Shown here: positions 1 to 64,000 of the stretch, piece after piece
How positions within the stretch are numbered: the first letter of the stretch is position 1
How the letters are laid out: every line of letters starts with the position of its first letter
IMG/VR virus record: IMGVR_UViG_3300022223_000004
Location: 6,499 to 70,498 of that record
Strand: one strand, 5' to 3'
Source: a virus
DNA: 64,000 bases
Program-made: the position numbers and the translations under genes
Notes under the pieces: model-generated
What the model saw: only the letters and a program-made list of their open reading frames with translations
Told to the model about the DNA's origin: nothing
The model's database searches: none

Positions 1-351
1 AGTCGATCCCCTTAAATATCCATTAATTGAAATATGAACACCAAACAGACAGAAACTTTCAAAAAGAACATGAGCATTTGCTCCTGTTGTTTCTATATTA
101 ATAGTATCAGAACCAGTTGAGGGAGTATAAGCGCCTGTCGCCTTGTTTACCCTGAAAACAGGTATTAACTCTGAAGCAGTCCCACCAGTGTAGGAAAGGG
201 CAGTTGCTGAGGTATTCTGATGGTCCTTATCCATCAAAATGAATTCACCAGAAACCCAAGCAGTAAATGCAGTCTGATTATCTGTATATGCATTAGCCCA
301 ACTGGAGCCATCATTTAATCCAGTTGCAGCACTATCAAGATAGATTGCCAT
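1..351 (-). CDS. 5' part of a virion/tail-associated protein, running off the window edge
   Basis: Hand-translated open frame from ATG at 351: MAIYLDSAATGLNDGSSWANAYTDNQTAF... The N-terminal 'Y.DSAATG.NDGSSWANAYT' motif is typical of beta-helix/adhesin-like proteins. Absent from the ORF track because it has no stop in the window. Confidence 0.6.
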   Translation of the reverse strand, partial: MAIYLDSAATGLNDGSSWANAYTDNQTAFTAWVSGEFILMDKDHQNTSATALSYTGGTASELIPVFRVNKATGAYTPSTGSDTINIETTGANAHVLFESFCLFGVHISINGYLRGST

Positions 352-353
352 TA

Positions 354-851
354 TTAAATCTCCATTCCTGAATAGGAATTAAATTCATTTTTTATGGACA
401 ACATTTTTGCCACCCTATTTCTTATTTGTGTTATTTTTTCCTCAGTCAAAGTAGGAAATAAATTTTGTAACTGGACATCTGAGATTCCATCTATCAAGGC
501 CATTCCGTTATATACAAACCTGTCACTAGGATCATTGATAGACACAATTCTTCTTATTAAAGAACGTAAAAGCTCCTGATTGGCATTAAATCTGGCAGGA
601 GAGGTAAAAGGGTTTCTGCCTTCCTCAATTTCTCTAATATAGAAACACTCTTCCTGCTTCGCTAAAGAGTTTAGGGCCATTTCAGATAAAACTCCTTGAA
701 GTGTGACTAAATTAGATACCCATAGTCCATTGATTTCGACATTGATTGATGCTCCGTCATTAGCTTGGACAGAGACCAGTGCCCTGCATTTAAACCCACC
801 ACCATTTTGTGGCACCTCGCTAAAGACAGTTATAAGGGTAACGGTAGTCAT
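354..851 (-). CDS. hypothetical protein (165 aa)
   Basis: ORF with AGGAGG RBS, tightly packed in the operon. Confidence 0.7.
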   Translation of the reverse strand: MTTVTLITVFSEVPQNGGGFKCRALVSVQANDGASINVEINGLWVSNLVTLQGVLSEMALNSLAKQEECFYIREIEEGRNPFTSPARFNANQELLRSLIRRIVSINDPSDRFVYNGMALIDGISDVQLQNLFPTLTEEKITQIRNRVAKMLSIKNEFNSYSGMEI

Positions 852-859
852 AAATCCTC

Positions 860-1417
860 CTAAAAATGCTGTTTGCCTTCCCTAAAATTATCCTCTGCCT
901 CTTCTGGTGTACAGGCGGCAGTAGAATAGATAGTACCATCCCTTTGAGAGTTTTTTGCCAATCGTGCATTTATCCTTAAGGCTTTCAAAAATATAGATGC
1001 CCTGTCCAACGTCATTGAAAGATGGAAATTCCCGGTAAGGAAAAAGGAAACCTGATTTTCCCGTACAGAGATGCCCATATATTCTTTCAAAAGGAAAGAA
1101 GGGTCCCGCAGGACAATAGCAGCCGACTCTTGGCTAATAGGTTTAATCGGCTTTCTAATAAATGCTTCCTCAGGATCACTAAGTATTCCAGATGCATTGA
1201 TTTTTTTTGCAAGTCCAAGATTCTTCTTTGCAGTTTTTACCACTATCCGGCCCCAATGTAGGTAGCTGAATAGATCAGCATAATGGATCTTTCCTAAAAA
1301 CCCGTTACTATCCATTTTTATTAAAACCAAAGGACCTTTATGATCCACCTTTATCCCATAAGGCATTGCCATGCCCTGGGTGGTGCCTTGTGTAGGTTGT
1401 GGGCGATTGTATATCAT
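860..1417 (-). CDS. hypothetical protein (185 aa)
   Basis: ORF with AAGGA RBS in the packed minus-strand operon. Confidence 0.7.
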   Translation of the reverse strand: MIYNRPQPTQGTTQGMAMPYGIKVDHKGPLVLIKMDSNGFLGKIHYADLFSYLHWGRIVVKTAKKNLGLAKKINASGILSDPEEAFIRKPIKPISQESAAIVLRDPSFLLKEYMGISVRENQVSFFLTGNFHLSMTLDRASIFLKALRINARLAKNSQRDGTIYSTAACTPEEAEDNFREGKQHF

Positions 1418-1428
1418 TTTATTTTCCT

Positions 1429-1872
1429 TTAGTCGATTGATATATCCAAAGCACCGGCGGCAAATTCAGGAGTGGTTCCAGTGGCTACTAAACGACTGGC
1501 AGTCAACGCTCCAAAGATTTGCAACACCCCACCACCTGTTAAAGCAAAACCAATTCCGAAGTCTGTCTCGGTCTCAGAGCCGCTAGTGGCTGTAGGGAAG
1601 GTGATGGCATTATCGTTATCTACCACTCCAGATGCCACAGTCCATTGTGCAATGGAACGGGCAACGGCTTGTCGGGCATAACTGCCATACGCAGCTTCAA
1701 ATTGGGATTGAAGTGTATGGGTTTCCAACAAGGTACCTGTATGCAGGCTAATATGTAAACTTCCTGCAACAGTGGATGGTTGTAGACCACTGGCATCCCC
1801 TACATTGGGAAGTGCGACATTGGTAAAGTATAGATCCAACCAATCATCTTCAAATAAATCCGTAGCACTCAT
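1429..1872 (-). CDS. small structural/tail-fibre-associated protein
   Basis: Pattern 'ISLHTG...YGSYARQAV...NDNAITFPTAT...FGALTASR.V..G..PEFAAGALDISID' resembles a widespread phage tail-fibre-associated family. Confidence 0.65.
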   Translation of the reverse strand: MSATDLFEDDWLDLYFTNVALPNVGDASGLQPSTVAGSLHISLHTGTLLETHTLQSQFEAAYGSYARQAVARSIAQWTVASGVVDNDNAITFPTATSGSETETDFGIGFALTGGGVLQIFGALTASRLVATGTTPEFAAGALDISID

Positions 1873-2084
1873 TTTTCACCTCCTTCGATTTTAGTAATAA
1901 TATCTGCCAATTCTTTTGAGGTTTGTTGTCTTTTTCCCTCATCCGATTTCCTTTTAACCTCCAAATCGGCTATAGCTCTGTTTGTGGCCTTGGCTTCGTC
2001 ACTCTCAAGGTAATGCAACTTTTTGCTCACCCTATTAGCTTGGGCCATTTTTCTATCCAAGCGGCTGCCTGTTTTTTTGGACAT
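1869..2084 (-). CDS. hypothetical coiled-coil protein (71 aa)
   Basis: AAGGAG RBS; ATGA overlap with the next gene. Confidence 0.65.
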   Translation of the reverse strand: MSKKTGSRLDRKMAQANRVSKKLHYLESDEAKATNRAIADLEVKRKSDEGKRQQTSKELADIITKIEGGEK

Positions 2085-2094
2085 GGTTTCCTCC

Positions 2095-2736
2095 TTATCC
2101 GTTAAGCATGTTATTTAATTTTCCTAAAAACCCTTCTGGTTGCGGGGGCCTTATAGGTTGATTGTATGCGGCCGCATACCGCATCTCCTTTTCACGGGTA
2201 CGTAGGCCCATGTATCTGTTTACCCAAAGAACCAACGGTGCTATCAATGCGGCCATGCCAAGGCCAAAATTTAAAAAGGCATTTACCGTTTCTGGCTGGT
2301 TACTATACAAAGCGGTTGCCCCTCCAATTGTCGCTATTAAAACATTGATGGCAACAATTATAAAAGAGCCTACAGCAATGAAGGGCCTCCATTGACTCCC
2401 TTTTGTTTCTGAATTATTCAAAGCTATCAGAGTCTTTGTTTCTTCCTGCTCAATTTTGGTTTCTTCCTGAATCCTCTTTGTGATTTCTTGTTGAATAAGA
2501 GCCTCCAATTCATTTTCTGATTTTTCCAATTCAACCCATTGTTCTGGTGTCATATTTTCCATCACGGCCTTGACTTCTTCCGATGGGGTGTTTTCATCAA
2601 AAGAATTACCAGTGGCTGAATTTATTTTCTCAATTATTTTTCCAGCAACACCAACTTGCGGAATAAAAGTTCCTATAACTTTCCCAATTGGTGAATTGGA
2701 TGCTTTACTAAAAAATCCTAATATTTTCTTAAACAT
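2095..2736 (-). CDS. holin-like membrane protein (3TM-holin type)
   Basis: N-terminal amphipathic segment, coiled coil, 'WRPFIA' followed by two TM helices and 'YMGLRTREK', typical of 3TM holins. Confidence 0.6.
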   Translation of the reverse strand: MFKKILGFFSKASNSPIGKVIGTFIPQVGVAGKIIEKINSATGNSFDENTPSEEVKAVMENMTPEQWVELEKSENELEALIQQEITKRIQEETKIEQEETKTLIALNNSETKGSQWRPFIAVGSFIIVAINVLIATIGGATALYSNQPETVNAFLNFGLGMAALIAPLVLWVNRYMGLRTREKEMRYAAAYNQPIRPPQPEGFLGKLNNMLNG

Positions 2737-2738
2737 AA

Positions 2739-3170
2739 TTAATTTCCTGATTTAATGGTTCTATTCTCTTCCTGTAACAATTCAATGCGCCTTTTCTTTT
2801 TTTCTATCATTGCTCTTTCTAATTGACACCTTCCACATTGTTGAAATTGTATTTTCAATTCAAGCTCTGAAATTTCTTCATCCAAATCTTGAATCTTTTG
2901 GTCATTATTTGATAGCTCAATTTTATCCTCAACCATATCATCAATTTGGGATATCTGTTCTTGGATATCATCAATCTTTGATTGTGTTTGTAATTCAATA
3001 TTTCGGTGTTCATCTTCGTCTATAAAAGTAGTATTAAGGTAATACGCGCCAGCACCAACAGCGGACGATCCAAGGAATAGCAAAATTCCAAAAACCATTT
3101 TTATGTTATTTAATATCTCACTTATTGGCATTCCCATGATCCCTCCTACTGCTAAAAGAAACTTGTGCAT
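2739..3170 (-). CDS. membrane-anchored coiled-coil protein (holin/spanin-like)
   Basis: One TM helix (VFGILLFLGSSAVGAGAYYL) plus a long coiled coil, next to the holin-like gene. Confidence 0.45.
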   Translation of the reverse strand: MHKFLLAVGGIMGMPISEILNNIKMVFGILLFLGSSAVGAGAYYLNTTFIDEDEHRNIELQTQSKIDDIQEQISQIDDMVEDKIELSNNDQKIQDLDEEISELELKIQFQQCGRCQLERAMIEKKKRRIELLQEENRTIKSGN

Positions 3171-3221
3171 TTCTATCTCCTTAAAAGTTAAAAAACCAAT
3201 CCATTGGTCTTTATATTCAGT

Positions 3222-3815
3222 TTACACTTTTATGAATTCCACTTTCAAATCCTTTACAATTTCAAACATGGTTTCCTCTATCCCAATGCTACCATCTTCA
3301 AGGACTTCCTTTTTAGAATGTGAAACAACATTGGCCCAAAATGTTTCCATATTTTTTCCAAAAATTTGTTCATGCAATGGAACAAGCCTTTCTTCAGGAA
3401 AATCATCATTGCAACAATCCTCAATTGGAAATCTATTTTTTCCTGTTCCTTCTGGCAAAGGAACTTTCCCTTTGTTCCCTGTTTCAGAATTTTTAAATGG
3501 ACCCCTTGAAAATTCCATTACACAATTACATACATTTTTGTGTGTTATTTCATCAAGTTTACTAATTGCTTTTAATATTTTAAGGCAATCATAACAAGAA
3601 GTGATTTCGCTTTTTGATCCTAGATAATATAAAAATTCTTTATAGTTTGTTGTCGTTATTTTGTCTTTTCTTGTTTCACCACAAACTGGAATATTTATTT
3701 CATCGCTATCACTTCCAGTAAATTCAAAATGGATCAAATTTGCTTTAACACTTTTTTCAAGTGTATCAATTGATAGATTTGAATTTTTATTTAACAAATT
3801 TTCTAATTCTTTCAT
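3222..3815 (-). CDS. hypothetical Cys-containing protein (197 aa)
   Basis: AAGGAGG RBS; AT-rich; CYDC, CNC and CC motifs. Confidence 0.65.
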   Translation of the reverse strand: MKELENLLNKNSNLSIDTLEKSVKANLIHFEFTGSDSDEINIPVCGETRKDKITTTNYKEFLYYLGSKSEITSCYDCLKILKAISKLDEITHKNVCNCVMEFSRGPFKNSETGNKGKVPLPEGTGKNRFPIEDCCNDDFPEERLVPLHEQIFGKNMETFWANVVSHSKKEVLEDGSIGIEETMFEIVKDLKVEFIKV

Positions 3816-3829
3816 TTTTCATTCCTCCT

Positions 3830-4438
3830 TTAAAAAATTACAGTATAGGATATTTTTTGTTGGGGAGTTAAAGAATCATTAACTTCCTGCCATGTCAATT
3901 TAATATCTTTAGTGTACATTCTACAAAATTCTGAAAATCCATTATCAATCCTTTCTGGAATTCTTGATAATGATTTTTGATAAACTGGATTCGATTCGTT
4001 CAAGTTATCTGGACTTTCTCCTTGCAATAAAACAGAATAAACACCTTCATCCGCTTTTAAAAATTGATTTGCAAACCACACAATTGATTCTTCTATTTTG
4101 TTTGTATAATGGCCAAGATTCCTTTTTGATGGATGGACAGACAAATGGTCAATTTTAAAACCTGATATTTGATAATTAAAATAATCCCATCTAAAAGCGG
4201 CAATTGGGGTGTCATCGGATAAGCAAAAAATACTGTAGACGTTTTCAATTGTTGGTTTTGTTGTTTGTGAAATTTTCGAATTTATATTTGAATAAACCGT
4301 GTTTTTGATGGCCTTTTCTATTTGTGATGGTGAATGCGCCCCTGCTGGCCAGTCTTCCATGCATTCAATAACAAAAAGAATATCGGATTCGTTTGCTTCC
4401 CTGAAATAATGTTTCAAAATATTATGTTCAACTTTCAT
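3830..4438 (-). CDS. GNAT-fold acetyltransferase-like protein
   Basis: 'FREANESD' beta1-helix start and acetyl-CoA motif A 'IDHLSVHPSKRNLGH'. Confidence 0.55.
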   Translation of the reverse strand: MKVEHNILKHYFREANESDILFVIECMEDWPAGAHSPSQIEKAIKNTVYSNINSKISQTTKPTIENVYSIFCLSDDTPIAAFRWDYFNYQISGFKIDHLSVHPSKRNLGHYTNKIEESIVWFANQFLKADEGVYSVLLQGESPDNLNESNPVYQKSLSRIPERIDNGFSEFCRMYTKDIKLTWQEVNDSLTPQQKISYTVIF

Positions 4439-7400
4439 TTATTTAACTCCTGCAACTCCCGGTGATGGTGCTATAACAACAGCGGGAATTTCAATAAACT
4501 TGCCAGTGGCTGTATGGGTAACTTTTATTGTGTACCCTGCTGAATTGCCGCCATAATTTGCCGATAAATATCTTTGGTATATTGATGATATTATAGTTCC
4601 ATCCCAAACTGATCTTCCTGTATTTGATCCTATGTCAACCGTAAAATCTCCAACAACCGCACCATATGAACTAGCAAAAGCATACCAGAATGAACGAATC
4701 TTTAAAGCAATATTTGTGCTTGATGTCTCTGAGCCATAATAAACAACATGGCGAAAAGTAAAAGTAGCAACAACAATCCCCCCTTCTTCAAAACGAATAG
4801 TGGATTCATTCCACAATTGTGTTGAATAGGTATAGGTCGCCAAATTGTCATATGTATAAATCATATAGCCGGTTCTTTTCGGCCCGTAATTTGTGCCATC
4901 GTACTCAAATTGTATTTGTGGTGTTTGTACTGGTTGCAACGAAGATTTCTCAACCGATATTCCCGCTGAAATATAAGTTGCATCAAGGGAACTTTGTAAT
5001 CTACCGACTGAGCTTAAAGCGGTTGGAACTCGACCATCTGTTAATTCGGTTGGCCTGTTTGCAAGATACGTTGACCAATTGGCACCATACCCTGCTTGGT
5101 AGCTTGAGCCATTGTGACCGTAAAAAAATCTGTTTGTGCTATGGATCCATAAATCACCTGTATCGCCTGCTGGAGTTGTTGATTGTACAAAAATATTATT
5201 ATTGGTAGCTGAGGTTTCAATTCCAGAAAGCTTTGTATTTGCAGTGCCATCAAGATTCGCCAAACTTTTATTAATAACCTGAGTTATTAAGTCTGCCGAA
5301 TTCTCTGTTGCTAATGCACCTGCATCAGAAATATTAGCCATTACATTATTGGTAACACTGGATGCCAAATCGGCCCCATTGCCTAGTTGATAACTGGAAC
5401 CGTTATGACCATAAATATATTTATTGGTACTGTGGATCCAAATATCACCAGTGTCACCTGCTGGTGTACCAGTTTGGACAAAAATATTATTATTGGTTGC
5501 TGAGGTTTCAATTCCAGAAAGCTTTGTATTTGCAGTGGCGTCCACATTGGCTAAACTTTTATTTATAACTTCACCCGTGGATAAGTCCACATTATCTTTT
5601 GTCGCCAATGCACCTGAATCTGAAATATTAACCATTTGATTATTGGAAACGGAAGTTGCCAAATCAGCACCATTACCTATTTGGAAAGAGCTTCCATTAT
5701 GCCCATAAATATATTTAGTGGTGCTGTGAATCCATATGTCGCCATTATCACCTGCTGGTGTACCAGTTTGTACGAATACCTGGTTTTTTGTTGCTCCTAC
5801 ACTTGCAGGGTTAGGGGTAATTGGTGTCCAATTGGTCCAATCCCCCACCTCTCCATTTGCGTAGTATGATCGTATCCTATAATGTCGTGGTGCTGAGTCT
5901 GACACATCATCTATAACCGCGGGTTCTACAAAGTTACGGGTTACTTCTGAAGCTCCTGGGGACCCAGCAGAATCCGCGGCCCTTTCATATTCATAATGGG
6001 AAACGGCTGTTTGCCCCTCATCCTCTATCTCAAGTAGAATTCCATCTGGGATGGTTTTAAATGGCTTTAAAACTGGCTTTCTAGGTGTACTAGTTGGCAC
6101 AGTTTCATCCGCTCCTGGAGTATTAAGGGATTCGCTACCTGTATCATATGTACCCGAATTAGCTTGTTCCATTACCAAAACAGGGAATCCATTTTCAAAG
6201 GAATATTTTTTAATTCTATAAGTTCCAGAGATATCAGGAATATCAACGGTCACCATATCCCACCATCCAACTTGCAAGGCTTTCATGTTACATGGTATAG
6301 AAAGTATCTTTTGTTCCCTGGACCTCCTCTTTTCTATATTAGCGCGATACTGAGCACGGTATTCATTATCAATACCAGGACAATCTATCTCTATTATGAT
6401 TTGATTGCCGCCGTCCGCTGTTTCGTATGAACTGTCAGTCATCAATTTACAGACTTCCTCTCTGTAATCCCTTGATGCACTTACATAGTTTACCTTCACA
6501 GCATTATAAAGATCGCTAATCTGTTTTTTAGTTGTATAGGAAATAGGACCAGCTACCCAGGATTCATCTATAGTTATAGTTGGTGCGGTATATTCTCCAG
6601 CATGGCATTTCCATGTTCCTGCTATAACGTCAAAATTAATGACTCCTGCCATACAAGCTTCCAGCATATCTATATTATCTTCCGGCTCAGAAGAGGCGAA
6701 TGCTAAATTGGCTGTATATTTTTTAATGGTAGTGGTATCCGGAGCAAGGAAAGTGGTATCACATACATTGGCAGCGGCTGCAAAGGTATCCCAACCGTCC
6801 TGTGTAAAATCCTCATCTGGATCGGAACCGAGTCCACCATCTAATTCATCCATCACTATATAAGTAGCGGCTATCACCGCTGGGTTGTCGGACCATTCCC
6901 ATGTTGAGGGATCATTGGCCCTGTGCAACCCAGAGCCTCCCCTTGTGGTATCTTTCCGAACGTCATAGCATTTATTCCCTTTAATGAGCCTATTAAGCTC
7001 AGATGGTTTTCCATTTGGAAAAGCTTTCTGGAATTTCTTCTCATTATCTGCACCCATAGGTCTTATTAATTTCAATACCGTATAGGGAATGCCTTTTAGT
7101 TTATGGTTAACAGTCCAACCATCATATGCAGCCTCCAGCCATCCATTATAGGGCTGGGTATCTAATCCCTGATAGGATTGCAAGTATACCATAGGATTCG
7201 AGGAAGCATCTTTCCATTTGAATAGGTCAACGTAATGCACTATCCCAAGGTCCAGCACTATGTCCGCATCAGGTATTCTTTCACCATCAATCCAGAGGTC
7301 CTCTAGACCCTCAATTCCCCCTGTGTGTGTGATTCCATGAGCAATCCCCACATATAATTCTTCCTTTGATCCATCACCATCAACGTCCCTAGTTTTCACA

Positions 7401-7633
7401 GGCACTATATTTTTTCCACCAACCCTTACGGTGCCCCATAAAGATGGCAGTATCTCAATACCTCTGGTAGAGTTTACCCTTAACTGGGCCACAGTGAATG
7501 GTGGAATCTGAGGTGGCCTGGTCATTCCAGAAATTAAAAGACTAAAGCCCAGATTAGTCAGGTATGGATTTTTAGTGTATCCCCCAACTATAATAAGCGT
7601 GAGTCCTACAATTATTCGAACCGCCCTAGACAT
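4439..7633 (-). CDS. tail tip / host-specificity protein (J-like central fibre)
   Basis: 1064 aa; 'LWGTVRVGG', 'IKGNKCYDVR', 'WEWSDNPA' and 'YNAVKVNY' J-like motifs; FN3-like segment and internal repeats; lies after Dit/L/NlpC genes. Confidence 0.85.
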   Translation of the reverse strand: MSRAVRIIVGLTLIIVGGYTKNPYLTNLGFSLLISGMTRPPQIPPFTVAQLRVNSTRGIEILPSLWGTVRVGGKNIVPVKTRDVDGDGSKEELYVGIAHGITHTGGIEGLEDLWIDGERIPDADIVLDLGIVHYVDLFKWKDASSNPMVYLQSYQGLDTQPYNGWLEAAYDGWTVNHKLKGIPYTVLKLIRPMGADNEKKFQKAFPNGKPSELNRLIKGNKCYDVRKDTTRGGSGLHRANDPSTWEWSDNPAVIAATYIVMDELDGGLGSDPDEDFTQDGWDTFAAAANVCDTTFLAPDTTTIKKYTANLAFASSEPEDNIDMLEACMAGVINFDVIAGTWKCHAGEYTAPTITIDESWVAGPISYTTKKQISDLYNAVKVNYVSASRDYREEVCKLMTDSSYETADGGNQIIIEIDCPGIDNEYRAQYRANIEKRRSREQKILSIPCNMKALQVGWWDMVTVDIPDISGTYRIKKYSFENGFPVLVMEQANSGTYDTGSESLNTPGADETVPTSTPRKPVLKPFKTIPDGILLEIEDEGQTAVSHYEYERAADSAGSPGASEVTRNFVEPAVIDDVSDSAPRHYRIRSYYANGEVGDWTNWTPITPNPASVGATKNQVFVQTGTPAGDNGDIWIHSTTKYIYGHNGSSFQIGNGADLATSVSNNQMVNISDSGALATKDNVDLSTGEVINKSLANVDATANTKLSGIETSATNNNIFVQTGTPAGDTGDIWIHSTNKYIYGHNGSSYQLGNGADLASSVTNNVMANISDAGALATENSADLITQVINKSLANLDGTANTKLSGIETSATNNNIFVQSTTPAGDTGDLWIHSTNRFFYGHNGSSYQAGYGANWSTYLANRPTELTDGRVPTALSSVGRLQSSLDATYISAGISVEKSSLQPVQTPQIQFEYDGTNYGPKRTGYMIYTYDNLATYTYSTQLWNESTIRFEEGGIVVATFTFRHVVYYGSETSSTNIALKIRSFWYAFASSYGAVVGDFTVDIGSNTGRSVWDGTIISSIYQRYLSANYGGNSAGYTIKVTHTATGKFIEIPAVVIAPSPGVAGVK
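5085..5790 (-). repeat. about 2.5 tandem ~97-aa (~291-294 bp) repeats within the tail tip protein
   Basis: 'N.FVQ..TPAGD.GD.WIHST....YGHNGSS.Q.G.GA' occurs three times; near-identical DNA near 5190 and 5480. Confidence 0.9.
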
Positions 7634-8048
7634 GCCAGCACCTCCTAGCCAGGTTCAATGGCATTCGAACTAATCCATGGTCGGCTACTGCTACTACCCT
7701 ATGACTTTCTACAATTCCAAAACTTTCTCCATCACCCCAGTCTCCTAAAGCAATGTCTCCTGATAGCGCCTGTAATGGTGCTATAGGATCACCATAGAAA
7801 TGGATCAATACATCCTCAAAAGGATTTGTAACTGTAATGTTTCGCTCTTTTAACCACTTAATTAGGATTTTAATTCCTCCCATTTCATCGGAATAGGTTC
7901 CATTTATTCTCTCTAATAGTGTAAGAAGCTCAGAGTCATTGGTACGTCTATATAGATATTTTGCAGTAAAAATGGCACAGTCCATTTCTCCATACTGAAA
8001 TGGTGTGTGTAATTCTTCTGTTAAAAAATCTATTAGGACTTTATCCAT
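7626..8048 (-). CDS. NlpC/P60-like tail assembly protein
   Basis: 'PFQYGEMDCAIF' catalytic Cys motif; canonical position before J. Confidence 0.8.
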   Translation of the reverse strand: MDKVLIDFLTEELHTPFQYGEMDCAIFTAKYLYRRTNDSELLTLLERINGTYSDEMGGIKILIKWLKERNITVTNPFEDVLIHFYGDPIAPLQALSGDIALGDWGDGESFGIVESHRVVAVADHGLVRMPLNLARRCWHV

Positions 8049-8671
8049 TACTTTTGCCTTGTTCTCTTAGAACCATCATAAGCTCCACCACCGCCTCCGG
8101 CTCTTATAGGTGTTCCGCCCCATTGATCACTTGAGTTTTCTATATGGAGTACCATGTTTAATCCAGTATCCCCAGGACGCCTATGCTGTTGGTCCGCATC
8201 GGAAGCACATACCCGGCGAGGTCTCAGGAGCAAGGCAGTATAGCTCTCCAAAGTCACATCCAATACAGCGGAGCCTTCATCAATATTCAGAGCGGCTTGG
8301 CTAAGATAAGGTCTTCCCGTCCTTATCAATGCATCCTCTAATGGCCTTAAATCCTCTTTTAAGAATGCAAAGGCTGTTTCCACTCTGCTAAATTGGTAGT
8401 TGCCTGCAAAGGCCGCTTTTAGATCGGCATCCGTTCCCGGAAGTTGGATCATTATCCTGCCCGGAACCCTCGATTCATTCACTTCCACCCCATCGGGATC
8501 AGTTATGGCCGCTGGAACGTAGGTAACGCTGGTACCAGGGTGCGTATACTCAAATGGCAAGGAACTATAAGCCTTAACCCCTGTTGGTGCTGGGAAAGTT
8601 ATTTTAAGGAATAAAGCTTTCCTATACGCAGGGTTTGTGGCTTCAGTCGTTTGTAGGGTAGTTAATGTCAT
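8048..8671 (-). CDS. minor tail protein (L-like/hub)
   Basis: C-terminal 'SDADQQHRRPGDTGL...WG' motif; lies between Dit and NlpC. Confidence 0.7.
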   Translation of the reverse strand: MTLTTLQTTEATNPAYRKALFLKITFPAPTGVKAYSSLPFEYTHPGTSVTYVPAAITDPDGVEVNESRVPGRIMIQLPGTDADLKAAFAGNYQFSRVETAFAFLKEDLRPLEDALIRTGRPYLSQAALNIDEGSAVLDVTLESYTALLLRPRRVCASDADQQHRRPGDTGLNMVLHIENSSDQWGGTPIRAGGGGGAYDGSKRTRQK

Positions 8672-8677
8672 TATTCA

Positions 8678-9718
8678 TCAAGCTCCGGGTGCCAATAAAT
8701 CTTCTTCAAGGTAAATACTAAAACTGGATACAACTGGCTTGCTTATGCTTTCATCATTAGAGCCAGTACCCTCTGTAGGGAATATTCCATAGAATCTGGG
8801 CCTGTGTATCATAACAGGCGCACTATCTACTGGTGACGTATAAATCGGAATATCCAAATAAGCATACCCTATGCCTCCGGAATCACTGTCCAGGTTTGCT
8901 GTTAATTTTTTCAGTTCCATTTTAGGATTCTTCTTTGATCCTGTTACATCCGTTAAGATAGTAATGTACTCATTGGCTTTTAATATGCCATCCCTTGACG
9001 CTGGCAAATCCTTTAATTTTAAAACACTGCCAGTTTGGGAGGCCCCATCTACTCTGGCACATCTGGCAAAGGAAGCTCCAGAATAGAATAGATGATTACC
9101 CGCGGCGGCTACTCTCGATGCTAGGCGAATGGTGTGATTCCTAGTGACTGAAGGAATCGCCACCCCAACTAAAAAGCCTGGAGCATCTACGTCCAAAAGG
9201 AATAGATCAACCGCACCAGTGTCATCCCTCACCTGCATTCTAGCCAAGGCATGAGTCCCTGGTTCCGCAACCACTATAAACAAATAAGGAACTCCCGCGG
9301 TCAGGCTTATGGTCTGGGAGGCAATCGCGGCATTGATTGCATCCGAATTTTGTACTTTAATTTTCCTAAGGGAATCTTTTAAACTTGCATTAGTAGCATT
9401 CCATGATGCCGTGCCATCAAAAAAGGGATTGGCTAATAGTTCAACAAATTCCGCATTACTCCCAGAAGGACTCCTGGCTGCATTAAACATTTCACCAATA
9501 GTGTAGGAGTCTCCAGCACTAGCCGTATCCAGCCATCTGCTTATCTCTTGCCGATTATCATCTTGAGTCAGTTCCCAGGTTAAAGCTATTCCTCTTTTGT
9601 CATTAGGGATCCTCTCCCTCTGGACAAAATTATAGGGGCCCTTCACTTCTCTATCTACCCTGACTAAGGATGCCCGGATAGAGGAGCTTAATACACTGGG
9701 TAATGGGTAAAATTTCAT
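8678..9718 (-). CDS. distal tail protein with inserted carbohydrate-binding-like module
   Basis: Follows the tape measure gene; C-terminal 'RVDGASQTGSVL...LKANEYITI' Dit-like motif; central 'ELLANPFFDGTASW' beta-sandwich-like insert. Confidence 0.65.
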   Translation of the reverse strand: MKFYPLPSVLSSSIRASLVRVDREVKGPYNFVQRERIPNDKRGIALTWELTQDDNRQEISRWLDTASAGDSYTIGEMFNAARSPSGSNAEFVELLANPFFDGTASWNATNASLKDSLRKIKVQNSDAINAAIASQTISLTAGVPYLFIVVAEPGTHALARMQVRDDTGAVDLFLLDVDAPGFLVGVAIPSVTRNHTIRLASRVAAAGNHLFYSGASFARCARVDGASQTGSVLKLKDLPASRDGILKANEYITILTDVTGSKKNPKMELKKLTANLDSDSGGIGYAYLDIPIYTSPVDSAPVMIHRPRFYGIFPTEGTGSNDESISKPVVSSFSIYLEEDLLAPGA

Positions 9719-9719
9719 T

Positions 9720-12116
9720 TTATGTACCTCTCGCCATCATATCTCGGACCCTTGCAATGATTTTTTGTTCAAGTTTTGGCGCCATTTGCAAAAACACCGA
9801 AGCTGCCTCTTTTGTTGCACCTTGTGCATATATACTTATTGGGACAGAAACGCCTCCTTTGGCACCATTACTGCCCCCAATAGGTGTTACTGTAACATTC
9901 TCTCCACGGGTGACCGGCATCATTAACATATTTTTATCACGACCAGGTTTGCCTCCTATTCTGAAATCGGAACCGTGGTAAGAGGGTGGACCAAACATCC
10001 CATTGGTTGTTTCGGAAAACCATCCATCTGAGAATGATCCACCTCCTCCTCCTCCTCCGGCAGTAGCTGTAGAAAATAACCCGCCTAAGAAACCTCCCAG
10101 ACCTCCTCCACTGTCGCCACTCTCCCCGAATATATTTTTTAGTATTTGAGCCGCGGCAGCTTCTGCTACCATTCTTTGGAGAGTTTTAAGGAATGACATA
10201 AGCATACCATCCAACCCTTTCTCAAAAGGATCAAACAAAAAGTCCGCAAAGGCAGATTGCATATTACGGGCGGCTTGGTCTGCAAATTGTTGCATACTGT
10301 CTGTATTTTTTTGCAACTTCCCATCCAATTCTTCCACTGACCTATTAAATGTCTCTTGGGATATTTTCCCATTGTCTAGTAATATTTTGAGTCTTTCTAA
10401 TTCCGCATTGTACACCTCTAAAGGTTTCCTCATTTTTTCAGTGAGGGCCTGTCCCTCTAAGGTCATCATTAAATCCTTGACCAAGTCTGCTTGGGTTTTA
10501 CTGGCACCCCTTGCACTAAGGGCAAACCTTTCGGCCTCAGCCGCAGCCTGCCCGTAGGTCTGGACCTGTATTTTCAGATTTTGGACAGTCTTTTCGATTT
10601 CTTCATTTAAGGCAATCTGTTCCTCTGTTAAAACTACAGGAGTCCCTCCTGCTTTGCCTTTAGTCCCATTAATAATTTCATTCATCTTGTCTGCATGTTG
10701 CTGGGCTTGTAACTGCTCCAATTCAAATTTTTCTTTCCTTAATTGGGCTTCAGCGGCGGCCGCTTCCCTTTTGGCTACTAATTCTTCGTTCCCTATTCTA
10801 CGGAGTTCCGCATTCCTTCTTTTTCGTTCTTCCTCCAATCGGTCATATACCGTTTCCTCCCCGGACATAAGATTGTCATAAAATTGTGCCATCGCAGTGG
10901 GATTGGCTGCCATATGTATGGCAGCACCTAAATGGGAAAATGCCGCTGTGGCGTTATTAAGGGTGGTCATCAAAGTTGTTTCTATTGTGGCAGAAATAAC
11001 GTCTATATTTTCTATAAAAGAGGAAGTGGTGCCCACCAAAGATATGAGCCATTGGGTCATTTGCCTAAGCTCAGTCTTATTGGACTTCCCTATTTGGATT
11101 CTTAAATCCTCAGTGACAGACCCTAAAGTTTTAAGGTCCCCTCCCAAAGTATTCACCCTGGTTCTTTGCTGTTCTTGTGCTACGTTCGTACCAGTAAGGG
11201 CTTCGGTCAGTTTTTCTTGGGCATCTACGTTTGCTGCCAAAATGGAAGCGGCTGATATATTTTCTCTACCAAATATCTTGGCCATTCTGGTAGAATCTTT
11301 AGTTAGGTCCGTGAAGGCTGATAAGGATTTATTAATCCCCACTATCTTAGGATCTAAAGAGTCTCCCTGTTGTTGTAAGGATAATAAGACCCCTCTTAAC
11401 TGGGTGCCCGCTATTGCTCCTTTAACACCATTTGCCGCTAATATCTGGATCAAGGAGTTTAATTGCTCATAGGATAATCCGGCCTGTTTAGCGATTACCC
11501 CTGATTTCTCAATGGCTGCGGCTGTGTCTGCTACCTCTGAGGCTCCATACTTTGATCCCGCCGCAAGAACATTAACATACCTAGCGGCTTGGTCTGCGCC
11601 AGCGGCAAACTGGTTTAGAGACAGGCCTACGGCATTGGCAGCACCTGCTAATTCTACTCCAGATGCCTCTGAAAGGGCAATCACCTCTTTGGTGACTTCT
11701 GACAAAGCCACTGCATTGGACAGTAAATCAGGTTTGGCACTGGCAATCAGTTTAAAGGCACCAGCGGCTTCCGTTGCGGATAAGGTAGTTGTCTTACCAA
11801 AAACCCTTGCTTGGTTTTCCAAGTATTCTAAAGAGGCTCCAGAGGCTCCAGTGATAGCCTGCAACTCAGCAATGGCATCCCCAAAATCCCTGGTAGTAGT
11901 GATCACATCCTTCAGGAATAAACCAACTCCGAGAGATAGTAAGGCCCCTTTGATAGAAAAAATGGAACTTTTTAATCTATCAAATTCCTTTTTAGTGCCA
12001 TTAACGGCAGTAGCGGCGGATCCTTTTAACTTACCAAAGGCCCTCTGTACCGCAGCCACCCCCTCTTTTGCGGAAGCAGGATCAACTTTCACTCCTAATA
12101 TAGTTAATTCAGCCAT
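9720..12116 (-). CDS. tail tape measure protein (TP901-type domain)
   Basis: 798 aa, Ala-rich and helical; 'LQAITGAS...ARVFGKTT..SATEAA', 'YVNVLAAGSKYG', 'GVKGAIAGTQLR'. Confidence 0.92.
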   Translation of the reverse strand: MAELTILGVKVDPASAKEGVAAVQRAFGKLKGSAATAVNGTKKEFDRLKSSIFSIKGALLSLGVGLFLKDVITTTRDFGDAIAELQAITGASGASLEYLENQARVFGKTTTLSATEAAGAFKLIASAKPDLLSNAVALSEVTKEVIALSEASGVELAGAANAVGLSLNQFAAGADQAARYVNVLAAGSKYGASEVADTAAAIEKSGVIAKQAGLSYEQLNSLIQILAANGVKGAIAGTQLRGVLLSLQQQGDSLDPKIVGINKSLSAFTDLTKDSTRMAKIFGRENISAASILAANVDAQEKLTEALTGTNVAQEQQRTRVNTLGGDLKTLGSVTEDLRIQIGKSNKTELRQMTQWLISLVGTTSSFIENIDVISATIETTLMTTLNNATAAFSHLGAAIHMAANPTAMAQFYDNLMSGEETVYDRLEEERKRRNAELRRIGNEELVAKREAAAAEAQLRKEKFELEQLQAQQHADKMNEIINGTKGKAGGTPVVLTEEQIALNEEIEKTVQNLKIQVQTYGQAAAEAERFALSARGASKTQADLVKDLMMTLEGQALTEKMRKPLEVYNAELERLKILLDNGKISQETFNRSVEELDGKLQKNTDSMQQFADQAARNMQSAFADFLFDPFEKGLDGMLMSFLKTLQRMVAEAAAAQILKNIFGESGDSGGGLGGFLGGLFSTATAGGGGGGGSFSDGWFSETTNGMFGPPSYHGSDFRIGGKPGRDKNMLMMPVTRGENVTVTPIGGSNGAKGGVSVPISIYAQGATKEAASVFLQMAPKLEQKIIARVRDMMARGT

Positions 12117-12122
12117 GGCACT

Positions 12123-12467
12123 TTATTCCTTATCTTTGTCCTTATCCTTTATCTGGTATAAGGTATTGACGTAATGTATGTCAATTCTCCTAATCGTGTT
12201 TGTAAAATCTTGAACACCAACTATCCCAAACAAAGAACAATAATCCTTAATTTCGGAAAGAGGAATGTGGGAGATTACTCCAAAAGCCGATGCAGGTCTG
12301 CTGGCGTTTAGGAACAAAAAAGAATCCAATACACCTTTTTCGGATTCTTGTAACTCTGGCAATTCCTCCAATGCAGGAACTTCTATCCCACATTCCCTAG
12401 CATTAAGTAAGTCTTGGTAAAACTCTCCCCATTCCAGATTCCACTGGAGAAAGTCTATAACTTTTTT
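12123..12467 (-). CDS. tail assembly chaperone GT extension, reached by -1 frameshift
   Basis: The -1 frame from A AAA AAG (12461-12467) reads VIDFLQWNLEWGEFYQDLL...ALEELPELQ without a stop into ORF 12123..12371. Confidence 0.85.
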   Translation of the reverse strand, partial: KKVIDFLQWNLEWGEFYQDLLNARECGIEVPALEELPELQESEKGVLDSFLFLNASRPASAFGVISHIPLSEIKDYCSLFGIVGVQDFTNTIRRIDIHYVNTLYQIKDKDKDKE

Positions 12468-12880
12468 GAAAGCTCTTCGGTATCTGCTAAAGCAAAATTG
12501 GCACTATTCATGGAATGGATTTGGATAAAATTCCTAAAGGTTTCCATCTCTTCCATTTGTAGTATCTTTAATGCTAATTCATAGGAGTATTTTACCTCTT
12601 GACCATTCAAGGTAATATCTTCCCAGTCCAGAATCAAAGTTTCTGCGGCCGCTCTGGTAGCCACTTCATCCCATTCAGCTTCCGTGAGGTTTTTACTGTC
12701 GTTAACCTCTCGTTTCATTTCCAAAGCATGGCGTTTCAAGGCATCATTGTATGCAGGACTTCCATAACGCCCTACTTTAATTCTACCTGGGACTCCCTCG
12801 GCATCTGAAATATTAATCCAAACACCTTCTTTTAATTTTGCTGGGTCTTGAGCAAATTTGGTGAATAAATCCACACTCAT
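12455..12880 (-). CDS. tail assembly chaperone G
   Basis: Between tail tube and tape measure genes; 'EGVWI', 'LILDWEDI', 'FRNFI'; ends ...TCA AAA AAG TTA TAG. Confidence 0.88.
   Translation of the reverse strand: MSVDLFTKFAQDPAKLKEGVWINISDAEGVPGRIKVGRYGSPAYNDALKRHALEMKREVNDSKNLTEAEWDEVATRAAAETLILDWEDITLNGQEVKYSYELALKILQMEEMETFRNFIQIHSMNSANFALADTEELSKKL
12461..12467 (-). other. -1 programmed ribosomal frameshift slippery site A AAA AAG
   Basis: X XXY YYZ heptamer in the correct phase just before the G stop codon; the -1 frame is open. Confidence 0.85.
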
Positions 12881-12955
12881 TTTTATCTCCTTCTTTTAAG
12901 TAAAAAACGGGTGACAGTTTTTTAAAAGCCCCATCACCCAATCGCCCAGCAACCG

Positions 12956-14113
12956 TTATGCAGAGAATTTATCAATTTGGATGGTACAATCTAAATCCGG
13001 ATCCGCATAAGCGGTCCATTCCATTTCTGCCATAACGTCGGTATTTTTGCCGGACGTCAATATCTTTCCGTTTGTGAATTTAAGCCGTGGGAAACTGTAT
13101 GCCATAGCGGCTCCGTTTGCATCTTGGACAATCATTGCCAAGGAGGATGCAACATCTCCCAGATACTTATCATACAGGGCATTGTTATGGAAATAGATAG
13201 TAGCCTTTCCTGTAATTGAAAGACTTCCATTTCCAAAGTCCACATTCTCCAGATTAGCAATAGCATCTCTGGGTCTGGCATTGTTCTTTAACTGGAAGTC
13301 CAAAGACTTGCAGTAAATGCCAGCGGCCAGGTCTGCGCCGCCCTCCTGGATCTTCACCACATTACTTGAAGCGTTAAGGATAGGATTGGTATTAGCCGCA
13401 ACTGGCGCTCCTGTTCCCACTGTGGACTGATCAAGCCCTCCAGAGAGTCCTACAAATCCGAATGACCCTGTTAAGACAGAACGGGAAGCAAAAGTCATGG
13501 ATAAAGTATCCACTAAACACCCTTTCAGATATTCAAATTGCACTTTATCTTGGAATTCCTTTTCTAAGGTAAAGGAACTCCTTACTACTCCATTCCTTAT
13601 CATAGTGCCCTTAATAGTGACACTATCTCCCGCAACTTCGTCTACCAGAGTACCACCAGATACTACTAATTTTGAAGCGGTCCGGGAAACTACTTTAAAG
13701 AATCCGTTATTGGCTGTTTCAGTGAACCCAGATGATTTCACCCATTGCCCTACCACAAAAGCAGGAATGCCAGCTCCCGAATCATTAAAGGAGTTGTCCG
13801 CACTGGCCGCGGATAGTGTTATAGCTGTTATGGTCAACTCAACTGGAAATGCTGCCGAATATAAAGCCGCTTCCAAATAGTCGTCATGGCTGGCATAGGA
13901 GGACTCAAAATTAATTTCCCCCCCAACCATTTTCCCTGTACGAATGATATCCGACGTTTGGCGATCCTCCCGTATCTCCGCGGATTCTTCCGTTGTCATA
14001 TCTTGACTAAGGGATTCTCCAGTAAACCTTATTGCCTCTAAAGGAGATGCAGGGGTTACCCCCAAGCTACTTTCTTTTATCCCCCTTAGTGCCACTCTAT
14101 CCGAATCAGACAT
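12956..14113 (-). CDS. major tail tube protein
   Basis: 'ESSLGVTP...RFTGESL...SAEIREDRQ', 'SFTLEKEF.D', 'ITGKATIYF' siphovirus tube motifs. Confidence 0.88.
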   Translation of the reverse strand: MSDSDRVALRGIKESSLGVTPASPLEAIRFTGESLSQDMTTEESAEIREDRQTSDIIRTGKMVGGEINFESSYASHDDYLEAALYSAAFPVELTITAITLSAASADNSFNDSGAGIPAFVVGQWVKSSGFTETANNGFFKVVSRTASKLVVSGGTLVDEVAGDSVTIKGTMIRNGVVRSSFTLEKEFQDKVQFEYLKGCLVDTLSMTFASRSVLTGSFGFVGLSGGLDQSTVGTGAPVAANTNPILNASSNVVKIQEGGADLAAGIYCKSLDFQLKNNARPRDAIANLENVDFGNGSLSITGKATIYFHNNALYDKYLGDVASSLAMIVQDANGAAMAYSFPRLKFTNGKILTSGKNTDVMAEMEWTAYADPDLDCTIQIDKFSA

Positions 14114-14125
14114 TTTATTGCCTCC

Positions 14126-14572
14126 TTAAATGGTTATAAAAGAATCCCAATAAAAAGGAATCCGTACTACTCTCCGTATCCATCCCTCACTCTTGGTAGA
14201 ATCATCATCGTTGCCAATAATGGCTCCCACTCCACAAGTGATAGTGGTACTTCCAGATTTGAATTGTTTTAATTCAAAAATTGCTTTGGCTTTATCACCC
14301 AAGGTAAGACATTTAAATACTCCCATACCTGCAGGGTAATACACACCTACATATACTATTCCAACATTCCGGGCCATCACAGTATCACCCCCACCCTTTC
14401 CTGCCACATCTCCTTCAGAGCCGATTTGGAGAGTAATCACAGCATAAGGGACACCATCATCCTTGTTAGGTGTGTTAAACTCTACGCCTGGCCATTTGAC
14501 CATACAATCATCCGTTTCATTCCATCCAGACTCGAAAGCTTCCAATAATGTTTTTTCTACAACCAGGCTCAT
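14126..14572 (-). CDS. tail terminator-like protein
   Basis: Lies before the tube gene; 'WPGVEFNTP', 'GIVYVGVYYPAGMG', 'VRIPF'. Confidence 0.75.
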   Translation of the reverse strand: MSLVVEKTLLEAFESGWNETDDCMVKWPGVEFNTPNKDDGVPYAVITLQIGSEGDVAGKGGGDTVMARNVGIVYVGVYYPAGMGVFKCLTLGDKAKAIFELKQFKSGSTTITCGVGAIIGNDDDSTKSEGWIRRVVRIPFYWDSFITI

Positions 14573-14988
14573 GCGTTTTTATCCAAAAAGGTTTGCACTT
14601 CCTCTAAAGTTAAAGCCACCATACCATTCGGTGATTGGTCTGAGGATCCATTCTCTAGTGGCTCAATGTATGGCAAACTACTTGTTATATAAATCGCAGA
14701 ATAAGGATTGCTATCATCCTTAAATCGGGACAATTTAGAAATAGCCGCAGCGGTTGCCTGCGATTTACTTTTCCCCTCTGCATCTTTTGGAGGTACTGAA
14801 GTATCAGGCTCTCCGTAATTTATATTCCACGATCCCCTAGCCCTTCCCGTATCCACTGGAGTCTTGGCTATGATCCCACTGAATATGTCAAATGCCAATT
14901 TCCGTTTCAGAGCATTTACATCAACTCCCAGCTTCCTAACGAAACGGTCTAGGCCTCTTCCAAACTCTGTCAATTCCTTATCTGCCAT
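14569..14988 (-). CDS. HK97 gp10-like neck protein
   Basis: 'TPVDTGRARGSW', 'LPYIEPLENGSSDQSPNGM'; start moved to MADKELTE. Confidence 0.85.
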   Translation of the reverse strand: MADKELTEFGRGLDRFVRKLGVDVNALKRKLAFDIFSGIIAKTPVDTGRARGSWNINYGEPDTSVPPKDAEGKSKSQATAAAISKLSRFKDDSNPYSAIYITSSLPYIEPLENGSSDQSPNGMVALTLEEVQTFLDKNA

Positions 14989-14990
14989 TT

Positions 14991-15392
14991 TTAAAACTCT
15001 GTAACAATGGACAAAACAGTGGCCCGCCTTACATGCAATATCCATAAAGCTTGAACAGGATCAGTGGCCACTCCCTCTACCTTCCATTGCTCTGTGGAAG
15101 AAACCTCTAGTCTGTCTCCATTTTTAGGCACAGTTGAAAGGTCCAAAGAGGCAATTAAAACCTTTTTATCTTCCTTTTTAACCTTATCCCCATCAATCTC
15201 CTCTTGTTTGAATTCCATCTCAACAAAAGATATAGACAGCCAAGGGGTTCCTTTATTGACTATTTCATCTTTAGAAGGAGAGTATCCGCTACCAGAGGTA
15301 GACATACTCCAATAGGTGCAAACTCCTAGGGCATCCCCAGTGGCTTTCATTGCCGTTTGGGCCGCTTTCTGTACCACACTTTTCAGTCCCAT
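14991..15392 (-). CDS. head-closure / head-tail adaptor protein
   Basis: 'EEIDGDKVKKEDKKVLI...PKNGDRL...W.V...DP'; neck gene position. Confidence 0.7.
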   Translation of the reverse strand: MGLKSVVQKAAQTAMKATGDALGVCTYWSMSTSGSGYSPSKDEIVNKGTPWLSISFVEMEFKQEEIDGDKVKKEDKKVLIASLDLSTVPKNGDRLEVSSTEQWKVEGVATDPVQALWILHVRRATVLSIVTEF

Positions 15393-15395
15393 TTT

Positions 15396-15923
15396 TTACA
15401 CCCTAACTAAGGAGACAGTTCCTGCTGGTGCATTGTCACCAGCTTTTCTGCTACCTAAGTCTTTTATCATTCCATAAATTCCATCAGGTATTAAAGAGAT
15501 TTGGTCAAATTTGTCTATCTCCAAAGAGATAGGACCAACAGTTATCTTTTTAAATCCTATGGTATCCCTGTCTGCCGCACGATCTGCATCAATCAATAAT
15601 TGAGCTAGGTCTGCTGTGGCATGCTCAATAGCTTCCGGAATGGAAGCATTATCCACAATTCTGCCTTCTTTGTCTGTGACTCCCGACCGGGGCCACCCTA
15701 AAGCTTGGCTATAGTCAACAATATTTCCTTTCCAGTCCATATTATTATCTAAAATATTCGTGGCCCAAATTAATGCGGCCTTTTTGGTATCATCTGTCAC
15801 CGTGGCATCATTCCAAGTGTCGGAATGCAGGCGATGGCTAGTATGGTAATGGTCCGCCTCTTGGGTTGTCACATAGGACGTAGAGGCGGAACCTCCCACG
15901 GTTGTGTCAAAATCGTGAGCCAT
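15396..15923 (-). CDS. head-tail connector (DnaT-like family)
   Basis: 'SYVT..EAD.YH', 'KKAALIWAT..LD', 'QALGWPRSG', 'IPEAI..ATA.LA', 'VGPIS'. Confidence 0.85.
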   Translation of the reverse strand: MAHDFDTTVGGSASTSYVTTQEADHYHTSHRLHSDTWNDATVTDDTKKAALIWATNILDNNMDWKGNIVDYSQALGWPRSGVTDKEGRIVDNASIPEAIEHATADLAQLLIDADRAADRDTIGFKKITVGPISLEIDKFDQISLIPDGIYGMIKDLGSRKAGDNAPAGTVSLVRV

Positions 15924-15934
15924 TACCGTCTCCC

Positions 15935-16258
15935 TTATTTATAGGTATGAATAAGGAAGTCCCACTCACCGGCGCCTGGCGTCAAAGCGCCTGCTGTGGG
16001 ATTAACAAAACGGATTGCAATAGTATCATCCGCTTTCACTCTTACACCCACAACACCTGTGGCATTACCAAAGTCAGGGTTTTGCACTCCGACAATTTTA
16101 TCACCAGCTTTCACACCGGTGACGGTAAAGTCCTGCTCTGCAACCGTGTTAACGGCAACGGAGGCAGGTGTCAATGTGGGGCTGTATCTCCGAATTTTGG
16201 TTATCACAGGGTTCGCATTGGAATCCCGGGAATTCGGATACATTCTTGGGTCACTCAT
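15935..16258 (-). CDS. probable head decoration/structural protein
   Basis: Beta-rich 'TLTPASVAVNTVAEQDFTVTGV..GD...RV.A.DTI.IRF.N.T'; follows the capsid gene. Confidence 0.6.
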   Translation of the reverse strand: MSDPRMYPNSRDSNANPVITKIRRYSPTLTPASVAVNTVAEQDFTVTGVKAGDKIVGVQNPDFGNATGVVGVRVKADDTIAIRFVNPTAGALTPGAGEWDFLIHTYK

Positions 16259-16331
16259 AATCCCTCTCCTTACTTTTATCTCAAAAAAGAAACGAAACCT
16301 TCCCTAGAGTCTAGTCTGTTTAACCCTATGT

Positions 16332-16580
16332 CTATGTCTCGTCGGAGGTACTAGCACCCGTTTCCGGATCGCCAGTTTCTGGAGTATCACCAGGTACTTC
16401 ACCCTCATCTCCAAGGGCAGATAGGTCAAGGGCCGTTCTGGATATTGAAGCAGACTCATGGAGATTTTCATCATAATCAGATGCATTGATAATAAAATCC
16501 CCATACTCGGCAGCTTTCTTTCCTTCAGGCCCATCTTTTCGGTACCGGACTTTCTTTGTAGGTAATCGTGACATTTCCAC
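16332..16580 (-). CDS. small hypothetical protein ('IINASDYD' family)
   Basis: AAAGGAG RBS; 'LPT.KV...IINASDYD...HE' motif often seen downstream of capsid genes. Confidence 0.65.
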   Translation of the reverse strand: MEMSRLPTKKVRYRKDGPEGKKAAEYGDFIINASDYDENLHESASISRTALDLSALGDEGEVPGDTPETGDPETGASTSDET

Positions 16581-16604
16581 TTTCTCCTTTATTTACTTAT
16601 GGAT

Positions 16605-16638
16605 AAAATCTAGGAGGAAGAGAATTCCCTTCCTCCAG
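16605..16638 (-). terminator. stem-loop after the major capsid gene
   Basis: GGAGGAAGGG-AATT-CTCTTCCTCC followed by TAGATTTT on the minus strand. Confidence 0.5.
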
Positions 16639-16649
16639 ATCATTAAAGG

Positions 16650-17774
16650 TTAACCGGCGAGTCTGGCAGCCAGTTCCCTGCGGGCGAGTGCGGCACCGTA
16701 CAGCATATCAAACGACCAACGGTATCTCTTATGCTCTCTGGTGAGTTCCAGGCGCATTGTAAGACCTGACACAGGGTCAGTAGCTGATTGAATGATAGAC
16801 CCCAACCCTTGGGATTGGAGATCAAGCAACGGACGGGAAGCAAACGCAAAGGCATCACGATGGAAGGCAAGGTTCACAGTGTGGCTATCTTTAAAAGTAA
16901 TGGCCGCATTGTCTGCCCAGGCTACCTGTATAGCAGGCTCAAAAGTCATGGCTGTGATTGGGCCAGCACCTGTGACACCTGTAATGGTGTAGGTTTGGCT
17001 ATCACCAGCAACCGTGAATATATCCCCAGTAACAGGAACTCCCGCGCCAGTATCCACTGAAACGGATTTAACCCCAGTCACAACGGCTGCATCATTTACC
17101 AGATACCCTGTAGCACCACCGGCCGTATGTACAGGAATGTCCTGGTCCATGAACCAATCGAAACCCAGCTTACGGTTGATTTTACCGTCACGGATCGCGG
17201 CAGCGTCACCACTGAAGGACATATCTTGAAAGGCCCTCAGGTCCAGCGCATTTGCTTCCGCTTCAGTATCAAAAACCAATCGGCGATCCTGTAAAGGAGC
17301 CAATTGCTGGTTGAGGATCTTTCTGACCTGTGTGGCATCAGTAGTACCAGAACCGAATGGTGTAGTACCAGGAGTACCGTAGAACCCATAGATGCCTTTA
17401 TACTGGGCCATAATATGGGCATTAACGGCATTGGCAATAGATTTTACTGCCTCTGAAGCCTGCATCGGGATAACACCGTTAACCGCTTCCTTCAAGTCCT
17501 TATCAGATAGATAGAAAGGAGCTTCCTTCCACTGATCAAGGGGTACGGATACGGTAGTGGGTGCGATGTCCGCAGTGACCGGTGGGGTTGCCGCCGGAGA
17601 CACATCTTGAGCCGCGATTGCGGAAGGGATCGGAACATCAACTGAGTTTCCCTTCTCTTTGGCTTCCTCAGAATAATCCGAGTTAACCAAAGCGGGCATA
17701 ACTACGTTTTCTCGTAATGCCATCAGACCTTGTGCAAGTATCTGAGGAATTACTTCAGCTAAGGTATTAGCCAT
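16650..17774 (-). CDS. major capsid protein (P22 coat-like, HK97 fold)
   Basis: 'MANTL', 'ALRENVVM..LVN.DY', 'KG.SV.VP.P', 'GFDWFMDQ', 'NLAFHRDAFAFA.RPL', 'FDMLYG'. Confidence 0.92.
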   Translation of the reverse strand: MANTLAEVIPQILAQGLMALRENVVMPALVNSDYSEEAKEKGNSVDVPIPSAIAAQDVSPAATPPVTADIAPTTVSVPLDQWKEAPFYLSDKDLKEAVNGVIPMQASEAVKSIANAVNAHIMAQYKGIYGFYGTPGTTPFGSGTTDATQVRKILNQQLAPLQDRRLVFDTEAEANALDLRAFQDMSFSGDAAAIRDGKINRKLGFDWFMDQDIPVHTAGGATGYLVNDAAVVTGVKSVSVDTGAGVPVTGDIFTVAGDSQTYTITGVTGAGPITAMTFEPAIQVAWADNAAITFKDSHTVNLAFHRDAFAFASRPLLDLQSQGLGSIIQSATDPVSGLTMRLELTREHKRYRWSFDMLYGAALARRELAARLAG

Positions 17775-17986
17775 TGGATTTCCTCCATTAGTTTCAAGTT
17801 TTAAACAAGGCCCGAGGAGATGAATAATACATCACTTGAGGACCACATGGTATATTGCGGTCCCCCCGGGACTCATATAAAACTCCAACACCGTTGGAGG
17901 TTAATTATGTTTTTGTGAGGCAGTCCCTTTTATTCAGGACTGCCAAACAAGGGAATAATTTACCCTAAAAGTATTTCCCGTTCCAT

Positions 17987-18790
17987 TTAGGCAGCGGGGG
18001 TAACTTTAATCTCACCTTTAGCGATTTTTTCCAAATTGGAGCTAATTGCTTGGCTATCATTAGACAGGACAGTTCCTTGCTGGCCACCACCTCTATGTCC
18101 CTGAGAGCCATCACCACCAGCACCACCACCTTGAGAACCCTCAAACAAGAATGGAGCCTCCTCTGCCAGAGAAGAACACCATTCGGTGATGGATAGAGGA
18201 TTTTTCCCATCAGACCCATACAGCACAGTGCCGTCTGGGCCTATAGGAGTAACTTCTCCCTCCCTCAATTGGAATACGCTTCTGGCTCTTGCCAAAACGT
18301 CCTTCATGGCATTCTGCCGTACCGTTCCGATAGCAGAGACCCCCTGCTGGACTTCGGAATCAATAACCACAGTGGCCAGTTTACCTTCCACAGTAGTTTT
18401 ATCGGCAGTGGCCTTTGCCAAATTTTCTTCAATCTTTTTAATGCGACCCTCATAGTCTGACCGCATTCGTTCCGTTCTGCTCTCTACCAACTTCTCCACA
18501 TCACCAGCCTCGAGGAGTTGTTTTTCCTCAATAGCCCGTAACTTCTCTTGGTATTCGGAATACTTTTCAGGATCAATTCCTTTAAACTTCTCCATTTCTT
18601 TTTGGAGTTGTTCCCGTTCTTGTGCCAACTTGATATTGTTATTCCTGAATTCCCCCAATTTATCCTTAAAGGATGAATCGTCTTGGTCCAGAATATAGCC
18701 ATCAACGTCATTCCCTGCCTCTTTATAATGCTCCTTAAGGGCATCGGGCAATTTGGCATAGTCGTCTTTACTGATTAAGGTTTTTAACAT
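17987..18790 (-). CDS. capsid scaffolding protein
   Basis: 'LKEHY', 'EFR.NNI.L', coiled coil, 'APFLFE.S.GGGA.G'; directly upstream of the capsid gene. Confidence 0.85.
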   Translation of the reverse strand: MLKTLISKDDYAKLPDALKEHYKEAGNDVDGYILDQDDSSFKDKLGEFRNNNIKLAQEREQLQKEMEKFKGIDPEKYSEYQEKLRAIEEKQLLEAGDVEKLVESRTERMRSDYEGRIKKIEENLAKATADKTTVEGKLATVVIDSEVQQGVSAIGTVRQNAMKDVLARARSVFQLREGEVTPIGPDGTVLYGSDGKNPLSITEWCSSLAEEAPFLFEGSQGGGAGGDGSQGHRGGGQQGTVLSNDSQAISSNLEKIAKGEIKVTPAA

Positions 18791-19006
18791 TTTGGTTTTT
18801 ACTCCCCGAGTAAATTAAATTTTAGGCGATTATGAAAAGGTACTGCTATCAGTAAGAATTATATCTGGGTGGTTGGGTATTCAGTCCGAAATGGACACCA
18901 TATGGAGTTTCTTTCCAAATACACTATGCAGAGCGCATAAAAAGTGGAAGAGGGATGGATATGCATGTGGGTTGTGTTTTTTGATTTTTTAAAAAGAAAA
19001 AAGGGG

Positions 19007-19225
19007 TTACCTCCGCTTTTTCTTTTGATTCCATTTATCATTGACAATCAATCCTCTTTTTACTGCCATCCTATATAATGGCCCTTTTTTAAATTCAGTC
19101 AAAGTGATCCCCTTATCAGATAAATACTGGTGAAATTCAGGCGTCCTGTATGCAGGCAAGTTCCACTCACCATGTAACCAATTTGCATTTCTGGGATTTT
19201 CGTCTAAGTTAATCTGGGAAGACAT
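19007..19225 (-). CDS. small protein coupled to MuF-ART (candidate immunity protein or detached subdomain)
   Basis: TAATG overlap with the MuF stop; AGGAG RBS; followed by a hairpin and U-tract. Confidence 0.65.
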   Translation of the reverse strand: MSSQINLDENPRNANWLHGEWNLPAYRTPEFHQYLSDKGITLTEFKKGPLYRMAVKRGLIVNDKWNQKKKRR

Positions 19226-21345
19226 TAGTCATCTCCTTTGTCTAGTAATTTAAAAATAGCCTCTTCATTAGCTCCAGAGCCTTTTTCATAAAATGAAAAC
19301 TTTTTCGGATCGTATACCACTGCTGTCACTTCATCCACACCCCCAAGAATGACTAATTCTGATTGCCACCCCTCCCCTAATGTATCTGCGGAAGTGCTGA
19401 ATATCCTTGTAGCGGGAATCTTGGAAGCGAAAATGGAAGCAGAGGCAGCATTTTCCGTACTTTCTGCAAAATCAATGGCAATTCCAAAATCAGTGGTCCA
19501 TGAATTTAAAGGCTGAGTGCTGGCCTCCACTCTTATAGTGGGCTGTCTTTCCACTCCTCCCTTCTTATTGGCTTTATTTTGTAAATAGGTAGGAGTTTTA
19601 GTATATGTGGCTCCTCGGTAGGCATATACTTCATTAATTCCATTAGCTTTTAAAAGGTCTTGGGTATTGTTATATACCGCCCGAACAAACAAACTGGCTC
19701 CTTTTGATATGCTTTTATCCTCTAAGACCCTTACTGCCTTTTTATACTCCAAAGATGATTCCAAATGGGACACAATAGAAGAAGATAGCCCCATTTCTTT
19801 CCTAACCGCTAATTGCAATATTAGGGATTGCACAGAGCCCGTCGAACTGGAGCCCCAGGCTATAGCTACCTCATTGAGGGCCTCTAAAAGATAATCATCA
19901 AGGTTCTCTAATAACAGGTTCCAATCCAAGAGTCCTTGCGATTCTGCCGATTCCATAGATTTAAAAAAATTAAATAAATCCTCTCTGTCTTTGGACTCTA
20001 AAACTGCTTTAAGTTTCCCTCTAAATTCTTTCCTACTTGCTCCTGGAAAAGCCTCTTCACTCATGTATTTGGACATTTTATTAGTAGGTTTATGTTTTAG
20101 CAGTTTATTCTTCCTATCTAAAAGACTTTCCCCTTTTATATCAAAAGGCTTTAAAGAAGCCATCTCTTTCACGACCTTTTCAATGGTATCGGAAGGACCC
20201 TCTATTTTCATCCTCAATTCTGCTAAGGACAATGGACGCCCTGTTTGGTGATCAATTAAATCCTTTAATTTTAATTCCCCTTTTGTAAACATTTTATATT
20301 TTTCATTCCCTAATACCTGTTTTTGGAAGGATTTAGGTTTTGTTTTCAACCAGGATTCATAGTTTAAGGATTGGGATACTTGACCATCCATGCTGGCCTG
20401 AGTGGATGGGGGAATCTCCCCCACTTTCTTTTTAAGTTTTTTGCCTGATTCTTCCGCAAGCTCCTGAAATGTTTTTGTGATCGGAACAAAAGTAGAACGG
20501 CAATTATAATGCCAAGGAGGAGGTCCCGGAAAAGGTTCATCGTGCCCCACTGGATTCCCTGTTGCTAATTCCCAAACTAGCCCTGATCTGGCTATACAGA
20601 TTGGTGTTGTCCTATTATCTAATGATGCCAATGTTTGGATTTTACTTATGACATCCGAATTAGCTTTGTAGGTTTCCATTCTAGCCAGATTAGCCACGTT
20701 TTGGACAGAGGTTCTGACCAAAGCCTTTGCCTGATGGCTGGGAATGTCCATCAACCCTCCTACAAACTCTCTATACTTTTTCTTTACCCCATCAATCTCA
20801 TAAGTAATGAATTTCCCTGTGGCAGTTCCTCTTAACCTTTGAACCAATTGTCCATTAGTTTCTCCCTGTAACACCCCTAAGGTCATCTGATCATTAAACT
20901 TTTGGCGCAAACCTGCTGCCTGCCTTGACCACCATTCCGCGGCGGGTGACCCTTCTATTAGAGATCCTCTGGCCAATTGTTTAAGGGTTTGGAGAGGAAC
21001 TGCCGTTGAGGCAAGCTCAACCTTAAAAGCTTTATTCAAAGCGTTTCTGGAATACTTTTCTTCTATCTGAGACAATTCCACAAGGTCATCATTCAATATT
21101 TTTTTATTCTTTGAATAGAAATTTTTAATAGAGGCAGAGGTTTGGTCTTTTAGCTTTTCCAGGCGCCCCAGTTTATAAGACCCGGATACGGATTCGGTAT
21201 CAATACTCCCGATCTTTTGGACAAGCTCATGTTCCAATGCCTTTAACTGTCCAAGAATTTTCTTAGCCGTAGCGGCCTCAACCCTCATAAGGTCTACCGA
21301 GTGTCCTGTAAGCTCATCGGACATTAAATCAGAAATGGATGCCAT
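19225..21345 (-). CDS. MuF (SPP1 gp7-like) minor head protein with C-terminal ADP-ribosyltransferase-like domain
   Basis: MuF motifs 'ALVRTSVQNVAN', 'ASLDNRTTPIC', 'PPPWHYNCRS', 'YESWLK.KP..FQ..VLG'; C-terminus has YRG...NSWTT...QSE..ILGG. Confidence 0.85.
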   Translation of the reverse strand: MASISDLMSDELTGHSVDLMRVEAATAKKILGQLKALEHELVQKIGSIDTESVSGSYKLGRLEKLKDQTSASIKNFYSKNKKILNDDLVELSQIEEKYSRNALNKAFKVELASTAVPLQTLKQLARGSLIEGSPAAEWWSRQAAGLRQKFNDQMTLGVLQGETNGQLVQRLRGTATGKFITYEIDGVKKKYREFVGGLMDIPSHQAKALVRTSVQNVANLARMETYKANSDVISKIQTLASLDNRTTPICIARSGLVWELATGNPVGHDEPFPGPPPWHYNCRSTFVPITKTFQELAEESGKKLKKKVGEIPPSTQASMDGQVSQSLNYESWLKTKPKSFQKQVLGNEKYKMFTKGELKLKDLIDHQTGRPLSLAELRMKIEGPSDTIEKVVKEMASLKPFDIKGESLLDRKNKLLKHKPTNKMSKYMSEEAFPGASRKEFRGKLKAVLESKDREDLFNFFKSMESAESQGLLDWNLLLENLDDYLLEALNEVAIAWGSSSTGSVQSLILQLAVRKEMGLSSSIVSHLESSLEYKKAVRVLEDKSISKGASLFVRAVYNNTQDLLKANGINEVYAYRGATYTKTPTYLQNKANKKGGVERQPTIRVEASTQPLNSWTTDFGIAIDFAESTENAASASIFASKIPATRIFSTSADTLGEGWQSELVILGGVDEVTAVVYDPKKFSFYEKGSGANEEAIFKLLDKGDD

Positions 21346-21374
21346 CGTATTAGGCTCCTTTTAAATTTGAAAAT

Positions 21375-21608
21375 TTAGGAAATGAAATCATTACAAAGTT
21401 TTTGCCATTTTGCCTGAAGGGAGATAATCGTTCTTTCCCAATTGTCTTCTCCATACACCTCAATACATTGGCGTTTCCAAACGTGATTCCCTTTAAAAAT
21501 AGGGTCTCGTTCTTCATTAGGAGGTATTCCTAAATACCTCATTGCATCCATTGGCAGGTTTGTATTTGCATATTCTTTGGATGAAGGGGTAGTAAATGCC
21601 ATATTCAT
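21375..21608 (-). CDS. hypothetical protein (77 aa)
   Basis: AAGGAG RBS; operon context. Confidence 0.6.
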   Translation of the reverse strand: MNMAFTTPSSKEYANTNLPMDAMRYLGIPPNEERDPIFKGNHVWKRQCIEVYGEDNWERTIISLQAKWQKLCNDFIS

Positions 21609-21622
21609 CTCCTTACTATTAA

Positions 21623-22003
21623 TTAACCTTCTGAATGTCTTGGGGTTGCCAACATAGCTTGGTACTGGTCATAATCATCTTGGGTCCAGTCTGCAAAATC
21701 CAATGGGTGTGACTCACACCCTAAAATGGATCCTTTTCTATGAGGAAAAGGAATATGCCCACAACGGCAGGTATCTTGTTTACTTACTTCCTTTTGCCTA
21801 TTAGCTTCATCTGACCGGACTCTAGTAGACTTGCAGATTGGACATTTAACACCCTTTTTATACTTTTCTGGGTGTTTTTTTATTGTGAATCTTCCTCTAG
21901 GAGTATAAGAGGAAGATTTGGCTCGCCATGCTCTTAGGTATTTCTGATAACAGTCCAGGCAATGCATTCGGTGCCTGTTGACATTAGTTCCTCCTTTAGG
22001 CAT
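21623..22003 (-). CDS. Cys/His-rich zinc-finger protein
   Basis: CLDC, CPIC and 'CRCGHIPFPHRKGS..GC..H'. Confidence 0.7.
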   Translation of the reverse strand: MPKGGTNVNRHRMHCLDCYQKYLRAWRAKSSSYTPRGRFTIKKHPEKYKKGVKCPICKSTRVRSDEANRQKEVSKQDTCRCGHIPFPHRKGSILGCESHPLDFADWTQDDYDQYQAMLATPRHSEG

Positions 22004-22010
22004 TTAAGGA

Positions 22011-22217
22011 TTAAGAAGGAAATCTTGTATCGGGATGAATAAGTTTCTTTTCCCATCCTTCCCTTGGAGGTGTTAAATTATTTACCTCTATAAACTTCGC
22101 CACCAACTCAGCTACCGGGGAACAATCGGAGTAAGCTCCTACAATGGTTTCTTCTTCCCTTGTGGTAAGCCATCCCATAAAACCATTAATTGCCTCACTT
22201 GCATTTATTTCCTTCAT
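22011..22217 (-). CDS. hypothetical protein (68 aa)
   Basis: AGGAG RBS; 'ASEAINGFMGWLTTR' phage-type small protein. Confidence 0.7.
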   Translation of the reverse strand: MKEINASEAINGFMGWLTTREEETIVGAYSDCSPVAELVAKFIEVNNLTPPREGWEKKLIHPDTRFPS

Positions 22218-22219
22218 TT

Positions 22220-22702
22220 TTAATCTCCTAGGTTGTTTTTTACTTTGGTTAAAAGGTGTTGCCTCACTTCCATCAGAGCGATACCCAATCTATTCTCCCC
22301 TTTGCGGTTACATACACCCCAATAGGTGTCTCCCCAAGTATTCCCTTCAATCAGTTTGCTTTGTCCTGTTCCTAATAATTGCTCCTGCAGTCCGTCGTCA
22401 TCCCCTGAAAACTTCCTCAATAGCAAAGCCCACATTATGTCATATTTAATGGCATCCCATCCAGACTTAATGCTCAACCCCTTTGATGCCCTTTTAACCT
22501 CTCCGGGAGTCTCTAGGGATTGTAGGTATATTTTCTCTTTAAGGGAATCAGTCTTTGTGGCCTGATAGGCATGTTCCACTGACCGGTATGCCAGACCCTC
22601 CCATTCAATTTCTACCAACCAGAAATTGGAAAGAAACCTGAAACGTCCTGTAAAGGACGTTATGGGCGTTTGGCAGGGATCATACAAAAGTAGATCAGTC
22701 AT
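22220..22702 (-). CDS. NADAR (YbiA-like) hydrolase
   Basis: 'FLSNFW', 'SVEHAYQATK', 'WDAIKYDIM...L..KF', 'LLGTG...LIEGNTWGDTYWG', 'GENRLGIALMEVR'. Confidence 0.92.
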   Translation of the reverse strand: MTDLLLYDPCQTPITSFTGRFRFLSNFWLVEIEWEGLAYRSVEHAYQATKTDSLKEKIYLQSLETPGEVKRASKGLSIKSGWDAIKYDIMWALLLRKFSGDDDGLQEQLLGTGQSKLIEGNTWGDTYWGVCNRKGENRLGIALMEVRQHLLTKVKNNLGD

Positions 22703-23228
22703 TCTGGGTCTCCTGTAAATCCTGTAAGTATCTTTCCCTGTATTTCATAACAGCAGGGTTCAAATGGTAGTTGACGCAGGATGTATTTATACTCTCTATG
22801 GTCCTTTCCTGTAATGGAGCGATATTGTGAGCAAAGCACACCAAAAAGTCTTTTATAGAAAGGAACCTATGCACTGATCCCACAGAATGGAAAATGGTTT
22901 CTTCTGGACCTATTATAGTTATGAATTTTTGCAAAGCCAGAGCATACCCAAATTCCACATGCCTCCCTCCTCTAGAGTCTCCTCTGGGATTTTCCATTAA
23001 GAAAATGCACCAATGGCTGTTTTCGATATCTTGTAAATCTTGGAGAGCATGTTCCTTATCGGATAAGGCGCTGGTACTTTCCCTATGCTGGGGGTGTATC
23101 CAACTACTCATAATTTGGAAGCCATCTTTCTCTAAGTATTGACCTAATTCGAATAAGGACTCCCTGCGCCTATAGCGTCCGCCCAAGTAAACCTTTTCTA
23201 CGGAGGCTGGAGGGTGTACTAGCTTCAC
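22695..23228 (-). CDS. nucleoside 2-deoxyribosyltransferase-like (NDT) N-glycosidase
   Basis: 'KVYLGG', 'DLQDIENSHW.IF', 'RGGRHVEFGYALA..K.I.IIG'; start placed at the GTG overlapping the upstream TGA. Confidence 0.8.
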   Translation of the reverse strand: MKLVHPPASVEKVYLGGRYRRRESLFELGQYLEKDGFQIMSSWIHPQHRESTSALSDKEHALQDLQDIENSHWCIFLMENPRGDSRGGRHVEFGYALALQKFITIIGPEETIFHSVGSVHRFLSIKDFLVCFAHNIAPLQERTIESINTSCVNYHLNPAVMKYRERYLQDLQETQND

Positions 23229-23662
23229 TTTGGATCTCCTTTTTGTTTTTCTTCCTTTTGCATATCCTCTATGGGAGGGTATTGAAAAGAAGGATCCGGA
23301 ACTGGTATCGTTTCTACCCAAACAGAGGACAAAAGGGAGTCAATTATTTTTTCTAAAGGCCTTCTTTTCTGCATTCCCTCGCTCAATTCTTTCAATACGG
23401 AGATCATTGCTTCCACTGATTTGTAGTTTTCAAACTCCAGGGCGAGCAACTGTCTGCCTATTGGAACACTATTCGCACTGCCCATAGGCCCGAACCTTAT
23501 TCCCTTTTGTTCCTTTTTAGGAATATCATAGATACAGAATTCCCCTTTTCCTGTTTTATACACTGCACCATGAACCAATTTAGTGGGTGTATTCTTAAAG
23601 AGTATTTTAAAAGCTTTTCGCTGGAAACAAGTTTTCGATAAACTTAGTAAAAATTTAAACAT
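23225..23662 (-). CDS. hypothetical protein (145 aa)
   Basis: ORF with AAGGGGG RBS in the packed operon. Confidence 0.6.
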   Translation of the reverse strand: MFKFLLSLSKTCFQRKAFKILFKNTPTKLVHGAVYKTGKGEFCIYDIPKKEQKGIRFGPMGSANSVPIGRQLLALEFENYKSVEAMISVLKELSEGMQKRRPLEKIIDSLLSSVWVETIPVPDPSFQYPPIEDMQKEEKQKGDPK

Positions 23663-23683
23663 TTTATTTCCCCCTTGTTATCT

Positions 23684-23833
23684 TCAGTTTTGGAGTATTT
23701 TCCTTTCAATGGTGTTTAATCTCTTTTCAATGTCTTGGAGTCTTTTTTGGTTCTTTTGAACGTTTAAAAAAATTTTCGACACCTTGAGTGGATCAAAAAA
23801 ATTAAATAATGAGGTTTGGTAAGGGATTGGCAT
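23684..23833 (-). CDS. unannotated 49-aa microprotein MPIPYQTSLFNFFDPLKV...KILQN
   Basis: Hand-translated; fills the gap exactly; its ATG overlaps the stop of the Ntn peptidase gene (ATGATG). Confidence 0.55.
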   Translation of the reverse strand: MPIPYQTSLFNFFDPLKVSKIFLNVQKNQKRLQDIEKRLNTIERKILQN

Positions 23834-24441
23834 CATAAGCTTTTCCCATCCCATACATCATAGCAATAGGAGAGTCCGCCTGTGTAAATATCTACCAAAG
23901 AGGCAATATGAATTGCCTCAGGTGCTGTGGCACCTCCGAGTAAAGCTCCCATGGCGATATCGGTTCCTGATCCTATAGCGACGCAATGTTCTTTCCGTGC
24001 CTCAGCTAAAGCCTTCCAATACCCCTTCCGTTCTTCAATGTCCGCAGTGGCCGAAAGGGTATCTTTTGCTATAGTCTTCCGTACACAAGGAATGGAATCA
24101 AAAAGGTCGAATATCTCTATCTCCAATGTCTGGGCACCATTGCACTTTACAGATATGGATAGGAATTTCCCTCTTGGCAAGGCAGTAGAATCTTCCAGGT
24201 CTGAAAGCATTTTAGGGAATTCAGGGTTTTTCCCTAACACGGTATCCTTATACCATTTAGTAAACCGCAGGACATTAGTACGGAGTCCCGTCCCCCCAGT
24301 ATAGTGAAATAACTCTCCTTCACCCTTAGGGTAATGGGAAAATATCTGTAACTTATTCATAGACCCTAAAAGGACAGTATCCCCTGAGGTGAATTGCCCG
24401 TCTGAAGCAAGTATCCGTCCGTCAAAAGCAATGGTGGTCAT
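23833..24441 (-). CDS. proteasome-beta/HslV-like Ntn peptidase
   Basis: N-terminal M-T-T-I-A, 'LASDGQ.T', 'AIGSG...AMGAL..GA.A.EAI..A...DIYTGG'. Confidence 0.8.
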   Translation of the reverse strand: MTTIAFDGRILASDGQFTSGDTVLLGSMNKLQIFSHYPKGEGELFHYTGGTGLRTNVLRFTKWYKDTVLGKNPEFPKMLSDLEDSTALPRGKFLSISVKCNGAQTLEIEIFDLFDSIPCVRKTIAKDTLSATADIEERKGYWKALAEARKEHCVAIGSGTDIAMGALLGGATAPEAIHIASLVDIYTGGLSYCYDVWDGKSL

Positions 24442-24498
24442 TTTATTTCTCCTTTATAGTTTAATCTTGTTTACTCACCTGTTTTTAATTATATCCCC

Positions 24499-26091
24499 TT
24501 ATTCCTTTTCTTCCTCTTCCTCTTCCTCCTCATCATCATCTATTTCCTCCTCATCTTTTTCTAATTCCATCCCACTGCCTGATGGGGTGCCCATCGGTAA
24601 AGGATCTCCCTCTAGGATCAATTGAAGCTCTTCCTCAATTGTCATATCTTCGGGGTACAATTCACCCTTTTTCAAATTATGAGCAAAAGTGCGCCAACTC
24701 ATTTTATTGGTCTGTACCAGCATAACCAATGCCGTAAGCATTTGAGGATCCAGCATCCTGGGCATATAGTCTTTATTAAAAATGCATTCTATTCCCAATG
24801 CTTTCTCTGGAGTTATTCCATACCACTGAGCTACCCACCTTAGTATTTGAGAAAAGCCAGATTCAACGGAAGCCGCAACGGAGGCTAAGGCACTGGTTTC
24901 AGCCGCCTGCCTTCTCTCCAGTGTTTCGGCTGCCTCAACAGCTTTTTTCGGTGCTTCTAAAATTCTGGCACCTAGTATTGCCATCTGGGCCTCTTTTTGT
25001 TCCAAGGCTCTTTCAATTGCAGACAAACCTTGGCCGGTGTATTCAAGATACTTTGCATCGGCTCCGGTTTGCTCTGATACCCAAGCAATTGCTGATCCTA
25101 TTTTCAATCTGGTCTCTTTAGGAAACCCTGTAACAAAGGCAGTGGGCAAGGCAGTGAAATGTCTTCCATGTTCCAGATCAGCAGATGACCTGTAATGGCT
25201 AAAATTCACATCTATCAGGTCTTCCAAAACAGGACTCTGCACCTTTGCTGTGGGTGTATCTGGTCCAAAGAATTGAAACGGAATATAATCCAGATATTTT
25301 CCTCTGATGGATACCTCAATATGCCGTTTCAATATGTATTCAGATTTATCAGCACCCTTTTGTCCATTAGGAGCCTTTTCATATAGTGAAACCAGATAGT
25401 ATCTTTTCTCCAGCCTCTCATGTTCCTCCTTCCTTCTCCTTTCTGCCTCTTCCAGAGTTTCTTCCTCTGGAGACTCCATAGCCTCCTCTGGCAACTTCAA
25501 TAGTTGGTTGATTTTCCATAAAGGCAATAATTGCAATACCCTTATCCGTTCTTTGACCACGGTAGTGAATGGGTCAGCACTATCAGGCTCTTCCGCTATC
25601 TCTGTTAAGACTACCATTGAGAGTTTCCATTCCCCTTCTACCTCTTCAGACTTCCAATTGATAATGGATTTAGGTCCATAAGATACTAGATAAGGGGCCA
25701 CATCACTGGTGGTTTCCTTATTGTCTAAAAGGACACCCTGTCTTCCTTTAGACAAAATATCAGAGAAGGTTTCCCTGGCGAAGGACTCAAAAGAAATATT
25801 TTCCTTTCCTACTCTGTCTAGGAATCCTTTACGGGATTCAGGGAATCCTATTACCTCAGGAGGTTTTCTAAAAACAATACCAACAAGCCCTCCCAATGTC
25901 CTGCCTGATGCATTGTAATAAGAGGCTCGCATTTTATAGGCATCATATTCCTGGGAATCCTGATCAGATAGCAATGGCAGTATTGCGATGCCGGCTTTCT
26001 TCACAGCCCGCTCACCAGCCACGGCAATTTCACATTTCTCCCAAACATCCAAATTGGCTGTATATTCCTTATGCTTAGTTTCAACTGGCAT
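24499..26091 (-). CDS. portal protein (DUF4055 type)
   Basis: 'YDAYKMRASYYN', 'G.VFRKPP', 'YIPFQF', 'N.SHYRSSADLEHGRHF..LPT'; follows TerL. Confidence 0.9.
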   Translation of the reverse strand: MPVETKHKEYTANLDVWEKCEIAVAGERAVKKAGIAILPLLSDQDSQEYDAYKMRASYYNASGRTLGGLVGIVFRKPPEVIGFPESRKGFLDRVGKENISFESFARETFSDILSKGRQGVLLDNKETTSDVAPYLVSYGPKSIINWKSEEVEGEWKLSMVVLTEIAEEPDSADPFTTVVKERIRVLQLLPLWKINQLLKLPEEAMESPEEETLEEAERRRKEEHERLEKRYYLVSLYEKAPNGQKGADKSEYILKRHIEVSIRGKYLDYIPFQFFGPDTPTAKVQSPVLEDLIDVNFSHYRSSADLEHGRHFTALPTAFVTGFPKETRLKIGSAIAWVSEQTGADAKYLEYTGQGLSAIERALEQKEAQMAILGARILEAPKKAVEAAETLERRQAAETSALASVAASVESGFSQILRWVAQWYGITPEKALGIECIFNKDYMPRMLDPQMLTALVMLVQTNKMSWRTFAHNLKKGELYPEDMTIEEELQLILEGDPLPMGTPSGSGMELEKDEEEIDDDEEEEEEEEKE

Positions 26092-26103
26092 GGTATTTCT
26101 CCT

Positions 26104-27438
26104 TTAGTGTCCTAACAATCTATTGGTCTTAATTTCAGGTTTGTACGCGGGGAATAGCCTATGTACTGGATACCCCACAGAGTCCAATAAGTGACTCATT
26201 GCTTTATGATCCTTTCGGTTCTTTTTCTCATGGGTGTATTTATTCATGTACCCAATTAATTTTTTACACTCAGGGTCTATTGTCAGGGTGACCTCTTTGC
26301 TTCCTGAATAAAGTTTTCCATTCACTGAATTTTCCCTATCCCTCACATTGGGGTTGGCCTCTGGTGCATCAATTTTCCATCCAAAAGATTCAATAATAGT
26401 GAAATCGGTTCTACCATATTCGGCTGAGGTCTTTCTAGCTTTTCCTGTAGCATCAGGAAAAACCGTAGTGATACGGCACTCTCCTTCTCTGGGGTGTCCT
26501 CTAGGGAATACTTGTTTCTCCCTTATTTTATCACACATGGCATAGGTATCAGCATTAGGCAATTCATACTCAGCGACTATATGCATGTGGTTACCAGACG
26601 TCCAAAAAACTACTGCGGACATAGGATCCACATTGAAGTCCATTCCTACTCCGTAATGCGTACCAGGATCAGGCAGCTTCCTTATGTTCCTTTGCCTATC
26701 AAAAGAGTAATAAACCCTCCCGCCTGTTAAGTTTACAAAATTCCCTTGCACCAGTGCCTCAACGGCTAAGGGATCAAAAGCTTTTTCCAGAGTCTCTGCA
26801 TATGATTTATCTAATGCCAAATTGGCTCTGGTTGAGGCATGAATGACACCTAAATCATAATCATCCTTTCTTTCCCCCTCACATATATCATAGCCCCAGT
26901 TTAATTCTTCAGGAGTTCCAGTAAGTATCAACTCCCTCAGGCTGGCTTGTCTATCCCGTACCCTTGCTATCGACTCCTGCAAAACCTGTCCATCTTGGAT
27001 AAAAGGTTCATCTATCCATGCCGCTCCAATGTTAGGACCTTTTAATGAGTTAGGTTCTTCCCCTGAAGCTACCCAGATGGTTCCTATTCTTCCTCTAAAG
27101 TTTATCGTAAATTGGTGTTCCGATTTATTGAATTTATATCGAAGGTCTCTATGGATTGTTTTCTTACCATCTAGCAGGTTTTGGATTGTAGGTATGATTG
27201 TCCTTTTCGCCATCTTGTATGTTGGGGATATGGCAAGATAAGGGGCTGGAGCATTATGCAATGTTACCGCTATTGCTCTTTTGGCCCCTGCTAGGGTTTT
27301 TCCCGCTCCAAAACCAGCTACCAAACCTTTAATAAAATTTTTCTGATTCCAAAAGGCTCTCTGGTGAGGGAACATGCCCCCTTTTATAATAGTTCCGTCA
27401 GGGGCTATTTCTGGATCTTCTTCTCGCCAAAACTTCAT
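26104..27438 (-). CDS. terL: terminase large subunit
   Basis: Walker A 'AGFGAGKT', Walker B 'AWIDE', 'LTGTPE', nuclease 'GMDFNVDP', 'HLLDSVGY'. Confidence 0.95.
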   Translation of the reverse strand: MKFWREEDPEIAPDGTIIKGGMFPHQRAFWNQKNFIKGLVAGFGAGKTLAGAKRAIAVTLHNAPAPYLAISPTYKMAKRTIIPTIQNLLDGKKTIHRDLRYKFNKSEHQFTINFRGRIGTIWVASGEEPNSLKGPNIGAAWIDEPFIQDGQVLQESIARVRDRQASLRELILTGTPEELNWGYDICEGERKDDYDLGVIHASTRANLALDKSYAETLEKAFDPLAVEALVQGNFVNLTGGRVYYSFDRQRNIRKLPDPGTHYGVGMDFNVDPMSAVVFWTSGNHMHIVAEYELPNADTYAMCDKIREKQVFPRGHPREGECRITTVFPDATGKARKTSAEYGRTDFTIIESFGWKIDAPEANPNVRDRENSVNGKLYSGSKEVTLTIDPECKKLIGYMNKYTHEKKNRKDHKAMSHLLDSVGYPVHRLFPAYKPEIKTNRLLGH

Positions 27439-27450
27439 GCGATTTCCTTA

Positions 27451-28959
27451 TTATTTAATGATTATGGTTCTCCCAGCGCCCCTACCATGCACAGGTACCA
27501 ATGTGGCATCTGGTACCCTTATGGATTCTTGTGCAACCTTTTCTGGAATGTCTTTGTAATAATGTTTCGCATTCTCCTTAATCCATTCTACCTGTTCCCT
27601 ATAGGTCAATTTTACATTGCCCTTAAACTGATTACGGATCCTTAAAGCAATCCCAGCAGACACGTCCCTAGACAGTGAAGGGCCTTTTTTGTTTCCATCA
27701 GAAAACATAATTCCTATCTCGGCAAAGGTTAAAAGGAATTTTATCTCCTCTATATTCATAGCCAGAACCACATTGGCCTCTGGAGATAAAAACTGAAGTC
27801 CTTTTTTACAATGAGGGCAGGGGAGGACTGTATCTAATAGGTGCCCACCTCTGAGTTCCAGAGGCACAATGTCTCCCAAAATAAAATAACCTCCACAGCG
27901 TATGCACCAGACTTCCTTTTCCAGAGTTTCTTCACTCCAAGTTCCTGTCGTCACTATTTCCAGCACATGGGGTGGCGTCCATTCCGTATAGGGGATTTCT
28001 TGTAATGTTGATGGGTCATCAAAGGTATCCACAAAGAGGTTTTCATCCTTGATCGGAGCAAAGTTGTCCATTTGAAATTTTAGGAGATCAGTTGTGGTTT
28101 CCAGAAGGTGGTACAGAAAGCTCCTACCCCTGGTATCGCTCCAGTCTATATCTTTTCCCTCTATCAGGGCTTTAGAGGTCTGGGATAATACTTGGAGCAA
28201 TTGATTAGGAGCATCGGGCAATTTAGAGGAAGAATGCAACCAATCATGTAAAAAACCTATAAGGTCTTTTGCATTAGTGTTTGTGTCATCCTGATAATGC
28301 TGATAACGGGTGACCCTAATTGGAGGCAGGCGATGGCTTTTAGGTAAGTCGGTTGTTTTACCTGCTAAGTATTGCTCCAACCTATCTTTTAAATACATTT
28401 CAGACCCTTCAGGAAAACCTAAAGGCAAATATTTCACAAAAGTCTCCACCCTTTTAAGGGCCATTGTCCGTAAGTAATTAAAAGAGACCCTTCTGTTCCT
28501 GAGGTCCATATCCATTTCCTCAATCATCCGATTAAGGAATCCCTCCAGTGATTTTATTTGCCAAGGCTCACAATCTTGTAAAGGATCTGGAGTGGAATCA
28601 ATCTCTGGCAGGACTTCACTCCCTTTTGGTATTTTCAATTGCTCCCGCATACTGGTTAAAATCATAGCGGAATCATGGGTAAGGTCTGCTATATGTGATC
28701 TGAAGTCCTCTAAGGGTTTGTCTCCACAGAGGCACTCAGCATTCAAATCTACCAAATTGGTTATAAGGGTATCCACTGTATCAGGTAGGTCACTAATGCC
28801 TAAGGGTGTATTGGGGCTATCTGCTTTCATACGCCAAACATTTTCAAATAGGTCCACAATCTGGGCCAGTTTCTCTGGCTCTGCTAGGTAGACTCTGATA
28901 ATGTCTTGGAAAATGTACAGTAATCTGGACAATAGGGAATGGGTTGTTTCCTGGTTCAT
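27451..28959 (-). CDS. hypothetical 502-aa protein with C-terminal zinc ribbon
   Basis: Long helical ORF with CIRC...CPHC; lies between TerS and TerL. Confidence 0.75.
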   Translation of the reverse strand: MNQETTHSLLSRLLYIFQDIIRVYLAEPEKLAQIVDLFENVWRMKADSPNTPLGISDLPDTVDTLITNLVDLNAECLCGDKPLEDFRSHIADLTHDSAMILTSMREQLKIPKGSEVLPEIDSTPDPLQDCEPWQIKSLEGFLNRMIEEMDMDLRNRRVSFNYLRTMALKRVETFVKYLPLGFPEGSEMYLKDRLEQYLAGKTTDLPKSHRLPPIRVTRYQHYQDDTNTNAKDLIGFLHDWLHSSSKLPDAPNQLLQVLSQTSKALIEGKDIDWSDTRGRSFLYHLLETTTDLLKFQMDNFAPIKDENLFVDTFDDPSTLQEIPYTEWTPPHVLEIVTTGTWSEETLEKEVWCIRCGGYFILGDIVPLELRGGHLLDTVLPCPHCKKGLQFLSPEANVVLAMNIEEIKFLLTFAEIGIMFSDGNKKGPSLSRDVSAGIALRIRNQFKGNVKLTYREQVEWIKENAKHYYKDIPEKVAQESIRVPDATLVPVHGRGAGRTIIIK

Positions 28960-28984
28960 TTTTTCTCTCCTCTATTTTATTTTA

Positions 28985-29626
28985 TTATAAGAATGCCTCA
29001 TCTGGATCATACGCATCTTCCGTAGTCAATCCTACGTCGGTTGCCTTGGCCCAAGTATTCTTATCCCGTCTTTCAAGTATAGTTATATCCCGTACCCAGG
29101 TAGGAACAAACTTATCTGGAGCCAAACTTCTGGTGATTATTTTCTTTCTGAATAACGCTAAGGCCCTGTTTATCGCCAAATAATAATATGCATATTTTTT
29201 ATGAGATTTGGACGCCTTCTCTTCCCAGTCATCCTCATAAGATGCCACAAAATCCTTTCCTGCCTTCATCCAGCGGTAATGGGTATTTTCAAATATGCCC
29301 AATAGGAAACAGGCGTCATGGACTGGAATAAAATGGCTCAGATAAAAACACATTACTCGGCATAACTCTGGGGAACATTCTGCGGGGGACCCTACGGGAA
29401 GGAAAAAGTTTTCTGCCTCTTCCAAAGTGGCTGTACGCATATACTCTCGGAATAGGGTATCTTCTAATGGTTTAGCACCTTTCGGCTTTTTGCTGATTTT
29501 TATCCGTTTCCCCTGTGGAGTCCTTTTTTGGTAGGTTTTTAATTTAATTCTTTTCGGTTCTGGAATACCTTTCCCTTCTTTCTTTTTCTGGGACTTCGGT
29601 TTTCTTTTAATTTTGATCATAGGCAT
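28985..29626 (-). CDS. probable terminase small subunit
   Basis: Basic N-terminus, HTH-like 'HDACFLLGIFENTHYRWM', C-terminal 'ILERRD...W'; AAGGAGGTG RBS; first gene of the packaging operon. Confidence 0.65.
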   Translation of the reverse strand: MPMIKIKRKPKSQKKKEGKGIPEPKRIKLKTYQKRTPQGKRIKISKKPKGAKPLEDTLFREYMRTATLEEAENFFLPVGSPAECSPELCRVMCFYLSHFIPVHDACFLLGIFENTHYRWMKAGKDFVASYEDDWEEKASKSHKKYAYYYLAINRALALFRKKIITRSLAPDKFVPTWVRDITILERRDKNTWAKATDVGLTTEDAYDPDEAFL

Positions 29627-29758
29627 CAGAAACAGCACCTCCTTTTGGAGGAAACTAACAAAGTCCACGTTGGAGTCGAATTTTTCTGGAATATATTATA
29701 TTTAATTGGCATCCACATTCCTATTATAAAAGGCAAAGGTTTATTTTGATCAGTAAAT

Positions 29759-29983
29759 GAAGAAAGGGAGGAAGCCGGACTGATTGAAAGCCCAAGGGAA
29801 ACTTCCTCCCCTTTCTTCTGGTGATAAGACCTCTGGGTATCAGGCGTTTTAGGTCTTATCACCTACCCCCCAAATAATAGCCAGGAAACCATTATTTGGG
29901 TTCTCTCGAAAAGGTAAAGCGATTTGGGAAACCTTACCTTTTCTATACCACTCGAATAGGCTCGGTGTACCTATTCTAAGTGG
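29759..29983 (-). ncRNA. array of five tandem stem-loops (putative structured RNA)
   Basis: Inverted repeats at 29759-29818, 29820-29863, 29869-29900, 29908-29943 and 29948-29983; extra G-U pairs form on the minus strand. Confidence 0.6.
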
Positions 29984-30026
29984 CAGACCCTATCGTTAAT
30001 TGAGGTTCTTTTGTGTTTGAAAGGAT

Positions 30027-30058
30027 TTACCCTCTCCGTTTCATAGATCACCTCCTTT
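30027..30058 (-). promoter_or_regulatory. 13-nt perfect Shine-Dalgarno followed by mini-ORF MKRRG*
   Basis: AAAGGAGGTGATC-T-ATG AAA CGG AGA GGG TAA; the + strand GATCACCTCCTTT equals the 16S rRNA 3' tail. Confidence 0.65.
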
Positions 30059-30087
30059 TTGCCTATTTAATTAAATAAATTCAGCAC

Positions 30088-30513
30088 CTAAGTATATATC
30101 TCCTTTTCTGGCTTAATTTCCAAAATTATCCTTTTCTTTTTAGTCGCATACCTCATGGTAGCCCAGGTTCCTGACCTTTTCATTTCCTTCATGGTATTAG
30201 GAACTGCTATCAATGCTTCCGTTTGGTTCACTATTTCCTTATTCCTTTCTAGGAAATGCCTGGGTGGTTCTGAAACATCATAAGGAGCATAGGCCCTAAA
30301 TTCAGTATTAATAGGAGGGTGCTGGTGTATTCTGAATCCTAAATGTTTTGCAATAGCCGCGGCATCTTCATCTGCCCCTATACAATCCCCATGGTGGAAT
30401 ACCCTAAATCCCATACCCCATAATTCCCTTAAAGTTTGCTTTAACAGAGTTAATTGCCTTGCAGTCATTCCTTTTCTGGATCCTGTAAATCCTACGTGCC
30501 TGTCTTGGAACAT
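30088..30513 (-). CDS. SLOG-superfamily (YspA/DprA-like) protein
   Basis: 'VGFTGSR', 'HHGDCIGAD', 'RNKEIV....ALIA', 'SGTWAT.RYA'. Confidence 0.85.
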   Translation of the reverse strand: MFQDRHVGFTGSRKGMTARQLTLLKQTLRELWGMGFRVFHHGDCIGADEDAAAIAKHLGFRIHQHPPINTEFRAYAPYDVSEPPRHFLERNKEIVNQTEALIAVPNTMKEMKRSGTWATMRYATKKKRIILEIKPEKEIYT

Positions 30514-30819
30514 ATCACTCTCCTACTTTCTGCTGGTTTTTTCTTCGTTTATTTAGTTTAGGAAATAAATCAAAAAGGACAATAATGTTCACCAAAGCCA
30601 CATATGCCATCAGTGCTACAAATACTACCAAATTCTCAATCACCTTCTTCCTCTCCTGTTTTTATCAATATTCCGTCCATCCATGCCTCTATAGATTCCT
30701 CTATATCGGTTGGTTTTTCTAGGCAATGAGATATTCCAATAGCCTTTTGCATATCCTTTTTCAGGGACTCTGGTATAACTTCCTTGTTTTCTTTCTCGTC
30801 CTCTTCCATTTCCTTTTCC

Positions 30820-31113
30820 TCACAACTTTTCTATCTGATTCAATTTTTTCTTGGCATACATTACAGGATCCTTCACAGACCCATTGGCTATCCTCTTTAA
30901 TGCTGCCGTGGCAAGTCCTAAAGACTTAAATGGCCTTTCATGCCTTTTCCTTTTTTCTAGGTACTTGGCTTCCTGCTCCTCTTGTCGTTTGGCAACCGTT
31001 TCTGGAGAATGCTGTTTACAGTAACCTCCCATAACAGCCTTTCTGGAACACCGATGCTGGCGATAAGTGCCGTAACCCCATACTAATTGCACACATTGGT
31101 CATTTCTACTCAT
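30820..31113 (-). CDS. small Cys/His zinc-binding protein
   Basis: 'QC...HRCSRKA..GGYCKQH'. Confidence 0.65.
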   Translation of the reverse strand: MSRNDQCVQLVWGYGTYRQHRCSRKAVMGGYCKQHSPETVAKRQEEQEAKYLEKRKRHERPFKSLGLATAALKRIANGSVKDPVMYAKKKLNQIEKL

Positions 31114-31355
31114 ATTAAAGCTCCTAACCATTTTAATATGGCAAAACAATTCTCCCCACTAGGCATTTGTCCTTTCTTCATCCTAGAAATTGTGGATTCG
31201 TTTACCCCCATCTGGACACAGGCATCTTTTATGGTAATCCCATCCACCAGTGCCTTTCTTTTAATATGGGCATATATGTTTTCCAAGTTTTCTTCCTCTG
31301 ACAATGGTGGAAGACTTGGTATTGGTGTGTTATAGTTGTTATCCTGCTTGTTCAT
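31110..31355 (-). CDS. XRE/Cro-like HTH regulator
   Basis: 'ITIKDACVQMGVNESTISRMKKG..PS..N...I..WLG'. Confidence 0.8.
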   Translation of the reverse strand: MNKQDNNYNTPIPSLPPLSEEENLENIYAHIKRKALVDGITIKDACVQMGVNESTISRMKKGQMPSGENCFAILKWLGALI

Positions 31356-31595
31356 CTATCTACCCTCTATTGGGATGGCTGACTCACTTAGCATAGGCCC
31401 AGCGGTTATGACTACCGTTGAACGTATCCCCGCCTCAACCATCCTTTTTGACATGCAGTGTATGCACAAGATTCCACCTCCTTCTTCGTTTGGCGCAATC
31501 TTTTCCCAAACTTCATCTGGGACGACGGCTTCAACCCAATCCGGTCTGTTGTAGTTGTACCCGCAATCGTAGCAACTCAATACCATATCTATCAT
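31356..31595 (-). CDS. zinc-finger hypothetical protein
   Basis: CYDC...VPDEVW..I...GILCIHCM..R. Confidence 0.7.
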   Translation of the reverse strand: MIDMVLSCYDCGYNYNRPDWVEAVVPDEVWEKIAPNEEGGGILCIHCMSKRMVEAGIRSTVVITAGPMLSESAIPIEGR

Positions 31596-31607
31596 CCTCC
31601 AGTGCTG

Positions 31608-32039
31608 TTAGCCTGAAAACTGTTCTAAGACGCTATTGCAAAGTCTATTGATCTCTGGATCTTCTCCGTTAAGAGAGTAAACCTCTCTGATAACGTCAAG
31701 TAATTTTCGTATGATTTCCTGTTGGTCAGATATTTCACCTAAATACATCTGTTCTTTAACTTTATGCTCTGTTGGATGCCATGTTGTTGCTGTATCTTTC
31801 AGAAACTCATCCACTTGAATCTCTAAAGACTCCATGTGTTCTACTGCCCGACATTCGTCGAAGTCAGTCTCTGAATCAAACCTTGCTCTCTCCAAGTGTT
31901 CTTGCGCTTCCCTGAATGACCTAAGCAAAGAGACGGCTTTGTCCTCTGCTGGGTGCCATGTGGATATAGGCTCAAAATAACTTGTTCCTTCATCGCTATG
32001 GACTACTCTTGATAAACCGCAAGGGCATTTATCTGTCAT
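31608..32039 (-). CDS. hypothetical protein (143 aa)
   Basis: AGGAGG RBS; internal 'TWHP.E.K' duplicated. Confidence 0.65.
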   Translation of the reverse strand: MTDKCPCGLSRVVHSDEGTSYFEPISTWHPAEDKAVSLLRSFREAQEHLERARFDSETDFDECRAVEHMESLEIQVDEFLKDTATTWHPTEHKVKEQMYLGEISDQQEIIRKLLDVIREVYSLNGEDPEINRLCNSVLEQFSG

Positions 32040-32383
32040 TGGGTATCCTCCTGAGCTAATTTGTTAAGCACATATGACCCACCATGTTTACCACAAAAAT
32101 ATTTTCCATCTATTTTAAAAGATGCCGCTAGATCACAAGTTTCCTTGCCTTTGGGATTCCCTGGTCTGCCTCTGCCATGCCAAAATTTTCTAGTAGCAAG
32201 GGATAGCATGGCTCCACACTTAGGAAAAGACAATCTATCCGACTTTATCCTGATTACTTTTGTTGGAAGCTCCGACCCCTCTTGGCTTTCTTCCTCACCG
32301 TACAAAACCTTTTTCATTGTCTCATTACGGTCATGTATGTAATCCATCCAATCTTCTTCATCTTCTTCAAAGTCATTATCCAT
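32036..32383 (-). CDS. hypothetical protein with C-terminal C/H motif
   Basis: AGGAGG RBS; 'C...C...IDGKYFCGKH'. Confidence 0.65.
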   Translation of the reverse strand: MDNDFEEDEEDWMDYIHDRNETMKKVLYGEEESQEGSELPTKVIRIKSDRLSFPKCGAMLSLATRKFWHGRGRPGNPKGKETCDLAASFKIDGKYFCGKHGGSYVLNKLAQEDTQ

Positions 32384-32417
32384 CTCTTCCTCCTTTTGGA
32401 TTAAAATCCCTCATTGT

Positions 32418-32616
32418 TGGCGGCTGGGGCAGGATTCGAACCTGCATGGAACGGCTGGCACTTTTGATAGGGGAGCATAACCGCATTCCACTCCTATCTC
32501 CTGTCAATTCAGGTCTACCGATGACTAATGCCTTATAAGGGTATGTCGTCTTAACCCCCTTCACCACTGGCCGTATGCTCTACACCAGTTGCGTCTTCCA
32601 ATTCCGCCACCCAGCC
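32418..32616 (-). ncRNA. 199-nt tRNA-like RNA with a greatly enlarged central region
   Basis: Acceptor stem GGCTGGG/CCCAGCC + G + CCA; Leu/Ser-type D arm TGGCGGAATTGGAAGACGC; T arm GCAGG-TTCGAAT-CCTGC; about 120 extra nt between them. Confidence 0.8.
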
Positions 32617-32623
32617 ATAAAAC

Positions 32624-33070
32624 CTAAAAAGCTTTGCCTCCTTCGGATTGCCTTTCTTCCCTCTTATGGTCACTCCGTACTTTATTATATGCCATTTTTT
32701 CTACAATGGTCCCGGATACGTCAAAACCCTTAGCACCCATATAATCCAAAAGGCGGATCAGTAGGTCCAAACATTCTACCTCTTCCGCACTTCTGTGCGG
32801 CAGATGATCATCTGGTAGTCCTTTCCTACTTCCTTCTAAAATCTCGGAAGCTTCGGAATGTATCAGGGCCAGTTTAGTGGCAAAGAAATAGGGTAAAGCT
32901 TCAGGACAAACTTTCTCAAAAAGGTCATAATCATCCCACCACCCTGCCTCTCTATTTATTCTGTGGACCTTTTTAGCCAAATCGGTTAAATTTTCAAATC
33001 CTGAGTATTGAGGATCCGAGTGGGCAATTTTAATTAATTCACTTAAATGCATACCGATATTGGATGCCAT
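32624..33070 (-). CDS. MazG-like NTP pyrophosphohydrolase
   Basis: 'KLALIHSEASEILEG.RK', 'EEVE..D.LIRLLD', 'EKMAYN..R...GGKAF'. Confidence 0.85.
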   Translation of the reverse strand: MASNIGMHLSELIKIAHSDPQYSGFENLTDLAKKVHRINREAGWWDDYDLFEKVCPEALPYFFATKLALIHSEASEILEGSRKGLPDDHLPHRSAEEVECLDLLIRLLDYMGAKGFDVSGTIVEKMAYNKVRSDHKREERQSEGGKAF

Positions 33071-33100
33071 TTTATTTCTCCTATTAGCGTTTATCTTCTA

Positions 33101-33116
33101 CTGATATCTATATCAG
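33101..33116. promoter_or_regulatory. LexA (SOS) box 2
   Basis: a-CTG ATATCTATAT CAG-t fits CTG-N10-CAG with an AT-rich spacer. Confidence 0.6.
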
Positions 33117-33161
33117 TGAGTCTTGGGTATTCACAGTATTTTGACTTAATTTTATGGAAAA

Positions 33162-33177
33162 CTGTATATACATACAG
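33162..33177. promoter_or_regulatory. LexA (SOS) box 1, overlapping a candidate -35 element
   Basis: a-CTGT ATATACAT ACAG-t is one base from the gamma/beta-proteobacterial consensus; minus strand reads CTGTAT-17 nt-TAAAAT. Confidence 0.8.
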
Positions 33178-33328
33178 TCTTTTTAACGCATCCTACTTCG
33201 ATTTGAGCGGATATCATGCATATGCGTTATGTTATACGCTGATACTGTAAAAACCCGCTAGGATCTTAAATCCTAGTGACAGGATTGATTTCAAGTAAAT
33301 GCAGACAGTCAGTGTCCTTATAACTGTA

Positions 33329-33964
33329 TCAGGTCGATTTTTTCAGTATTTTATTAAAAATACCCGACAGAAAATCTCTAGCGGTTTTGTATGACAACCT
33401 GATGGGCTTCCGTTCCGTATCAATATAATATGACCATAGGATCCGGTTTCGGGCCATTGTCCGTAATGGAAGAAAAAGATTTCCAGAAGAGACAATGGAA
33501 AAATCTTTATAGTCTTTTATAAAAAACCAAGATCCTTTTATTGTCTTAGTAGGACCAGTTATGAATAAAGTCCAAGCAGGTCCCTCTAATACTGCTATCC
33601 TGTGATAAGTGCTATGCTCTCTTTTGATTATTCCACTTTCTTTGGAAATACCCCTACTACACAACATGGTGGCATTGATGGTGCCACCATCCTCTCCCGA
33701 AATGTGGAAGAAAGCTTCGCTTGCGGGTGAACAATACTCCTCCCACAATACCCCTTTTAAACATATTGACCAAGAATCCCAGGGATGGTTATGCATCACC
33801 CCCTCCCTATCATCCCCAGTAAACCGGTGGAGATAGATATTTGGAAGCCACGGACTTTTGTTCCGGGGAAATAAATGCCATCTGGTAAGGTACCCAGGTA
33901 TCCAGAATTTGGGAATGGATAAATAAATAATAAACAGCACTAATAAAATATAAAATAAAGTCAT
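33329..33964 (-). CDS. cupin-like protein with N-terminal TM helix
   Basis: 'IYLHRF..DD...HNHPW....I.LKG...EE', 'HRI', 'WTLFITGP'. Confidence 0.7.
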   Translation of the reverse strand: MTLFYILLVLFIIYLSIPKFWIPGYLTRWHLFPRNKSPWLPNIYLHRFTGDDREGVMHNHPWDSWSICLKGVLWEEYCSPASEAFFHISGEDGGTINATMLCSRGISKESGIIKREHSTYHRIAVLEGPAWTLFITGPTKTIKGSWFFIKDYKDFSIVSSGNLFLPLRTMARNRILWSYYIDTERKPIRLSYKTARDFLSGIFNKILKKST

Positions 33965-34009
33965 TTTTATTTCTCCTTGAAATATTCCATTTGAAAGAAT
34001 CATGGCCCT

Positions 34010-34405
34010 TCAAGACCATTTTAGCGTGTCTGCAATCCAAACTTTAAATTTGGTCCAACTAGATTGCTGAGGTTTTGGGACCGGGAATTCTGGTGGTATG
34101 AGTGGTCCATAAGAAATGGAAAACTTCTCCATGGATCTGTCTGCCTCCTCAATGGATGGATACCTACTGGAAATTGCCTGTGAAGCCCTTGCCGTGGCTT
34201 TGGTTGCCTCCTCAGTGGAAGTAATCAGTTTATGGAATGCTTTCAAAGGTGCCTCTTCATTAATAGGGAGTTCGGCTGCCTTCTCTAAAATAATTTCCCT
34301 CCTAAAAGGATTTTCCTTGAAAGCCTGTCCACATCCCTTTTTTGCAAGTTTGCGTCTCCTGTGTCGAATGGCTTTCTTTGATGGCTTTTTTAAAAGTTTT
34401 TTCAT
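34010..34405 (-). CDS. hypothetical basic protein
   Basis: AGGAGG RBS; TAATG coupling to the upstream gene. Confidence 0.6.
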   Translation of the reverse strand: MKKLLKKPSKKAIRHRRRKLAKKGCGQAFKENPFRREIILEKAAELPINEEAPLKAFHKLITSTEEATKATARASQAISSRYPSIEEADRSMEKFSISYGPLIPPEFPVPKPQQSSWTKFKVWIADTLKWS

Positions 34406-34653
34406 TATAGTTTCCTCCTTCTCTCCTCTTTAACAAAAGAGGATATTAATAAAACCAATTTATTAAAGATTAAACTTTCCTTACTCATAATCCTATAATC
34501 TGATTGGAGCACCTCTCTAGTGGTATACCTAAGTCCACACCCAGTACATTCTCTCCTCCTCCGAATAGTCCCTTCCTTTTTAGAAAGTCTGGTTTCCAAA
34601 ACAGATGAAAGGGTGTGTTTACAGTATGGACATTGCATGTCCTTTCTCCTCAA
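34405..34653 (-). CDS. NrdR-like zinc-ribbon protein lacking the ATP cone
   Basis: 'MQCPYC....SSVLETR......IRRRRECTGCGLRYTTRE' matches the NrdR N-terminus; only 82 aa. Confidence 0.8.
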   Translation of the reverse strand: MRRKDMQCPYCKHTLSSVLETRLSKKEGTIRRRRECTGCGLRYTTREVLQSDYRIMSKESLIFNKLVLLISSFVKEERRRKL

Positions 34654-35171
34654 TCAAATAAAGTTTTTGGACGGGATAGCTCTTTCACATACTCAAACAT
34701 CTCAATATCCCCCTGCCTTACGGTATTCATTTTTTTGTAATTCATTTTTTTCCTTAAAGAGATGATCGGGACATTATCTGTCCTCAGTTGGGTAATTATC
34801 CTAAGACACCCTAACTCCTTTGCGAGCTTTTCAGCCCTTTTTGTCAGAGTTGCCGCAATCCCTTGTCTTTTATAATCATCGGACACGGCAGTGTACTTTA
34901 TTTGGAAATCCCCTTTAGTGATTAAAGAAGGTGGCTTGCCCTTTACCTTTCTGTGGTTCCACACAAGGAATCCCATCACTTCCCCAGTCTCAGAATATTC
35001 AATAATTACCCGATTGTCCTCAATGGCATTGGCTAAAAAAATTGTCTGGACATGCCCCAAAAAAAGCTTAGTAGAAGGCTGTTGGAGTATCTTCATAAGT
35101 ATTTTAGCCAAGTCCCTTGCAGACATTTTAATGGGACGTTTTTTGAGTTTCATTGTTTTTATTTCCTCCAT
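34650..35171 (-). CDS. GNAT acetyltransferase
   Basis: 'AVSDDYKRQGIAATL', 'GC.RI....R.DN'. Confidence 0.85.
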   Translation of the reverse strand: MEEIKTMKLKKRPIKMSARDLAKILMKILQQPSTKLFLGHVQTIFLANAIEDNRVIIEYSETGEVMGFLVWNHRKVKGKPPSLITKGDFQIKYTAVSDDYKRQGIAATLTKRAEKLAKELGCLRIITQLRTDNVPIISLRKKMNYKKMNTVRQGDIEMFEYVKELSRPKTLFD

Positions 35172-35880
35172 AGATCAAATTATCGAAATCCACAAAAATG
35201 GAAAGTAATTTTTTAAATGACCTCTCCAAAAAAGATATTGACTGGGTTTCAATACCATCATTGGAGATAGTCAACGTCAAAACCCTTTGACCTTCCTCCG
35301 GAGAGGATCCAACCAAATGGGAAGTGATGGTAGAAGTGAAGTCCTCTTCCTTATAATTAAGAAACTTTAAACTATTTCTCTCCAAAGCGGCGGACATCAT
35401 ATTAAAGAAATCCTCTCTGTTTAATTCCTCTCCACCGGAGAGGTATTCCTCAAAGTAAGAGAACAATAGACCCCCTTTAGCATGATAATCCAAATCACTA
35501 AAATGGAGATAATCGGTATCTCTGGGGAAATGGAGAACGAACATACTTGGAAGGTCCTCTTCCTCTAAAGGAAACTCCTTTGCCAATTCTTGTATTTTAC
35601 CTTCCATGAGTGGACTACTATAAGAGGCCTTAGATACAGTCCTATGCAAAGTAAGAATTCCAGAACAGTCTATACCACCCAAGAAATAGCATCTCATGTG
35701 CTCTAGGAGCATTCCACAACTTGCCACAAATAGGTAATATTTTCTGGAACAGAAAGGGCATTTATATATTAATAATTCAGGATCCTTTATTGGCTCCAAA
35801 GTCTCAGACGAATCGGGAATACTGATAAATCTATCCCCATTATCAACTCTGTACCCTCTAAAAGTGGTTCTGGTAATCAT
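35128..35880 (-). CDS. hypothetical protein with C2H2-like motif
   Basis: 'YKCPFCSR...LLEHM'. Confidence 0.65.
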   Translation of the reverse strand: MITRTTFRGYRVDNGDRFISIPDSSETLEPIKDPELLIYKCPFCSRKYYLFVASCGMLLEHMRCYFLGGIDCSGILTLHRTVSKASYSSPLMEGKIQELAKEFPLEEEDLPSMFVLHFPRDTDYLHFSDLDYHAKGGLLFSYFEEYLSGGEELNREDFFNMMSAALERNSLKFLNYKEEDFTSTITSHLVGSSPEEGQRVLTLTISNDGIETQSISFLERSFKKLLSIFVDFDNLIYGGNKNNETQKTSH

Positions 35881-36146
35881 CTTAATCTCCTTCTTTTTCT
35901 CAATATAGGTTTTTCCGTTAATGGTCTTTTTGCCAAAAGGCTATCACTGCTATCACTCTTTAAAAAATCAACAATAAAAGGACGTGGTTGGTAGGTAGGC
36001 TCTATAATAACTTTCCTTTCCTCTACCACTCGGGTATAGATAGACTGCATCAATTGGTATAGGTCTATTAAATATTCAGCCACATCGGAAGGAACGTCAT
36101 AGACTTTACCTCCTATGTCTACCTTTTTCATTTCTTTTTTATCCAT
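35877..36146 (-). CDS. hypothetical protein
   Basis: Packed ORF with ATGA overlap. Confidence 0.6.
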   Translation of the reverse strand: MDKKEMKKVDIGGKVYDVPSDVAEYLIDLYQLMQSIYTRVVEERKVIIEPTYQPRPFIVDFLKSDSSDSLLAKRPLTEKPILRKRRRLR

Positions 36147-38007
36147 GCTGGCCCCATTCAAAATGTGATCCATATTTGTCTTTTACCACAGTAACCATGT
36201 CATCAAAATTTCCATACTCCAAGAATCTTTGATCTGCCACCCATATCTGTTTATTTTCTTGGATACTATGCATTGATAGTGTTTCCAATAAATCCAAAAT
36301 GCCTTCTTCTGATAACCAAGAGGAAGGTTCATCCCAGACTTCCAAATTGGAACTGACTCCATATCTATCAAAAATCAAATTGGACAATCCAATACTACTG
36401 GAGAGTAGGAGTCTTTGCATTTCTCCTCCTGACCAAGACTCCCACGGAACAGGCTTTTTATTATAAGGACTCTGTACCATCACAGAAAATCCTTTGGAAA
36501 CTGTTTTCGATTTGGTCTCTGTCTCCACATCAAAAGATAATCCCCATTTTTCCATTCCTAATTTACTCAAATAATTATTAGCCTCTATCTCAAACTGGGT
36601 CAGGAATTCAGATACTAAAAACAATCTCACTTCCCTAAAACCCTTTTCCCAGTATTTGGAATATTCCAAATCTCTTTCTAAGTGAGAAATTGCTCGGTCC
36701 ATGACCGCACTACTTTTTTTCAGAATGTTCATTTCTTTTAGAGTGGTTTTTATTTCCTCTTTAAAAGGATTCTTTTGTTCTTGTACCTCCTGCAAATCAT
36801 TAAGGGTTTCCTTTTTCTTTTTTTCTAGGTCCCTTAAGCGCCTATTGGCAGAATGGTAGTCAGACTTAATCCCATCAACCTCTCTTAAATGGTTATTGGT
36901 TTTTCTGTCCAAAATGGATAGTTTATTTTTTATTTTTTGAATTTTCTCTTCCAACTCCTCCCTCTCTACTAAAAGGGCAGGAACTGCCTTTGATGCCTTC
37001 TTCCATTTGTCTTTCAATTTCCTTAATCGGGAATTGTAGTGGTCTTTGTCTATAATTTGCATACAGGATCCACAACGGCTTTTCTTTCCAGAGGACTCAA
37101 ATCTCCTAAACTCTGAATAATCTTCCTTAGCGGCATCTTTCTCTCCCAATGCCTGGCCTATCTTTTTATTAAGAATATCCAACCTATTAGTTTTTTTACC
37201 CAGTGTCCTATATTCCTCTCCTCTTATGCCAAGCAATTCCCTCCCCACATCATCTAAAGATTCCAAATGGTTTTGTAAGTGGGTTAAATCTTTTTTATTT
37301 TTTTTGATTTCCTTTTCCGTTGCACTTAATTCATCCTTTAAAACCCTAACTCTGGATTCTTTTGACTTGCCCCAATCTGCATGGAATTTCTGAGTCTTGC
37401 CTAAGGACTTTTTTAATTCTTCCTGCTTGCCTTTAATATAGGATAGATCCTCAGTCAGGTCTCTTTTGGTTTCCCTAGCCTCTGCATGGCTTGAGGAGGC
37501 TTTTTTACTTCTCAGTAACCAATCATCCAAGTTTAAAATATCAGTGAACAATTTTAATTTGGCTGCAGGCAGTAAATCAAAAAACTTTTGGTTTTTTTGT
37601 CCAAAGATTATTGAATACACAAAAGAATCAAAAGGGATTCGGATAGCCTCTAAAATCTCCTCCTGTGTGACCATTTTATCATCCAATAGTATTTTATTGG
37701 GCTCCATACTCCTATATATGTTTCTTTCTTTTCCCTCTTCATCCAAAAAAGTCAATGAACCATAAAAAGGCTTTTTTGCCTTCCAAGATTTAATATTGCC
37801 AGCTTTCATGCCCCTCAATGTTTTTCCATATAGAGTCCATGTCACTGTATCCCATAAACTGGATTTCCCTGCGGCATTGGAACCCATCCTGGGTTCGCTT
37901 TCATTCCTTCCAAACATAAAATAAAGTCCTGGCTTACTGGGAAACTTAAAGGTCCTTTCCTCAGAAAAAGATTTTATTCCTGCCATTTTTTGTTCTTTAA
38001 AAATCAT
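36139..38007 (-). CDS. SbcC/Rad50 (gp46-like) ATPase
   Basis: Walker A 'GSNAAGKSS', coiled coil with 'CGSC' zinc hook, 'SGGE', 'WDEP'. Confidence 0.92.
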   Translation of the reverse strand: MIFKEQKMAGIKSFSEERTFKFPSKPGLYFMFGRNESEPRMGSNAAGKSSLWDTVTWTLYGKTLRGMKAGNIKSWKAKKPFYGSLTFLDEEGKERNIYRSMEPNKILLDDKMVTQEEILEAIRIPFDSFVYSIIFGQKNQKFFDLLPAAKLKLFTDILNLDDWLLRSKKASSSHAEARETKRDLTEDLSYIKGKQEELKKSLGKTQKFHADWGKSKESRVRVLKDELSATEKEIKKNKKDLTHLQNHLESLDDVGRELLGIRGEEYRTLGKKTNRLDILNKKIGQALGEKDAAKEDYSEFRRFESSGKKSRCGSCMQIIDKDHYNSRLRKLKDKWKKASKAVPALLVEREELEEKIQKIKNKLSILDRKTNNHLREVDGIKSDYHSANRRLRDLEKKKKETLNDLQEVQEQKNPFKEEIKTTLKEMNILKKSSAVMDRAISHLERDLEYSKYWEKGFREVRLFLVSEFLTQFEIEANNYLSKLGMEKWGLSFDVETETKSKTVSKGFSVMVQSPYNKKPVPWESWSGGEMQRLLLSSSIGLSNLIFDRYGVSSNLEVWDEPSSWLSEEGILDLLETLSMHSIQENKQIWVADQRFLEYGNFDDMVTVVKDKYGSHFEWGQHG

Positions 38008-39023
38008 AGTAAATCAATTCCATATTTTAATAAGTCCCTTCCAAGCCTCTCTTTACTAGAAAACTTCTCCAAGACAGACAATTCGGTTGATGATGAAATG
38101 GGGTTTTTTACTCTCCGCTCCTCCTTATGCTGAACCTCCCTTCTCTTTATTTCCTTAATTTCAATACCCTTTACCTTTATTTTTCTATAAGCCAATTCCT
38201 GAAGGACTTCCGATTTAATTTCTTTCCATACAGGAAAGTCGGATCTTGGTAATAGATATTTCACCTTAATATAATCCCCTTCTTTTGCTTCCAAATCCCC
38301 TAAACAATCCTTTAAATGTTCCAAAGACTTGATGGTAATGCTGATCTTTGAAGGGTATCCAGTAGAAGGAATCATTTTAACTTTATTTTTTTTGACATCC
38401 AAAAGCATAATTCTGGGATTGAATACATCTCCAAAATGAACAGCATAAGGAGTCCCCACATAAGTAATGCCTCCCACAGTCTGAGGAACATGAATATCCC
38501 CAGAGAATACCCTGCCTTTAAATCCTAAATCCCTAAAAAAATGTCTAGGGAATCCTTCTAGTTTCATTCCATTAGATGCAACGGCTCCGTCAACTGATTG
38601 ATGGATAAAAATAGAATGAATTCCTGTATAGTCCAAATCCTTCCATTCGGTTATAGGATCTCTAGTATGAGGCAAAAAAAGTAAATCCTTGCCTTCTATT
38701 TCCAATATTAAAGGAGAGGACACAAAAGAAATGCCTTCCATTTTATCTAAAAATCGCATAAAAGGATTTTCTGGATCAATATAGTCGTGGTTGCCTTTTA
38801 ATATAAAAATAGGAATTTTCTGGGCTAGACTAAAAAGTGTATCGGAGATTCTATTAACCAATTCTGAGGAATGCCTATCCTTATCATGGGTTAAATCTCC
38901 TAAAATAAAAAGATATTTGACTCCATGATCAACTACCTTCCTTTTAAGTCTATTCATAAAAGTCCACCTATACCTGTCGTCTTCCCTTAGGTTTAAATGG
39001 AGGTCTGTGGTTATCAATATCAT
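38004..39023 (-). CDS. SbcD/Mre11 (gp47-like) nuclease
   Basis: 'TDLH', 'LGDL', 'GNHD', 'SGDIH' metallophosphoesterase motifs. Confidence 0.92.
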   Translation of the reverse strand: MILITTDLHLNLREDDRYRWTFMNRLKRKVVDHGVKYLFILGDLTHDKDRHSSELVNRISDTLFSLAQKIPIFILKGNHDYIDPENPFMRFLDKMEGISFVSSPLILEIEGKDLLFLPHTRDPITEWKDLDYTGIHSIFIHQSVDGAVASNGMKLEGFPRHFFRDLGFKGRVFSGDIHVPQTVGGITYVGTPYAVHFGDVFNPRIMLLDVKKNKVKMIPSTGYPSKISITIKSLEHLKDCLGDLEAKEGDYIKVKYLLPRSDFPVWKEIKSEVLQELAYRKIKVKGIEIKEIKRREVQHKEERRVKNPISSSTELSVLEKFSSKERLGRDLLKYGIDLL

Positions 39024-39024
39024 T

Positions 39025-39540
39025 CTATTTTCCCTTTTTATACTTCCAAGAATACAATGCCATTAAGGTTGCGTCTGCCCTATCTATATCCTTTTTTCTG
39101 GAAAAGAAATGCCGATGGTCAGGAAACATTTTACATACCAAATCCCTAGCGGCATCTTTATCTTTGTTAAGAAGGGAAAAGGATTTTTTCCAAATCGCTG
39201 GAGTAGTCATAATATAAGGAATATTATTATAGGCTAATGCCATTTCCAACATCCCTGCTGCCTTGCCAAAACTAAACATGGAAGTCACCCCTTGGCGGGG
39301 CATAGCTCCTACTTGTTCCATCATCCCAAATTTAATCTCATACGTTCCAGAAATAGTGCCAAACAATTGTAGGAGTTTGCTGGCATCTAGTTGATTGCCT
39401 TTTCCGCTACTCTTTGCAATTATTGGAAAATCAAAAACATCAAATAAGTCTCCTTCTTCAGAAACAAGGGATACCGCTCCTTTTAATCCAGGATCCAATC
39501 CTAAGTATGCAGGAATTTTTATGAGTTGTTTTCTATCCAT
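39025..39540 (-). CDS. RuvC-like Holliday junction resolvase
   Basis: 'LGLDPG..GA', 'EQVGAMPRQGVTSMFSFG', 'P..WK', 'RADA.LMA'. Confidence 0.88.
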   Translation of the reverse strand: MDRKQLIKIPAYLGLDPGLKGAVSLVSEEGDLFDVFDFPIIAKSSGKGNQLDASKLLQLFGTISGTYEIKFGMMEQVGAMPRQGVTSMFSFGKAAGMLEMALAYNNIPYIMTTPAIWKKSFSLLNKDKDAARDLVCKMFPDHRHFFSRKKDIDRADATLMALYSWKYKKGK

Positions 39541-40714
39541 CAAGAATCCCTGAATGTTTCCCATAAGACTCCAATAAAAGTTTGTATAAATCCTCCTCTA
39601 TTATTGTGTCTATTACTAAATGAACCCTGACAGACTTCCCATTGTTTACCGCTTGATGTGGTTTATGGATTTCTAAGTAATATAATTTTCCTGCCTCCAT
39701 GTGGTGTTTTTGTTTTCCTCCTTCCATATCCCATGTGGTAAACCAAACCTTGTTATTAGTGACCAAAGGGATATGCAATCGAGCAATGCCCTTTTTAGCG
39801 AATTTAACCTCCTTGCCCATCTTATCCGTGTGTCTACCTAGCTCTCCTCCCCCAGGAGTTAAAAACATAAATCGAATCCTATCCTTTTTCCCTGGTATGC
39901 TATTGCATAGCCTTTGCACTAAAGGAAATTTTTTCATCAAAGGGGTGTCTTTGCATTTTGCATCCAATAGATTTTCATTTTCTTTTTTCCATTTTCTAGG
40001 CATAGAGGAGGGCTTTATAATGAATCTTTCATCCCCATATCCTCGCAGACTCAAAGCTGACCAAGAATTTCCTTTATTGTAATTACTCCAATGATTTGCT
40101 CCTTGCAATTCAGAAACCTGTTTAGCCAACTTCCGCGCATCTTTTTTAAAGGAGTCACTAATCGAAATTGGAAAACAATCCAATCTATCTGGATAAAAAG
40201 CCTCAGGCTCATTTAAGTTAAAGATCACATTGGGTCCTGCTTTTACAAAGACTCCTATAACATCTGCAAAGGCCGTCACCTTTGAAGTGGCATGGAAATA
40301 CCCTCTAGTATTTAAAGGAGACAAAAGCTTATGACTATCCTCTCCTAAAGGAAGTTCCAATACCAAAGGGTTTTTCTGTTTAATGATTTCCCTCAAAAGG
40401 TGGATCCTCATTTTACAACTATCCCCTTTCATAGCAAAATAATCCAAACGGGTGTAAGGACCTATGATCTTTGCTACAGGGAATCCTGCAATATTTTGTA
40501 TCAAGGTGGTTCTCCTATTCAAGGAGGATAGTTTGCCGAATGCCACCATTCTTTTATCCTTGTGCATAGTAAAGGATAAAGCAGGATCCATTCCGTTCAA
40601 TTTATGCTTATTCATTTTCCTAAATGGATCTTTTAAAACCCTGCTCTCTTCCTCTCCACATATAGAAAGGATTTTTTTCATATTAGACTTTTTTAGGGGA
40701 ATGATAACAGTCAT
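39533..40714 (-). CDS. 2OG-Fe(II) oxygenase (Asp/Asn beta-hydroxylase-like) with N-terminal GNAT-like domain
   Basis: 'RIRFM.L.PGGGELGRHTD', 'RLHIPLVTN', 'KPHQAVN.G...RVHLVID' give HxD...H...R. Confidence 0.85.
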   Translation of the reverse strand: MTVIIPLKKSNMKKILSICGEEESRVLKDPFRKMNKHKLNGMDPALSFTMHKDKRMVAFGKLSSLNRRTTLIQNIAGFPVAKIIGPYTRLDYFAMKGDSCKMRIHLLREIIKQKNPLVLELPLGEDSHKLLSPLNTRGYFHATSKVTAFADVIGVFVKAGPNVIFNLNEPEAFYPDRLDCFPISISDSFKKDARKLAKQVSELQGANHWSNYNKGNSWSALSLRGYGDERFIIKPSSMPRKWKKENENLLDAKCKDTPLMKKFPLVQRLCNSIPGKKDRIRFMFLTPGGGELGRHTDKMGKEVKFAKKGIARLHIPLVTNNKVWFTTWDMEGGKQKHHMEAGKLYYLEIHKPHQAVNNGKSVRVHLVIDTIIEEDLYKLLLESYGKHSGILDG

Positions 40715-41649
40715 TGGTATTTCCTCTTAGCAGGCATAAAGGAAGTCTCTATCTCTCTCCATTTTTTATGTACCAATTCCCTGGTCCTTTTGTGATTGGC
40801 AGGAGCCTTAACCCCAATTTCCTTTAAAAAATGGGCACAGGCTGTTTCATCATCCATTCCATAGTTAAATAAGATAGGGAATTCACACTGCCTATAAGGC
40901 AGTCCCACTTTATTTTTTTCATTCTTGGCAATTACCTGGATTCCAATATTCCTTTTCTGTTTTTTTATTGTTTGGTTGATTTTCTTCTTTTCGGCAAGCC
41001 AGACAATCTGTGCCGCATAAAAATCTAATGCTTTGCCTCCTGACCTTTTATGCTTTTTCCCAAACATAACTCCAATATTATCCCTGATTTGAGAAATGAT
41101 CAGGAAAAAGACATTATGCCTTTCTAATCTATCCTCTAACCTCCTCAAAGCCTCCCCCACTTTCTTAGCCTTTGTTCCATAAGAACCATCATCAATCTTT
41201 CTTTTTCTTTCACCTTCATCGGAGATGGCATCTAAAGAATCCAAAATATAAACCGTAGGACCTTTGTCTTTTTTTCCTAAACAATTTTCCTCCAGATGGG
41301 AGTAAACTTCCTCTATAGTCCCTAAGGTAGTCAATGTGGCATCTTTAGGAAAACCCAGAGATCGGGCATAAGGGACATCAAAAGTTTCTCCACCACCCAC
41401 AGTATAGAAGATTTTTCCATCAGGAAAAAGTTTTCTGAAATTGGCAGTAAGCTCAATGGCAATCAATGTTTTTCCTGTAGACTTATCTCCTACAAGATTA
41501 GCGAGTCTGCCTAAAGCCCAGCCTCCTCCTAAAATGCAATCCAACAAAGCACATCCCGAAGGAATATAAGTTATATCCACTTCGTCCTCAAAGTAGAAAT
41601 TCTTAGGGGATACTTTCCTAAGACTTCCGGCTAATGCTCTTTTCTTCAT
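40711..41649 (-). CDS. recA: RecA-like recombinase
   Basis: 'SG...LD..LGGG...GR', 'GDKSTGKT', 'ILDS', 'SQIRD.IGVMFG', 'GGKALDFYA', 'KNKV..P'. Confidence 0.92.
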   Translation of the reverse strand: MKKRALAGSLRKVSPKNFYFEDEVDITYIPSGCALLDCILGGGWALGRLANLVGDKSTGKTLIAIELTANFRKLFPDGKIFYTVGGGETFDVPYARSLGFPKDATLTTLGTIEEVYSHLEENCLGKKDKGPTVYILDSLDAISDEGERKRKIDDGSYGTKAKKVGEALRRLEDRLERHNVFFLIISQIRDNIGVMFGKKHKRSGGKALDFYAAQIVWLAEKKKINQTIKKQKRNIGIQVIAKNEKNKVGLPYRQCEFPILFNYGMDDETACAHFLKEIGVKAPANHKRTRELVHKKWREIETSFMPAKRKYQ

Positions 41650-41708
41650 TACTATCTCCTTCAGGCTGGGGTTTCCCCCAGCCAGATGACCATCACAAAA
41701 AACTCAAT

Positions 41709-42875
<1,167 letters not shown>

Positions 42876-43044
42876 TTTAATACTCCTTACTTTGATTAAT
42901 AAAAATATTAAGAGGGCTTTATAGTCTCCCAAAGACTTTTAAACGATTAAAAAAGGAATACCGAAATCCAGTAAATAGAGAATAGGAATATGGCAGTAAT
43001 CAATATCATTTTTAAAATCGTATAGATCACTTCCATCATCTCCA

Positions 43045-43584
43045 TTACCGTCTCCCCCTTCCTATGCCCTTTCTGTCTACCGGGGGTCTTTGGTATTCAT
43101 TAGATGAATCCTTGCTGTAATATTGGGCAATATACAATTCCGCAAGTTTGTTCACCATAAACCCCCGTTGTCTAAAAGACTCCTGCATAATCTCCCATTG
43201 GGAAGCTTCCATTTTAGCAGTCCTATAAACATCGTATGCCTTGACCACCCTGGAATCACTCCTGACCTCTGCCTTTATGGCATAGTCAGTTGGTGCTTTT
43301 TCTTTTGTTCCCTTTTTGGAATAAGCATCTTTCTTTTCCTGGTAAACCTCTGCCTCTACCCTTTCCAATTCATCTTTAGCCCTGTCCCTGGCGCTCTGGG
43401 CAAATACACATTCCTCTCCTATTTTTTGCATTGTAGGGGAATGCTCAATCAGTTCCTCATCCAATTCATTTTTATTTATTTTAAGAGTATCTGGAGCAGA
43501 GTCCAGGGTTAAGGATCTTTTCCGTAAAGGAACCTCCCTTTCTTTTTTCCTACTACTTACTTTTAATTTTCTTTTTAGCGCCAT
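43045..43584 (-). CDS. UvsY-like recombination mediator
   Basis: Helical coiled coil 'LKIN..ELDEEL..H', 'TDYAIKAEV..D', 'SF.QRGFM...L'; lies next to SSB. Confidence 0.6.
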   Translation of the reverse strand: MALKRKLKVSSRKKEREVPLRKRSLTLDSAPDTLKINKNELDEELIEHSPTMQKIGEECVFAQSARDRAKDELERVEAEVYQEKKDAYSKKGTKEKAPTDYAIKAEVRSDSRVVKAYDVYRTAKMEASQWEIMQESFRQRGFMVNKLAELYIAQYYSKDSSNEYQRPPVDRKGIGRGRR

Positions 43585-43646
43585 CTTTTCCCTCCTTTAT
43601 AAATATCAAACTCATTATAACTATATCAAAAAATAACTCCTAAAAC

Positions 43647-44573
43647 TTAAAGCAAAAGCCTGCCTAGTGCTAATATCAACGGAGCCAATTTATCACTTTC
43701 CTGAAAAGGAGTTTCAAACTCCTCTAAAATAGCCAAAAGTTTTTCAGTTCCTTTTCTAGGGTTTTTCAATAGGCAGGCGGCGGCATAATTTACCATGATG
43801 ATACGGACAGACTCTGGATTTATTCCATCCTTAAAAGAATTAACAATGGAAATGGCATCGGAAAAATCAATCTTTTCCCAGGCTAGTTTTCTAACCAATT
43901 CTATTACCTCGGCATTCTCATAACCTGTTTTTAGCAAATCCCTAGCATCATCCGCAGTTTTGGCAGATTTACATAGAGATAGATAGGAAAGCGCCTGTCT
44001 AGGACATCCTTGTGAGGCCCGCACAATGATATCCAAAACACTATTGGGAGTTTCATACTCCTCTTCCTCGATAACTTCTTCCAAAAGGTCTCGAATCATT
44101 CCAGGAGGCACTTCATGCAAGGCGTAGTCATGGCAACGGGTACGGATGGTTTTAGGAACCTTAGAGACTTCCGTAGTGCAAAAGATCCAATAAAAGTTTT
44201 TAGGGGAATCCTCAATAGGTTTTAGTAGGGCTTGCCATGCCTGTTTTGATAAAGAATGGCATTCATCCAGTATGACCACACGGGCCTTGGATACCAGAGA
44301 ATTGAATCCTTGATGGGACGTGAGATTCCTCACCCCTTCTACTCCAGAGGAAGTGGCAGCATCCACCTCTATCAATTCAGAAGGATGGCACCCCAACTCC
44401 GATGCAAGTATCCTAGCAATGGTAGTCTTTCCTACTCCAGAAGGTCCATGAAAAAGAAAAGCTGAAGGAATCTTTCCTGGACCTTCTTCCAATTTAGACT
44501 GCAAAGAGGCAATAACCTTTTCCTGTCCTAAAACCTCTTCAAAGGTCTCTGGTCTGTAATCTGTGGTTAGCAT
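43647..44573 (-). CDS. clamp loader AAA+ subunit (DnaX gamma/tau-like)
   Basis: 'YRPETFEEVLGQ', 'GPSGVGKTT', 'ILDECH.LS..A..ALLK..E', 'TIRTRC', 'G.PR.AL'. Confidence 0.92.
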   Translation of the reverse strand: MLTTDYRPETFEEVLGQEKVIASLQSKLEEGPGKIPSAFLFHGPSGVGKTTIARILASELGCHPSELIEVDAATSSGVEGVRNLTSHQGFNSLVSKARVVILDECHSLSKQAWQALLKPIEDSPKNFYWIFCTTEVSKVPKTIRTRCHDYALHEVPPGMIRDLLEEVIEEEEYETPNSVLDIIVRASQGCPRQALSYLSLCKSAKTADDARDLLKTGYENAEVIELVRKLAWEKIDFSDAISIVNSFKDGINPESVRIIMVNYAAACLLKNPRKGTEKLLAILEEFETPFQESDKLAPLILALGRLLL

Positions 44574-44588
44574 GTTTATCTCCTATTG

Positions 44589-47183
44589 TTATTCAAAGTC
44601 AGTGGATGAAACCACCAGTAAAGTTTTTTGGTCTGCCCAATTATCCCCCACTTCAAACTCAGCGATCAGTGGCACATTAATAAAGTCAAGGTCAGGGAAA
44701 ACCATTATCTCTCCTATCAACAATACATCATCCTTATAGGTATCTGCATTTAAGTAAAAACCTATTTCATCATGGGTATTAAGTATTTGGGCAAAATCAG
44801 TTTCCGCATCAAGCCTATTCTGTGCATCAATGGTAATATCTGATGCCAACCCTTGGATACCAGTATTAATCACCTCATTATATTTGATAGGACCTTGACG
44901 GCGCCGACCTAATAATGATTCCACATATCCAAACTGGTGATAGTCCCTCAGTGTTTTATTTTGCCAATCTTTCAATCCTGGATGCTCTTCCCAAAACTCT
45001 CCTGCTAATTCAAAAGCCAGATCGGTTGTGCATTTCATATACCTTGCCAAAGAGGGAGGGGCTGCTCCATAAATTAACGGGAAAACCCATCCATTCTTTG
45101 CGGCATGTCTGGCTTGTTTTATTAAAAGTTTTTTATCCTCAATTTTGTATTCTTCATAGATTCTTTCCAGAAATCCTTTATCCTCTTCCATGAAACGATT
45201 TGCCCAGGTCTGGTGTACATCCATTCCCCCATTTAAAGACTCCACCAATTTTTCATCCCTAGATGCCATAGCCGCACAACGGAACTCAATAGCACCATAA
45301 TCTCCTAAAACCATTTTCATCCCTTTCGGTGCCTTTATAACCTTCCTTATGTATTTATTTTTATGTTTAGGGTAGTTCTGGAGATTCGGATCGGAGCTAC
45401 TTAGCCTCCCCGTAGTGGTAAATTTATCATTATAATTAGGATGAATTCTTCCATCGTCTGCGGTATAGGTATAAATAGCCTCTAGGTTGGTTCCTTTTCT
45501 GGAGTTTAATGACCTATACTCTATAATTAAATGAGGAGATTTATACTCATTTTCAGGGATGGATAGTAATGCCTTTTCATCCGTTGATTCCAACACCTCC
45601 TTCCTTTTCAAAACATCTCTAAAAAGGAAAGAAACATCTTGGGTGGATTCAGGATTAAAATCTGACTTCCCAGACATTCTTTTGAATTTTTTAAGCTCAG
45701 AGGTTTTGTCCAATTCTTTCTTGATTTCAGAGAGCCTCTTGGTAATCTTTTTATCCAATCTCTTGGTTTCTTTAAGATCAGGAACTAATCCTTTAATAGA
45801 TAGGGAAGAAAGGGTACGACTAGTCCTTATATGATGTGGATAAACAAAGTCTAAAAGCCTCCTGTTTTCCTTTCTTAATAAAACCTTGCGCTGTTGTTCA
45901 AATAGCAAATAGGTCATTTTGGCATCGGCTCCATTATATAACAGTACCTCTTCCAAATCCTCTCCAATCATATTTGTTTTATCTAAAGGGAAAAAGGATT
46001 TCATTCTAATTCCAAAATACTGGAAAACTAAAGAGTCTAAATCCAATCCAGTTTTTCCTTTCTTCCTGGGACGCTGGTCTAGGCAATAGGCTTGGGACAT
46101 GGTATCTTCCCATCGCACCTCATCTTGTCTCCTTTTTAGGTAGAGTGTGCCTATACCAAATACACTACCAGACCATTCCATTTCCATATTAGCATTATGG
46201 GCAATCTTATTTCCTGATTTAGACAAAAAGCTTTTAAACTTTTTCTTAACCTTCTCCCTTAGTTTAATTGGCCATCCTCTAGGGTGTAATAAAGGAAAAG
46301 AGTAAGTCTCCTCTCCATCAGATATGGAAGCTGTGAGTAGACAAGAATCAGAGAAGTAAGGGCGCAGTCGTTGAGTTTCATAATCAATTGCAAACTCCTC
46401 CTTTTCTGCAAATCTATCCAAAACCTTGCAGAATTTTTTATATCCTTTTTCTGAATAGTCAGACAAAACCTTAACGCCATCCAGCACCTGTTCCTTATCC
46501 TCAAAAAATGGAATAGGAATTTTTCTTTTGGACTCCCTTTTATGCTCCTTATGGATTTTTTTTAATTCTAATGTAAAAATATGCTCCTCAGGGGATTCTC
46601 TGTACCCTCCTCTTTTATCATGTATCCCAGAATCTACCAAAGAGTTTAACGAAGGTAAGCAATAATACCAGCAAGTATGCTTTCCAATCCTAATTGGAAA
46701 TCTTTTGCCTCGCCAAATCATCAGATTGCTCTCACCAGAAAATCTTTTTAATGGAGTGCTACCCAACCCTATCACTGCCCAAGGCTTTCTTTTCTCTATG
46801 TCCTTTTCTATCCGAGAATGGCAACAATTTACCTCTACCTCAGTGGGGTCCCTGTCTGAGGGAGTAACACATTTTATTACATTGGAAAACCCTGCTGATC
46901 TTTTCATCTCCCTGGGCAAAGAATCGAACAGGTACTCCTGATCATCTAAACTCAGTGGATGTCCATTCATATCGGCGGAGATGGAAGGTGCTGGTCCTAC
47001 AAAATAGAAAATAGGGTGTTTAGCACCTGCATCCTCCATTTTGGGATTTTCCATTTTTTTATTCCTGTCTAAGGGACAGGCTTTACACCCATACCCCCAA
47101 AGGTCCTCTAAAGGGATTTTTCTTAAATCCCTAACAGAGGCTTTTTTGGAAGCAATGGAATCCTGCTTAAAGAAAAAAGACAT
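44589..47183 (-). CDS. family A DNA polymerase with N-terminal family-4 UDG-like domain and 3'-5' exonuclease
   Basis: UDG 'C..CPL...NVIKC..P..R.PT..EV..C'; exonuclease 'IDYET','HNA','YNGADA'; polymerase 'TGRLSS..PNLQN','DYGAIEFR','R..AK...FP.IYG','HDEI'. Confidence 0.93.
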   Translation of the reverse strand: MSFFFKQDSIASKKASVRDLRKIPLEDLWGYGCKACPLDRNKKMENPKMEDAGAKHPIFYFVGPAPSISADMNGHPLSLDDQEYLFDSLPREMKRSAGFSNVIKCVTPSDRDPTEVEVNCCHSRIEKDIEKRKPWAVIGLGSTPLKRFSGESNLMIWRGKRFPIRIGKHTCWYYCLPSLNSLVDSGIHDKRGGYRESPEEHIFTLELKKIHKEHKRESKRKIPIPFFEDKEQVLDGVKVLSDYSEKGYKKFCKVLDRFAEKEEFAIDYETQRLRPYFSDSCLLTASISDGEETYSFPLLHPRGWPIKLREKVKKKFKSFLSKSGNKIAHNANMEMEWSGSVFGIGTLYLKRRQDEVRWEDTMSQAYCLDQRPRKKGKTGLDLDSLVFQYFGIRMKSFFPLDKTNMIGEDLEEVLLYNGADAKMTYLLFEQQRKVLLRKENRRLLDFVYPHHIRTSRTLSSLSIKGLVPDLKETKRLDKKITKRLSEIKKELDKTSELKKFKRMSGKSDFNPESTQDVSFLFRDVLKRKEVLESTDEKALLSIPENEYKSPHLIIEYRSLNSRKGTNLEAIYTYTADDGRIHPNYNDKFTTTGRLSSSDPNLQNYPKHKNKYIRKVIKAPKGMKMVLGDYGAIEFRCAAMASRDEKLVESLNGGMDVHQTWANRFMEEDKGFLERIYEEYKIEDKKLLIKQARHAAKNGWVFPLIYGAAPPSLARYMKCTTDLAFELAGEFWEEHPGLKDWQNKTLRDYHQFGYVESLLGRRRQGPIKYNEVINTGIQGLASDITIDAQNRLDAETDFAQILNTHDEIGFYLNADTYKDDVLLIGEIMVFPDLDFINVPLIAEFEVGDNWADQKTLLVVSSTDFE

Positions 47184-48334
47184 TATTTTGAATCCTTATT
47201 TTCTGGGAACACCACCTCTCGGGTAGCCAATAGGTGCAAATGATTTGCATCCGACTTAAACAAAAGGGCCTTTGGAGATATATCCCAAAAAGTATTATTT
47301 TTGAAAGCCCTTAAAGCCAATGAAGGAGTTACCATGAATTCAGTGGTTTTCATGGAAAGCTCCTCTTTCAGTATTATTTTTTCCCTTATCTCGCCTGCAA
47401 CGGAAGAGGAACGAAGTTTTAATACCTTGCCTTGCAGGGAAAAGATAACTCCAGGTCCTATAGCTGTTTCATTTTTAAGGATAATGGAAGCCCTTTCCAA
47501 AGCCTTCACTATGATAGGAGAGACTGGAGTTTGAACCGCACTCCCTTTCCCTAAATTATGTTTTATCACATCCTCATAGGGCACTTCCTTCTCCACAAAA
47601 ACAGTTTTGGATGCCATCAAGAAATCCTCTTTGGGAAAGGGTATTTTTGGAGAAATCACCCCCGCATAGTCACCATTCTTGGACAAAACCAGTTTCCCTT
47701 TTTCAAGATCCTTTTTCATTGAAAGGATTTGAAAACAGAATTTTTTTGAAAGAGTGAAGGAGTGTCTCTTTGCTTTTTTAAACACCTTGTCAGGAGCTTT
47801 GAAATGGTATTTGGAAATGGATACATTATCTGTGGAATACATAGTGTATTTTCCTTCCTTCTCCCTAATAAATGTTATCCCTGTGGTGCCTTGTGAAAGG
47901 TTTTGAGGAGTTCCATCATTGATGGAGACTAAACATTTCTCCAAACCCTTGAAAAAAGATCCAGTCAGAGAAAAGGATAGGGTCCTTTTATCTGGAGGGA
48001 AAGAATCTGATTCTAATATAAATTTTGATTTAGGAAGTAAACCTGTTTTAAATTGACTCCTTCCAGCTTTGATTTGGAAAATATCTGAATCTCCTGAAAT
48101 CTCTACCTCCTTTACCGAGAGGGAATTTACTATCTTGTATAGGGAATCCCCCTCCACTCCTCCCTCTATCCCAGTTTTAAAAGGATACTGGATTACCATA
48201 ACCCCATCATAGGCATATACCCTATTTTTGTTAAAGCAATAACAGACAGTGGTTTCTATAAAATTGTCCGTAGCAAGGGCAGGTTTTAAAGCCTGTAATA
48301 CCCTTTTAAATTCATCCTTTTTAATTTTACTCAT
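47183..48334 (-). CDS. sliding clamp (DnaN beta-like)
   Basis: 383 aa with a three-domain pattern, 'YSTDN..I', 'ALERASI', 'L.L.SSS..GE..E'; lies next to PolA and the clamp loader. Confidence 0.75.
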   Translation of the reverse strand: MSKIKKDEFKRVLQALKPALATDNFIETTVCYCFNKNRVYAYDGVMVIQYPFKTGIEGGVEGDSLYKIVNSLSVKEVEISGDSDIFQIKAGRSQFKTGLLPKSKFILESDSFPPDKRTLSFSLTGSFFKGLEKCLVSINDGTPQNLSQGTTGITFIREKEGKYTMYSTDNVSISKYHFKAPDKVFKKAKRHSFTLSKKFCFQILSMKKDLEKGKLVLSKNGDYAGVISPKIPFPKEDFLMASKTVFVEKEVPYEDVIKHNLGKGSAVQTPVSPIIVKALERASIILKNETAIGPGVIFSLQGKVLKLRSSSVAGEIREKIILKEELSMKTTEFMVTPSLALRAFKNNTFWDISPKALLFKSDANHLHLLATREVVFPENKDSK

Positions 48335-49578
48335 TAGTGCGTGCTCCCAGTTTTAAAATTATTAATAATATTACCTAAACTATCCATACTGTCTTTTTCC
48401 TTTTTCCACACCCAAATTGGTTCCACAAAAATATGTTTTTGTCCTGACTCATTCCTTTTATCTATACTGGTACTGGGTCTCGCAGAGAGGCGCAGTCCCA
48501 AACAACCCAAATAATGTGCATCTTTAAAAGTGGATATCCAATCATTCATTGGATCACAAATATCTGAGGACTTATAAGAAACTCCCAAATCGGCAATATT
48601 CAATGCCATTATTCCACCTGGCTTTAATGAATACCATATCCTCTCTACGGTCTCAAACAGATAGTCATTAAGCCACGTTTCTACTTTTCCATAACGGACC
48701 CAAGACTGTCCCTTATCCTTTTTGCTTCCATACCTTTCAGTTTCAAAATAAGGGGGAGAGGTAAAAGAAAAATCGAAAAACTCCTTGGGATAAGATCCAT
48801 CCTCTGAAGGGGACAAATTAAAGGCAAACTCTCTTCCCTCCCCATATAAAGAGATTTGTTTTTTATACCCTTCATGTAATCGGAAATTAGGATCAAACCC
48901 CATGTACCTCTCCCCTTTTTCAGAAAAACAAAAGCCCGCCAATCTATCTCCCCACCCCATAGAGGTATCCAATACTTTCTTGGCTCCAAACAAATCATAA
49001 ATAGTCTTTGCCGTGACTGGTCTAAATTGGGAAGCCACATACTGCCTCAAAGCCAAACAATTATGGAGAGAGGTACTGTCTACCTTATCTAATTTCATAG
49101 ACCATAAAGCATTTAAACAGTACGCCAGTTTCTCCTTATCGTTCCATGCATCATAAGGAGATACAAATTTAAAAGTACCACATTTCATTCTATTGTCCCT
49201 GTGGTAGTAGTCAGACACTAAATTTGCTTTGGAGTTTGACTCTAGGTAATAATTGGAAAGTCCATACCTGTACTTTTTCCTTAAAAATATCCTGTCTGGA
49301 GCCTCCTTAACCAAACTCCTAGTATCTAAGGTCTTTATATAGGAAATGGCTCTATGCAAGTTCCTGGAATGGTCTCCTTTATCTGAGGAAGGCACTGGCA
49401 ATTTATGCCTATTCACAACATCCACTATTGCCCTTTTAATTTCTTCCTTGGAAAAGCTTTGATTAATTTTACTCCAATGGTCCTTATCAATATGCAGAAA
49501 CTTAGGAGAGGAAACTATGAATTCATCCAAAAACAATTTTTTATTTTTGATGAAGTTGGTTTGTATTAAAAGAGACAT
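48334..49578 (-). CDS. amino-DNA methyltransferase-like protein (N4C/N6A type)
   Basis: SAM motif 'VLDTSMGWGDRL', catalytic 'FTSPPYF', 'SQFRP..AK.IY'. Confidence 0.85.
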   Translation of the reverse strand: MSLLIQTNFIKNKKLFLDEFIVSSPKFLHIDKDHWSKINQSFSKEEIKRAIVDVVNRHKLPVPSSDKGDHSRNLHRAISYIKTLDTRSLVKEAPDRIFLRKKYRYGLSNYYLESNSKANLVSDYYHRDNRMKCGTFKFVSPYDAWNDKEKLAYCLNALWSMKLDKVDSTSLHNCLALRQYVASQFRPVTAKTIYDLFGAKKVLDTSMGWGDRLAGFCFSEKGERYMGFDPNFRLHEGYKKQISLYGEGREFAFNLSPSEDGSYPKEFFDFSFTSPPYFETERYGSKKDKGQSWVRYGKVETWLNDYLFETVERIWYSLKPGGIMALNIADLGVSYKSSDICDPMNDWISTFKDAHYLGCLGLRLSARPSTSIDKRNESGQKHIFVEPIWVWKKEKDSMDSLGNIINNFKTGSTH

Positions 49579-50555
49579 TCTATTAAATTCCTTATCTGTT
49601 TTGGATTCAAATCCCCAGGGTCCTTCACCCCTTTAGGTAGGGTACCTATACTTATATCTTTATGGAAAGGAAATAATTCCTGATAAATATCATCGCCTTT
49701 CTCCTCCATTCCTTTATCTAAAATAATCACCACCTTCTCAAAAAGTGGGAGCAATTCAGATAAGATATTCCTTTGTTTCTTTTCCATATTCATGTTAAAA
49801 AGTGCAACGGCCCTGGCTCCTAAATCTTTCCCATACCAATCAAGTTTTAATGCATCAAAAGGACCCTCAACTAAGAATAAAACTTTTCCTCCAGAGCATG
49901 CCAAATCAAAATTGTATACGGTCTCTTTTACAGATATGGAAGACTTTCCTTTCTCTAGGGATAGATACCTCAAGTCTGAATTGGTTATGCTCCTGGCAGT
50001 GTATGTCACTATACAGTTTTTATACCTAACAGGCATGATTATTCTATTCCTGAAATCCTCCTTAACCGTATAATAGAATCCATAATACTTAGCCAACTGA
50101 ATTGGGTTCTTAAAACCCCTTTCATATTGGAGGTAGTGTAGATGATGGGTACAGGCTATATCCTTTTTCATTAACCTGAAATGCGGCGGAAGTAATATCG
50201 CCCTTGCGGACATGGGCTTCACTCTTTTTTTCTCCATTGATAGTTCCTCTATTATTGCTTCCAGAGAGTCCTCATCATGGACGTATGCCTTTTTTTCCTC
50301 TCCAAGTAGACTGACTGCCTGTCTATGTGAGATACCTAAAAGTTTTTGAAAAAGGAAAACTAAACTTTTGCCCCTATGCTTACTTGATCTCCAACAGCCC
50401 CACACTCCAGAAGATAATTTAATTCCTAAATGCTCAGACTTATCCGAAGGTCCACAAAAAGGACATTTAATATTGACGTTCCCCTTTGCGACATTGGGTC
50501 CAGATGCCACATATTTGATTCCATGTTCCTCTAATAGTGAAATTATATCTACCAT
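49566..50555 (-). CDS. DNA primase (zinc finger + TOPRIM)
   Basis: 'CPFC...H....GCW', 'RIIMP', 'LVEGPFDAL', 'KDPGD'. Confidence 0.92.
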   Translation of the reverse strand: MVDIISLLEEHGIKYVASGPNVAKGNVNIKCPFCGPSDKSEHLGIKLSSGVWGCWRSSKHRGKSLVFLFQKLLGISHRQAVSLLGEEKKAYVHDEDSLEAIIEELSMEKKRVKPMSARAILLPPHFRLMKKDIACTHHLHYLQYERGFKNPIQLAKYYGFYYTVKEDFRNRIIMPVRYKNCIVTYTARSITNSDLRYLSLEKGKSSISVKETVYNFDLACSGGKVLFLVEGPFDALKLDWYGKDLGARAVALFNMNMEKKQRNILSELLPLFEKVVIILDKGMEEKGDDIYQELFPFHKDISIGTLPKGVKDPGDLNPKQIRNLIECLF

Positions 50556-52120
50556 AGGAAATCTTCCTGAGACATCCGCCCCTCAATTAAGCATTTGAAT
50601 AAATCCTCACCCTCTGCAATAGATGCCAGAATTTTGGACTCAATAGAAATTGGATGATTTACCGCAAGGTCATAAATGAATGTCTTCCTTTTTTGGTTGG
50701 TTCTATGAATCCTTTTAATGCATTGCTTCCTTTCAAGGGGTGATACAGGACTTTCATAAAAAGTACAATAATTCCCTACTTGGAAATTCCCTCCTTTAGA
50801 GGCACTCTTCCAATTGGCCACTAATATCCTTTTCTCTGGATTATTTTTCCATTCTTTAATATTCTTGACGTTCCCCCCTTTCTTATTCCCTCCCCTTACC
50901 ACTGAATAGGGTACTTTATTTTCCAAAAGGTTTTTCTCTATCAAATCACCACTAGGATTAAACTCATAAAAAACTATCATCTTCCTTTCTTCTGGCATTG
51001 CCAATATCAATTCCTGTAATGCGAGAATCTTTGGATTCTCCTTAAAGAAAATGTATTCCTTTTTATGGCTATCCACTATTAAGAACCCAGAGGATACTTG
51101 CCTCAATTTGTTAAATCTATTTTCCACTGCCTTCTTTTTCTTATCTTTCTTTCCTAAATAGGACATCCCCTCCAATGCCTTTTCATAGTATTCCCTATTC
51201 ACTTCAGGCAAAGTATAGCGAATTACCTGCATTTTCTTTTCAGGAAGATCGGAGCACTCCCTATCCTCATACCTAAGGGATTTATTCTGTATCCTTTTAT
51301 GCAATAAATTTTTACGCCGTTTTCTTATCTCCCATTTCCTATACCCGGAAGGAGTTATAGTCTCTTTAAAAAATGCCTTTCTTAGTACCCCCATTGTGGG
51401 TCCCAGAGTCTCTCCTCTGTCTATTAAATAAAACTGGGCCCATAAATCTGCGGGGTCTCTTCCAAAAGGTGTTCCAGTCAATAGATAGGCATACTTAAAA
51501 TATGCCATTGCCTTATTCAGCATTTTAAAGGTAAGGGATTCTGGATTTTTTGTTTCATGGCATTCATCCAAGATGATCGCATCAAAATGGGACAAAACCT
51601 CTTCCATTTTCTTTTTATCAATGGTAAAAGTATTCTTATTCTTTTTAGGATTAAATTTTAAGGTGCACACCAAATGCATAAGACCTATGTAAGTCAAAAG
51701 GAAAAATTGAGCCTCCTCTGCCAATAGTTGTTTCCTCTCTTGGGTTGTTCCATACAATGGACAAGGAACCAGAGAAGAATGGATACCGATTTCTTCCTCC
51801 CAGCCCTCCACATTCACATCCGTAGGAACCAGAATCAGAGCCTTTTTAACTTGTTTTCTATTATACCTGTACCCTAGGATATCCAATGCTACCTTTGTTT
51901 TCCCTAATCCCATATCCAAGAAAAACAAAAAAGAAGGGAGACAGGCCCCTATGTAAAAACATGCCAATTGGTGTAAAAAAGGCTTAGTTTTTGAAATGTA
52001 TTCTCCCTTCAGGGCCTTTATGTTTCCTGTTAATTCTTTTCTAGATACCTTTTTAATGAAGGAGTAGTCTTCCAATTCCTCAGACAAGAAAGCCTGTATG
52101 GCCTTTTTTGAAATAATCAT
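50549..52120 (-). CDS. SNF2-like SF2 helicase
   Basis: 'DMGLGKT', 'ILDECH', 'LTGTP', 'Q...RIHR..Q'. Confidence 0.92.
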   Translation of the reverse strand: MIISKKAIQAFLSEELEDYSFIKKVSRKELTGNIKALKGEYISKTKPFLHQLACFYIGACLPSFLFFLDMGLGKTKVALDILGYRYNRKQVKKALILVPTDVNVEGWEEEIGIHSSLVPCPLYGTTQERKQLLAEEAQFFLLTYIGLMHLVCTLKFNPKKNKNTFTIDKKKMEEVLSHFDAIILDECHETKNPESLTFKMLNKAMAYFKYAYLLTGTPFGRDPADLWAQFYLIDRGETLGPTMGVLRKAFFKETITPSGYRKWEIRKRRKNLLHKRIQNKSLRYEDRECSDLPEKKMQVIRYTLPEVNREYYEKALEGMSYLGKKDKKKKAVENRFNKLRQVSSGFLIVDSHKKEYIFFKENPKILALQELILAMPEERKMIVFYEFNPSGDLIEKNLLENKVPYSVVRGGNKKGGNVKNIKEWKNNPEKRILVANWKSASKGGNFQVGNYCTFYESPVSPLERKQCIKRIHRTNQKRKTFIYDLAVNHPISIESKILASIAEGEDLFKCLIEGRMSQEDFLW

Positions 52121-52121
52121 A

Positions 52122-53546
52122 TCAGTCCTCTCTCCTAAGGGAAGGTCTTTTTTCTATTTCTTTCCAATACTCCTCTCCGTCGGCTCCAGTTATGTGGACA
52201 CTGTCTGAAATAAATTGTCCAAAAGGAATCCCCTGTGTAGTCAAAACAGTGCCAGAGTCCTCCTCATCCCTGTTTTTAGCAACAAAGAGTCTACACAATC
52301 CTAAACTCCTCTCCAAAGGAGTCTGACAGATGGAAACTACCATATCCGAAGTTGCCGCCTTAGAGTAGTCCTCTGCCATGTGTTTCATGGTCACCCATTT
52401 ACTCTCTGAGGATTCTCTATTACTTTGGGAAGCGGTAACCCCTGCCAAATTCCTTTCTATCATCAAACCCCTTAAATTTCTAAAAACCTGTCCGGTCTCC
52501 ACCCTGATATTTTTATAATCCAAATGCATTAAATCCGCATAGTCCACAATCAAAACGTCTGGAATGAATTTATATTCCCTTTCTATATTATCCAAATATG
52601 TTTCCAATTGTTTAATAGTCAAAGACCCAGTTGGGAATTGTTTAACCAAAAGTCTGTACCTGTTTAGCACAGAAGGCATCCTCCCCTGAATGAATGATGC
52701 CAATCCCTTATTCCTGAAAGTAGGTCGGGTAATTTTTGTAAATTCTATTCCATCAAAATTATTTGATTTATTTCTTTTTAAAATAGCAACTTTATTCCTT
52801 GCCTTTCTCCTTGAGATAGAAAATAGGGATTGGTAGTACCTAGTCATTATTTTTTCTTCTGACATTTCCAAAGAGATATGCAATACATTCTTCCTACGGA
52901 GTAGGCATTGCTTTCCTATATGAACCATAAACCACGTCTTTCCCCTAGAAGGAGGGGCCAAGATGGTTATAATCTCTTTAGGAGCAGGACCCAAACTGAT
53001 CGAATCAAAGTAAGGGATTCCCATAGGGATAAAAGGCGATGATGTCCTTAAATGGTTAAGGACTTTAGAAGGACTCTCACTCAAAAACATTCCATGATCA
53101 AAGGAATGCAATTTCCCTGATTTAGTGGCAGACAGGATAATAGACTCTGCCTCCTCTACGTTCCCATCTTTTAAAAATTTTGCGGCTTCGGCGATCCCTT
53201 TAGTCAACCTCCTTTCTTTAAGAAAAACCGAAAGGGAGGAAAGAATGTATTCCTTATTAATGGAATCTTTTGTACTATATAGATTTTTAAAAACCTGCCT
53301 ATACATTGAAGCTTGCCTTTGATCGGATCCATTTAGCACCTCCTCAAAAACGTCTGGAAGGTGCTCCCCTATTGGGGTATTAAATGTCTCAAAAAAATCT
53401 GCGGCCTCAAAAGCGATCTCCCTGAAAATGGATGAAGAATACATTCCTACCTCAACCGTGTTCTTAATAATGCTGGCTGAAGATGGATCAAAACAAAGCA
53501 AAGTCAAAAGGTTTTCTTGTAATACACCAGAAAAATTATTTTCCAT
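52122..53546 (-). CDS. replicative DnaB-like helicase
   Basis: 'APPSRGKT', 'HISLEMS', 'IVDYADLM', 'TASQ.NR', 'AKNR'. Confidence 0.92.
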   Translation of the reverse strand: MENNFSGVLQENLLTLLCFDPSSASIIKNTVEVGMYSSSIFREIAFEAADFFETFNTPIGEHLPDVFEEVLNGSDQRQASMYRQVFKNLYSTKDSINKEYILSSLSVFLKERRLTKGIAEAAKFLKDGNVEEAESIILSATKSGKLHSFDHGMFLSESPSKVLNHLRTSSPFIPMGIPYFDSISLGPAPKEIITILAPPSRGKTWFMVHIGKQCLLRRKNVLHISLEMSEEKIMTRYYQSLFSISRRKARNKVAILKRNKSNNFDGIEFTKITRPTFRNKGLASFIQGRMPSVLNRYRLLVKQFPTGSLTIKQLETYLDNIEREYKFIPDVLIVDYADLMHLDYKNIRVETGQVFRNLRGLMIERNLAGVTASQSNRESSESKWVTMKHMAEDYSKAATSDMVVSICQTPLERSLGLCRLFVAKNRDEEDSGTVLTTQGIPFGQFISDSVHITGADGEEYWKEIEKRPSLRRED

Positions 53547-53565
53547 TATTTCCCCTACTACTCAA

Positions 53566-54417
53566 CTACAACTGGTCATTTGCATCCCTAAAAAAGGAAG
53601 AAAAGGATATTCCATATTTGGAGAGGTACCGAATTAACTCTTTTTCAGAAGGCTTATCTCCTCCCTTTTCTTCTAGGAAGACCTCACTCCATTCCCTTAG
53701 TTTATAATAAGGAAGGCGAGTCAACCTTCTGTTTAATAATATCAAATTTTTATTGTTAATTAATAATTCTTTTTTCTTTTCCCTGAATTCAGGCTCTTTT
53801 ATTATCCTTAAAGCTGTTTTAATTCCTATCCCTTTAATGCCTGGCAATCCATTATGTCCACCGGTCATGGAAGTAACTTCATTCCACGAATGGGGGGTGA
53901 TACCGAATTCCTCAAAAAAATCCTTGGCGGTGTAAAAACCTTTTTTAGTCCCCTTATATAAGGAAAATTTTAAGTGTATAAATAATTGATAGAGGTCAGA
54001 GTCATTGGACATTGCCACCACCTCTCCATAATCATGGCTTAAATGGGTATAGATGGCTATTAAATCATCTGCTTCCAATCCCTCCCTAACAGCATAGCAG
54101 GCACCAGACATCCTCAAATAATCCATACAAATCTTTTTTGATCTATTTATATGGTCTATGACCTCTGCCTCTTCCTCAGTGAGTTGGCTTTGTTCTTTGT
54201 GGTGTTTATAGTCTCCGCAGTCAGCATACCTATGGTACGGAGGAGAATCTAAGCAATAGACCACTTTGTCTGGACGGATTTCTTTTATTCCAGTGGCAGT
54301 TTGCATTATTATTCCAAATAATGCTCCAGTAGGTTTGCCTTTATAGGACAAATCAGAATAAGCATGAAGGCTTTTATGGAATAAACTACTAAAATCAATC
54401 AATAATAATTTTTTCAT
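53566..54417 (-). CDS. 5'-3' exonuclease / flap endonuclease (T4 RNase H-like)
   Basis: 'LLLID', 'EADDLI', 'SNDSDLYQL', 'LPGIKGIGIKTA'. Confidence 0.9.
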   Translation of the reverse strand: MKKLLLIDFSSLFHKSLHAYSDLSYKGKPTGALFGIIMQTATGIKEIRPDKVVYCLDSPPYHRYADCGDYKHHKEQSQLTEEEAEVIDHINRSKKICMDYLRMSGACYAVREGLEADDLIAIYTHLSHDYGEVVAMSNDSDLYQLFIHLKFSLYKGTKKGFYTAKDFFEEFGITPHSWNEVTSMTGGHNGLPGIKGIGIKTALRIIKEPEFREKKKELLINNKNLILLNRRLTRLPYYKLREWSEVFLEEKGGDKPSEKELIRYLSKYGISFSSFFRDANDQL

Positions 54418-54433
54418 TCTTTTCCCTTGATAC

Positions 54434-54472
54434 AAAAAAAATCCCAGTAGGTAGGAAAACCTACCCACTGGG
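54434..54472 (-). terminator. rho-independent terminator
   Basis: CCCAGTGGGTAGG-TTTT-CCTACCTACTGGG followed by A and T8. Confidence 0.9.
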
Positions 54473-54476
54473 GGTG

Positions 54477-54519
54477 CTTCGGCATACCGCAAACAGGAGA
54501 GAAATAGGTATGCCAGAAG
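54477..54519 (-). ncRNA. 3'-UTR hairpin exposing an anti-SD loop UAUUUCUCUCCUGUUUGC
   Basis: Stem CTTC-T-GGCATACC/GGTATGCC-GAAG; the loop is the reverse complement of the early-gene RBS motif AAACAGGAGA. Confidence 0.55.
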
Positions 54520-54530
54520 TCTATAGGGCC

Positions 54531-56012
54531 CTATTTCATAAAGCCGTTCTCTTTCAGCAAAGATATAATCCGATGGACACGCTCAAACACCACAGACACT
54601 GTGGTGTCATTGACATCCAGTTTGGATTTCTTCAGAAGGGACCTGATTTTCTTTTCAGAGGCTTTTGGATTTTTACAGATGATTTCCATAACTTGTGAAG
54701 TGGCAGATGACTCCTCATCTTCACCATCTTCATCATCCTCTTCCTCAGCCTCCTCTTCCCCTTCAGAGGATGAAAGATAGGCAGTGTCAATGTCTGCAAA
54801 CTTCACAGTTACGATGCCATCATCCCCCTCTACCTTAAGGGCTTTCTTGGAGACTTTAACCACCTCCCCCTCAGCTAAGGTTTCTTCATCTTCATCCAGG
54901 AGAACAACTTCCATGCCTTCTTCAATGTCAGAAGGATCAATTTCTTCCCCTTCTACCTCATCGGCATCATCCTCCTCGGAATCATCCTCCTCACCTTCTT
55001 CTACCTCATCGGCATCATCATCGTAAGAAGGTTCAGGCAAAAGGGCGGCTGTGTCAATGTCCTTTACCTTGACAGTTTTAACATCACCATCCTCACCTTC
55101 TACTTTGATAGACTTCTTGGAGATTTTAATCACCTCCCCCTCAGCCAGGACCTCTTCATCTTCATCCAGGAGGACAACTTCCATGCCAATTTCGATATCA
55201 GAAGGATCAATTTCTTCCCCTTCTACCTCATCGGCATCATCCTCCTCGGAATCATCTTCCTCATCGGAATCATCGGCATCGGCATCAGTTGGATGATATA
55301 CCAGTACATGGTCAATGTCTGATTTCTCAGCCTCTACCTTATCCCCATCTTCATCTTCCAGGATGACCTTTTTCTTGGTCACTTTAAGGACCTTGCCAGT
55401 GGCCAATAGCTCGGAATCGGAATCGTAAAGCTCAACTTCCATGTCAACTTCAATATCAGAAGGATCAATTTCTTCCTCATCGGAATCATCTTCCTCATCG
55501 GAATCATCTTCCTCTTCCTCCTCACCTTCTTCCTCTTCCTCCTCGCCTTCTTCTTCCTCTTCCTCTTCCTCACCGGAAGAAAGGAGCTTTTTCTTCCATT
55601 CCTCAGGATCGAATTCAGCAAAAAGGACAGGTGATTTTTTGGAATTCACCAGGTCTACTGCGGCATTATGCCAAACCTGTGCGCCCTCTGACAATCGGTC
55701 CCAATCATCATCACCCAATTCAGCTATTTCCACTACCAGTCTTTTCAGATAGGCCTTCTCCGATTCTTTCTCGCCGCGAGGATCAGCACCGGTGACCTTC
55801 AGGATGGATTCTTCAATCACATTCCCAGGTTTTCCTTTTGCTTTCCCCTTCGCAGGTGCCTTTTTGGAAGACTTTTTGGCTGGAGCTTCTTTCTTGCCTT
55901 TGCTCTTTTTATTATCAGGTTTCTTTTTTGTGGCCGCTTTCTTCACAGGTGCCTTTTTACTACCAGCCTTACCCTTTTTTGTGGCCGCTTTCTTTTTGGC
56001 TTTTGTACTCAT
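54531..56012 (-). CDS. Lys-rich N-terminus, very acidic protein with three Sm/SH3-like repeats and C-terminal HTH-like domain
   Basis: Three ~58-aa repeats 'EIDPSDIE..MEV.L.D.D.E.LA.G.V.KV.KK.....EDG....V...DID', separated by D/E linkers. Confidence 0.8.
   Translation of the reverse strand: MSTKAKKKAATKKGKAGSKKAPVKKAATKKKPDNKKSKGKKEAPAKKSSKKAPAKGKAKGKPGNVIEESILKVTGADPRGEKESEKAYLKRLVVEIAELGDDDWDRLSEGAQVWHNAAVDLVNSKKSPVLFAEFDPEEWKKKLLSSGEEEEEEEEGEEEEEEGEEEEEDDSDEEDDSDEEEIDPSDIEVDMEVELYDSDSELLATGKVLKVTKKKVILEDEDGDKVEAEKSDIDHVLVYHPTDADADDSDEEDDSEEDDADEVEGEEIDPSDIEIGMEVVLLDEDEEVLAEGEVIKISKKSIKVEGEDGDVKTVKVKDIDTAALLPEPSYDDDADEVEEGEEDDSEEDDADEVEGEEIDPSDIEEGMEVVLLDEDEETLAEGEVVKVSKKALKVEGDDGIVTVKFADIDTAYLSSSEGEEEAEEEDDEDGEDEESSATSQVMEIICKNPKASEKKIRSLLKKSKLDVNDTTVSVVFERVHRIISLLKENGFMK
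54780..55480 (-). repeat. three ~260-270-bp tandem domain repeats
   Basis: tcagaaggatcaatttcttcc recurs at about 54928, 55198 and 55456. Confidence 0.9.
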
Positions 56013-56033
56013 AATATTTCTCCGTTTGTTTCA

Positions 56034-56618
56034 TTATAAAAAATAATCCCTCACTGATTGAATTAAATCAACCTGATCAGAATCATATCCTAACAATGCG
56101 CCTAAATGACGATTGTGTTCCGCTTTTCTCAGTCCTTGATTTTTCCAAGACTCCGTTATCTTTTCCAATAATTCCCTGGGTGCCTCTAAGAATAAACTTA
56201 AAACCGCCCTGACCTCTGGAGGAGCTTTCTCTAATAAGGAAAGCATTTCCCCCTCATTATGGGTCTTATGGATGCCTATAACATGAGAATCAGAAATATC
56301 CTCTTCCATGAAAATTTCAACACCAAACCTCTCGGTTTTTGTATTGGACAACTTATTAATATAATTAATCAAGGCCACTTTATATAGTGCCATAAACCAT
56401 TTAGGATTATCTACCTTTCTGTACATTCCCTTCATTTTTAGGAATAGACAGTGGGCCTCCTGTAACAAATCCTCCCTGTCAAATATATTAGAATCCACCC
56501 GCCAAAAGTTTTTTGTTATATAATTAACAGCAAAACCCTCCAACGGACCCTCAAAGACAGGAATGTATTTTTGTTTCCTGTCAGTTAATTTTCTCCTTTT
56601 AAGTTTACCCACGAACAA
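56034..56618 (-). CDS. sigma-70 region-2-like phage transcription factor
   Basis: 'FDREDLLQEA...FLK....Y......F..LY...L.N.I..L'. Confidence 0.65.
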   Translation of the reverse strand: MFVGKLKRRKLTDRKQKYIPVFEGPLEGFAVNYITKNFWRVDSNIFDREDLLQEAHCLFLKMKGMYRKVDNPKWFMALYKVALINYINKLSNTKTERFGVEIFMEEDISDSHVIGIHKTHNEGEMLSLLEKAPPEVRAVLSLFLEAPRELLEKITESWKNQGLRKAEHNRHLGALLGYDSDQVDLIQSVRDYFL

Positions 56619-57036
56619 GCCTCCTTCTCCTTGCCTTCGGGTTGGTTTTCTTTTTCTTAGTATCCACTTTTAAAGGGATCCTTTTCATAGGCCTATCATG
56701 TGAGGGCCTCCACCCCACAGGCATGATTCGCACTAATACTATCCCCGAAGGAGTTGGAGTGCGCCGCACTCTGATATTATATGGTTCATCTCCTTCTGGA
56801 ATGGGATGGATCTTATGGTTTAGGTACCAAGATTTAGGATTCACTTGGCAGTTACCATTAGGCTCCAAAACCCCATAGGTGGTGTAAGGACCTCCAGGCA
56901 TTTCATATAGCTCACTCCATTTTTTTGTATACTTTAACCAAACTCTTCCAACAACTTTACACTCCCTCATAAAGCTGTTCATATGTTTCCTTACCACATG
57001 CCTTGGAGGAGCCTTTAGTAGTGTATTACGCCTCAT
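56605..57036 (-). CDS. hypothetical basic protein
   Basis: AAACAGGAGA RBS. Confidence 0.65.
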   Translation of the reverse strand: MRRNTLLKAPPRHVVRKHMNSFMRECKVVGRVWLKYTKKWSELYEMPGGPYTTYGVLEPNGNCQVNPKSWYLNHKIHPIPEGDEPYNIRVRRTPTPSGIVLVRIMPVGWRPSHDRPMKRIPLKVDTKKKKTNPKARRRRLVRG

Positions 57037-57079
57037 TCTTTTTCTCCTGTTTATTTTGAATGAAATGGAATATAAAACT

Positions 57080-58066
57080 TTAGGGCCTTAATGCGCCGGA
57101 TCTTTTTAAATGTGCCAGTCTTTTCAAAAGTTTATCCAACTCCTTATACGCCGAATTCATCATTGTTGGGGGTTTTCTACTCCTATCAAAACGGCTCTTT
57201 TTGGAAGCAACCTCAAACAGGAGCTCCCTTGCTCTTTTTCCTGAAAGTTTCGTTCGGGTCAATGAAGCTTGGTCATCTGAAAGGGAAGCGGCAGCCTCTG
57301 AGGCACCTTTTTTCTTTTTCTCCTTTTTATGTTTTTTCAGAAGCTGGGTTTGGACGTCTTTGTCTTTGGAAGTCCTCACAATTCTATTTACCAGGCTCAC
57401 TGTCACCGTTCCCTCTTCTAATCCCTTTTTCAAAGCGGGTGCAGCATCTATTAATGCAAGCCTAGTCCTTATTGTCGTTACAGACTTTCCGGTTGCCGCC
57501 ATTAGCTCCTCTTCACTCATGCCCATTTCAGAGAGCCGTTTAAAGGCCACAGCCTCCTCTAAGGGAGTGAAAGGCTTTCCTTCATTGGCAATCAAGGTAT
57601 GCATCATTGCTTCCACTTCGGAGGTATTGGGGCTATCTTCTATAGCAGGAATAGAAGTGAATCCTTTATGTCCCTCCTCTATAAGGGACAATACGGCCCT
57701 CAATCTCCTAGCCCCATCTACTAAGACCAATTGTTTTTTGGCATTCCTTCTGACATGGATAGGACGATAGACACCTCCTGTTTTTATAGAAGTTTTTATT
57801 TCCTCCATGTCCCCAAAATCTATTCTAGGATTCCAATTATCCTCCACTAAGATTTTCCTGGGATCAACATGGAGTAGTTCCTCTTTTTTTACTACCACAC
57901 CCCTAGACTTGGCTTTGGCTTTGGGTTCAGCTTTGGCTTTGGGTTCAGCTTTGGCTTTGGGTTCAGCTTTGGCTTTGGGTTCAGCTTTGGCTTTTGCTGG
58001 AGCTTTGGCTTTTGCTGGAGCTTTGGCTTTGGGTTCCGAAATTTTCTTTTGCATTTTGTCTTCCAT
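57080..58066 (-). CDS. ParB/Srx-domain protein with HTH
   Basis: 'NPR', 'SIK..GV..PI.V', 'LVDGARRLRA', 'EEA.AF.RL...G....E....TGKS...I..RL.L'. Confidence 0.88.
   Translation of the reverse strand: MEDKMQKKISEPKAKAPAKAKAPAKAKAEPKAKAEPKAKAEPKAKAEPKAKAKSRGVVVKKEELLHVDPRKILVEDNWNPRIDFGDMEEIKTSIKTGGVYRPIHVRRNAKKQLVLVDGARRLRAVLSLIEEGHKGFTSIPAIEDSPNTSEVEAMMHTLIANEGKPFTPLEEAVAFKRLSEMGMSEEELMAATGKSVTTIRTRLALIDAAPALKKGLEEGTVTVSLVNRIVRTSKDKDVQTQLLKKHKKEKKKKGASEAAASLSDDQASLTRTKLSGKRARELLFEVASKKSRFDRSRKPPTMMNSAYKELDKLLKRLAHLKRSGALRP
57909..58036 (-). repeat. 18-bp tandem repeats encoding (E/A)PKAKA
   Basis: ttggctttgggttcagct x4 and ttggcttttgctggagct x2. Confidence 0.92.
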
Positions 58067-58094
58067 TTTTCCCTCCTTTAATTACACCATTTAA

Positions 58095-58658
58095 TTACTT
58101 AATAATGCTATCATCATCAATTAAGGATTCATATTCATATAAAATATGCTTTAGAACCTTAAAAGGAACCACACAAGGCAGTTCCTTTTGTTTTTTCTTT
58201 GAGTTTTTCTCCACTACCCCCGACCTAGTGGCCTTTAAGTAATGTGATCTGGAATTCTCTTCCTCCCAAACCTCTATCCTTAAAACTTCCCTAGGATCCC
58301 CCTCATAAGGAATTTCCTCAGAAGAAAGGAGTCTTAATTTAAAATCAGGAAGGGGAACCTCTTCCTTTACTTCCTCAGGAGATAAAAAAGAGTCTACCTC
58401 TTTTATATCTATTCTCCAACCAGAAGAAGGGTCCTCCGTATCCTGTATCCTCATTCCCCCTTTTCTGTAATACTTTTCCAAATAAAAGCCATCTTCATCT
58501 TTTAATTGGATAATGACAACCCTTGAATTGTATCCTTTTACTCTTCCAACCAGTACCTCTCCTGTCTTCTCTCCGAAGCCAGAAACTAAGATATCAAAAG
58601 GATTTTTCAGAAAAATGGTCCTGTCAAAAGCTTCACGCCAAAGCTTTTTTCGTTTCAT
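58095..58658 (-). CDS. hypothetical protein (187 aa)
   Basis: AAACAGGAGA RBS. Confidence 0.7.
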   Translation of the reverse strand: MKRKKLWREAFDRTIFLKNPFDILVSGFGEKTGEVLVGRVKGYNSRVVIIQLKDEDGFYLEKYYRKGGMRIQDTEDPSSGWRIDIKEVDSFLSPEEVKEEVPLPDFKLRLLSSEEIPYEGDPREVLRIEVWEEENSRSHYLKATRSGVVEKNSKKKQKELPCVVPFKVLKHILYEYESLIDDDSIIK

Positions 58659-58751
58659 TATATTTCTCCTGTTTTAAAGAAACCTGAGGTCTAGGAAAAT
58701 CTTTCTAGACCTCAAATAACCCACCGTGCTCTTCCCTTAAAGGGAATATGC

Positions 58752-59135
58752 TTACTTCCTTCGGATTTTAATTTTCTTTTTCTTGCCAGTAGCTCCCTCC
58801 TCTGAAGCTTCCTTGGCTTTCACTTTCTTTTTGGAAGTCTTTTTGGCCGGAGCCTCCTTCTTGGCTTTCTTCTTGGAAACCTTTTTATCGGTTTTCACTT
58901 TTTTGGATTTTGCAGTCTTGGTAGAGGCTTTAGCCTTTCCAGTTTTCTTTCCTGAAATTTTATCCAGGATGCATTGTGCAATGTTTTTCTGCCGGTCTGA
59001 CTCCGAGGAGCTTCTGGTTATTTTTTGCAAATCCTTTTTCACTGTGAGGGCATCAGCGGAAGGTTTTACTTCCAGCCTTTCCAGCATTTTCAATTCCCTG
59101 CTATTCAAATCTAATTCATTTAATTTGGACATCAC
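58752..59135 (-). CDS. histone-H1-like Lys/Ala-rich protein
   Basis: C-terminal half dominated by K/A/S/T; AAGGAG RBS. Confidence 0.7.
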   Translation of the reverse strand: MMSKLNELDLNSRELKMLERLEVKPSADALTVKKDLQKITRSSSESDRQKNIAQCILDKISGKKTGKAKASTKTAKSKKVKTDKKVSKKKAKKEAPAKKTSKKKVKAKEASEEGATGKKKKIKIRRK

Positions 59136-59227
59136 TTTCTCCTTTTTTTACATTGATGGTTGTGTCGGGCAAAAGTGCCCGCTATAGGCATTTCTTCCTC
59201 CTATAAAATGCCTATGGCTGGGACTCT

Positions 59228-59494
59228 CTATTTATATCTCCTTTTTTCCAATTTTTTCTCCAATTTTTTTCTCCTTAAAACCCTTTTATCCATGTTATCT
59301 ATTTGGTTCTTTAATTCCTCTTCGGAATAGGCAATAACTGTCCATTTTATTTTTTTATTTCCAGATGGTTTTGCATACCAAATATAAGGGGCTGGATCAT
59401 ATCCTCCGTACATAGGAATAAATTCCTCATACACTTCCAGCCCTTTATACACTCCATGGAATATAGGGCCCATTTTTAAAGATATCCTATCCAT
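59228..59494 (-). CDS. hypothetical protein (88 aa)
   Basis: AGGAG RBS. Confidence 0.65.
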   Translation of the reverse strand: MDRISLKMGPIFHGVYKGLEVYEEFIPMYGGYDPAPYIWYAKPSGNKKIKWTVIAYSEEELKNQIDNMDKRVLRRKKLEKKLEKRRYK

Positions 59495-59503
59495 ATGGAC
59501 TCC

Positions 59504-61072
59504 TCAATCGACGAATACCAAAATATCCTTCGCTCTGGTTATGGCAACATATTCCAAGTTGGATTCTTGCTCCAATTGCCATGGCTGTTTTGCATAAGGA
59601 CTGGGGAGTCTTTTTGCTCTCTGGTATAGAAAAACCCTGTCCCATTCTCTCCCCTTAGATTTGTGAATAGTGGAAAGGAGGACGGCAGGAACCTCTCCTT
59701 CTGTATCCACAAAATACTTTTTAATCCAGTGTACCATTTCCTTGACTTGGTTCCCACCGGAATCAATAACCCCCCGGGCAATGGCCTCAATTGCTCCAGA
59801 AAGATCAGAAAGCTGATCCATTCTGTAATGTTTATTAGAGGTCACTGCCTTTTCCATTTCCTTATCAATGTACTCCCTGAAAAGGACCATCATATCTGGA
59901 ATAGATTTGGCCTTTTTCCATTTAGAGATCACCTCAATCAATCCGCTGCCTATATCGGTCCCCTCTATTTTACAAGGGATGCCATTTGCTAAAAATGTGT
60001 AGGTAAGAGAGACAAGAGGTCCCGTATTCCGGCAGAGTATGGCATCCCCTTTACCAACACTCATGGTTTTATACCAAGGTTCCGTAGTCTTCCTTTCATC
60101 AATAGCCATTACCTTTCCTTCTGGGGCAGACTCATGGGCAATCAAATCTGGAACAATCTTATTGGCCTCCAAAACTACACTTTTGGGACAACGGTAAGTG
60201 GTGGTCAAAGGCAGTGATACGGATTCCATTTTCTTTGCTATCTTATCCATCGAGTCCGCATCGGCTCCTGTGAATCCATAGATAGCTTGCCTATCATCCC
60301 CAACAGCCACTAATCTTCCATTAGGGGAAAGCATAAGCAATGCCAATTCCCTTCTGGCATCGTTTGTATCCTGTGCCTCATCAATTAATACCCAATCCTT
60401 TTTAAATACCTTCATTCCATGGACTAAAGGTGCCAGGATCATATCGTCAAAATCAATCAGTTCCTTATCCCGATTGAATGATTCTTCCAAAACCTTCATG
60501 GAACATTTTATTATATCCTCCATTGTAATTCTTTGGGGATTGCTTATCCCATTTACATTAAACCGATCGACTAGCTCCTGCCAAATGGAAAACTCATGGA
60601 TATCATATTTGTATCCAATTGCTTTTTGTTTCGCATGGGAGACAAGTTTTTTTATAACAAACCTTTCGGTAAAATATATGCTTTCCTCTGGGGAGGAAAC
60701 TTCCTCATCCTGTTCGGCAAACTCTTTCGCTATTATCACGGTCTTGCCTGCGAACACTTTTGGACGCCTACCTCTAGCATTCCGGGATATTATTTTCATT
60801 CCAAAAGAATGGACTGTCCCTGTCTCAACCCCAGAAAAATCATGCCCCTCATTGCGCTTTTTGTCCAAACGGATTTGGAATTCTTCCGCAGCTTTTTTAT
60901 TATATGCCATCAATGATACAGTCCCCAATCCATACTCCACAATAGGGGTTACCACTCCCTCAATCAGGGTATAAGTTTTTCCACAACCTGCTCTGGCCAC
61001 TAAATTAAGGGACCCCGTTCCTGAGAGTACCCAATCACGGACGTTGGATTGTTGCTCTGATAGATTTGCCAT
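59504..61072 (-). CDS. UvrD/REP-like SF1 helicase
   Basis: 'ARAGCGKT', 'DFDDMI', 'IDEAQD', 'VGDDRQAIYGF', 'YRCP', 'STIHKSKGREW', 'YVAITRAK'. Confidence 0.93.
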   Translation of the reverse strand: MANLSEQQSNVRDWVLSGTGSLNLVARAGCGKTYTLIEGVVTPIVEYGLGTVSLMAYNKKAAEEFQIRLDKKRNEGHDFSGVETGTVHSFGMKIISRNARGRRPKVFAGKTVIIAKEFAEQDEEVSSPEESIYFTERFVIKKLVSHAKQKAIGYKYDIHEFSIWQELVDRFNVNGISNPQRITMEDIIKCSMKVLEESFNRDKELIDFDDMILAPLVHGMKVFKKDWVLIDEAQDTNDARRELALLMLSPNGRLVAVGDDRQAIYGFTGADADSMDKIAKKMESVSLPLTTTYRCPKSVVLEANKIVPDLIAHESAPEGKVMAIDERKTTEPWYKTMSVGKGDAILCRNTGPLVSLTYTFLANGIPCKIEGTDIGSGLIEVISKWKKAKSIPDMMVLFREYIDKEMEKAVTSNKHYRMDQLSDLSGAIEAIARGVIDSGGNQVKEMVHWIKKYFVDTEGEVPAVLLSTIHKSKGREWDRVFLYQRAKRLPSPYAKQPWQLEQESNLEYVAITRAKDILVFVD

Positions 61073-61162
61073 TATCTTTCTCCTGTTATTAACAAAATTA
61101 ACATCGGGATGATTCCCGGCAATGCCCTCTCCAGAGGAAAGGACATTAACTGGAATAATCCT

Positions 61163-61615
61163 CTACTCTACCACACTCTCAAAAGGAATCAGGATCCCCC
61201 TCTGGTTGGTAAGATAGGATATCTTAGCAGATACCGTAGCCCTATCCCATTCTTTGAAATGATTACCCACCTCTATAACCAGGAATTCCCTCTTCAACGG
61301 CTTTTTATGCTCCTTAAAGATATCCTTAAGGACCCGATAAATTCTTGCCGCATCCGAATTATCATCCTGATGAAAAAGCGACTGGGGATTCCTTTGGTCC
61401 AATCCCAAATACTGTGCTTTAGGTTTTCTGGCACCTGAAAGGGCCTTGCTGGAAGGCCCTTGCGTTTGGATCTCACTAAAACCCTCAGGAGCATACCACT
61501 TGGTCCCATTAAAGTCGGTGAGTAATGCCTCTGGATGATGTAACTCCAGCACCTTCGCCTCCGTCAGGGAGACTTTTTTCAGTTTCACTATTACTTCCAA
61601 TACCTGTTTGTTCAT
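61163..61615 (-). CDS. hypothetical protein with wHTH-like C-terminus
   Basis: AGGAG RBS; 'LKREFL......DRATVSAKISYL...GIL'. Confidence 0.65.
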   Translation of the reverse strand: MNKQVLEVIVKLKKVSLTEAKVLELHHPEALLTDFNGTKWYAPEGFSEIQTQGPSSKALSGARKPKAQYLGLDQRNPQSLFHQDDNSDAARIYRVLKDIFKEHKKPLKREFLVIEVGNHFKEWDRATVSAKISYLTNQRGILIPFESVVE

Positions 61616-61809
61616 TTTATTTCTCCTAATTTCCTTTCTTGTTTCCCTCGGCGCACCCTACGGATATCCCTTTTACTCATAGGGCGGTCTGGATTTTGAG
61701 AAGTCTCCGATCCTTCAAAAACCCTTTTCATTTTATTATTGCTTACTGAAACCACTACCACTTCCTCTCCAATAACGGAGTATTGGTATCGGGTCCTATT
61801 CATATTCAT
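61612..61809 (-). CDS. hypothetical protein (65 aa)
   Basis: AGGAG RBS; ATGA overlap. Confidence 0.6.
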   Translation of the reverse strand: MNMNRTRYQYSVIGEEVVVVSVSNNKMKRVFEGSETSQNPDRPMSKRDIRRVRRGKQERKLGEIK

Positions 61810-61901
61810 CCTTCTCTCCTATTTATACATTTTGGAATCAGAAACTCTATTAAAAGCTCCTGCAATTGGACACTCCGAAAAATGTCCAATAACTGCACCT
61901 C

Positions 61902-62402
61902 TCAATAATTTTTCTCCACTGATGGAATAATCAGACTCAGTGCCCGATAAACCTGTTCATCATCCAAATAAAGGTAAAGGCGTTTTTTGAATTGCTCAAA
62001 GACTGGATCCCTTCTGGCACACTCAAAGAAAAGGTCAAAACAAAATTTACGATTAAGGTTTGTAACCTTTTCTGATCCAGGAAACATTCCTAACTCATAC
62101 TGGGTTGTTAATTCCATTAGAGTATTCAAATCCTTAAGCACCAGGGATTTTATTCCCTTTTGCAGGTGGAAAAAATCCTCCTCCTTTATGTCCAGGGAAA
62201 GGATATACTCCTCTTTCTTTTTTGTTTTATCGAAAAGCGTATCCAAATCCCTCAAGACCTGCTCCCTTAGGTCACACAATGCCAGATCAAGGGAATTACC
62301 TCGCCCAAGTACATACTCGGCATGGGATGGATTAAATCTCAGTCCAATATAATATTGGCCAGATTCGTTTCTGACTTTTGTCAAAGTAAACATAGTGGTC
62401 AT
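61902..62402 (-). CDS. hypothetical protein (166 aa)
   Basis: GGAGGTG RBS. Confidence 0.7.
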   Translation of the reverse strand: MTTMFTLTKVRNESGQYYIGLRFNPSHAEYVLGRGNSLDLALCDLREQVLRDLDTLFDKTKKKEEYILSLDIKEEDFFHLQKGIKSLVLKDLNTLMELTTQYELGMFPGSEKVTNLNRKFCFDLFFECARRDPVFEQFKKRLYLYLDDEQVYRALSLIIPSVEKNY

Positions 62403-62613
62403 TTATACACCTCCCTTATCTCTAATGGTCCAAACCACAAACGACGGAATATTTTTCTATTACTGGTACGGGAAACTGATTCCATTTCCCACCAAGTTGT
62501 ATCCCATCCCCAATTTCCCCAACGCCAAAAAACGTAAAGGGTGTTTCCATTATCCAACGTCGTCTTTTTCATCAACTTCCTCCAGGTTTATAATGCTAAA
62601 CAGGCCGATGGTT

Positions 62614-63120
62614 CTATTTATGGTACCCATGAAGGTAGAAGGTTAGTCTGTCATCAGAATTGATCTCCTCTGTACATCCCTCCTCCTTATCTGCTATATG
62701 GATTACAGATTCGGAAATAATAGATGCAACACCAAAAACAATCTCCTCTCCTTCAGAGTCCTCCGCTGATATAAGCATACCACTGGCTATGTCTTTAAAA
62801 GGGATGGCAGGTGGTTCTATAAAAGCCCCCTCTGTATTTAAACAAGGACAGGTAGCTGCCGCCCTTTCATCTTCCCATGAAGTACCGCAGTTCCTACACC
62901 TGATTTCCTCCTGTTTCTCTTCCTTAGGTTTATCAAAATCAATGCATTCAGCTACCTCATATCTAAGGGTTACATCAATCACATACCCCTCCTTTTCTGG
63001 GAATTTTTTGTCAAATAATTTTTTAACAAAGCGGGCTTGGACTTCGCTAGTTACCGAATGGGTTGCGGTTGCGAATAAATGCTTTCCGTCCAGTGCGACA
63101 TTAATCTTATAATAATACAT
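62614..63120 (-). CDS. hypothetical early protein with central zinc motif
   Basis: AAACAGGAGA RBS; CRNC...CPC. Confidence 0.7.
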   Translation of the reverse strand: MYYYKINVALDGKHLFATATHSVTSEVQARFVKKLFDKKFPEKEGYVIDVTLRYEVAECIDFDKPKEEKQEEIRCRNCGTSWEDERAAATCPCLNTEGAFIEPPAIPFKDIASGMLISAEDSEGEEIVFGVASIISESVIHIADKEEGCTEEINSDDRLTFYLHGYHK

Positions 63121-63161
63121 TGTCTTTCTCCTGTTTTTAAATTTCCTGAATGGATAGTTGA

Positions 63162-63401
63162 TTAAGATAACATATCAAACCAGTCTTCGGTAGAAAGGCC
63201 ATGCCTTTCTCCTATTTCTTCCCACCGAGCGCAACAATCATCCATCTTCGACTGATAATACTGGGCGGATTTAACACAAGCCATCCTCTGTGCTTCTGCC
63301 TTAGAATCGGTCTCTGTATCTTTAAAATATTGAGACCCTTTAAATACAGCCCAAGTTCCATTCCTTGTTTTCTTCACTCGGTATTTTAATCTAATGGTCA
63401 T
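63162..63401 (-). CDS. hypothetical early protein (79 aa)
   Basis: AAACAGGAGA RBS. Confidence 0.7.
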   Translation of the reverse strand: MTIRLKYRVKKTRNGTWAVFKGSQYFKDTETDSKAEAQRMACVKSAQYYQSKMDDCCARWEEIGERHGLSTEDWFDMLS

Positions 63402-63415
63402 CTACCTTCTCCTGT

Positions 63416-63871
63416 TTATAGTGTGTTTTCAACAAAGCAAATTGATCCGGGATTGTTCCACTCCCAATACCCTTTATGCTCCTTTGCAAATTGCTCCAAA
63501 GCTTCACAGATCCATGGCAGTTCCCCACGGAACTCCCCATAGTAGTCTGCAAAGTAAAAACCGTTACCATCCTCCAAATCAATTACCAGCCTTGCTTGGC
63601 TATCAATAATGTATTTTGGAAAAACTTCCTTGCCATTAACTGGATCAATTGCTTTTGGCAATTTCTCAGCCAATGCCCTTACCCTGTCCCTTCTATATAC
63701 AAGGTTAACGGTATCTTTCGCGTCCTCTAGATCAGGGGTAAAGTAATCTGCCTTCGCCTCCCACCTGCCATCTATGTAAAACTGGACAACATATTCTTGC
63801 CATTCTGAATCATAATAGATTTTTGCTTTCTTGTTTCCATCCTCTATCGTGATTTTTAATCGCTTAGTCAT
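63416..63871 (-). CDS. hypothetical early protein
   Basis: AAACAGGAGA RBS before MTKRLK; 'IYYDSEWQEYVV.F......ADYFT.D..DA' motif. Confidence 0.7.
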   Translation of the reverse strand: MTKRLKITIEDGNKKAKIYYDSEWQEYVVQFYIDGRWEAKADYFTPDLEDAKDTVNLVYRRDRVRALAEKLPKAIDPVNGKEVFPKYIIDSQARLVIDLEDGNGFYFADYYGEFRGELPWICEALEQFAKEHKGYWEWNNPGSICFVENTL

Positions 63872-64000
63872 GTACCTTCTCCTGTTTAAGTGTATAAATT
63901 TATTTCCGGATAACTGCATCCGTGATTGGACACTCCGAAGAGTATCCAATGGCTGAGACAGTTTTAATAATCACCTACCCACATTTCCTCTTCATCATCC

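Follow-up and report, generated by a model that had tools for sequence, protein, structure and literature searches.

The packaging operon of this phage begins with terS, the small-terminase gene, and continues with a gene for a 502-amino-acid (aa) orphan protein, terL, and portal. A 461-nucleotide (nt) gap lies between the replication genes and terS, and an array of hairpins is placed in this gap (Table 1). "The window" is the whole 64,000-nt stretch of DNA that we analyzed; it comes from a phage genome of 70.5 kb, which CheckV rates as 76% complete. All long open reading frames (ORFs) of the window lie on the minus strand, and the gap parts the genes for DNA polymerase, helicase, and pyrophosphatase from terS, terL, portal, and coat. 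The TerS protein has a long N terminus rich in Lys/Arg. Searches of Pfam, PHROGs, and NCBIfam assigned the 502-aa neighbor to no family, and its Atlas leads were weak. The 141-aa product of the upstream gene had family matches below threshold only and no homologue beside terS in relatives, and no RNA-binding family match was found among the proteins neighboring the array.

TABLE 1 Coordinates of the hairpin array and its surroundings, in window positions and in the sense direction
Feature	Position	Strand	Description
Upstream gene	30088..30513	-	141 aa; closes the replication/nucleotide-metabolism block
Very strong Shine-Dalgarno (SD) sequence AAAGGAGGUGAUC and mini-ORF MKRRG-stop	30027..30060 (ORF 30044-30027)	-	Between the upstream gene and the array
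Hairpin E	29946..29985	-	First hairpin in the sense direction; 16 pairs, bulged A, 7-nt loop ACACCGA
Hairpin D	29908..29943	-	13 pairs: 10 perfect Watson-Crick plus G·U, G-C, U·G
Hairpin C	29869..29900	-	14 pairs: 10 perfect Watson-Crick plus 4 (3 of the 4 G·U); loop UCCU
Hairpin B	29820..29863	-	Perfect 13-bp stem, inner 3-bp helix, loop AUACC
Hairpin A	29759..29818	-	Last and largest; 17-bp lower stem with bulged G (arms 10 + 6 bp)
A+T-rich spacer	29627..29758	-	132 nt, hairpin A to terS; two TATAAT hexamers
Fourth motif copy AGUUUCCU	29638..29656	-	Continues into the hairpin CCUCC-AAAA-GGAGG
terS (small terminase)	28985..29626	-	213 aa, starting with the ATG at 29626; heads the packaging operon

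The mini-ORF on the upstream side of the array has five codons. The 64 kb contain exactly two copies of the 11-mer AAAAGGAGGTG, one at the SD sequence of this mini-ORF and one at terS. By scanning and folding, the CCUCC-AAAA-GGAGG hairpin sequesters the terS SD sequence (-10.5 kcal/mol including flanks). No full sigma-70-type match was found in the A+T-rich spacer, which is a possible site for a promoter of the packaging operon. On the minus strand, neither side of the array carried a sigma-70-type promoter, the sole match (9/12) lying within hairpins D and C, and a search of 20 gaps for a common promoter motif returned only SD-like 9-mers. Homology of the gap to the structured gap before the coat gene was considered and rejected (local alignment score 19 versus 16.4 [sd 2.4] for shuffles). 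Short contigs from three DNA runs showed no variants; the hairpins are outside the span of these contigs.

Fold and architecture of the array

Five adjacent hairpins, with spacers of 1 to 7 nt, fill positions 29759 to 29985 as delimited by the MFE structure, and the five inverted repeats that the first-pass annotation had placed at 29759-29983 were all found there. The array far exceeds chance. As minus-strand RNA, the segment 29740-30000 folded at -110.5 kcal/mol versus a shuffle mean of -69.3 (sd 5.6; z -7.41), and none of 200 shuffles was as stable; the plus strand (-84.8 kcal/mol; z -3.56) also beat its shuffles. The array ranked first in stability among 1,276 sliding 250-nt segments of the minus strand (-107.2 versus a mean of -60.0, sd 10.7). 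We counted 11 perfect inverted repeats in the 64 kb (perfect arms of at least 10 bp, spacer 3 to 45), compared with 3.1 (sd 2.0) per sequence in 30 simulated 64-kb sequences, and 4 of the 11 fall inside 29759-29943. When the 496-nt leader was folded whole (z -7.26), the centroid structure retained all five local hairpins. At the level of these folding models, the five hairpins are shown to fold independently of one another.

The arms of hairpin E (5 + 7 bp) are joined on the minus strand via a U·G pair and a bulge, and the helix within it, GAAUAGG:CCUAUUC, and the base of hairpin D are paralogous. The segment common to E and D reads GAA[U/A]AGG:CCU[A/U]UUC+GAG, with a compensatory flip (repeat D1). 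Hairpin D has a 10-nt loop that starts UUCCC and bears the tip module GGUUUCCC..GCU, and the corresponding module of hairpin C is GGUUUCCUGGCU. The upper part of hairpin A consists of an internal loop, UUCCCU, in which its module AGUUUCCC..GCU sits, followed by a 6-bp upper helix and a 7-nt loop. The GUUUCC..GCU sequence previously noticed in three loops belongs to the tips of A, C, and D; the GUUUCC module is absent from hairpin B. The accompanying description of the stem sequences as unrelated does not hold throughout: the tips of A, C, and D are one module, and E and D share a segment. A MAFFT alignment of the five hairpins gave no global likeness. Among the array hairpins the stems have diverged whereas the tips are conserved.

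We scanned positions 29000 to 30600 for Rho-independent terminators, defined by a G+C-rich stem, a loop of 3 to 8 nt, and a U tract of at least 5 U in 8 nt. None of the five array hairpins was called, and no canonical terminator was found between the 141-aa gene and the array. Because hairpins E to B lack a U tract, they are not simple terminators. Hairpin A, flanked by A-rich sequence on its 5' side and U-rich sequence on its 3' side, has a G+C-rich core, GGAGGAAG/CUUCCUCC, followed by the U-rich run UUUCUUCAUUU; this tail holds 8 U in 11 nt, but the U tract is interrupted and the enclosed loop is 27 nt long. Hairpin A is terminator-like and non-canonical, and its GGAGGAAG/CUUCCUCC stem recurs in the terminator after the coat gene. 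In other parts of the minus strand, scanning picked up terminator-like sites whose U tracts are clear, at 54472-54443, 16636-16613, 17899-17883, and 33276-33258. The 54.5-kb hairpin that the earlier reading had offered as an analogy to the array scans as terminator-like (13-bp stem, one A, and then eight U). The array resembles Rho-independent or tandem terminators in having stable, G+C-containing hairpins that end a transcription unit, and it differs in the missing U tracts of E to B, in the long loop of A, and from the phage's own terminator-like sites.

Strand preference and the tip motif

As minus-strand RNA the array contains 11 G·U pairs, and as plus-strand RNA it contains 2; together with the energy asymmetry, this agrees with the proposal that G-U extensions favor a minus-strand RNA. 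The exposed loops are C rich, as had been noticed, with 18 C and 3 G among 48 loop nucleotides (37.5% C and 6% G, whereas the strand as a whole has 17% C and 23.5% G). Unpaired UCCC is present in hairpins A and D and UCCU in hairpin C, the pattern of small RNAs (sRNAs) with C-rich anti-SD loops. Three features point to an element that would act at the RNA level on the minus strand, in line with the initial reading: the asymmetry in fold energy, the bias in G·U pairs, and loops rich in C and poor in G. Among the models considered, a non-coding, strongly folded RNA of gene sense (minus) fits best, and part of the strand bias could come from G·T pairs in single-stranded DNA.

The tip motif, RGUUUCCY..GCU, occurs in three of the five hairpin tips. 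RGTTTCCY has 13 minus-strand copies in the 64 kb, four of them within 285 nt at the array and terS leader (Poisson, 1e-7, for a motif picked post hoc, after its enrichment had been noticed). The extended module has five copies, and three of these are the tips of hairpins A, C, and D. The fourth motif copy lies at the terS ribosome-binding site (RBS), where the octamer forms the anti-SD arm.

The opposite strand offers an alternative, a plus-strand antisense RNA with GGA loops (GGGAAAC and CAGGAAAC) that would regulate by antisense pairing or be a sponge of the CsrA/RsmA type. GGA motifs do occur on the plus strand in the loops of A, C, and D, and the plus-strand fold beats shuffles as noted above. 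However, this fold is 26 kcal/mol weaker than that of the minus strand, A·C mismatches replace the 11 minus-strand G·U pairs, and G-rich loops are in general atypical of structured RNA. The flanks gave no match to a plus-strand promoter or terminator, and every gene is oriented the opposite way, so that we consider a plus-strand RNA very unlikely.

A reading in which the locus is partly protein coding rests on a 78-codon ORF (29626-29862), the stop of which forms an overlapping UGAUG with the terS start, and it would make hairpins A and B incidental. Its codon score of -0.004 is intermediate between genes (0.34, sd 0.14) and off-frames (-0.81, sd 0.33). Against this, the GTG start falls within the stem of hairpin B, tblastn over 46 loci gave no match better than E 0.5, hairpins E, D, and C are outside all open frames, and the structure signal is well above chance. 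Coding function is, in our judgment, extremely improbable.

Relatives, RNA families, and known systems

Searches of Rfam 15 with the whole window at gathering thresholds gave no matches. A permissive scan of 28500-31500 gave three, all well below threshold (21.4 versus 39, 20 versus 83, and 18.3 versus 50 bits), and ARAGORN found no tRNA or tmRNA genes in the 64 kb. In terS relatives (46 to 56% identity), the gap before terS is 37 to 158 nt, with a comparable fold in none. The terS profile identified five loci in metagenome contigs and five in viral contigs (L017 and L020 being one contig found twice), and none of them had a long structured gap. The TerS protein used alone against viral contigs gave 10 pattern matches and no relatives; the profile used against representative genomes gave 27 pattern matches and no relatives, and hence no prophage or host clue. 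Ten of 13 loci with portal relatives (23 to 37% identity) were scanned, and none had a segment beyond -3.9 sd, wherever its extremes were positioned. The gap had no blastn match in 50,697 phage records. Exact patterns for hairpin B and the A loop had no match in viral contigs, nor did the A loop in genome contigs, and the tip-module pattern matched once, unclustered, in three related virus records. The covariance model R1 did not find the array in 24 loci and four related virus records; its matches were the array itself and one plus-strand match overlapping the array (E 0.68 / E 0.18). Conservation being absent, there is no between-genome covariation. Upstream of terS in three relatives, the genes are unrelated and the junction is not syntenic. 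As judged from these searches, the array is an orphan, with no counterpart in any relative examined or any catalogued RNA family.

Some further candidates were rejected. A group I/II intron or retron found no Rfam match, and a TnpB/IscB/Cas12 guide-RNA scaffold likewise had none, with PF07282 absent from the 70.5-kb record and no such Pfam domain in the tested neighbors.

The array had also been proposed, as a weaker idea, to be a CRISPR decoy, that is, a mimic of a CRISPR repeat or guide RNA (an RNA anti-CRISPR) that titrates a host Cas protein. The sole Rfam CRISPR match, CRISPR-DR47, lies on the plus strand over the 5' arm of hairpin A and is below threshold (21.4 bits versus a gathering score of 39; E 0.99). 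Its match pattern was found at 21 loci among 185,579 representative genomes, always as a single copy and never in an array, no TnpB/Cas12-type domain is present in the record, and stems of 10 to 17 bp far exceed those usual for CRISPR repeats. PMC10651486 and bioRxiv 10.64898/2026.06.03.729762 describe phage RNA mimics of repeats (Racr) and of a whole multihairpin single guide RNA (rAcrIIA1), which like the array are small, structured hairpin RNAs encoded by phages; the array, unlike them, has no significant likeness to CRISPR-repeat or tracrRNA models. The decoy proposal gained no support from these searches, and we hold a CRISPR mimic to be very unlikely.

The hairpins might instead be palindromes acting at the DNA level, as a pac/cos site, a single-stranded DNA replication or priming signal, or the scar or cargo of an inserted cassette, with the four GTTTCC copies as protein sites. 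Consistent with this, the array is directly upstream of terS, a frequent location of cos and pac; the four GTTTCC copies are co-oriented and lie 29 to 306 bp upstream of the terS start; and the core stems are perfect Watson-Crick palindromes. The two copies of AAAAGGAGGTG bracket a 402-bp segment whose excision would leave a gap of ~48 nt, as in relatives, and the non-syntenic junction in relatives points the same way. However, the strand asymmetry (11 versus 2 G·U pairs; z -7.4 versus -3.6) and loops rich in C and poor in G mark an RNA rather than duplex sites, and GTTTCC was enriched near terS in none of seven related loci. Exact-pattern searches of the viral and representative-genome collections found no second copy of a hairpin, no terminal inverted repeats were seen by eye, and cumulative GC skew does not turn at the array. 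A DNA-level role is improbable on this evidence.

Several known systems resemble the array in part. One Dhillonvirus locus (L047) has, before terS, a hairpin with a U run, TTATAAT, two leader hairpins, and an SD sequence. By analogy, this leader and the array both place sense-strand hairpins directly before a small-terminase gene at a module junction. The array has five hairpins over ~230 nt rather than two short ones, has repeated C-rich tips, and lacks a recognizable promoter; there is no homology in sequence or structure, R1 had no match in L047, and the TerL proteins are only ~28% identical. The HK022 put antiterminator RNA consists of two hairpins just after a promoter, and the T7 RNase III sites are single hairpins between genes. 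Like the array, these are adjacent stem-loops of phage transcripts without a conserved stem sequence, and they act in cis on transcription or mRNA processing; repeated C-rich tips belong to the array alone. The CsrB and RsmZ RNAs are tandem hairpins with unrelated stems that present one short loop motif (GGA), which also overlaps the RBS of target mRNAs. The array similarly repeats a loop motif in tandem hairpins and has the motif at a candidate target RBS, but this motif is GUUUCCY instead of GGA and is in just three of the five loops. In Staphylococcus aureus, a UCCCC motif of the icaR 3' untranslated region (UTR) reportedly pairs with the mRNA's own SD sequence. As in the array, a C-rich UTR motif is complementary to an SD sequence of the same transcript that it could mask (PMC3868564); the difference is that in the phage an anti-SD arm is already next to the terS SD sequence, and the additional copies, whose pairing is putative, sit farther upstream in the loops of hairpins.

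RNAIII and RsaE of the Gram-positive S. aureus and the alphaproteobacterial "cuckoo" RNAs have, like the array, several hairpins with variable stems and conserved, unpaired UCCC-type loops complementary to SD sequences, and these loops are a precedent for SD binding (PMC2790875 and PMC4615179). The array might be a stable trans-acting RNA of ~250 to 300 nt whose C-rich loops pair with G-rich RBSs of host or phage mRNAs in the style of RNAIII and the Rsa RNAs, or a protein sponge that shows at least three copies of a loop motif in the style of CsrB and RsmZ, with the terS leader as one natural target. Exposure of UCCC or UCCU in three C-rich, G-poor loops fits this, as do the conservation of the tips despite diverged stems and the reappearance of the tip motif at the terS RBS, a repeated motif of the Csr/Rsm kind. 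Hairpin A may act as a 3' terminator, and the 5' side carries a very strong SD sequence with a mini-ORF; in Bacillus subtilis, ribosomes initiating at a strong SD sequence protect hbs mRNA from RNase J1 (PMC5737220).

The idea that the array is an anti-SD regulator, put forward in the first-pass annotation, survives only in part. GUUUCCY of the three loops is the terS anti-SD arm, and pairing of 6 to 7 bp between array loops and the terS SD sequence, worked out by hand, is possible. The loops, however, paired with phage start regions no better than with random sites: for 84 candidate start regions (all minus-strand ORFs, including the dubious 78-codon ORF) and 1,500 random sites, the means were less than 0.4 sd apart, and loops B and E and the full A loop paired slightly worse with start regions. 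Moreover, no promoter match was found upstream of hairpin E, perfect stems of 10 to 17 bp exceed those of usual seed-presenting sRNA hairpins, and no conservation was detected (24 loci and four related virus records). Set beside RNAIII, RsaE, and the cuckoo RNAs, the array has no promoter of its own, conservation, or target enrichment that we could find, its stems are much longer, and it lies within a codirectional phage operon junction. We regard a trans-acting RNA as unlikely, although worth keeping in mind.

Proposed control of the packaging operon

We tentatively favor a reading in which the array is a lineage-specific, cis-acting RNA module that would control the packaging operon at the RNA level. 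Transcripts of the upstream genes would run into the array, where the stable hairpins may form a barrier or insulator that protects or processes 3' ends, with partial termination at hairpin A. The packaging genes would be expressed from transcripts that start in the A+T-rich spacer or by read-through, and the SD-sequestering hairpin would set the translation of terS. The GUUUCCY loops and the terS anti-SD arm may share one ligand, either a G-rich SD sequence or an RNA-binding protein. If the array is merely a nuclease barrier or insulator, it would be an ordinary intercistronic structure, though an unusually elaborate one.

A bolder and rather unlikely version makes the array an RNA landing pad or sponge, in which three hairpin tips and the terS anti-SD arm show GUUUCCY to one phage or host protein, or to G-rich RBSs, and occupancy of the array times the opening of the terS RBS. 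If true, this would amount to a Csr-like or RNAIII-like switch timing DNA packaging in a tailed phage, and both the RNA class and its loop motif would be new.

Catalogues of structured non-coding phage RNAs are still sparse, and outside model phages little is known of how siphophages time their switch to the packaging and head genes. The array, the most extreme RNA fold in this genome, sits exactly at this switch, and its repeated loop motif is tied to the masked terS RBS. If this link between motif and terS is functional, it would offer a case in which RNA-level control of terminase expression can be tested directly.

Genomic setting of the hairpin array

The source record, a linear IMG/VR virus of 70.5 kb, has an estimated completeness of 76%, and all long open reading frames (ORFs) in the window lie on the minus strand. 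The large terminase (TerL) has 45 to 49% identity to its counterparts in MAR10/SSP002-type Vibrio siphophages and about 28% to those in Dhillonvirus, Kagunavirus, and Jersey-type phages. Homologues come from sediment metagenomes. Because the database call puts the start of the small terminase gene, terS, at the ATG at 29626, the noncoding gap before it spans 29627 to 30087 (461 nt). The orphan gene between terS and terL matched no family in Pfam, PHROG, or NCBIfam, gave a poor Atlas model, and had no homologue within the loci of terS relatives, two of which (L021 and L017) carry other DNA in a terS-terL interval of 2.3 to 3.7 kb. The family-A DNA polymerase has an N-terminal uracil-DNA-glycosylase-superfamily domain (Pfam E value, 3.6e-7).

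Positions of the array, its neighbors, and other structured sites
Feature	Position	Strand	Remarks
Replication/nucleotide-metabolism genes	above 30.1 kb	minus	family-A DNA polymerase; SNF2, DnaB-like, UvrD-like helicases; MazG-like pyrophosphatase
DNA polymerase gene	44589-47183	minus	family A
Upstream gene	30088-30513	minus	141 aa
Strong Shine-Dalgarno (SD) site plus mini-ORF	30027-30060	minus	
Mini-ORF	30044-30027	minus	5 codons, MKRRG
Hairpin E	29946-29985	minus	
Hairpin D	29908-29943	minus	
Hairpin C	29869-29900	minus	
Hairpin B	29820-29863	minus	
Hairpin A	29759-29818	minus	
Fourth RGTTTCCY copy	29656-29649	minus	
terS	28985-29626	minus	database gene call, ATG at 29626, 213 aa
Orphan gene	27451-28959	minus	502 aa, between terS and terL
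terL	26104-27438	minus	
Portal gene	24499-26091	minus	
Mu-F-like head and P22-type coat proteins	below 29.6 kb	minus	
Gap before coat gene	17775-17986	minus	
Terminator-like hairpin in this gap	17899-17883	minus	clear U tract
Terminator after coat gene	16636-16613	minus	clear U tract
Terminator-like site	33276-33258	minus	clear U tract
54.5-kb hairpin	54472-54443	minus	clear U tract
ORF around 54.5-kb hairpin	53566-54492	minus	TTG start, called mechanically
Second-ranked stable stretch	18050-18400	minus	inside ORF 17987-18790

Structure, strand, and class of the array

The array is a real, statistically extreme structure. The five inverted repeats lie where the first-pass annotation had placed them, and the minus strand of 29740 to 30000, folded as RNA, forms five separate hairpins (−110.5 kcal/mol; z = −7.41), a stability reached by none of 200 dinucleotide shuffles. 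Among 1,276 sliding 250-nt minus-strand windows, the array is the stability maximum (−107.2 versus a mean of −60.0; standard deviation [SD], 10.7). Counting perfect arms of at least 10 bp with spacers of 3 to 45 nt, we found 11 inverted repeats in 64 kb versus 3.1 (SD, 2.0) in 30 simulated sequences, and 4 of the 11 fall in a 185-nt stretch of the array itself. The stretch ranking second in minus-strand stability reaches −100 kcal/mol per 250 nt.

Fold energy, G·U bias, and C-rich, G-poor loops make the array most likely a minus-strand RNA, in the same sense as every gene. The plus-strand fold is 26 kcal/mol weaker (z = −3.56), and hairpin-by-hairpin folds hold 11 G·U pairs on the minus strand versus 2 on the plus strand, where the minus-strand stem extensions become A·C mismatches; the earlier proposal that G-U extensions favor the minus strand is thus borne out. 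The loops are C rich, as had been noticed (18 C and only 3 G among 48 nucleotides, versus a strand background of 17% C and 23.5% G). A plus-strand RNA would form stable hairpins too, but with G-rich loops, which are unusual in structured RNA, and we consider it very improbable. Single-stranded DNA also forms G·T pairs and so is compatible with the strand bias. A DNA-level role for the array seems rather improbable.

The same C-rich loops could belong to a regulator acting in trans. Published work describes a known class of such molecules, with UCCC loops of RNAIII and Rsa RNAs that bind SD sequences (PMC2790875) and "cuckoo" RNAs that carry anti-SD loops (PMC4615179). However, the loops paired with 84 candidate phage start regions no better than with 1,500 random sites, and we regard this role as unlikely.

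No Rfam family reached threshold, and no tRNA was found. Nor do the hairpins amount to a row of ordinary terminators: a scan that picked up four terminator-like sites with clear U tracts elsewhere on the minus strand (listed above) accepted none of the five. Hairpin A, which encloses a 27-nt loop, is the sole terminator-like member: its core, GGAGGAAG/CUUCCUCC, is identical to the stem of the terminator that follows the coat gene, and UUUCUUCAUUU comes next. That terminator has the stem GGAGGAAGGG/CUCUUCCUCC, with a core identical to that of hairpin A. The 54.5-kb hairpin, which had been put forward as an anti-SD regulator, instead scans as terminator-like (13-bp stem, one A, eight U); it sits within a called ORF, and the gene therefore probably starts further downstream. 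The gap preceding the P22-type coat gene likewise has strong structure (z = −6.1), with two further stable hairpins beside the terminator-like one, and could not be aligned with the terS gap (score, 19 versus 16.4 for shuffles; SD, 2.4).

A 78-codon frame over hairpins A and B is unconvincing as a gene. Its GTG start lies inside a stem, its codon score is −0.004 (genes, 0.34 [SD, 0.14]; off-frames, −0.81 [SD, 0.33]), and no homologue was found in 46 loci, so that a coding function is highly unlikely. Equally improbable is a CRISPR or guide mimic. The suggested CRISPR decoy is not supported: the match behind it is subthreshold and on the plus strand (E value, 0.99), the pattern from this match gave 21 single matches and no arrays in representative genomes, and the record contains no TnpB/Cas12-type domain.

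Repeated motifs and the terS start

The tips of hairpins A, C, and D share the module RGUUUCCY-N(0-8)-GCU, in agreement with the GUUUCC...GCU first seen in three loops. Across the window, the module has five minus-strand occurrences, three of them these tips, and no plus-strand occurrence. The octamer RGTTTCCY has 13 minus-strand copies in 64 kb, 4 of them inside 285 nt at the array and terS (Poisson P of ∼1e-7, for a motif picked after being seen). The fourth copy continues into CCUCC-AAAA-GGAGG, a small hairpin, called by the terminator scan and retained in the whole-leader centroid fold, that is predicted to sequester the terS SD. The helix GAA[U/A]AGG:CCU[A/U]UUC, then GAG, is common to hairpins E and D, which differ in it by a compensatory change of U-A to A-U; duplication, with pairing kept, has therefore probably enlarged the array.

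Upstream of the array lies AAAGGAGGUGAUC, a 13-nt perfect SD that we take to be complementary over 13 nt to the 16S rRNA 3′ end, followed by the MKRRG mini-ORF. The 11-mer AAAAGGAGGTG has exactly two copies in the window, at this site and at terS, 413 nt apart. Together, these features may be the trace of a former terS start that a 402-bp insertion has displaced. MKRRG resembles the basic N termini of related TerS proteins (MKR..., MKVVVRRRG...).

Relatives and a possible cis-acting role

A set of 5.8 billion proteins contained only five other TerS-like proteins (49 to 56% identity), and we fetched 10 loci with relatives. The array is an orphan element, given the short gaps, unremarkable folds of the two closest, lack of model matches, and lack of GTTTCC enrichment in relatives. 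The pre-terS gap measures 37 to 81 nt in L017, L021, L022, and L018/L023; it reaches 158 nt in L016 and 142 nt or more in L015. The two closest relatives show no fold stability beyond that of shuffles (z = −1.62 and +0.95). Searched with a covariance model built from the array (241 positions, 85 pairs), 24 loci and four related virus records (28 to 67 kb) gave no match, and none of seven related loci showed GTTTCC enrichment near terS. Structural conservation was thus absent from the relatives examined, all too distant for an intergenic RNA to be expected to survive. Genes upstream of terS are unrelated from phage to phage. The two closest terS relatives, L015 (∼350 to 365) and L016 (∼845 to 860), have in common the 11-mer CCCGTGCTAGT, ∼40 to 60 nt upstream of terS and missing from this window's gap; it may act in both as a site for a promoter or regulator.

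The stretch from the upstream gene to the array lacks a canonical terminator. From this, the sense-strand fold, the terminator-like hairpin A, the masked terS ribosome binding site, and the motif common to loops and mask, we infer a function, tentatively viewing the array as an RNA module that would act in cis where replication genes give way to packaging genes. One Dhillonvirus has a related layout: ahead of its terS come a hairpin and its U run, a TTATAAT, two hairpins in the leader, and an SD. We take this as analogy, not homology. Read-through transcripts would end at, or be trimmed back to, the hairpins, which would work as an insulator and as a barrier to nucleases. Transcripts that start in the A+T-rich 132-nt spacer or read through hairpin A would then express the packaging genes, and one ligand might recognize both the GUUUCCY loops and the anti-SD arm.

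What the first reader, a model, noticed from the sequence alone, without database searches (positions are those of the whole stretch)
32418..32616. 199-nt tRNA-like RNA: intact acceptor, D and T arms and CCA around a ~120-nt structured insert
Seen: a 7-bp acceptor stem, G73 and encoded CCA, a class-II-type D arm and a canonical T arm. The centre has a non-canonical anticodon arm (ACUGGU-GUAGAGCAUACG-GCCAGU, too large a loop), a hairpin AAGGG..CCCUU, and a multibranch domain closed by GGCAUU/AGUGCC that contains GUCA..UGAC and GAUAGG..CCUAUC helices. A second GCCAG just before the T arm allows an alternative fold with the insert inside the anticodon loop. No G3-U70 pair and no tag ORF, so not tmRNA; the insert is too short for a typical group I intron. 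Inference: a tRNA scaffold (RNase P/CCA maturation, possible serylation via G73) carrying a cargo domain, for example a decoy for anticodon nucleases or a ribosome-rescue or regulatory RNA.
Basis: partly seen in the sequence, partly recalled or inferred. Interest (0 to 1): 0.8.

Follow-up and report, generated by a model that had tools for sequence, protein, structure and literature searches.

The report
Phage tRNA-like gene with large insert
A phage gene that looks like a leucine tRNA at both ends but carries about 145 extra bases where the anticodon arm should be; similar unexplained genes occur in many uncultured phages, so it is probably a working RNA of unknown job, not an ordinary tRNA.

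Summary
The element is real and lies on the minus strand (window 32616->32418, 199 nt). It fills the gap between two co-oriented genes of a 70.5-kb siphovirus-like IMG/VR contig. The tRNA parts are intact: 7-bp acceptor, Leu-type D arm, canonical T arm, G73 and an encoded CCA. Between them lie 145 nt with no canonical anticodon arm.

The proposed insert helices exist, but they are no more stable than in shuffled sequence (z -0.39). No homologue of the insert was found, so conservation could not be tested.

ARAGORN's intron call, tRNA-Ser(AGA) with a 117-nt intron, is worthless: 252 of 300 shuffled inserts get such a call. Rfam finds no group I intron, ribozyme or tmRNA. No bulge-helix-bulge motif yields a tRNA.

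New context: a pattern scan of IMG/VR found 37 further Leu-type scaffolds with cores of about 100-147 nt. Of 22 unique strict ones, 19 have A73 and none encodes CCA. Several families show compensatory changes in the core, one including a pseudoknot.

Best reading (0.4): a processed, non-decoding tRNA mimic carrying a cargo domain. Rivals are an unclassified tRNA intron (0.2) and a recently disrupted tRNA gene (0.25). The function is unknown.

The parts
32418..32616 (-). whole tRNA-like RNA, 199 nt (RNA position p = 32617 - window coordinate)
   Evidence: single copy in the 70.5-kb record
32610..32616 (-). acceptor stem 5' strand GGCUGGG (RNA 1-7)
   Evidence: pairs 7/7 with RNA 189-195, read; also drawn by ARAGORN
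32591..32607 (-). Leu-type D arm GCGG-AAUUGGAAGA-CGC (RNA 10-26)
   Evidence: RNA 1-19 is identical to the start of tRNA-Leu(UAA) genes of Opitutales-type bacteria
32566..32589 (-). non-canonical hairpin ACUGGU - 12-nt loop - GCCAGU at the anticodon-arm position (RNA 28-51)
   Evidence: No 7-nt loop is present, so it is not an anticodon arm
32537..32561 (-). hairpin AAGGG..CCCUU (RNA 56-80)
   Evidence: in the MFE fold; not tested by covariation
32457..32532 (-). three-way domain closed by GGCAUU/AGUGCC (RNA 85-160)
   Evidence: in the MFE fold; z -1.45, 27 of 300 shuffles as stable
32446..32459 (-). second GCCAG plus CCGUUCCAU linker before the T stem (RNA 158-171). CGUUCCAU could pair with GUGGAAUG (RNA 126-133) as a pseudoknot, or with the D loop
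   Evidence: the second GCCAG is used by ARAGORN -i as the 3' anticodon stem. The D-loop pairing appears in the MFE fold. The pseudoknot was read by eye and not tested
32429..32445 (-). T arm GCAGG-UUCGAAU-CCUGC (RNA 172-188)
   Evidence: Rfam RF00005 positions 46-63, 14.4 bits
32418..32428 (-). acceptor 3' strand CCCAGCC, discriminator G73, encoded CCA (RNA 189-199)
32624..33070 (-). upstream gene, MazG-like pyrophosphatase; its stop codon lies 7 nt before RNA position 1
   Evidence: phrog_5658, E 1.2e-48; ORF list
32036..32383 (-). downstream gene (115 aa, no family); its start lies 34 nt after the CCA, preceded by GGAGG

Best explanation
The locus encodes a tRNA-Leu-derived, non-decoding tRNA-like RNA.

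Proposed mechanism:
- The RNA is transcribed as part of the MazG-to-downstream-gene message.
- It is cut out by RNase P at G1 and trimmed at the 3' end to the encoded CCA (inferred).
- It folds into the acceptor/T minihelix plus the D/T elbow of a tRNA. The sequence shows that all the elements needed for this are intact.
- A domain of about 145 nt projects from the place where the anticodon and variable arms belong.
- Because it has no 7-nt anticodon loop, it cannot read codons.
- It most likely works as a tRNA mimic. The scaffold would give processing, stability and recognition by tRNA-binding proteins. The centre would be the working or bait part.

It is one divergent, singleton example of a widespread and so far undescribed set of phage genes. 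These have a Leu-type scaffold around a structured core. This one differs from the others in having G73 and an encoded CCA. Its actual target or function is not known.
For: Scaffold and position:
- The scaffold is intact: 7/7 acceptor pairs, U8, G18G19, A15/U48, a UUCGAAU T loop, G73 and CCA.
- Its 5' 19 nt are identical to bacterial tRNA-Leu(UAA) genes.
- The element fills a 241-nt gap between co-oriented genes. No minus-strand promoter or terminator lies next to it. Release therefore has to be by processing.
- It lacks a canonical anticodon arm: ARAGORN default finds 0 genes, RF00005 matches only the T arm, and the best local hairpin has a 12-nt loop.

The wider class:
- 37 of the 118 IMG/VR pattern hits examined carry the same kind of scaffold with no canonical tRNA inside.
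- 25 of these 37 pass a strict scaffold scanner, giving 22 unique sequences.
- 25 of the 37 loci hold no other tRNA.

Covariation in the cores of other families:
- Family A (4 sequences): 96.7% of cells paired. 18 pairs changed on both sides, against 6.2 +/- 2.0 in shuffles (0 of 500 shuffles reach it) and 3-5 in slid controls. One helix is a pseudoknot.
- L138/L209: 9 two-sided changes, 0 of 35 pairs broken.
- L124/L136: 2 two-sided changes.
- L146/L195: 4 two-sided changes.

The class cores are therefore selected RNA structures, not debris.

Rfam's tRNA model spans four such genes end to end with 100-131-nt gaps. No intron or ribozyme family matched in the 12 loci scanned.
Against: - This particular insert has no relative. 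Searches covered the phages database, 80 loci of TerL relatives, 5 whole related phage records, IMG/VR by a 20-mer and 39 other class cores (best z 2.49).
- It is no more stable than shuffled sequence. Nothing shows directly that its centre is structured or selected.
- It departs from the class in G73 and encoded CCA; the class has A73 in 19 of 22 and encoded CCA in 0 of 22.
- The class was found with a pattern that demanded a Leu-type D arm and a gap of 120-150 nt. Its apparent uniformity is therefore partly built in.
- No transcript, processing or aminoacylation data exist.
Confidence: 0.4

Rival explanations
1. It is a real tRNA gene interrupted by an unclassified intron, like the 'enigmatic' introns reported in Lak megaphage tRNAs. 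Removal of about 117 nt (RNA 40-156) would leave an 82-nt tRNA with stem CUGGU/GCCAG, loop GUAGAGU (U33, anticodon AGA, G37) and a 9-nt variable loop.
For: - ARAGORN with introns allowed gives exactly this model. The insert sits at the classical 37/38 position, and the duplicated GCCAG offers a ready 3' stem.
- Phage tRNA introns of unknown type are in print: Devoto 2019, PMC6784885 (passages read), and PMC13037316 (passage read).
- At least one class member (L092) keeps an intact class-II variable arm before the T stem. There the insert lies in the anticodon loop.
Against: - With the true scaffold and a dinucleotide-shuffled insert, ARAGORN -i still calls an 'intron tRNA' in 252 of 300 cases, 11 of them at the same position. 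The call therefore carries no weight.
- Rfam gives no group I or II hit at E<=10.
- No bulge-helix-bulge motif yields a tRNA.
- No U.G 5' splice site plus terminal G gives a cloverleaf (read).
- The product would combine a Leu-type D arm, G73, A34 and an unpaired 9-nt variable loop. That matches no known identity set (from my own knowledge of identity sets).
- No intron-less allele was found.
Confidence: 0.2
2. It is a tRNA-Leu-type gene recently broken by an insertion or illegitimate recombination. On this view it is a young pseudogene with no function of its own, tolerated in an intergenic gap.
For: - The insert is a singleton, and the TerL relatives examined lack the gene.
- The insert folds no better than shuffles.
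- It is flanked by a 5-nt direct repeat, GCCAG (RNA 46-50 and 158-162).
- RNA 34-47 resembles the D-stem/anticodon-stem junction of an ordinary tRNA, 13 of 14 identical to a tRNA in L137 at E 2.3. This hints at patchwork origin.
Against: - Not one scaffold position has decayed.
- The phage genome is compact, and the element exactly fills its gap.
- No second copy of the insert exists in the genome or in IMG/VR by 20-mer, so no mobile element can be named.
- Analogous genes in other phages are clearly under selection.
Confidence: 0.25
3. It acts in cis on the polycistronic mRNA. It could be a tRNA-like RNase P 'punctuation' site that separates and stabilises the flanking messages. Alternatively it could be a leader that controls the downstream gene, possibly through the small ORF 32376-32567.
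For: - It is embedded in an operon without its own promoter or terminator.
- The core holds two AGGAG motifs followed by AUG. This gives a weak Rfam Mu-gpT-DE match, 14.2 bits against a gathering score of 49.
- The ORF from that AUG ends 5 nt past the next gene's AUG (read).
Against: - The 63-aa ORF has no Pfam family and no homologue among near-length proteins.
- A punctuation site would not need 145 extra nt or an encoded CCA.
Confidence: 0.1

Closest known systems
'Enigmatic' introns in Lak megaphage and jumbo-phage tRNA genes (Devoto et al. 2019, PMC6784885; PMC13037316)
   Same: Both are phage tRNA genes with an intact cloverleaf frame, interrupted by inserts that Rfam cannot classify. 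Some inserts hold tRNA-like pieces, as in class members L092, L095 and L119.
   Different: The Lak inserts were defined against intron-less alleles and leave a normal anticodon arm. Here no intron-less allele exists, and no convincing mature tRNA can be drawn. The host phage is a 70-kb siphovirus using the standard code. The Lak intron sequences are in supplements that I could not open.
Phage T4 species 1 RNA (rnaC, 139 nt), a stable RNA of unknown function in the T4 tRNA cluster
   Same: Both are phage-encoded, longer than a tRNA, end in a canonical T arm (CCGGG-UUCGAAU-CCCGG) followed by an acceptor-like 3' strand, and are co-transcribed with other genes. The function of rnaC has stayed unknown.
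   Different: T4 rnaC has no Leu-type D arm and only 5 of 7 acceptor pairs by my reading. It lies in a tRNA array. It shows no sequence similarity to this RNA.
tmRNA
   Same: Both have tRNA-like ends (acceptor, T arm, CCA) around a large, pseudoknot-rich centre. tmRNA is charged by a synthetase that ignores the anticodon.
   Different: Here the pair is C3-G70 rather than G3.U70, a full D arm is present, there is no tag reading frame, the RNA is 199 nt rather than about 360, and ARAGORN -m gives no call.
Group I intron in cyanobacterial and plastid tRNA-Leu(UAA)
   Same: The host gene is the same type, a Leu tRNA with the GGCGGAAUUGG D arm, and the interruption lies in the anticodon region.
   Different: Those introns are about 250 nt with a P3-P9 core (recalled). 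Here the interruption is 117-145 nt, Rfam gives no Intron_gpI hit at E<=10, and no workable splice sites exist.
Engineered 'tRNA scaffold' for recombinant RNA (Ponchon and Dardel 2007; recalled, not read)
   Same: The architecture is the same: cargo replaces the anticodon arm, while the acceptor, D and T arms provide processing and stability.
   Different: That scaffold is a laboratory design. A natural counterpart has not, to my knowledge, been described.

Membership tests
canonical bacterial tRNA (Rfam RF00005 / ARAGORN) | 7-bp acceptor stem, D arm with G18G19, and T arm with a UUCRANY loop | tested here: met
   read; drawn by ARAGORN; T arm matched by RF00005
canonical bacterial tRNA (Rfam RF00005 / ARAGORN) | 5-bp anticodon stem with a 7-nt loop directly after position 26, and a score above the curated threshold | tested here: not met
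   ARAGORN default finds 0 genes. RF00005 gives 14.4 bits against a gathering score of 29, T arm only. The best local hairpin has a 12-nt loop
tRNA with group I intron | group I core (P3-P9), a U.G pair at the 5' splice site, a terminal G, and exons that join into a cloverleaf | tested here: not met
   no Intron_gpI match at E<=10. A U.G pair exists in ACUGGU/GCCAGU, but no 3' site gives a 7-nt loop (read)
tRNA with archaeal/eukaryal-type intron | bulge-helix-bulge motif (two 3-nt bulges around 4 bp) at the exon-intron junctions | tested here: not met
   At the ARAGORN junction only 2 of 4 central pairs form (read). A scan of the whole RNA gave 7 relaxed hits, and none leaves a tRNA
tmRNA | G3.U70 pair, tag reading frame with resume codon, and pseudoknots PK1-PK4 | tested here: not met
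   the pair is C3-G70; ARAGORN -m makes no tmRNA call; Rfam finds none
Lak-type phage tRNA introns | insert boundaries defined by alleles with and without the insert, and the insert conserved where present | not testable with these tools
   No allele with or without the insert was found.
phage Leu-type scaffold RNAs with expanded core (set defined here) | 7-bp acceptor, Leu-type D arm and T arm, with more than 90 nt between D and T arms and no canonical anticodon arm | tested here: met
   (own locus L001, 196 nt to the discriminator)
phage Leu-type scaffold RNAs with expanded core (set defined here) | A73 discriminator and no encoded CCA (19 of 22 and 22 of 22 unique members respectively) | tested here: not met
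   this RNA has G73 and an encoded CCA. L297 and L103 also have G73
phage Leu-type scaffold RNAs with expanded core (set defined here) | core conserved with compensatory base changes among relatives | not testable with these tools
   this core has no relative. The feature is shown only for other families

The most novel reading that the evidence does not exclude
This gene and the other Leu-type scaffolds found here form a widespread, undescribed class of phage RNAs. In this reading the acceptor/D/T frame of tRNA-Leu is kept, including the anticodon-independent LeuRS identity nucleotide A73 in most members. It serves as a chassis for diverse, selected and partly pseudoknotted cores. The cores could be a new kind of self-processing intron or ribozyme. 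Alternatively the RNAs could be chargeable, non-decoding tRNA mimics used against host tRNA-directed defences or to hijack translation factors.
Probability: 0.25. Interest if true: 0.85.

Novelty: new variant of a known kind. Interest (0 to 1): 0.55.

Why it matters
Phage tRNA-like RNAs that are not adaptors have been known since T4 species 1 RNA. They reappeared as 'enigmatic introns' in megaphages, yet none has a known function.

This locus is a clean case. It has a perfect tRNA-Leu-type frame with G73-CCA and no anticodon arm, and it sits alone in a small lytic-type phage.

The search it prompted shows that such frames around covarying cores are common in uncultured phages. They are missed by ARAGORN at default settings. 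Only 4 of the 12 class loci scanned with Rfam got a full-length tRNA match. The one GenBank record found to match a class member carries no annotation.

If these RNAs are stable and charged, they would be a natural counterpart of the engineered tRNA scaffold. They would also be a new layer of phage-host conflict around tRNA. If they are spliced, they would define a new bacterial intron type. Either result is directly testable with a short in-vitro transcript.

Tried and rejected
- **Group I or II intron, self-cleaving ribozyme, riboswitch, tmRNA, Y RNA.** Rfam found no match at gathering thresholds in the window. At E<=10 on the locus nothing appeared beyond a T-arm hit and two noise hits. No such family matched in 12 class loci.
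- **ARAGORN intron model.** Rejected as evidence after the shuffle control, 252 of 300.
- **Bulge-helix-bulge intron.** Rejected.
- **Small protein gene (63-aa ORF 32376-32567).** No Pfam family. No homologue among proteins of 34-111 aa; longer and shorter proteins were not searched.
- **Antisense target in the phage's own genome.** The only non-trivial match is one 13-mer, RNA 145-157 against the sense transcript near window 42419. By my own estimate about 0.1-0.6 such matches are expected by chance. That script also printed the trivial self-complement, which I ignored.
- **Conserved protein partner.** Among ORFs within 3.5 kb of the 37 class genes and this one, no protein cluster is shared by more than 3 RNA families.
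- **Synteny.** Six MazG-related loci and 80 TerL-related loci hold no homologue. The 115-aa downstream protein has no relative in IMG/VR.
- **Exact 28-mer of the T arm plus acceptor in IMG/VR.** 0 hits.
- **Metagenome scan.** 11 loci; 10 are adjacent tRNA-Leu plus tRNA-Tyr genes and 1 (L209) is a class member.
- **Sequencing runs.** No RNA holder is listed. Two DNA sediment runs hold the stretch, and one of them may be the source of this contig.
- **Laying contigs.** This gave no variant of this RNA. One 224-nt contig of run X2 has the same T arm (22 of 22) and D arm (21 of 22). It has 89 rather than 145 letters between them and different flanks. Its middle sequence was not given.
- **Cultured-phage records.** L124 and L177 have no match. 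L098 matches one unannotated faecal 'Bacteriophage sp.'.
- **Literature.** Six full-text searches turned up, in the listings I read, only the Lak and jumbo-phage intron reports as relevant. The passages read in PMC7886860, PMC7609411 and the Borges preprint do not mention such genes.
- **Errors to note.** One alignment (A2) was made with a wrong start coordinate for L138, and I do not use it. My notebook says 12 tRNA-Leu genes; the correct count is 11 of 79.

Full report
**What is there.** The feature is on the minus strand. Reading window 32616 down to 32418 gives a 199-nt RNA. Its parts are:
- acceptor stem GGCUGGG/CCCAGCC, 7 of 7 Watson-Crick pairs
- U8
- D arm GCGG-AAUUGGAAGA-CGC
- T arm GCAGG-UUCGAAU-CCUGC
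- discriminator G73 and an encoded CCA

Between the D arm and the T arm lie 145 nt instead of the usual 35 or so of a class-II tRNA.

**Setting.** The window is bases 6499-70498 of a 70,498-base IMG/VR virus record, which CheckV rates 76% complete.
- All large ORFs are on the minus strand. Those annotated include terminase, portal, tape measure, tail fibre, DNA polymerase, helicases and an SbcC-like nuclease.
- The closest cultured relatives are Vibrio siphoviruses of the SSP002/MAR10 type. Large-terminase identity is 45.6-48.7% and DNA polymerase identity is 32.9%. A bacterial host is therefore likely.
- The RNA starts 7 nt after the stop codon of a MazG-like pyrophosphatase gene. It ends 34 nt before the start of a 115-aa ORF with a GGAGG ribosome-binding site.
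- No minus-strand promoter or terminator lies beside it. It must be released from a longer transcript.
- It is the only tRNA-like gene in the record and is present once.

**Is it more than chance?** The scaffold certainly is. Its first 19 nt are identical to the start of tRNA-Leu(UAA) genes in 11 of the 79 bacterial contigs that contain this 19-mer. The other 68 are chance matches, mostly in high-GC sequence without a tRNA call. The 11 contigs are titled Puniceicoccaceae, Opitutaceae, Opitutia/Opitutae or Thalassobacterium. The frame is therefore Leu type, not Ser type.

The insert is not beyond chance by folding energy:

| Region | z-score | Shuffles as stable |
|---|---|---|
| whole RNA | -1.50 | 16 of 200 |
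| 145-nt centre | -0.39 | 104 of 300 |
| GGCAUU..AGUGCC domain | -1.45 | 27 of 300 |

**What it is not.**
- ARAGORN at default settings finds nothing.
- Rfam finds nothing at gathering thresholds in the whole window. At E<=10 it finds only the T arm (14.4 bits, gathering score 29) and noise. So there is no group I or II intron, known ribozyme, riboswitch or tmRNA.
I kept the true scaffold and dinucleotide-shuffled the centre. It then called an intron-bearing tRNA in 252 of 300 cases. The call says nothing.
- At the proposed junction the central helix of a bulge-helix-bulge motif forms only 2 of 4 pairs. A scan of the whole RNA found 7 relaxed motifs, and none leaves a tRNA.
- The U.G pair closing ACUGGU/GCCAGU looks like a group I P1 helix. 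No 3' site gives a 7-nt loop.
- The 63-aa ORF overlapping the 3' two-thirds has no Pfam family and no homologue of similar length.

**Relatives of this RNA.** None was found. The searches were:
- the cultured-phage collection, which gave only a 33-nt T-arm match to Klebsiella phage tRNA-Met
- 6 MazG-linked loci
- 80 terminase-linked loci
- 5 whole related phage records, searched for any Leu-type D arm, with 0 of 5 positive
- IMG/VR, by a 28-mer and by an insert 20-mer

A second sediment run holds a 224-nt contig with the same T arm (22 of 22) and D arm (21 of 22). It has 89 rather than 145 letters between them, and its flanks differ; I read them as a different acceptor stem. Its centre was not shown.

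**A wider class.**
Most are two adjacent tRNAs. In 37 of them ARAGORN finds no canonical tRNA.
- My own strict scanner requires a 7/7 acceptor stem, a D stem with GG in the loop and a 5-bp T stem. It confirmed 25 of the 37, giving 22 unique sequences of 168-198 nt. Of these, 19 have A73 and none encodes CCA.
- 25 of the 37 loci contain no other tRNA.
- No neighbouring protein family recurs across more than 3 RNA families.
- Rfam's tRNA model spans four of these genes end to end at 29.4-36.1 bits, with gaps of 100-131 nt. No intron or ribozyme family matched in the 12 loci scanned.
- A further subfamily keeps one acceptor stem (AGUCAGG/CCUGACU-A) with centres of roughly 20-140 nt. One phage can carry several copies, in one case (L135) near a GOLLD RNA.
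- Normal tRNA-Leu genes in the same loci almost all have 4- to 7-bp anticodon stems with 5- to 9-nt loops. With very few exceptions the long ones do not.
- This class was defined by my search pattern, so its Leu-type uniformity and its size range are partly imposed. Other tRNA types with inserts also turned up, for example L112 and L197.

**Are the centres functional in the class?** Yes, in the families that could be aligned.
- In family A (L108, L126, L177, L204), 38 pairs in 7 helices are 96.7% paired. Eighteen pairs changed on both sides. Shuffles gave 6.2 +/- 2.0, with 0 of 500 reaching the observed value, and slid controls gave 3-5. One helix (columns 47-51 with 163-167) crosses another, so the centre is pseudoknotted.
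- L138 and L209 are 72% identical and show 9 two-sided changes, with no broken pair among 35.
- L124/L136 show 2 two-sided changes in one hairpin, and L146/L195 show 4.
- Our centre shows no significant similarity to any of 39 other centres. The best z is 2.49.

**Interpretation.** Three things are shown:
- an intact tRNA-Leu-type top half and elbow
- no anticodon arm
- operon-internal placement

Membership of a recurring phage gene type whose centres are under selection is shown only in part. This RNA has G73 and an encoded CCA, and its centre is unique.

The rest is inferred: RNase P and 3' processing to a stable 199-nt RNA that mimics a tRNA without decoding. From my own knowledge, LeuRS, like AlaRS for tmRNA, does not read the anticodon, and A73 is its main identity element. 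The A73 members could therefore be leucylated. This G73 member probably could not, and it lacks the regular long variable arm that SerRS uses. I put the mimic-with-cargo reading at 0.4.

An unclassified intron (0.2) stays possible, because such introns are in print for Lak phages. I read the 'intron' passages of PMC6784885 and one passage of PMC13037316.

A recent disruption of a tRNA gene (0.25) fits the singleton, unremarkable insert and the GCCAG direct repeat. It fits poorly with the flawless scaffold.

A cis-acting processing or leader role (0.1) fits the operon context and the AGGAG-AGGAG-AUG stretch.

**Comparison with known systems.**
- The closest in print are the Lak 'enigmatic' tRNA introns and T4 species 1 RNA.
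- T4 species 1 RNA (rnaC, 139 nt) has a canonical T arm and an unknown function. I read it in the T4 record.
- tmRNA shares the idea of tRNA ends around a pseudoknotted centre but fails every defining test here.
- The engineered tRNA scaffold (recalled) has the same architecture.
- I found no paper describing Leu-type scaffolds with expanded cores.

**Verdict.** The locus is a genuine, unusual tRNA-derived gene. The 'structured insert' claim is unproven, and the proposed functions are untested. The locus itself is a singleton with weak internal evidence. Its main value is that it points to a common, unannotated class of phage tRNA-framed RNAs.

Noticed in passing
L135:1051-1815 and L135:3644-4051; also L097 and L166: Some phages carry arrays of tRNA-like genes that share one acceptor stem (AGUCAGG/CCUGACU-A) and the same D and T arms. 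Their centres range from roughly 20 to 140 nt, and none has a canonical anticodon arm. In L135 a GOLLD RNA (298.8 bits) lies about 1.8 kb downstream.
   Followed up: partly
L108:1275-1454, L126:3616-3801, L177:8987-9169, L204:10220-10398: Family A of the scaffold RNAs has a conserved centre. It comprises a 6-bp helix, a GNRA hairpin, an 8-bp helix and a pseudoknot helix that ends at the T stem. All are supported by compensatory changes.
   Followed up: yes
L092, L095, L119 (candidate regions listed): The inserts of these tRNA-like genes contain a second T-arm-like hairpin. This recalls the 'tRNA inside a tRNA intron' reported for Lak phages. L092 keeps an intact class-II variable arm.
   Followed up: no
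L103:5417-5716 and L167:3101-3400: ARAGORN predicts a phage-encoded tmRNA gene (tag VKPKLRTDNPLLERAAA) within about 2.5 kb of the tRNA-like gene.
   Followed up: no
run X2, a 224-nt contig laid on window 32425-32446 and 32592-32613: A second sediment sample holds a tRNA-like gene with the same T and D arms and different flanks, which I read as a different acceptor stem (CAAUGGG/CCCAUUG). It has 89 rather than 145 nt between the arms. Its centre could not be read.
   Followed up: partly
window 32489-32514 (-) and 32376-32567 (-): The centre holds a small hairpin, then AGGAG twice, then AUG. This gives a weak Rfam Mu-gpT-DE match (14.2 bits, gathering score 49). The ORF from this AUG runs through the T arm and stops 5 nt past the next gene's AUG. 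It has no Pfam family and no homologue.
   Followed up: yes
L297:8963-9120: This is another G73 scaffold RNA (UGGUGGA/UCCACCA-G, about 155 nt). It carries the motif GUAAAACGA, which is also seen, followed by a hairpin, in L138 and L209, and as UAAAACGA in L095. An A-rich tract before the last 3' helix strand recurs in many families.
   Followed up: no
window 34650-35171 (-): A GNAT acetyltransferase gene (PF00583, E 2.1e-09) lies 2 kb upstream of the tRNA-like gene. No link to the RNA was shown.
   Followed up: no

Follow-up and report, generated by a model that had tools for sequence, protein, structure and literature searches.

In Escherichia coli and other beta- and gammaproteobacteria, CTGT-N8-ACAG is the SOS box, present for example in the operators of recA, umuDC, sulA and dinI. 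Phages also make use of LexA, which controls tum of coliphage 186 and the antirepressors of the Gifsy phages. LexA control has also been described for rstA/rstR of CTXphi together with RstR (PMC3323433) and for P1 of the tectivirus GIL01 together with gp7 (PMC4551915). The temperate phages CTXphi, GIL01, 186 and Gifsy have in common that the phage borrows the host SOS repressor via an operator at a phage promoter, and LexA governs the lysis-lysogeny switch or an antirepressor.

The locus analysed here is located in a stretch of 64,000 nucleotides (the window; positions 6,499 to 70,498 of IMG/VR record IMGVR_UViG_3300022223_000004). According to the original prediction, two LexA boxes may place an operon with MazG, tRNA-like, HTH and SLOG members under host SOS control. 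In contrast to the phages mentioned above, no repressor, antirepressor, integrase or S24 peptidase is visible in the 70.5-kb contig (76% complete), which agrees with the earlier remark that an integrase and a CI-like repressor are missing; a resolvase, an rve transposase and a LexA DNA-binding domain were not found in this contig either. Furthermore, the first gene after the LexA-like site, box 1, specifies a predicted nucleotide pyrophosphatase between the replication and packaging modules.

Layout of the region upstream of the MazG-like gene

The two palindromes, box 1 (ACTGTATATACATACAGT, 33161-33178) and box 2 (ACTGATATCTATATCAGT, 33100-33117), are located in a gap of 258 bp flanked by the minus-strand ORF 33329-34003 and the MazG-like ORF 32624-33070. 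The features of the gap and of the genes around it are as follows.

30088..30513, minus strand: DprA/SLOG-like protein, 141 aa, final gene ahead of the packaging genes (PF02481, 9.3e-5, below cut-off; phrog_289, 1e-10)
31110..31355, minus strand: small HTH protein, 81 aa, in the MazG-led gene run (PF01381 HTH_3, 8.1e-5, 23.0 bits, exactly at the cut-off)
32624..33070, minus strand: predicted MazG-like all-alpha NTP pyrophosphatase, 148 aa, first gene after the boxes (phrog_5658 'pyrophosphatase', 1.2e-48)
33071..33328, minus strand: non-coding control region, 258 bp, from the ORF list
33078..33082, minus strand: Shine-Dalgarno sequence AGGAG, 7 nt before the ATG of the MazG-like gene
33100..33117, no strand assigned: box 2, perfect 8+2+8 palindrome ACTGATAT-CT-ATATCAGT (CTGA-N8-TCAG), centre about 38 bp upstream of the start codon
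33149..33177, minus strand: candidate sigma-70-type promoter CTGTAT-17-TAAAAT, from a relaxed scan of the gap, overlapping box 1
33161..33178, no strand assigned: box 1, predicted near-consensus LexA operator of the E. coli type, CTGT-N8-ACAG core at 33162-33177, alternating A/T spacer
33248..33276, minus strand: intrinsic-terminator-like hairpin CTAGGAT-TTAA-ATCCTAG with tail CGGGTTTTTA, from a terminator scan and RNA folding
33329..34003, minus strand: last gene of the upstream unit, 224 aa (phrog_4786 'cysteine dioxygenase', 1.9e-27; no Pfam hit)
34405..34653, minus strand: NrdR-type zinc-ribbon-only protein, 82 aa (PF22811 Zn_ribbon_NrdR, 2.3e-16)
40711..41649, minus strand: phage RecA (PF00154, 2.9e-32), 41% identical to RecA of SSP002-like Vibrio phages

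Both box sequences, the hairpin and the promoter-like hexamers lie where the original prediction had placed them, and its assignment of a phage-encoded RecA was confirmed as well. A motif of the AGGAG type also precedes most other genes of the phage. Six pentamers ACTGT/ACAGT are present in the gap, the maximum for any 258-bp window of the genome, for which the mean is 0.31 per 258 bp.

In the terminator scan, the hairpin (33276..33258) consists of eight pairs, three of them G-C, with a loop of 3 and a run of T residues behind this G+C-containing stem; its folding energy is -12 kcal/mol (z -2.7). As a predicted intrinsic terminator, it would close the upstream replication/recombination transcription unit. 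The promoter is less clear. The hexamers proposed to overlap box 1 are indeed present, and the -10-like hexamer is the only one in the gap, but they match the consensus in only 7 of 12 positions (-35, 2/6; -10, 5/6) and fail the standard scan criteria, so that a weak candidate is left instead of a convincing promoter. The standard scan of 29500-34200 yielded four sites, none in the gap, versus 10.5 expected from shuffled sequences.

The run headed by the MazG-like gene comprises this gene, four small ORFs, the HTH gene, a DUF5763 gene and the DprA/SLOG-like gene, whose 'SLOG' label goes back to the below-cut-off DprA match and to a PHROG labelled GTP-binding domain. A tRNA-like member was not borne out: ARAGORN detected no tRNA or tmRNA gene in the window, and Rfam gave no match at E<=1 in 29000-34500. 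Since no terminator-like sites were found between the run and the packaging genes, read-through into the latter may occur.

The MazG-like protein has no Pfam family at E<=1, and a sequence search of the PDB returned only MazZ (7ODY, E 0.64). In an alignment of 13 sequences E73, E76, E79, E99 and D102 are invariant; they form the pattern E-x-x-E ... E-x-x-D, which we take to be the acidic metal-binding motif of all-alpha NTP pyrophosphatases. The AlphaFold model (pLDDT 82.9) is helical, and its top fold matches are the dCTPase DCTPP1/RS21-C6 and the integron iMazG, with probabilities of 0.94-0.99, TM scores by target of 0.56-0.74 and weak E-values of 0.17-0.9. Acidic motif, helical model and best folds are thus those of the superfamily of MazG, DCTPP1/RS21-C6, iMazG and phage MazZ; unlike these, the phage protein is recognized only by a PHROG labelled 'pyrophosphatase', not by Pfam. 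To our knowledge, MazG-like genes are not counted among the classical SOS genes.

Box 1, box 2 and the LexA operator

Box 1 lies 90-108 nt ahead of the MazG-like start codon (centre about 99 bp), in non-coding DNA and behind the terminator-like hairpin. As in the E. coli SOS box, a full CTGT-N8-ACAG core is located in a non-coding region about 100 nt before a start codon. Box 1 differs by its position in an uncultured phage of atypical composition and by the lack of a demonstrable overlapping promoter. For scoring, 13 sites that we took to be validated LexA operators were cut from upstream regions of E. coli K-12. With this matrix, box 1 reached 23.0 bits and exceeded all 13 operators (6.7-22.7 bits, leave-one-out); with a matrix of all 16 CTG-N10-CAG sites the value was 21.9 bits. 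The scan of the whole genome, proposed earlier as a check, also ranked box 1 above all 100 shuffled genomes, whose best sites averaged 12.3 bits and did not exceed 19.3 bits. Compared to the 20-mer consensus, box 1 has three mismatches; when the 70.5-kb genome was shuffled 300 times with a Markov model, a site with three or fewer was never obtained, and no site with five or fewer was detected in 75 other loci comprising 267,790 bases of phage DNA. CTGT-N8-ACAG occurs three times in the window versus 0.40 expected. The two other sites, at 8802 and 22738, are inside ORFs; the latter scores 13.1 bits, about the best of a shuffled genome, and the former is not among the top eight of the genome scan.

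Other types of LexA motif were also searched: the Cheo box, the alphaproteobacterial direct repeat and the Bdellovibrio, Leptospira, Verrucomicrobia, Fibrobacter, cyanobacterial, Xanthomonas and Magnetococcus types. None of the nine gave a placed match in the genome, six of them no match at all, and a PadR-type ATGT-N8-ACAT had no placed match either.

A close counterpart is contained in a study on a Shewanella piezotolerans lexA mutant, where the site CTGTATGTATGTACAG is listed upstream of the most strongly derepressed gene (PMC4471891, Table 3); the minus-strand core of box 1, CTGTATGTATATACAG, is one base off. In Vibrio cholerae, LexA did not bind in gel shifts to sequences 'related to the LexA box', which are located near nrdA and at eight further loci (PMC5963079). 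Resemblance alone can therefore mislead, but the sites in question are weaker than box 1.

The exact 18-mer of box 1 was detected in at least 120 other IMG/VR viral stretches. Among 80 of these loci that were examined, 72 distinct 78-nt contexts were present. A DinI-like (12 loci) or UmuD-like (6 loci) gene starts within 200 nt of the box in 18 of the 62 loci scanned, a count based on 97 of 128 candidate ORFs. One context of this type is 84% identical to the gtrA region of an E. coli prophage, and for two box-1 loci no near match was obtained among cultured phages. Judged by these neighbours, the identical sequence is used before SOS genes in other (pro)phages. Its sequence puts box 1 in the top class of LexA operators of the beta/gamma-proteobacterial type, and its surroundings are those of a non-coding control region.

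For box 2 the situation is different. Its score is 4.0 bits on the E. coli matrix (6.4 bits with the matrix of all 16 sites), which is below every E. coli operator taken as validated and corresponds to background, with 42 such sites per shuffled genome. Compared to the E. coli SOS box, its half-sites have A/T in place of T/A at the fourth position. The 18-mer of box 2, composition-matched to box 1, has one other exact copy in IMG/VR versus at least 120 for box 1. Of the two LexA boxes in the original prediction, box 1 is thus retained and box 2 is not a supported LexA box, as judged by the matrix. The pairing of the two sites is nevertheless not random: ACTG-N10-CAGT occurs in the genome only in boxes 1 and 2 (null mean 0.59), and two such sites within 100 bp were seen in 0 of 300 shuffles. 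Perfect 8+2+8 palindromes, of which box 2 is one, number 19 in the genome versus 7.1 +/- 2.2 expected. For box 2, binding of another factor or formation of a hairpin in the 5'-leader is the most likely function; at best it would be a weak auxiliary site.

From these numbers it is very unlikely that the boxes are AT-rich palindromes merely resembling an SOS box. Box 2 taken alone is within chance by the LexA matrix, and perfect palindromes are common in this genome. However, the match of box 1 was reached neither in 300 nor in 100 shuffled genomes and nowhere in 268 kb of other phage DNA, the pair was not reproduced in 300 shuffles, and both boxes fall into one of the few truly non-coding stretches of the genome.

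A dimeric protein other than LexA, reading ACTG-N10-CAGT in both palindromes, would reduce the LexA likeness of box 1 to convergence. We consider this rather unlikely, but several observations are in its favour. Precisely the outer ACTG/CAGT and a spacing of 10 bp are common to both boxes, no second pair of this kind exists in the genome, and box 2 calls for an explanation other than LexA. Paired layouts also appear unusual for LexA sites in phages, since a second CTG-N10-CAG within 120 nt was present in none of the 80 other box-1 loci examined, and the base composition of the phage (see below) speaks against a typical gammaproteobacterial host. Candidates for such a binder are the small HTH protein, which would then be autoregulated and also matches phrog_725 'CII-like regulator' (4.9e-5), the NrdR-type zinc-ribbon protein encoded 1.3 kb upstream as a possible second phage-encoded DNA binder, an HTH_17-like ORF of the contig outside the window, or a host factor. 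On the other hand, not one of the inner 10 bases is identical between the boxes, which would be odd for one protein, and neither half-site pattern recurs in other gaps of the phage. A box that beats every E. coli operator tested, and whose 18-mer precedes DinI- and UmuD-like genes, makes convergence improbable. The contig was also found to lack a LexA-type DNA-binding domain. An NrdR box was rejected in a crude test: the 16-bp palindrome consensus, CAC-(A/T)10-GTG, had no match in the genome.

The palindromes could also act as RNA, box 1 as a weak second terminator or attenuator between an A-tract and a U-tract, and box 2 as a 5'-leader hairpin affecting stability, processing or translation of the MazG message. 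Box 1 can be folded into a hairpin of 10 pairs, AAAAGACUGUAU-GUAU-AUACAGUUUU, followed by UUUU (-8.7 kcal/mol, z -4.4; 0 of 200 shuffles as good). The box 2 hairpin (-6.9 kcal/mol, z -2.25) was equalled in 7 of 200 shuffles. Both are kept when the whole leader is folded, and the surplus of perfect palindromes in the genome would fit such a role. Any palindrome folds, however, so that the hairpins are no specific evidence; as terminators their AU-rich stems are weak, neither box was reported by the terminator scan, and no Rfam family was matched. A role as RNA, which also leaves unexplained the fit of box 1 to the LexA consensus and the occurrence of its 18-mer before SOS genes, is regarded as quite improbable. 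The reading in which box 1 is a real operator for host LexA is probably correct, given the strength of the match and its placement.

Relatives of the phage and the question of the host

The nearest cultured relatives all infect Vibrio (Mardecavirus), with identities of 60% for the capsid protein, 41% for RecA, 33% for PolA and 32% for the portal protein. Mardecavirus SSP002 has the same gene order, with RecA, a hypothetical gene, RuvC-like, SbcD-like, SbcC-like, another hypothetical gene, a gap, a 'MazG-like pyrophosphatase' and the small terminase. Its MazG-like protein, however, comprises 394 aa and has no significant pairwise similarity to the 148-aa protein (E 3.2), LexA-like sites are absent from its entire genome, and its codon usage is ordinary for Vibrio.

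Box 1 was not found to be conserved in related genomes, all of those compared being distant. Of five IMG/VR relatives, a single one contains CTGT-N8-ACAG, and this site is GC-rich. No such box occurs in eight cultured phages that encode a homologous pyrophosphatase, and no LexA-like box was present near the pyrophosphatase homologues of these phages or near those in 15 uncultured loci. Searches for closer relatives with the 502-aa ORF 27451-28959, with 30000-36000 against cultured phages (megablast) and with the tail fibre in genome contigs gave no match. The stretch is present, whole or in part, in three sediment-metagenome runs; no RNA run is among the matches listed. In the contigs of these runs, 33116-33216 was covered by the probable source run alone.

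The composition of the phage is peculiar. CpG rho* is 0.47 and GG/CC 1.46, and among arginine codons AGG accounts for 42% and AGA for 33%, compared to 4% AGG and 43% CGT in SSP002. In the 80 other box-1 loci, out of at least 120, the median values are 1.04 for CpG and 0.11 for AGG, and none resembles this phage. For a comparison with Gammaproteobacteria, a genome with a LexA 94% identical to that of E. coli served as the anchor of the class, and 401 genomes were screened. The 20 genomes with the lowest CpG/GpC were taken, which resulted in 18 informative samples of 5-20 kb. AGG above 0.20 or the dinucleotide pattern of the phage was observed in none of these 18 CpG-poor samples. The phage is therefore unlike the sampled Gammaproteobacteria in composition.

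Another screen was centred on a metagenome-assembled genome labelled Pseudomonas marincola. The lexA loci of this genome and six class-mates carry the alphaproteobacterial repeat GAAC-N7-GAAC; that screen consequently sampled Alphaproteobacteria and is uninformative on gammaproteobacterial hosts. As host clues, a WCGWWCGW-type pattern was rejected as too noisy, and the protein atlas yielded none. Thermophily had been considered because of purine loading and AGR codons, and it was discarded since about 25 degrees C is the value predicted from the IVYWREL fraction (0.384).

Kinship does not fix the host class, because the capsid family is spread, at 35-56% identity, over assemblies labelled Acidobacteriota, Desulfovibrionaceae, Alphaproteobacteria and others. 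With the relationship to the Vibrio phages being distant, a beta- or gammaproteobacterial host may be suggested by box 1 itself. If LexA binds, box 1 would be a rare sequence-based host clue for an orphan phage, one that conflicts with composition.

The composition also bears on whether box 1 might be an idle relic, a genuine LexA-type sequence from an ancestor or donor that infected a beta- or gammaproteobacterium, which the present host does not read. The phage differs in composition from all other sampled carriers of box 1 as well as from the sampled Gammaproteobacteria. Its pyrophosphatase, with a best identity of 60% in viral and metagenome contigs, has its best cultured-phage matches in phages of Klebsiella, Stenotrophomonas, Pseudomonas and similar hosts, at about 45-58%. 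Still, an unselected site of 18-20 bp would not keep three or fewer mismatches while the flanking gene drifted to about 50% identity, and the density of ACTGT/ACAGT half-sites, the highest of the genome, suggests ongoing selection. An idle relic therefore appears distinctly unlikely.

A possible SOS input into the phage programme

As a working operator, box 1 would be read by a host LexA with CTGT-N8-ACAG specificity, as in E. coli and most beta- and gammaproteobacteria. A LexA dimer bound there would cover the -35/spacer region belonging to the -10-like hexamer and hinder RNA polymerase; because of this overlap, the MazG-led run would be kept quiet. RecA filaments on single-stranded DNA would lead to self-cleavage of LexA and lift the block, the single strands being derived from host damage or from replication and recombination of the phage itself. 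That LexA binds, that a promoter is present, how far the operon extends and that the host has a LexA of matching specificity are predictions from the DNA, and from these a link between DNA damage in the host and the MazG-led gene block is probable.

A more far-reaching scheme may be envisaged, unlikely as it is at present. The host SOS repressor would serve as a checkpoint between the replication/recombination module and the accessory, packaging and structural genes, LexA cleavage as a replication-coupled timer of late expression, and box 2 as a second, phage-encoded input. Cleavage would be triggered by single-stranded intermediates, perhaps loaded with phage RecA, and the packaging and structural genes would be reached by read-through, in a phage without visible lysogeny genes.

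If LexA binds, an uncultured, apparently non-temperate sediment phage would sense, or be timed by, the DNA-damage signal of its host. Control would be spent on an enzyme of the nucleotide pool and not on a lysis-lysogeny switch, and the range of purposes for which mobile elements are known to employ LexA would become broader.

Genome layout and the control gap

The virus record is linear, comprises 70,498 bp and is 76% complete according to CheckV; the window spans its bases 6499-70498. All genes are carried by the minus strand. In the order of transcription, a replication and recombination module is followed by a 258-bp gap, a run of accessory genes, and the packaging and structural genes.

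Features of the phage genome in the order of transcription
Replication/recombination module, start: UvrD-like helicase, ParB-like protein, 5'-3' exonuclease, DnaB, SNF2 helicase, primase, clamp
Replication/recombination module, middle: PolA, clamp loader, SSB-like protein
Replication/recombination module, end: RecA (40711-41649), RuvC-like, SbcD/SbcC-like, GNAT, NrdR-type zinc ribbon
33071-33328: control gap, 258 bp, between the replication/recombination module and the accessory run
33276..33258: terminator-like hairpin with T-run
33161-33178: box 1, CTGT-N8-ACAG core
33100-33117: box 2, CTGA-N8-TCAG
Accessory run, small genes: led by the gene for a 148-aa MazG-like pyrophosphatase (32624-33070, minus strand), with those for an HTH protein, a DUF5763 protein and a DprA/SLOG-like protein
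29918..29891: promoter-like site
Final block: small terminase, 502-aa ORF, large terminase, portal, capsid, siphovirus tail genes
27451-28959, minus strand: 502-aa ORF between the genes for small and large terminase

The two boxes, the hairpin and CTGTAT-17-TAAAAT were all found at exactly the positions given in the original prediction. The hairpin with its T-run passed a terminator scan, and a new transcription unit is therefore expected to start in the gap. A consensus-grade sigma-70 promoter was not found there; CTGTAT-17-TAAAAT, suggested as a promoter overlapping box 1, is the best candidate, but only seven of its 12 positions match. No terminator was detected by a simple scan between the MazG-like and small terminase genes. 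A 'tRNA-like' element had also been assigned to this operon, but neither ARAGORN nor Rfam detected one there, or any other known RNA. The place meant may be a variable stretch directly after the MazG-like gene (32446-32592): one low-depth contig from a second sediment run has 89 other bases instead of these 145.

The designation MazG was supported by a PHROG family labelled pyrophosphatase (1.2e-48), by acidic residues invariant across 13 relatives (E73, E76, E79, E99, and D102) and by the predicted fold, but not by Pfam, in which no match was obtained even at E<=1. The AlphaFold model is helical (pLDDT 82.9), and its best fold matches are exclusively all-alpha NTP pyrophosphatases, DCTPP1, RS21-C6, and iMazG, with probabilities of 0.94-0.99 and weak E-values of 0.17-0.9.

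For the 502-aa ORF, no match was found in PHROG, in cultured phages (tblastn) or in IMG/VR. An 82-aa protein (34405-34653, minus strand) comprises only the zinc-ribbon DNA-binding domain of NrdR and lacks the ATP cone (PF22811, 2.3e-16); it could interfere with host control of ribonucleotide reductase. Outside the window, the phage contig (L016) contains a 22-bp unit repeated 4.0 times (2099-2189) and three copies of GCTGAGGAAGA(A/T)A(A/T)CAGTA with spacings of 120 and 180 bp (approximately 5070-5390), both probably within coding region.

Box 1 as a probable LexA-type operator

A LexA position matrix was built from operators excised from E. coli K-12 upstream regions (recA, lexA with two sites, sulA, uvrA/ssb, uvrB, umuD, dinB, ruvA, recN with two sites, uvrD, and polB). 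Thirteen of 16 CTG-N10-CAG sites were kept, which we take to be the validated ones. With this E. coli-based matrix, box 1 scored 23.0 bits, above all 13 operators (leave-one-out range 6.7-22.7); using the full set of 16 sites, the score was 21.9 bits. Two LexA boxes had been proposed; the proposal is supported for box 1, whereas box 2 reached only 4.0 bits.

A chance origin of box 1 is very improbable. The best sites of 100 Markov-shuffled genomes had a mean of 12.3 and a maximum of 19.3 bits, so that box 1 exceeded every one. Sites with at most three mismatches to the LexA consensus did not occur in 300 genome shuffles, and none with at most five was present in 75 other loci (267,790 bases).

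The strongest independent evidence comes from a scan of IMG/VR for the exact box 1 18-mer, which was detected in at least 120 stretches. Eighty of these loci were fetched, representing 72 distinct 78-nt contexts, one of them 84% identical to the gtrA region of an E. coli prophage. As a neighbour, we considered on each side of the box the first ORF of 50 codons or more whose start is no further than 200 nt away. Among the 128 ORFs obtained, 97 from 62 loci were compared with PHROGs; the 31 omitted were mostly from loci with repeated contexts. Box 1 adjoins a DinI-like gene in 12 and a UmuD-like gene in six of the 62 loci; DinI and UmuD are hallmark LexA targets.

Temperate examples with LexA operators at phage promoters include coliphage 186 and the Gifsy phages. 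CTXphi (PMC3323433) and GIL01 (PMC4551915) are further temperate elements described with such operators. Neither a phage MazG under LexA control nor SOS boxes in virulent phages were described in the titles and abstracts listed. CTGT-N8-ACAG is described as the sequence read by LexA in E. coli and in the majority of beta- and gamma-proteobacteria, whereas other bacterial groups use other motifs, with 17 motifs reported (PMC3323433, PMC8565304). According to Table 3 of PMC4471891, the gene most derepressed in a Shewanella piezotolerans lexA mutant has an upstream site one base off the minus-strand core of box 1. Caution is advised by V. cholerae, where gel-shift assays described in PMC5963079 gave no LexA binding to sequences 'related to' the LexA box. 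That box 1 is an idle relic is improbable. From its sequence and contexts, it would, somewhat more probably than not, serve as a host LexA operator.

Box 2 and its pairing with box 1

Box 2 forms a perfect palindrome (8+2+8). Its score of 4.0 bits (6.4 with the 16-site matrix) lies under every operator taken as validated, and 4.0 bits are reached by 42 sites on average per shuffled genome. Used as a composition-matched control to box 1, its 18-mer had one other occurrence in IMG/VR, within an ORF. Perfect palindromes of this size are found 19 times genome-wide, compared to 7.1 expected.

Its position beside box 1 is nevertheless not random. The two boxes are the sole genome occurrences of ACTG-N10-CAGT, and a pair within 100 bp was absent from all 300 shuffles. 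This would suit an unrelated regulator reading ACTG-N10-CAGT, an explanation considered unlikely. A second CTG-N10-CAG within 120 nt of box 1 is absent from all 80 other loci that carry this box. RNA hairpins are another, less probable reading, for which box 2 as a leader hairpin yields -6.9 kcal/mol. Since box 2 fails the LexA matrix, a separate explanation is needed; it could be a site for another protein, a leader hairpin, or a weak cooperative site. The gap contains six ACTGT/ACAGT pentamers, the maximum over all 258-bp windows of the genome. Isolated half-sites are located at 33244, 33305, and 33323 (gap and last codons of the upstream gene) and, between the boxes, at 33133; none of the four is paired at LexA spacing.

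Kinship, composition and the host

The nearest cultured phages are SSP002-like Vibrio phages (Mardecavirus), with identities of 60% for the capsid, 41% for RecA, 33% for PolA, and 32% for the portal protein. From RecA to small terminase, the functions follow one another in the same order, but SSP002 is devoid of a LexA-like site, and its MazG-like protein has no detectable similarity to the 148-aa protein. CTGT-N8-ACAG is absent from four of five IMG/VR relatives, the fifth having a GC-rich one only. Capsid family members obtained by profile search (35-56% identity) belong to assemblies labelled Acidobacteriota, Desulfovibrionaceae, Alphaproteobacteria, Gemmatimonadaceae, and others; therefore, kinship does not fix the host class. 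Sequencing runs with phage sequence are labelled sediment metagenomes.

Two side observations concern bacterial MAGs. One Marinacidobacterales MAG contig harbors six separate capsid-family loci (L083, L084, and L095-L098), four at 55% and two at 47% identity to the query, which points to a prophage-like or transposable element in multiple copies. In a MAG with the label Pseudomonas marincola (loci L109 / L162), the lexA gene and its operator are of the alphaproteobacterial type (GAAC-N7-GAAC), and the LexA protein is almost the same as in a Sneathiella genome; label or binning looks wrong.

The composition is extreme, considering that the nearest relatives of the phage infect Vibrio. Dinucleotide values (rho*) are 0.47 for CpG, 1.46 for GG/CC, and 0.71 for AC/GT. 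AGG (42%) is used more than AGA (33%) for arginine. In SSP002, 71% of the arginine codons are CGT or CGC. ATA accounts for 38% of isoleucine codons and NCG codons for 5-11% within their families; purines amount to 56% of the coding strand. Most genes are preceded by a strong AGGAG ribosome-binding site, which we take to argue against a Bacteroidota host. The host screen covered 401 genomes of the GTDB class holding a genome with a LexA 94% identical to that of E. coli; from these, we sampled the 20 whose CpG/GpC ratio in A/T context was lowest. None of the 18 informative samples showed AGG above 0.20 or a phage-like dinucleotide pattern, and no compositional match was found among sampled Gammaproteobacteria or the other loci compared. 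The 80 other box-1 viral loci are of ordinary proteobacterial composition (median CpG 1.04, AGG 0.11).

The host may belong to an unsampled beta/gamma lineage, or box 1 may be read by something besides a gamma-type LexA. The composition may also be the phage's own trait, because CpG avoidance alone would shift arginine codons to AGR. Even with a low prior for a beta/gamma host, a host LexA operator is far more likely than chance or convergence, because of the quality of the site, its place in one of a small number of non-coding stretches and the same letters at SOS genes in many other phages.
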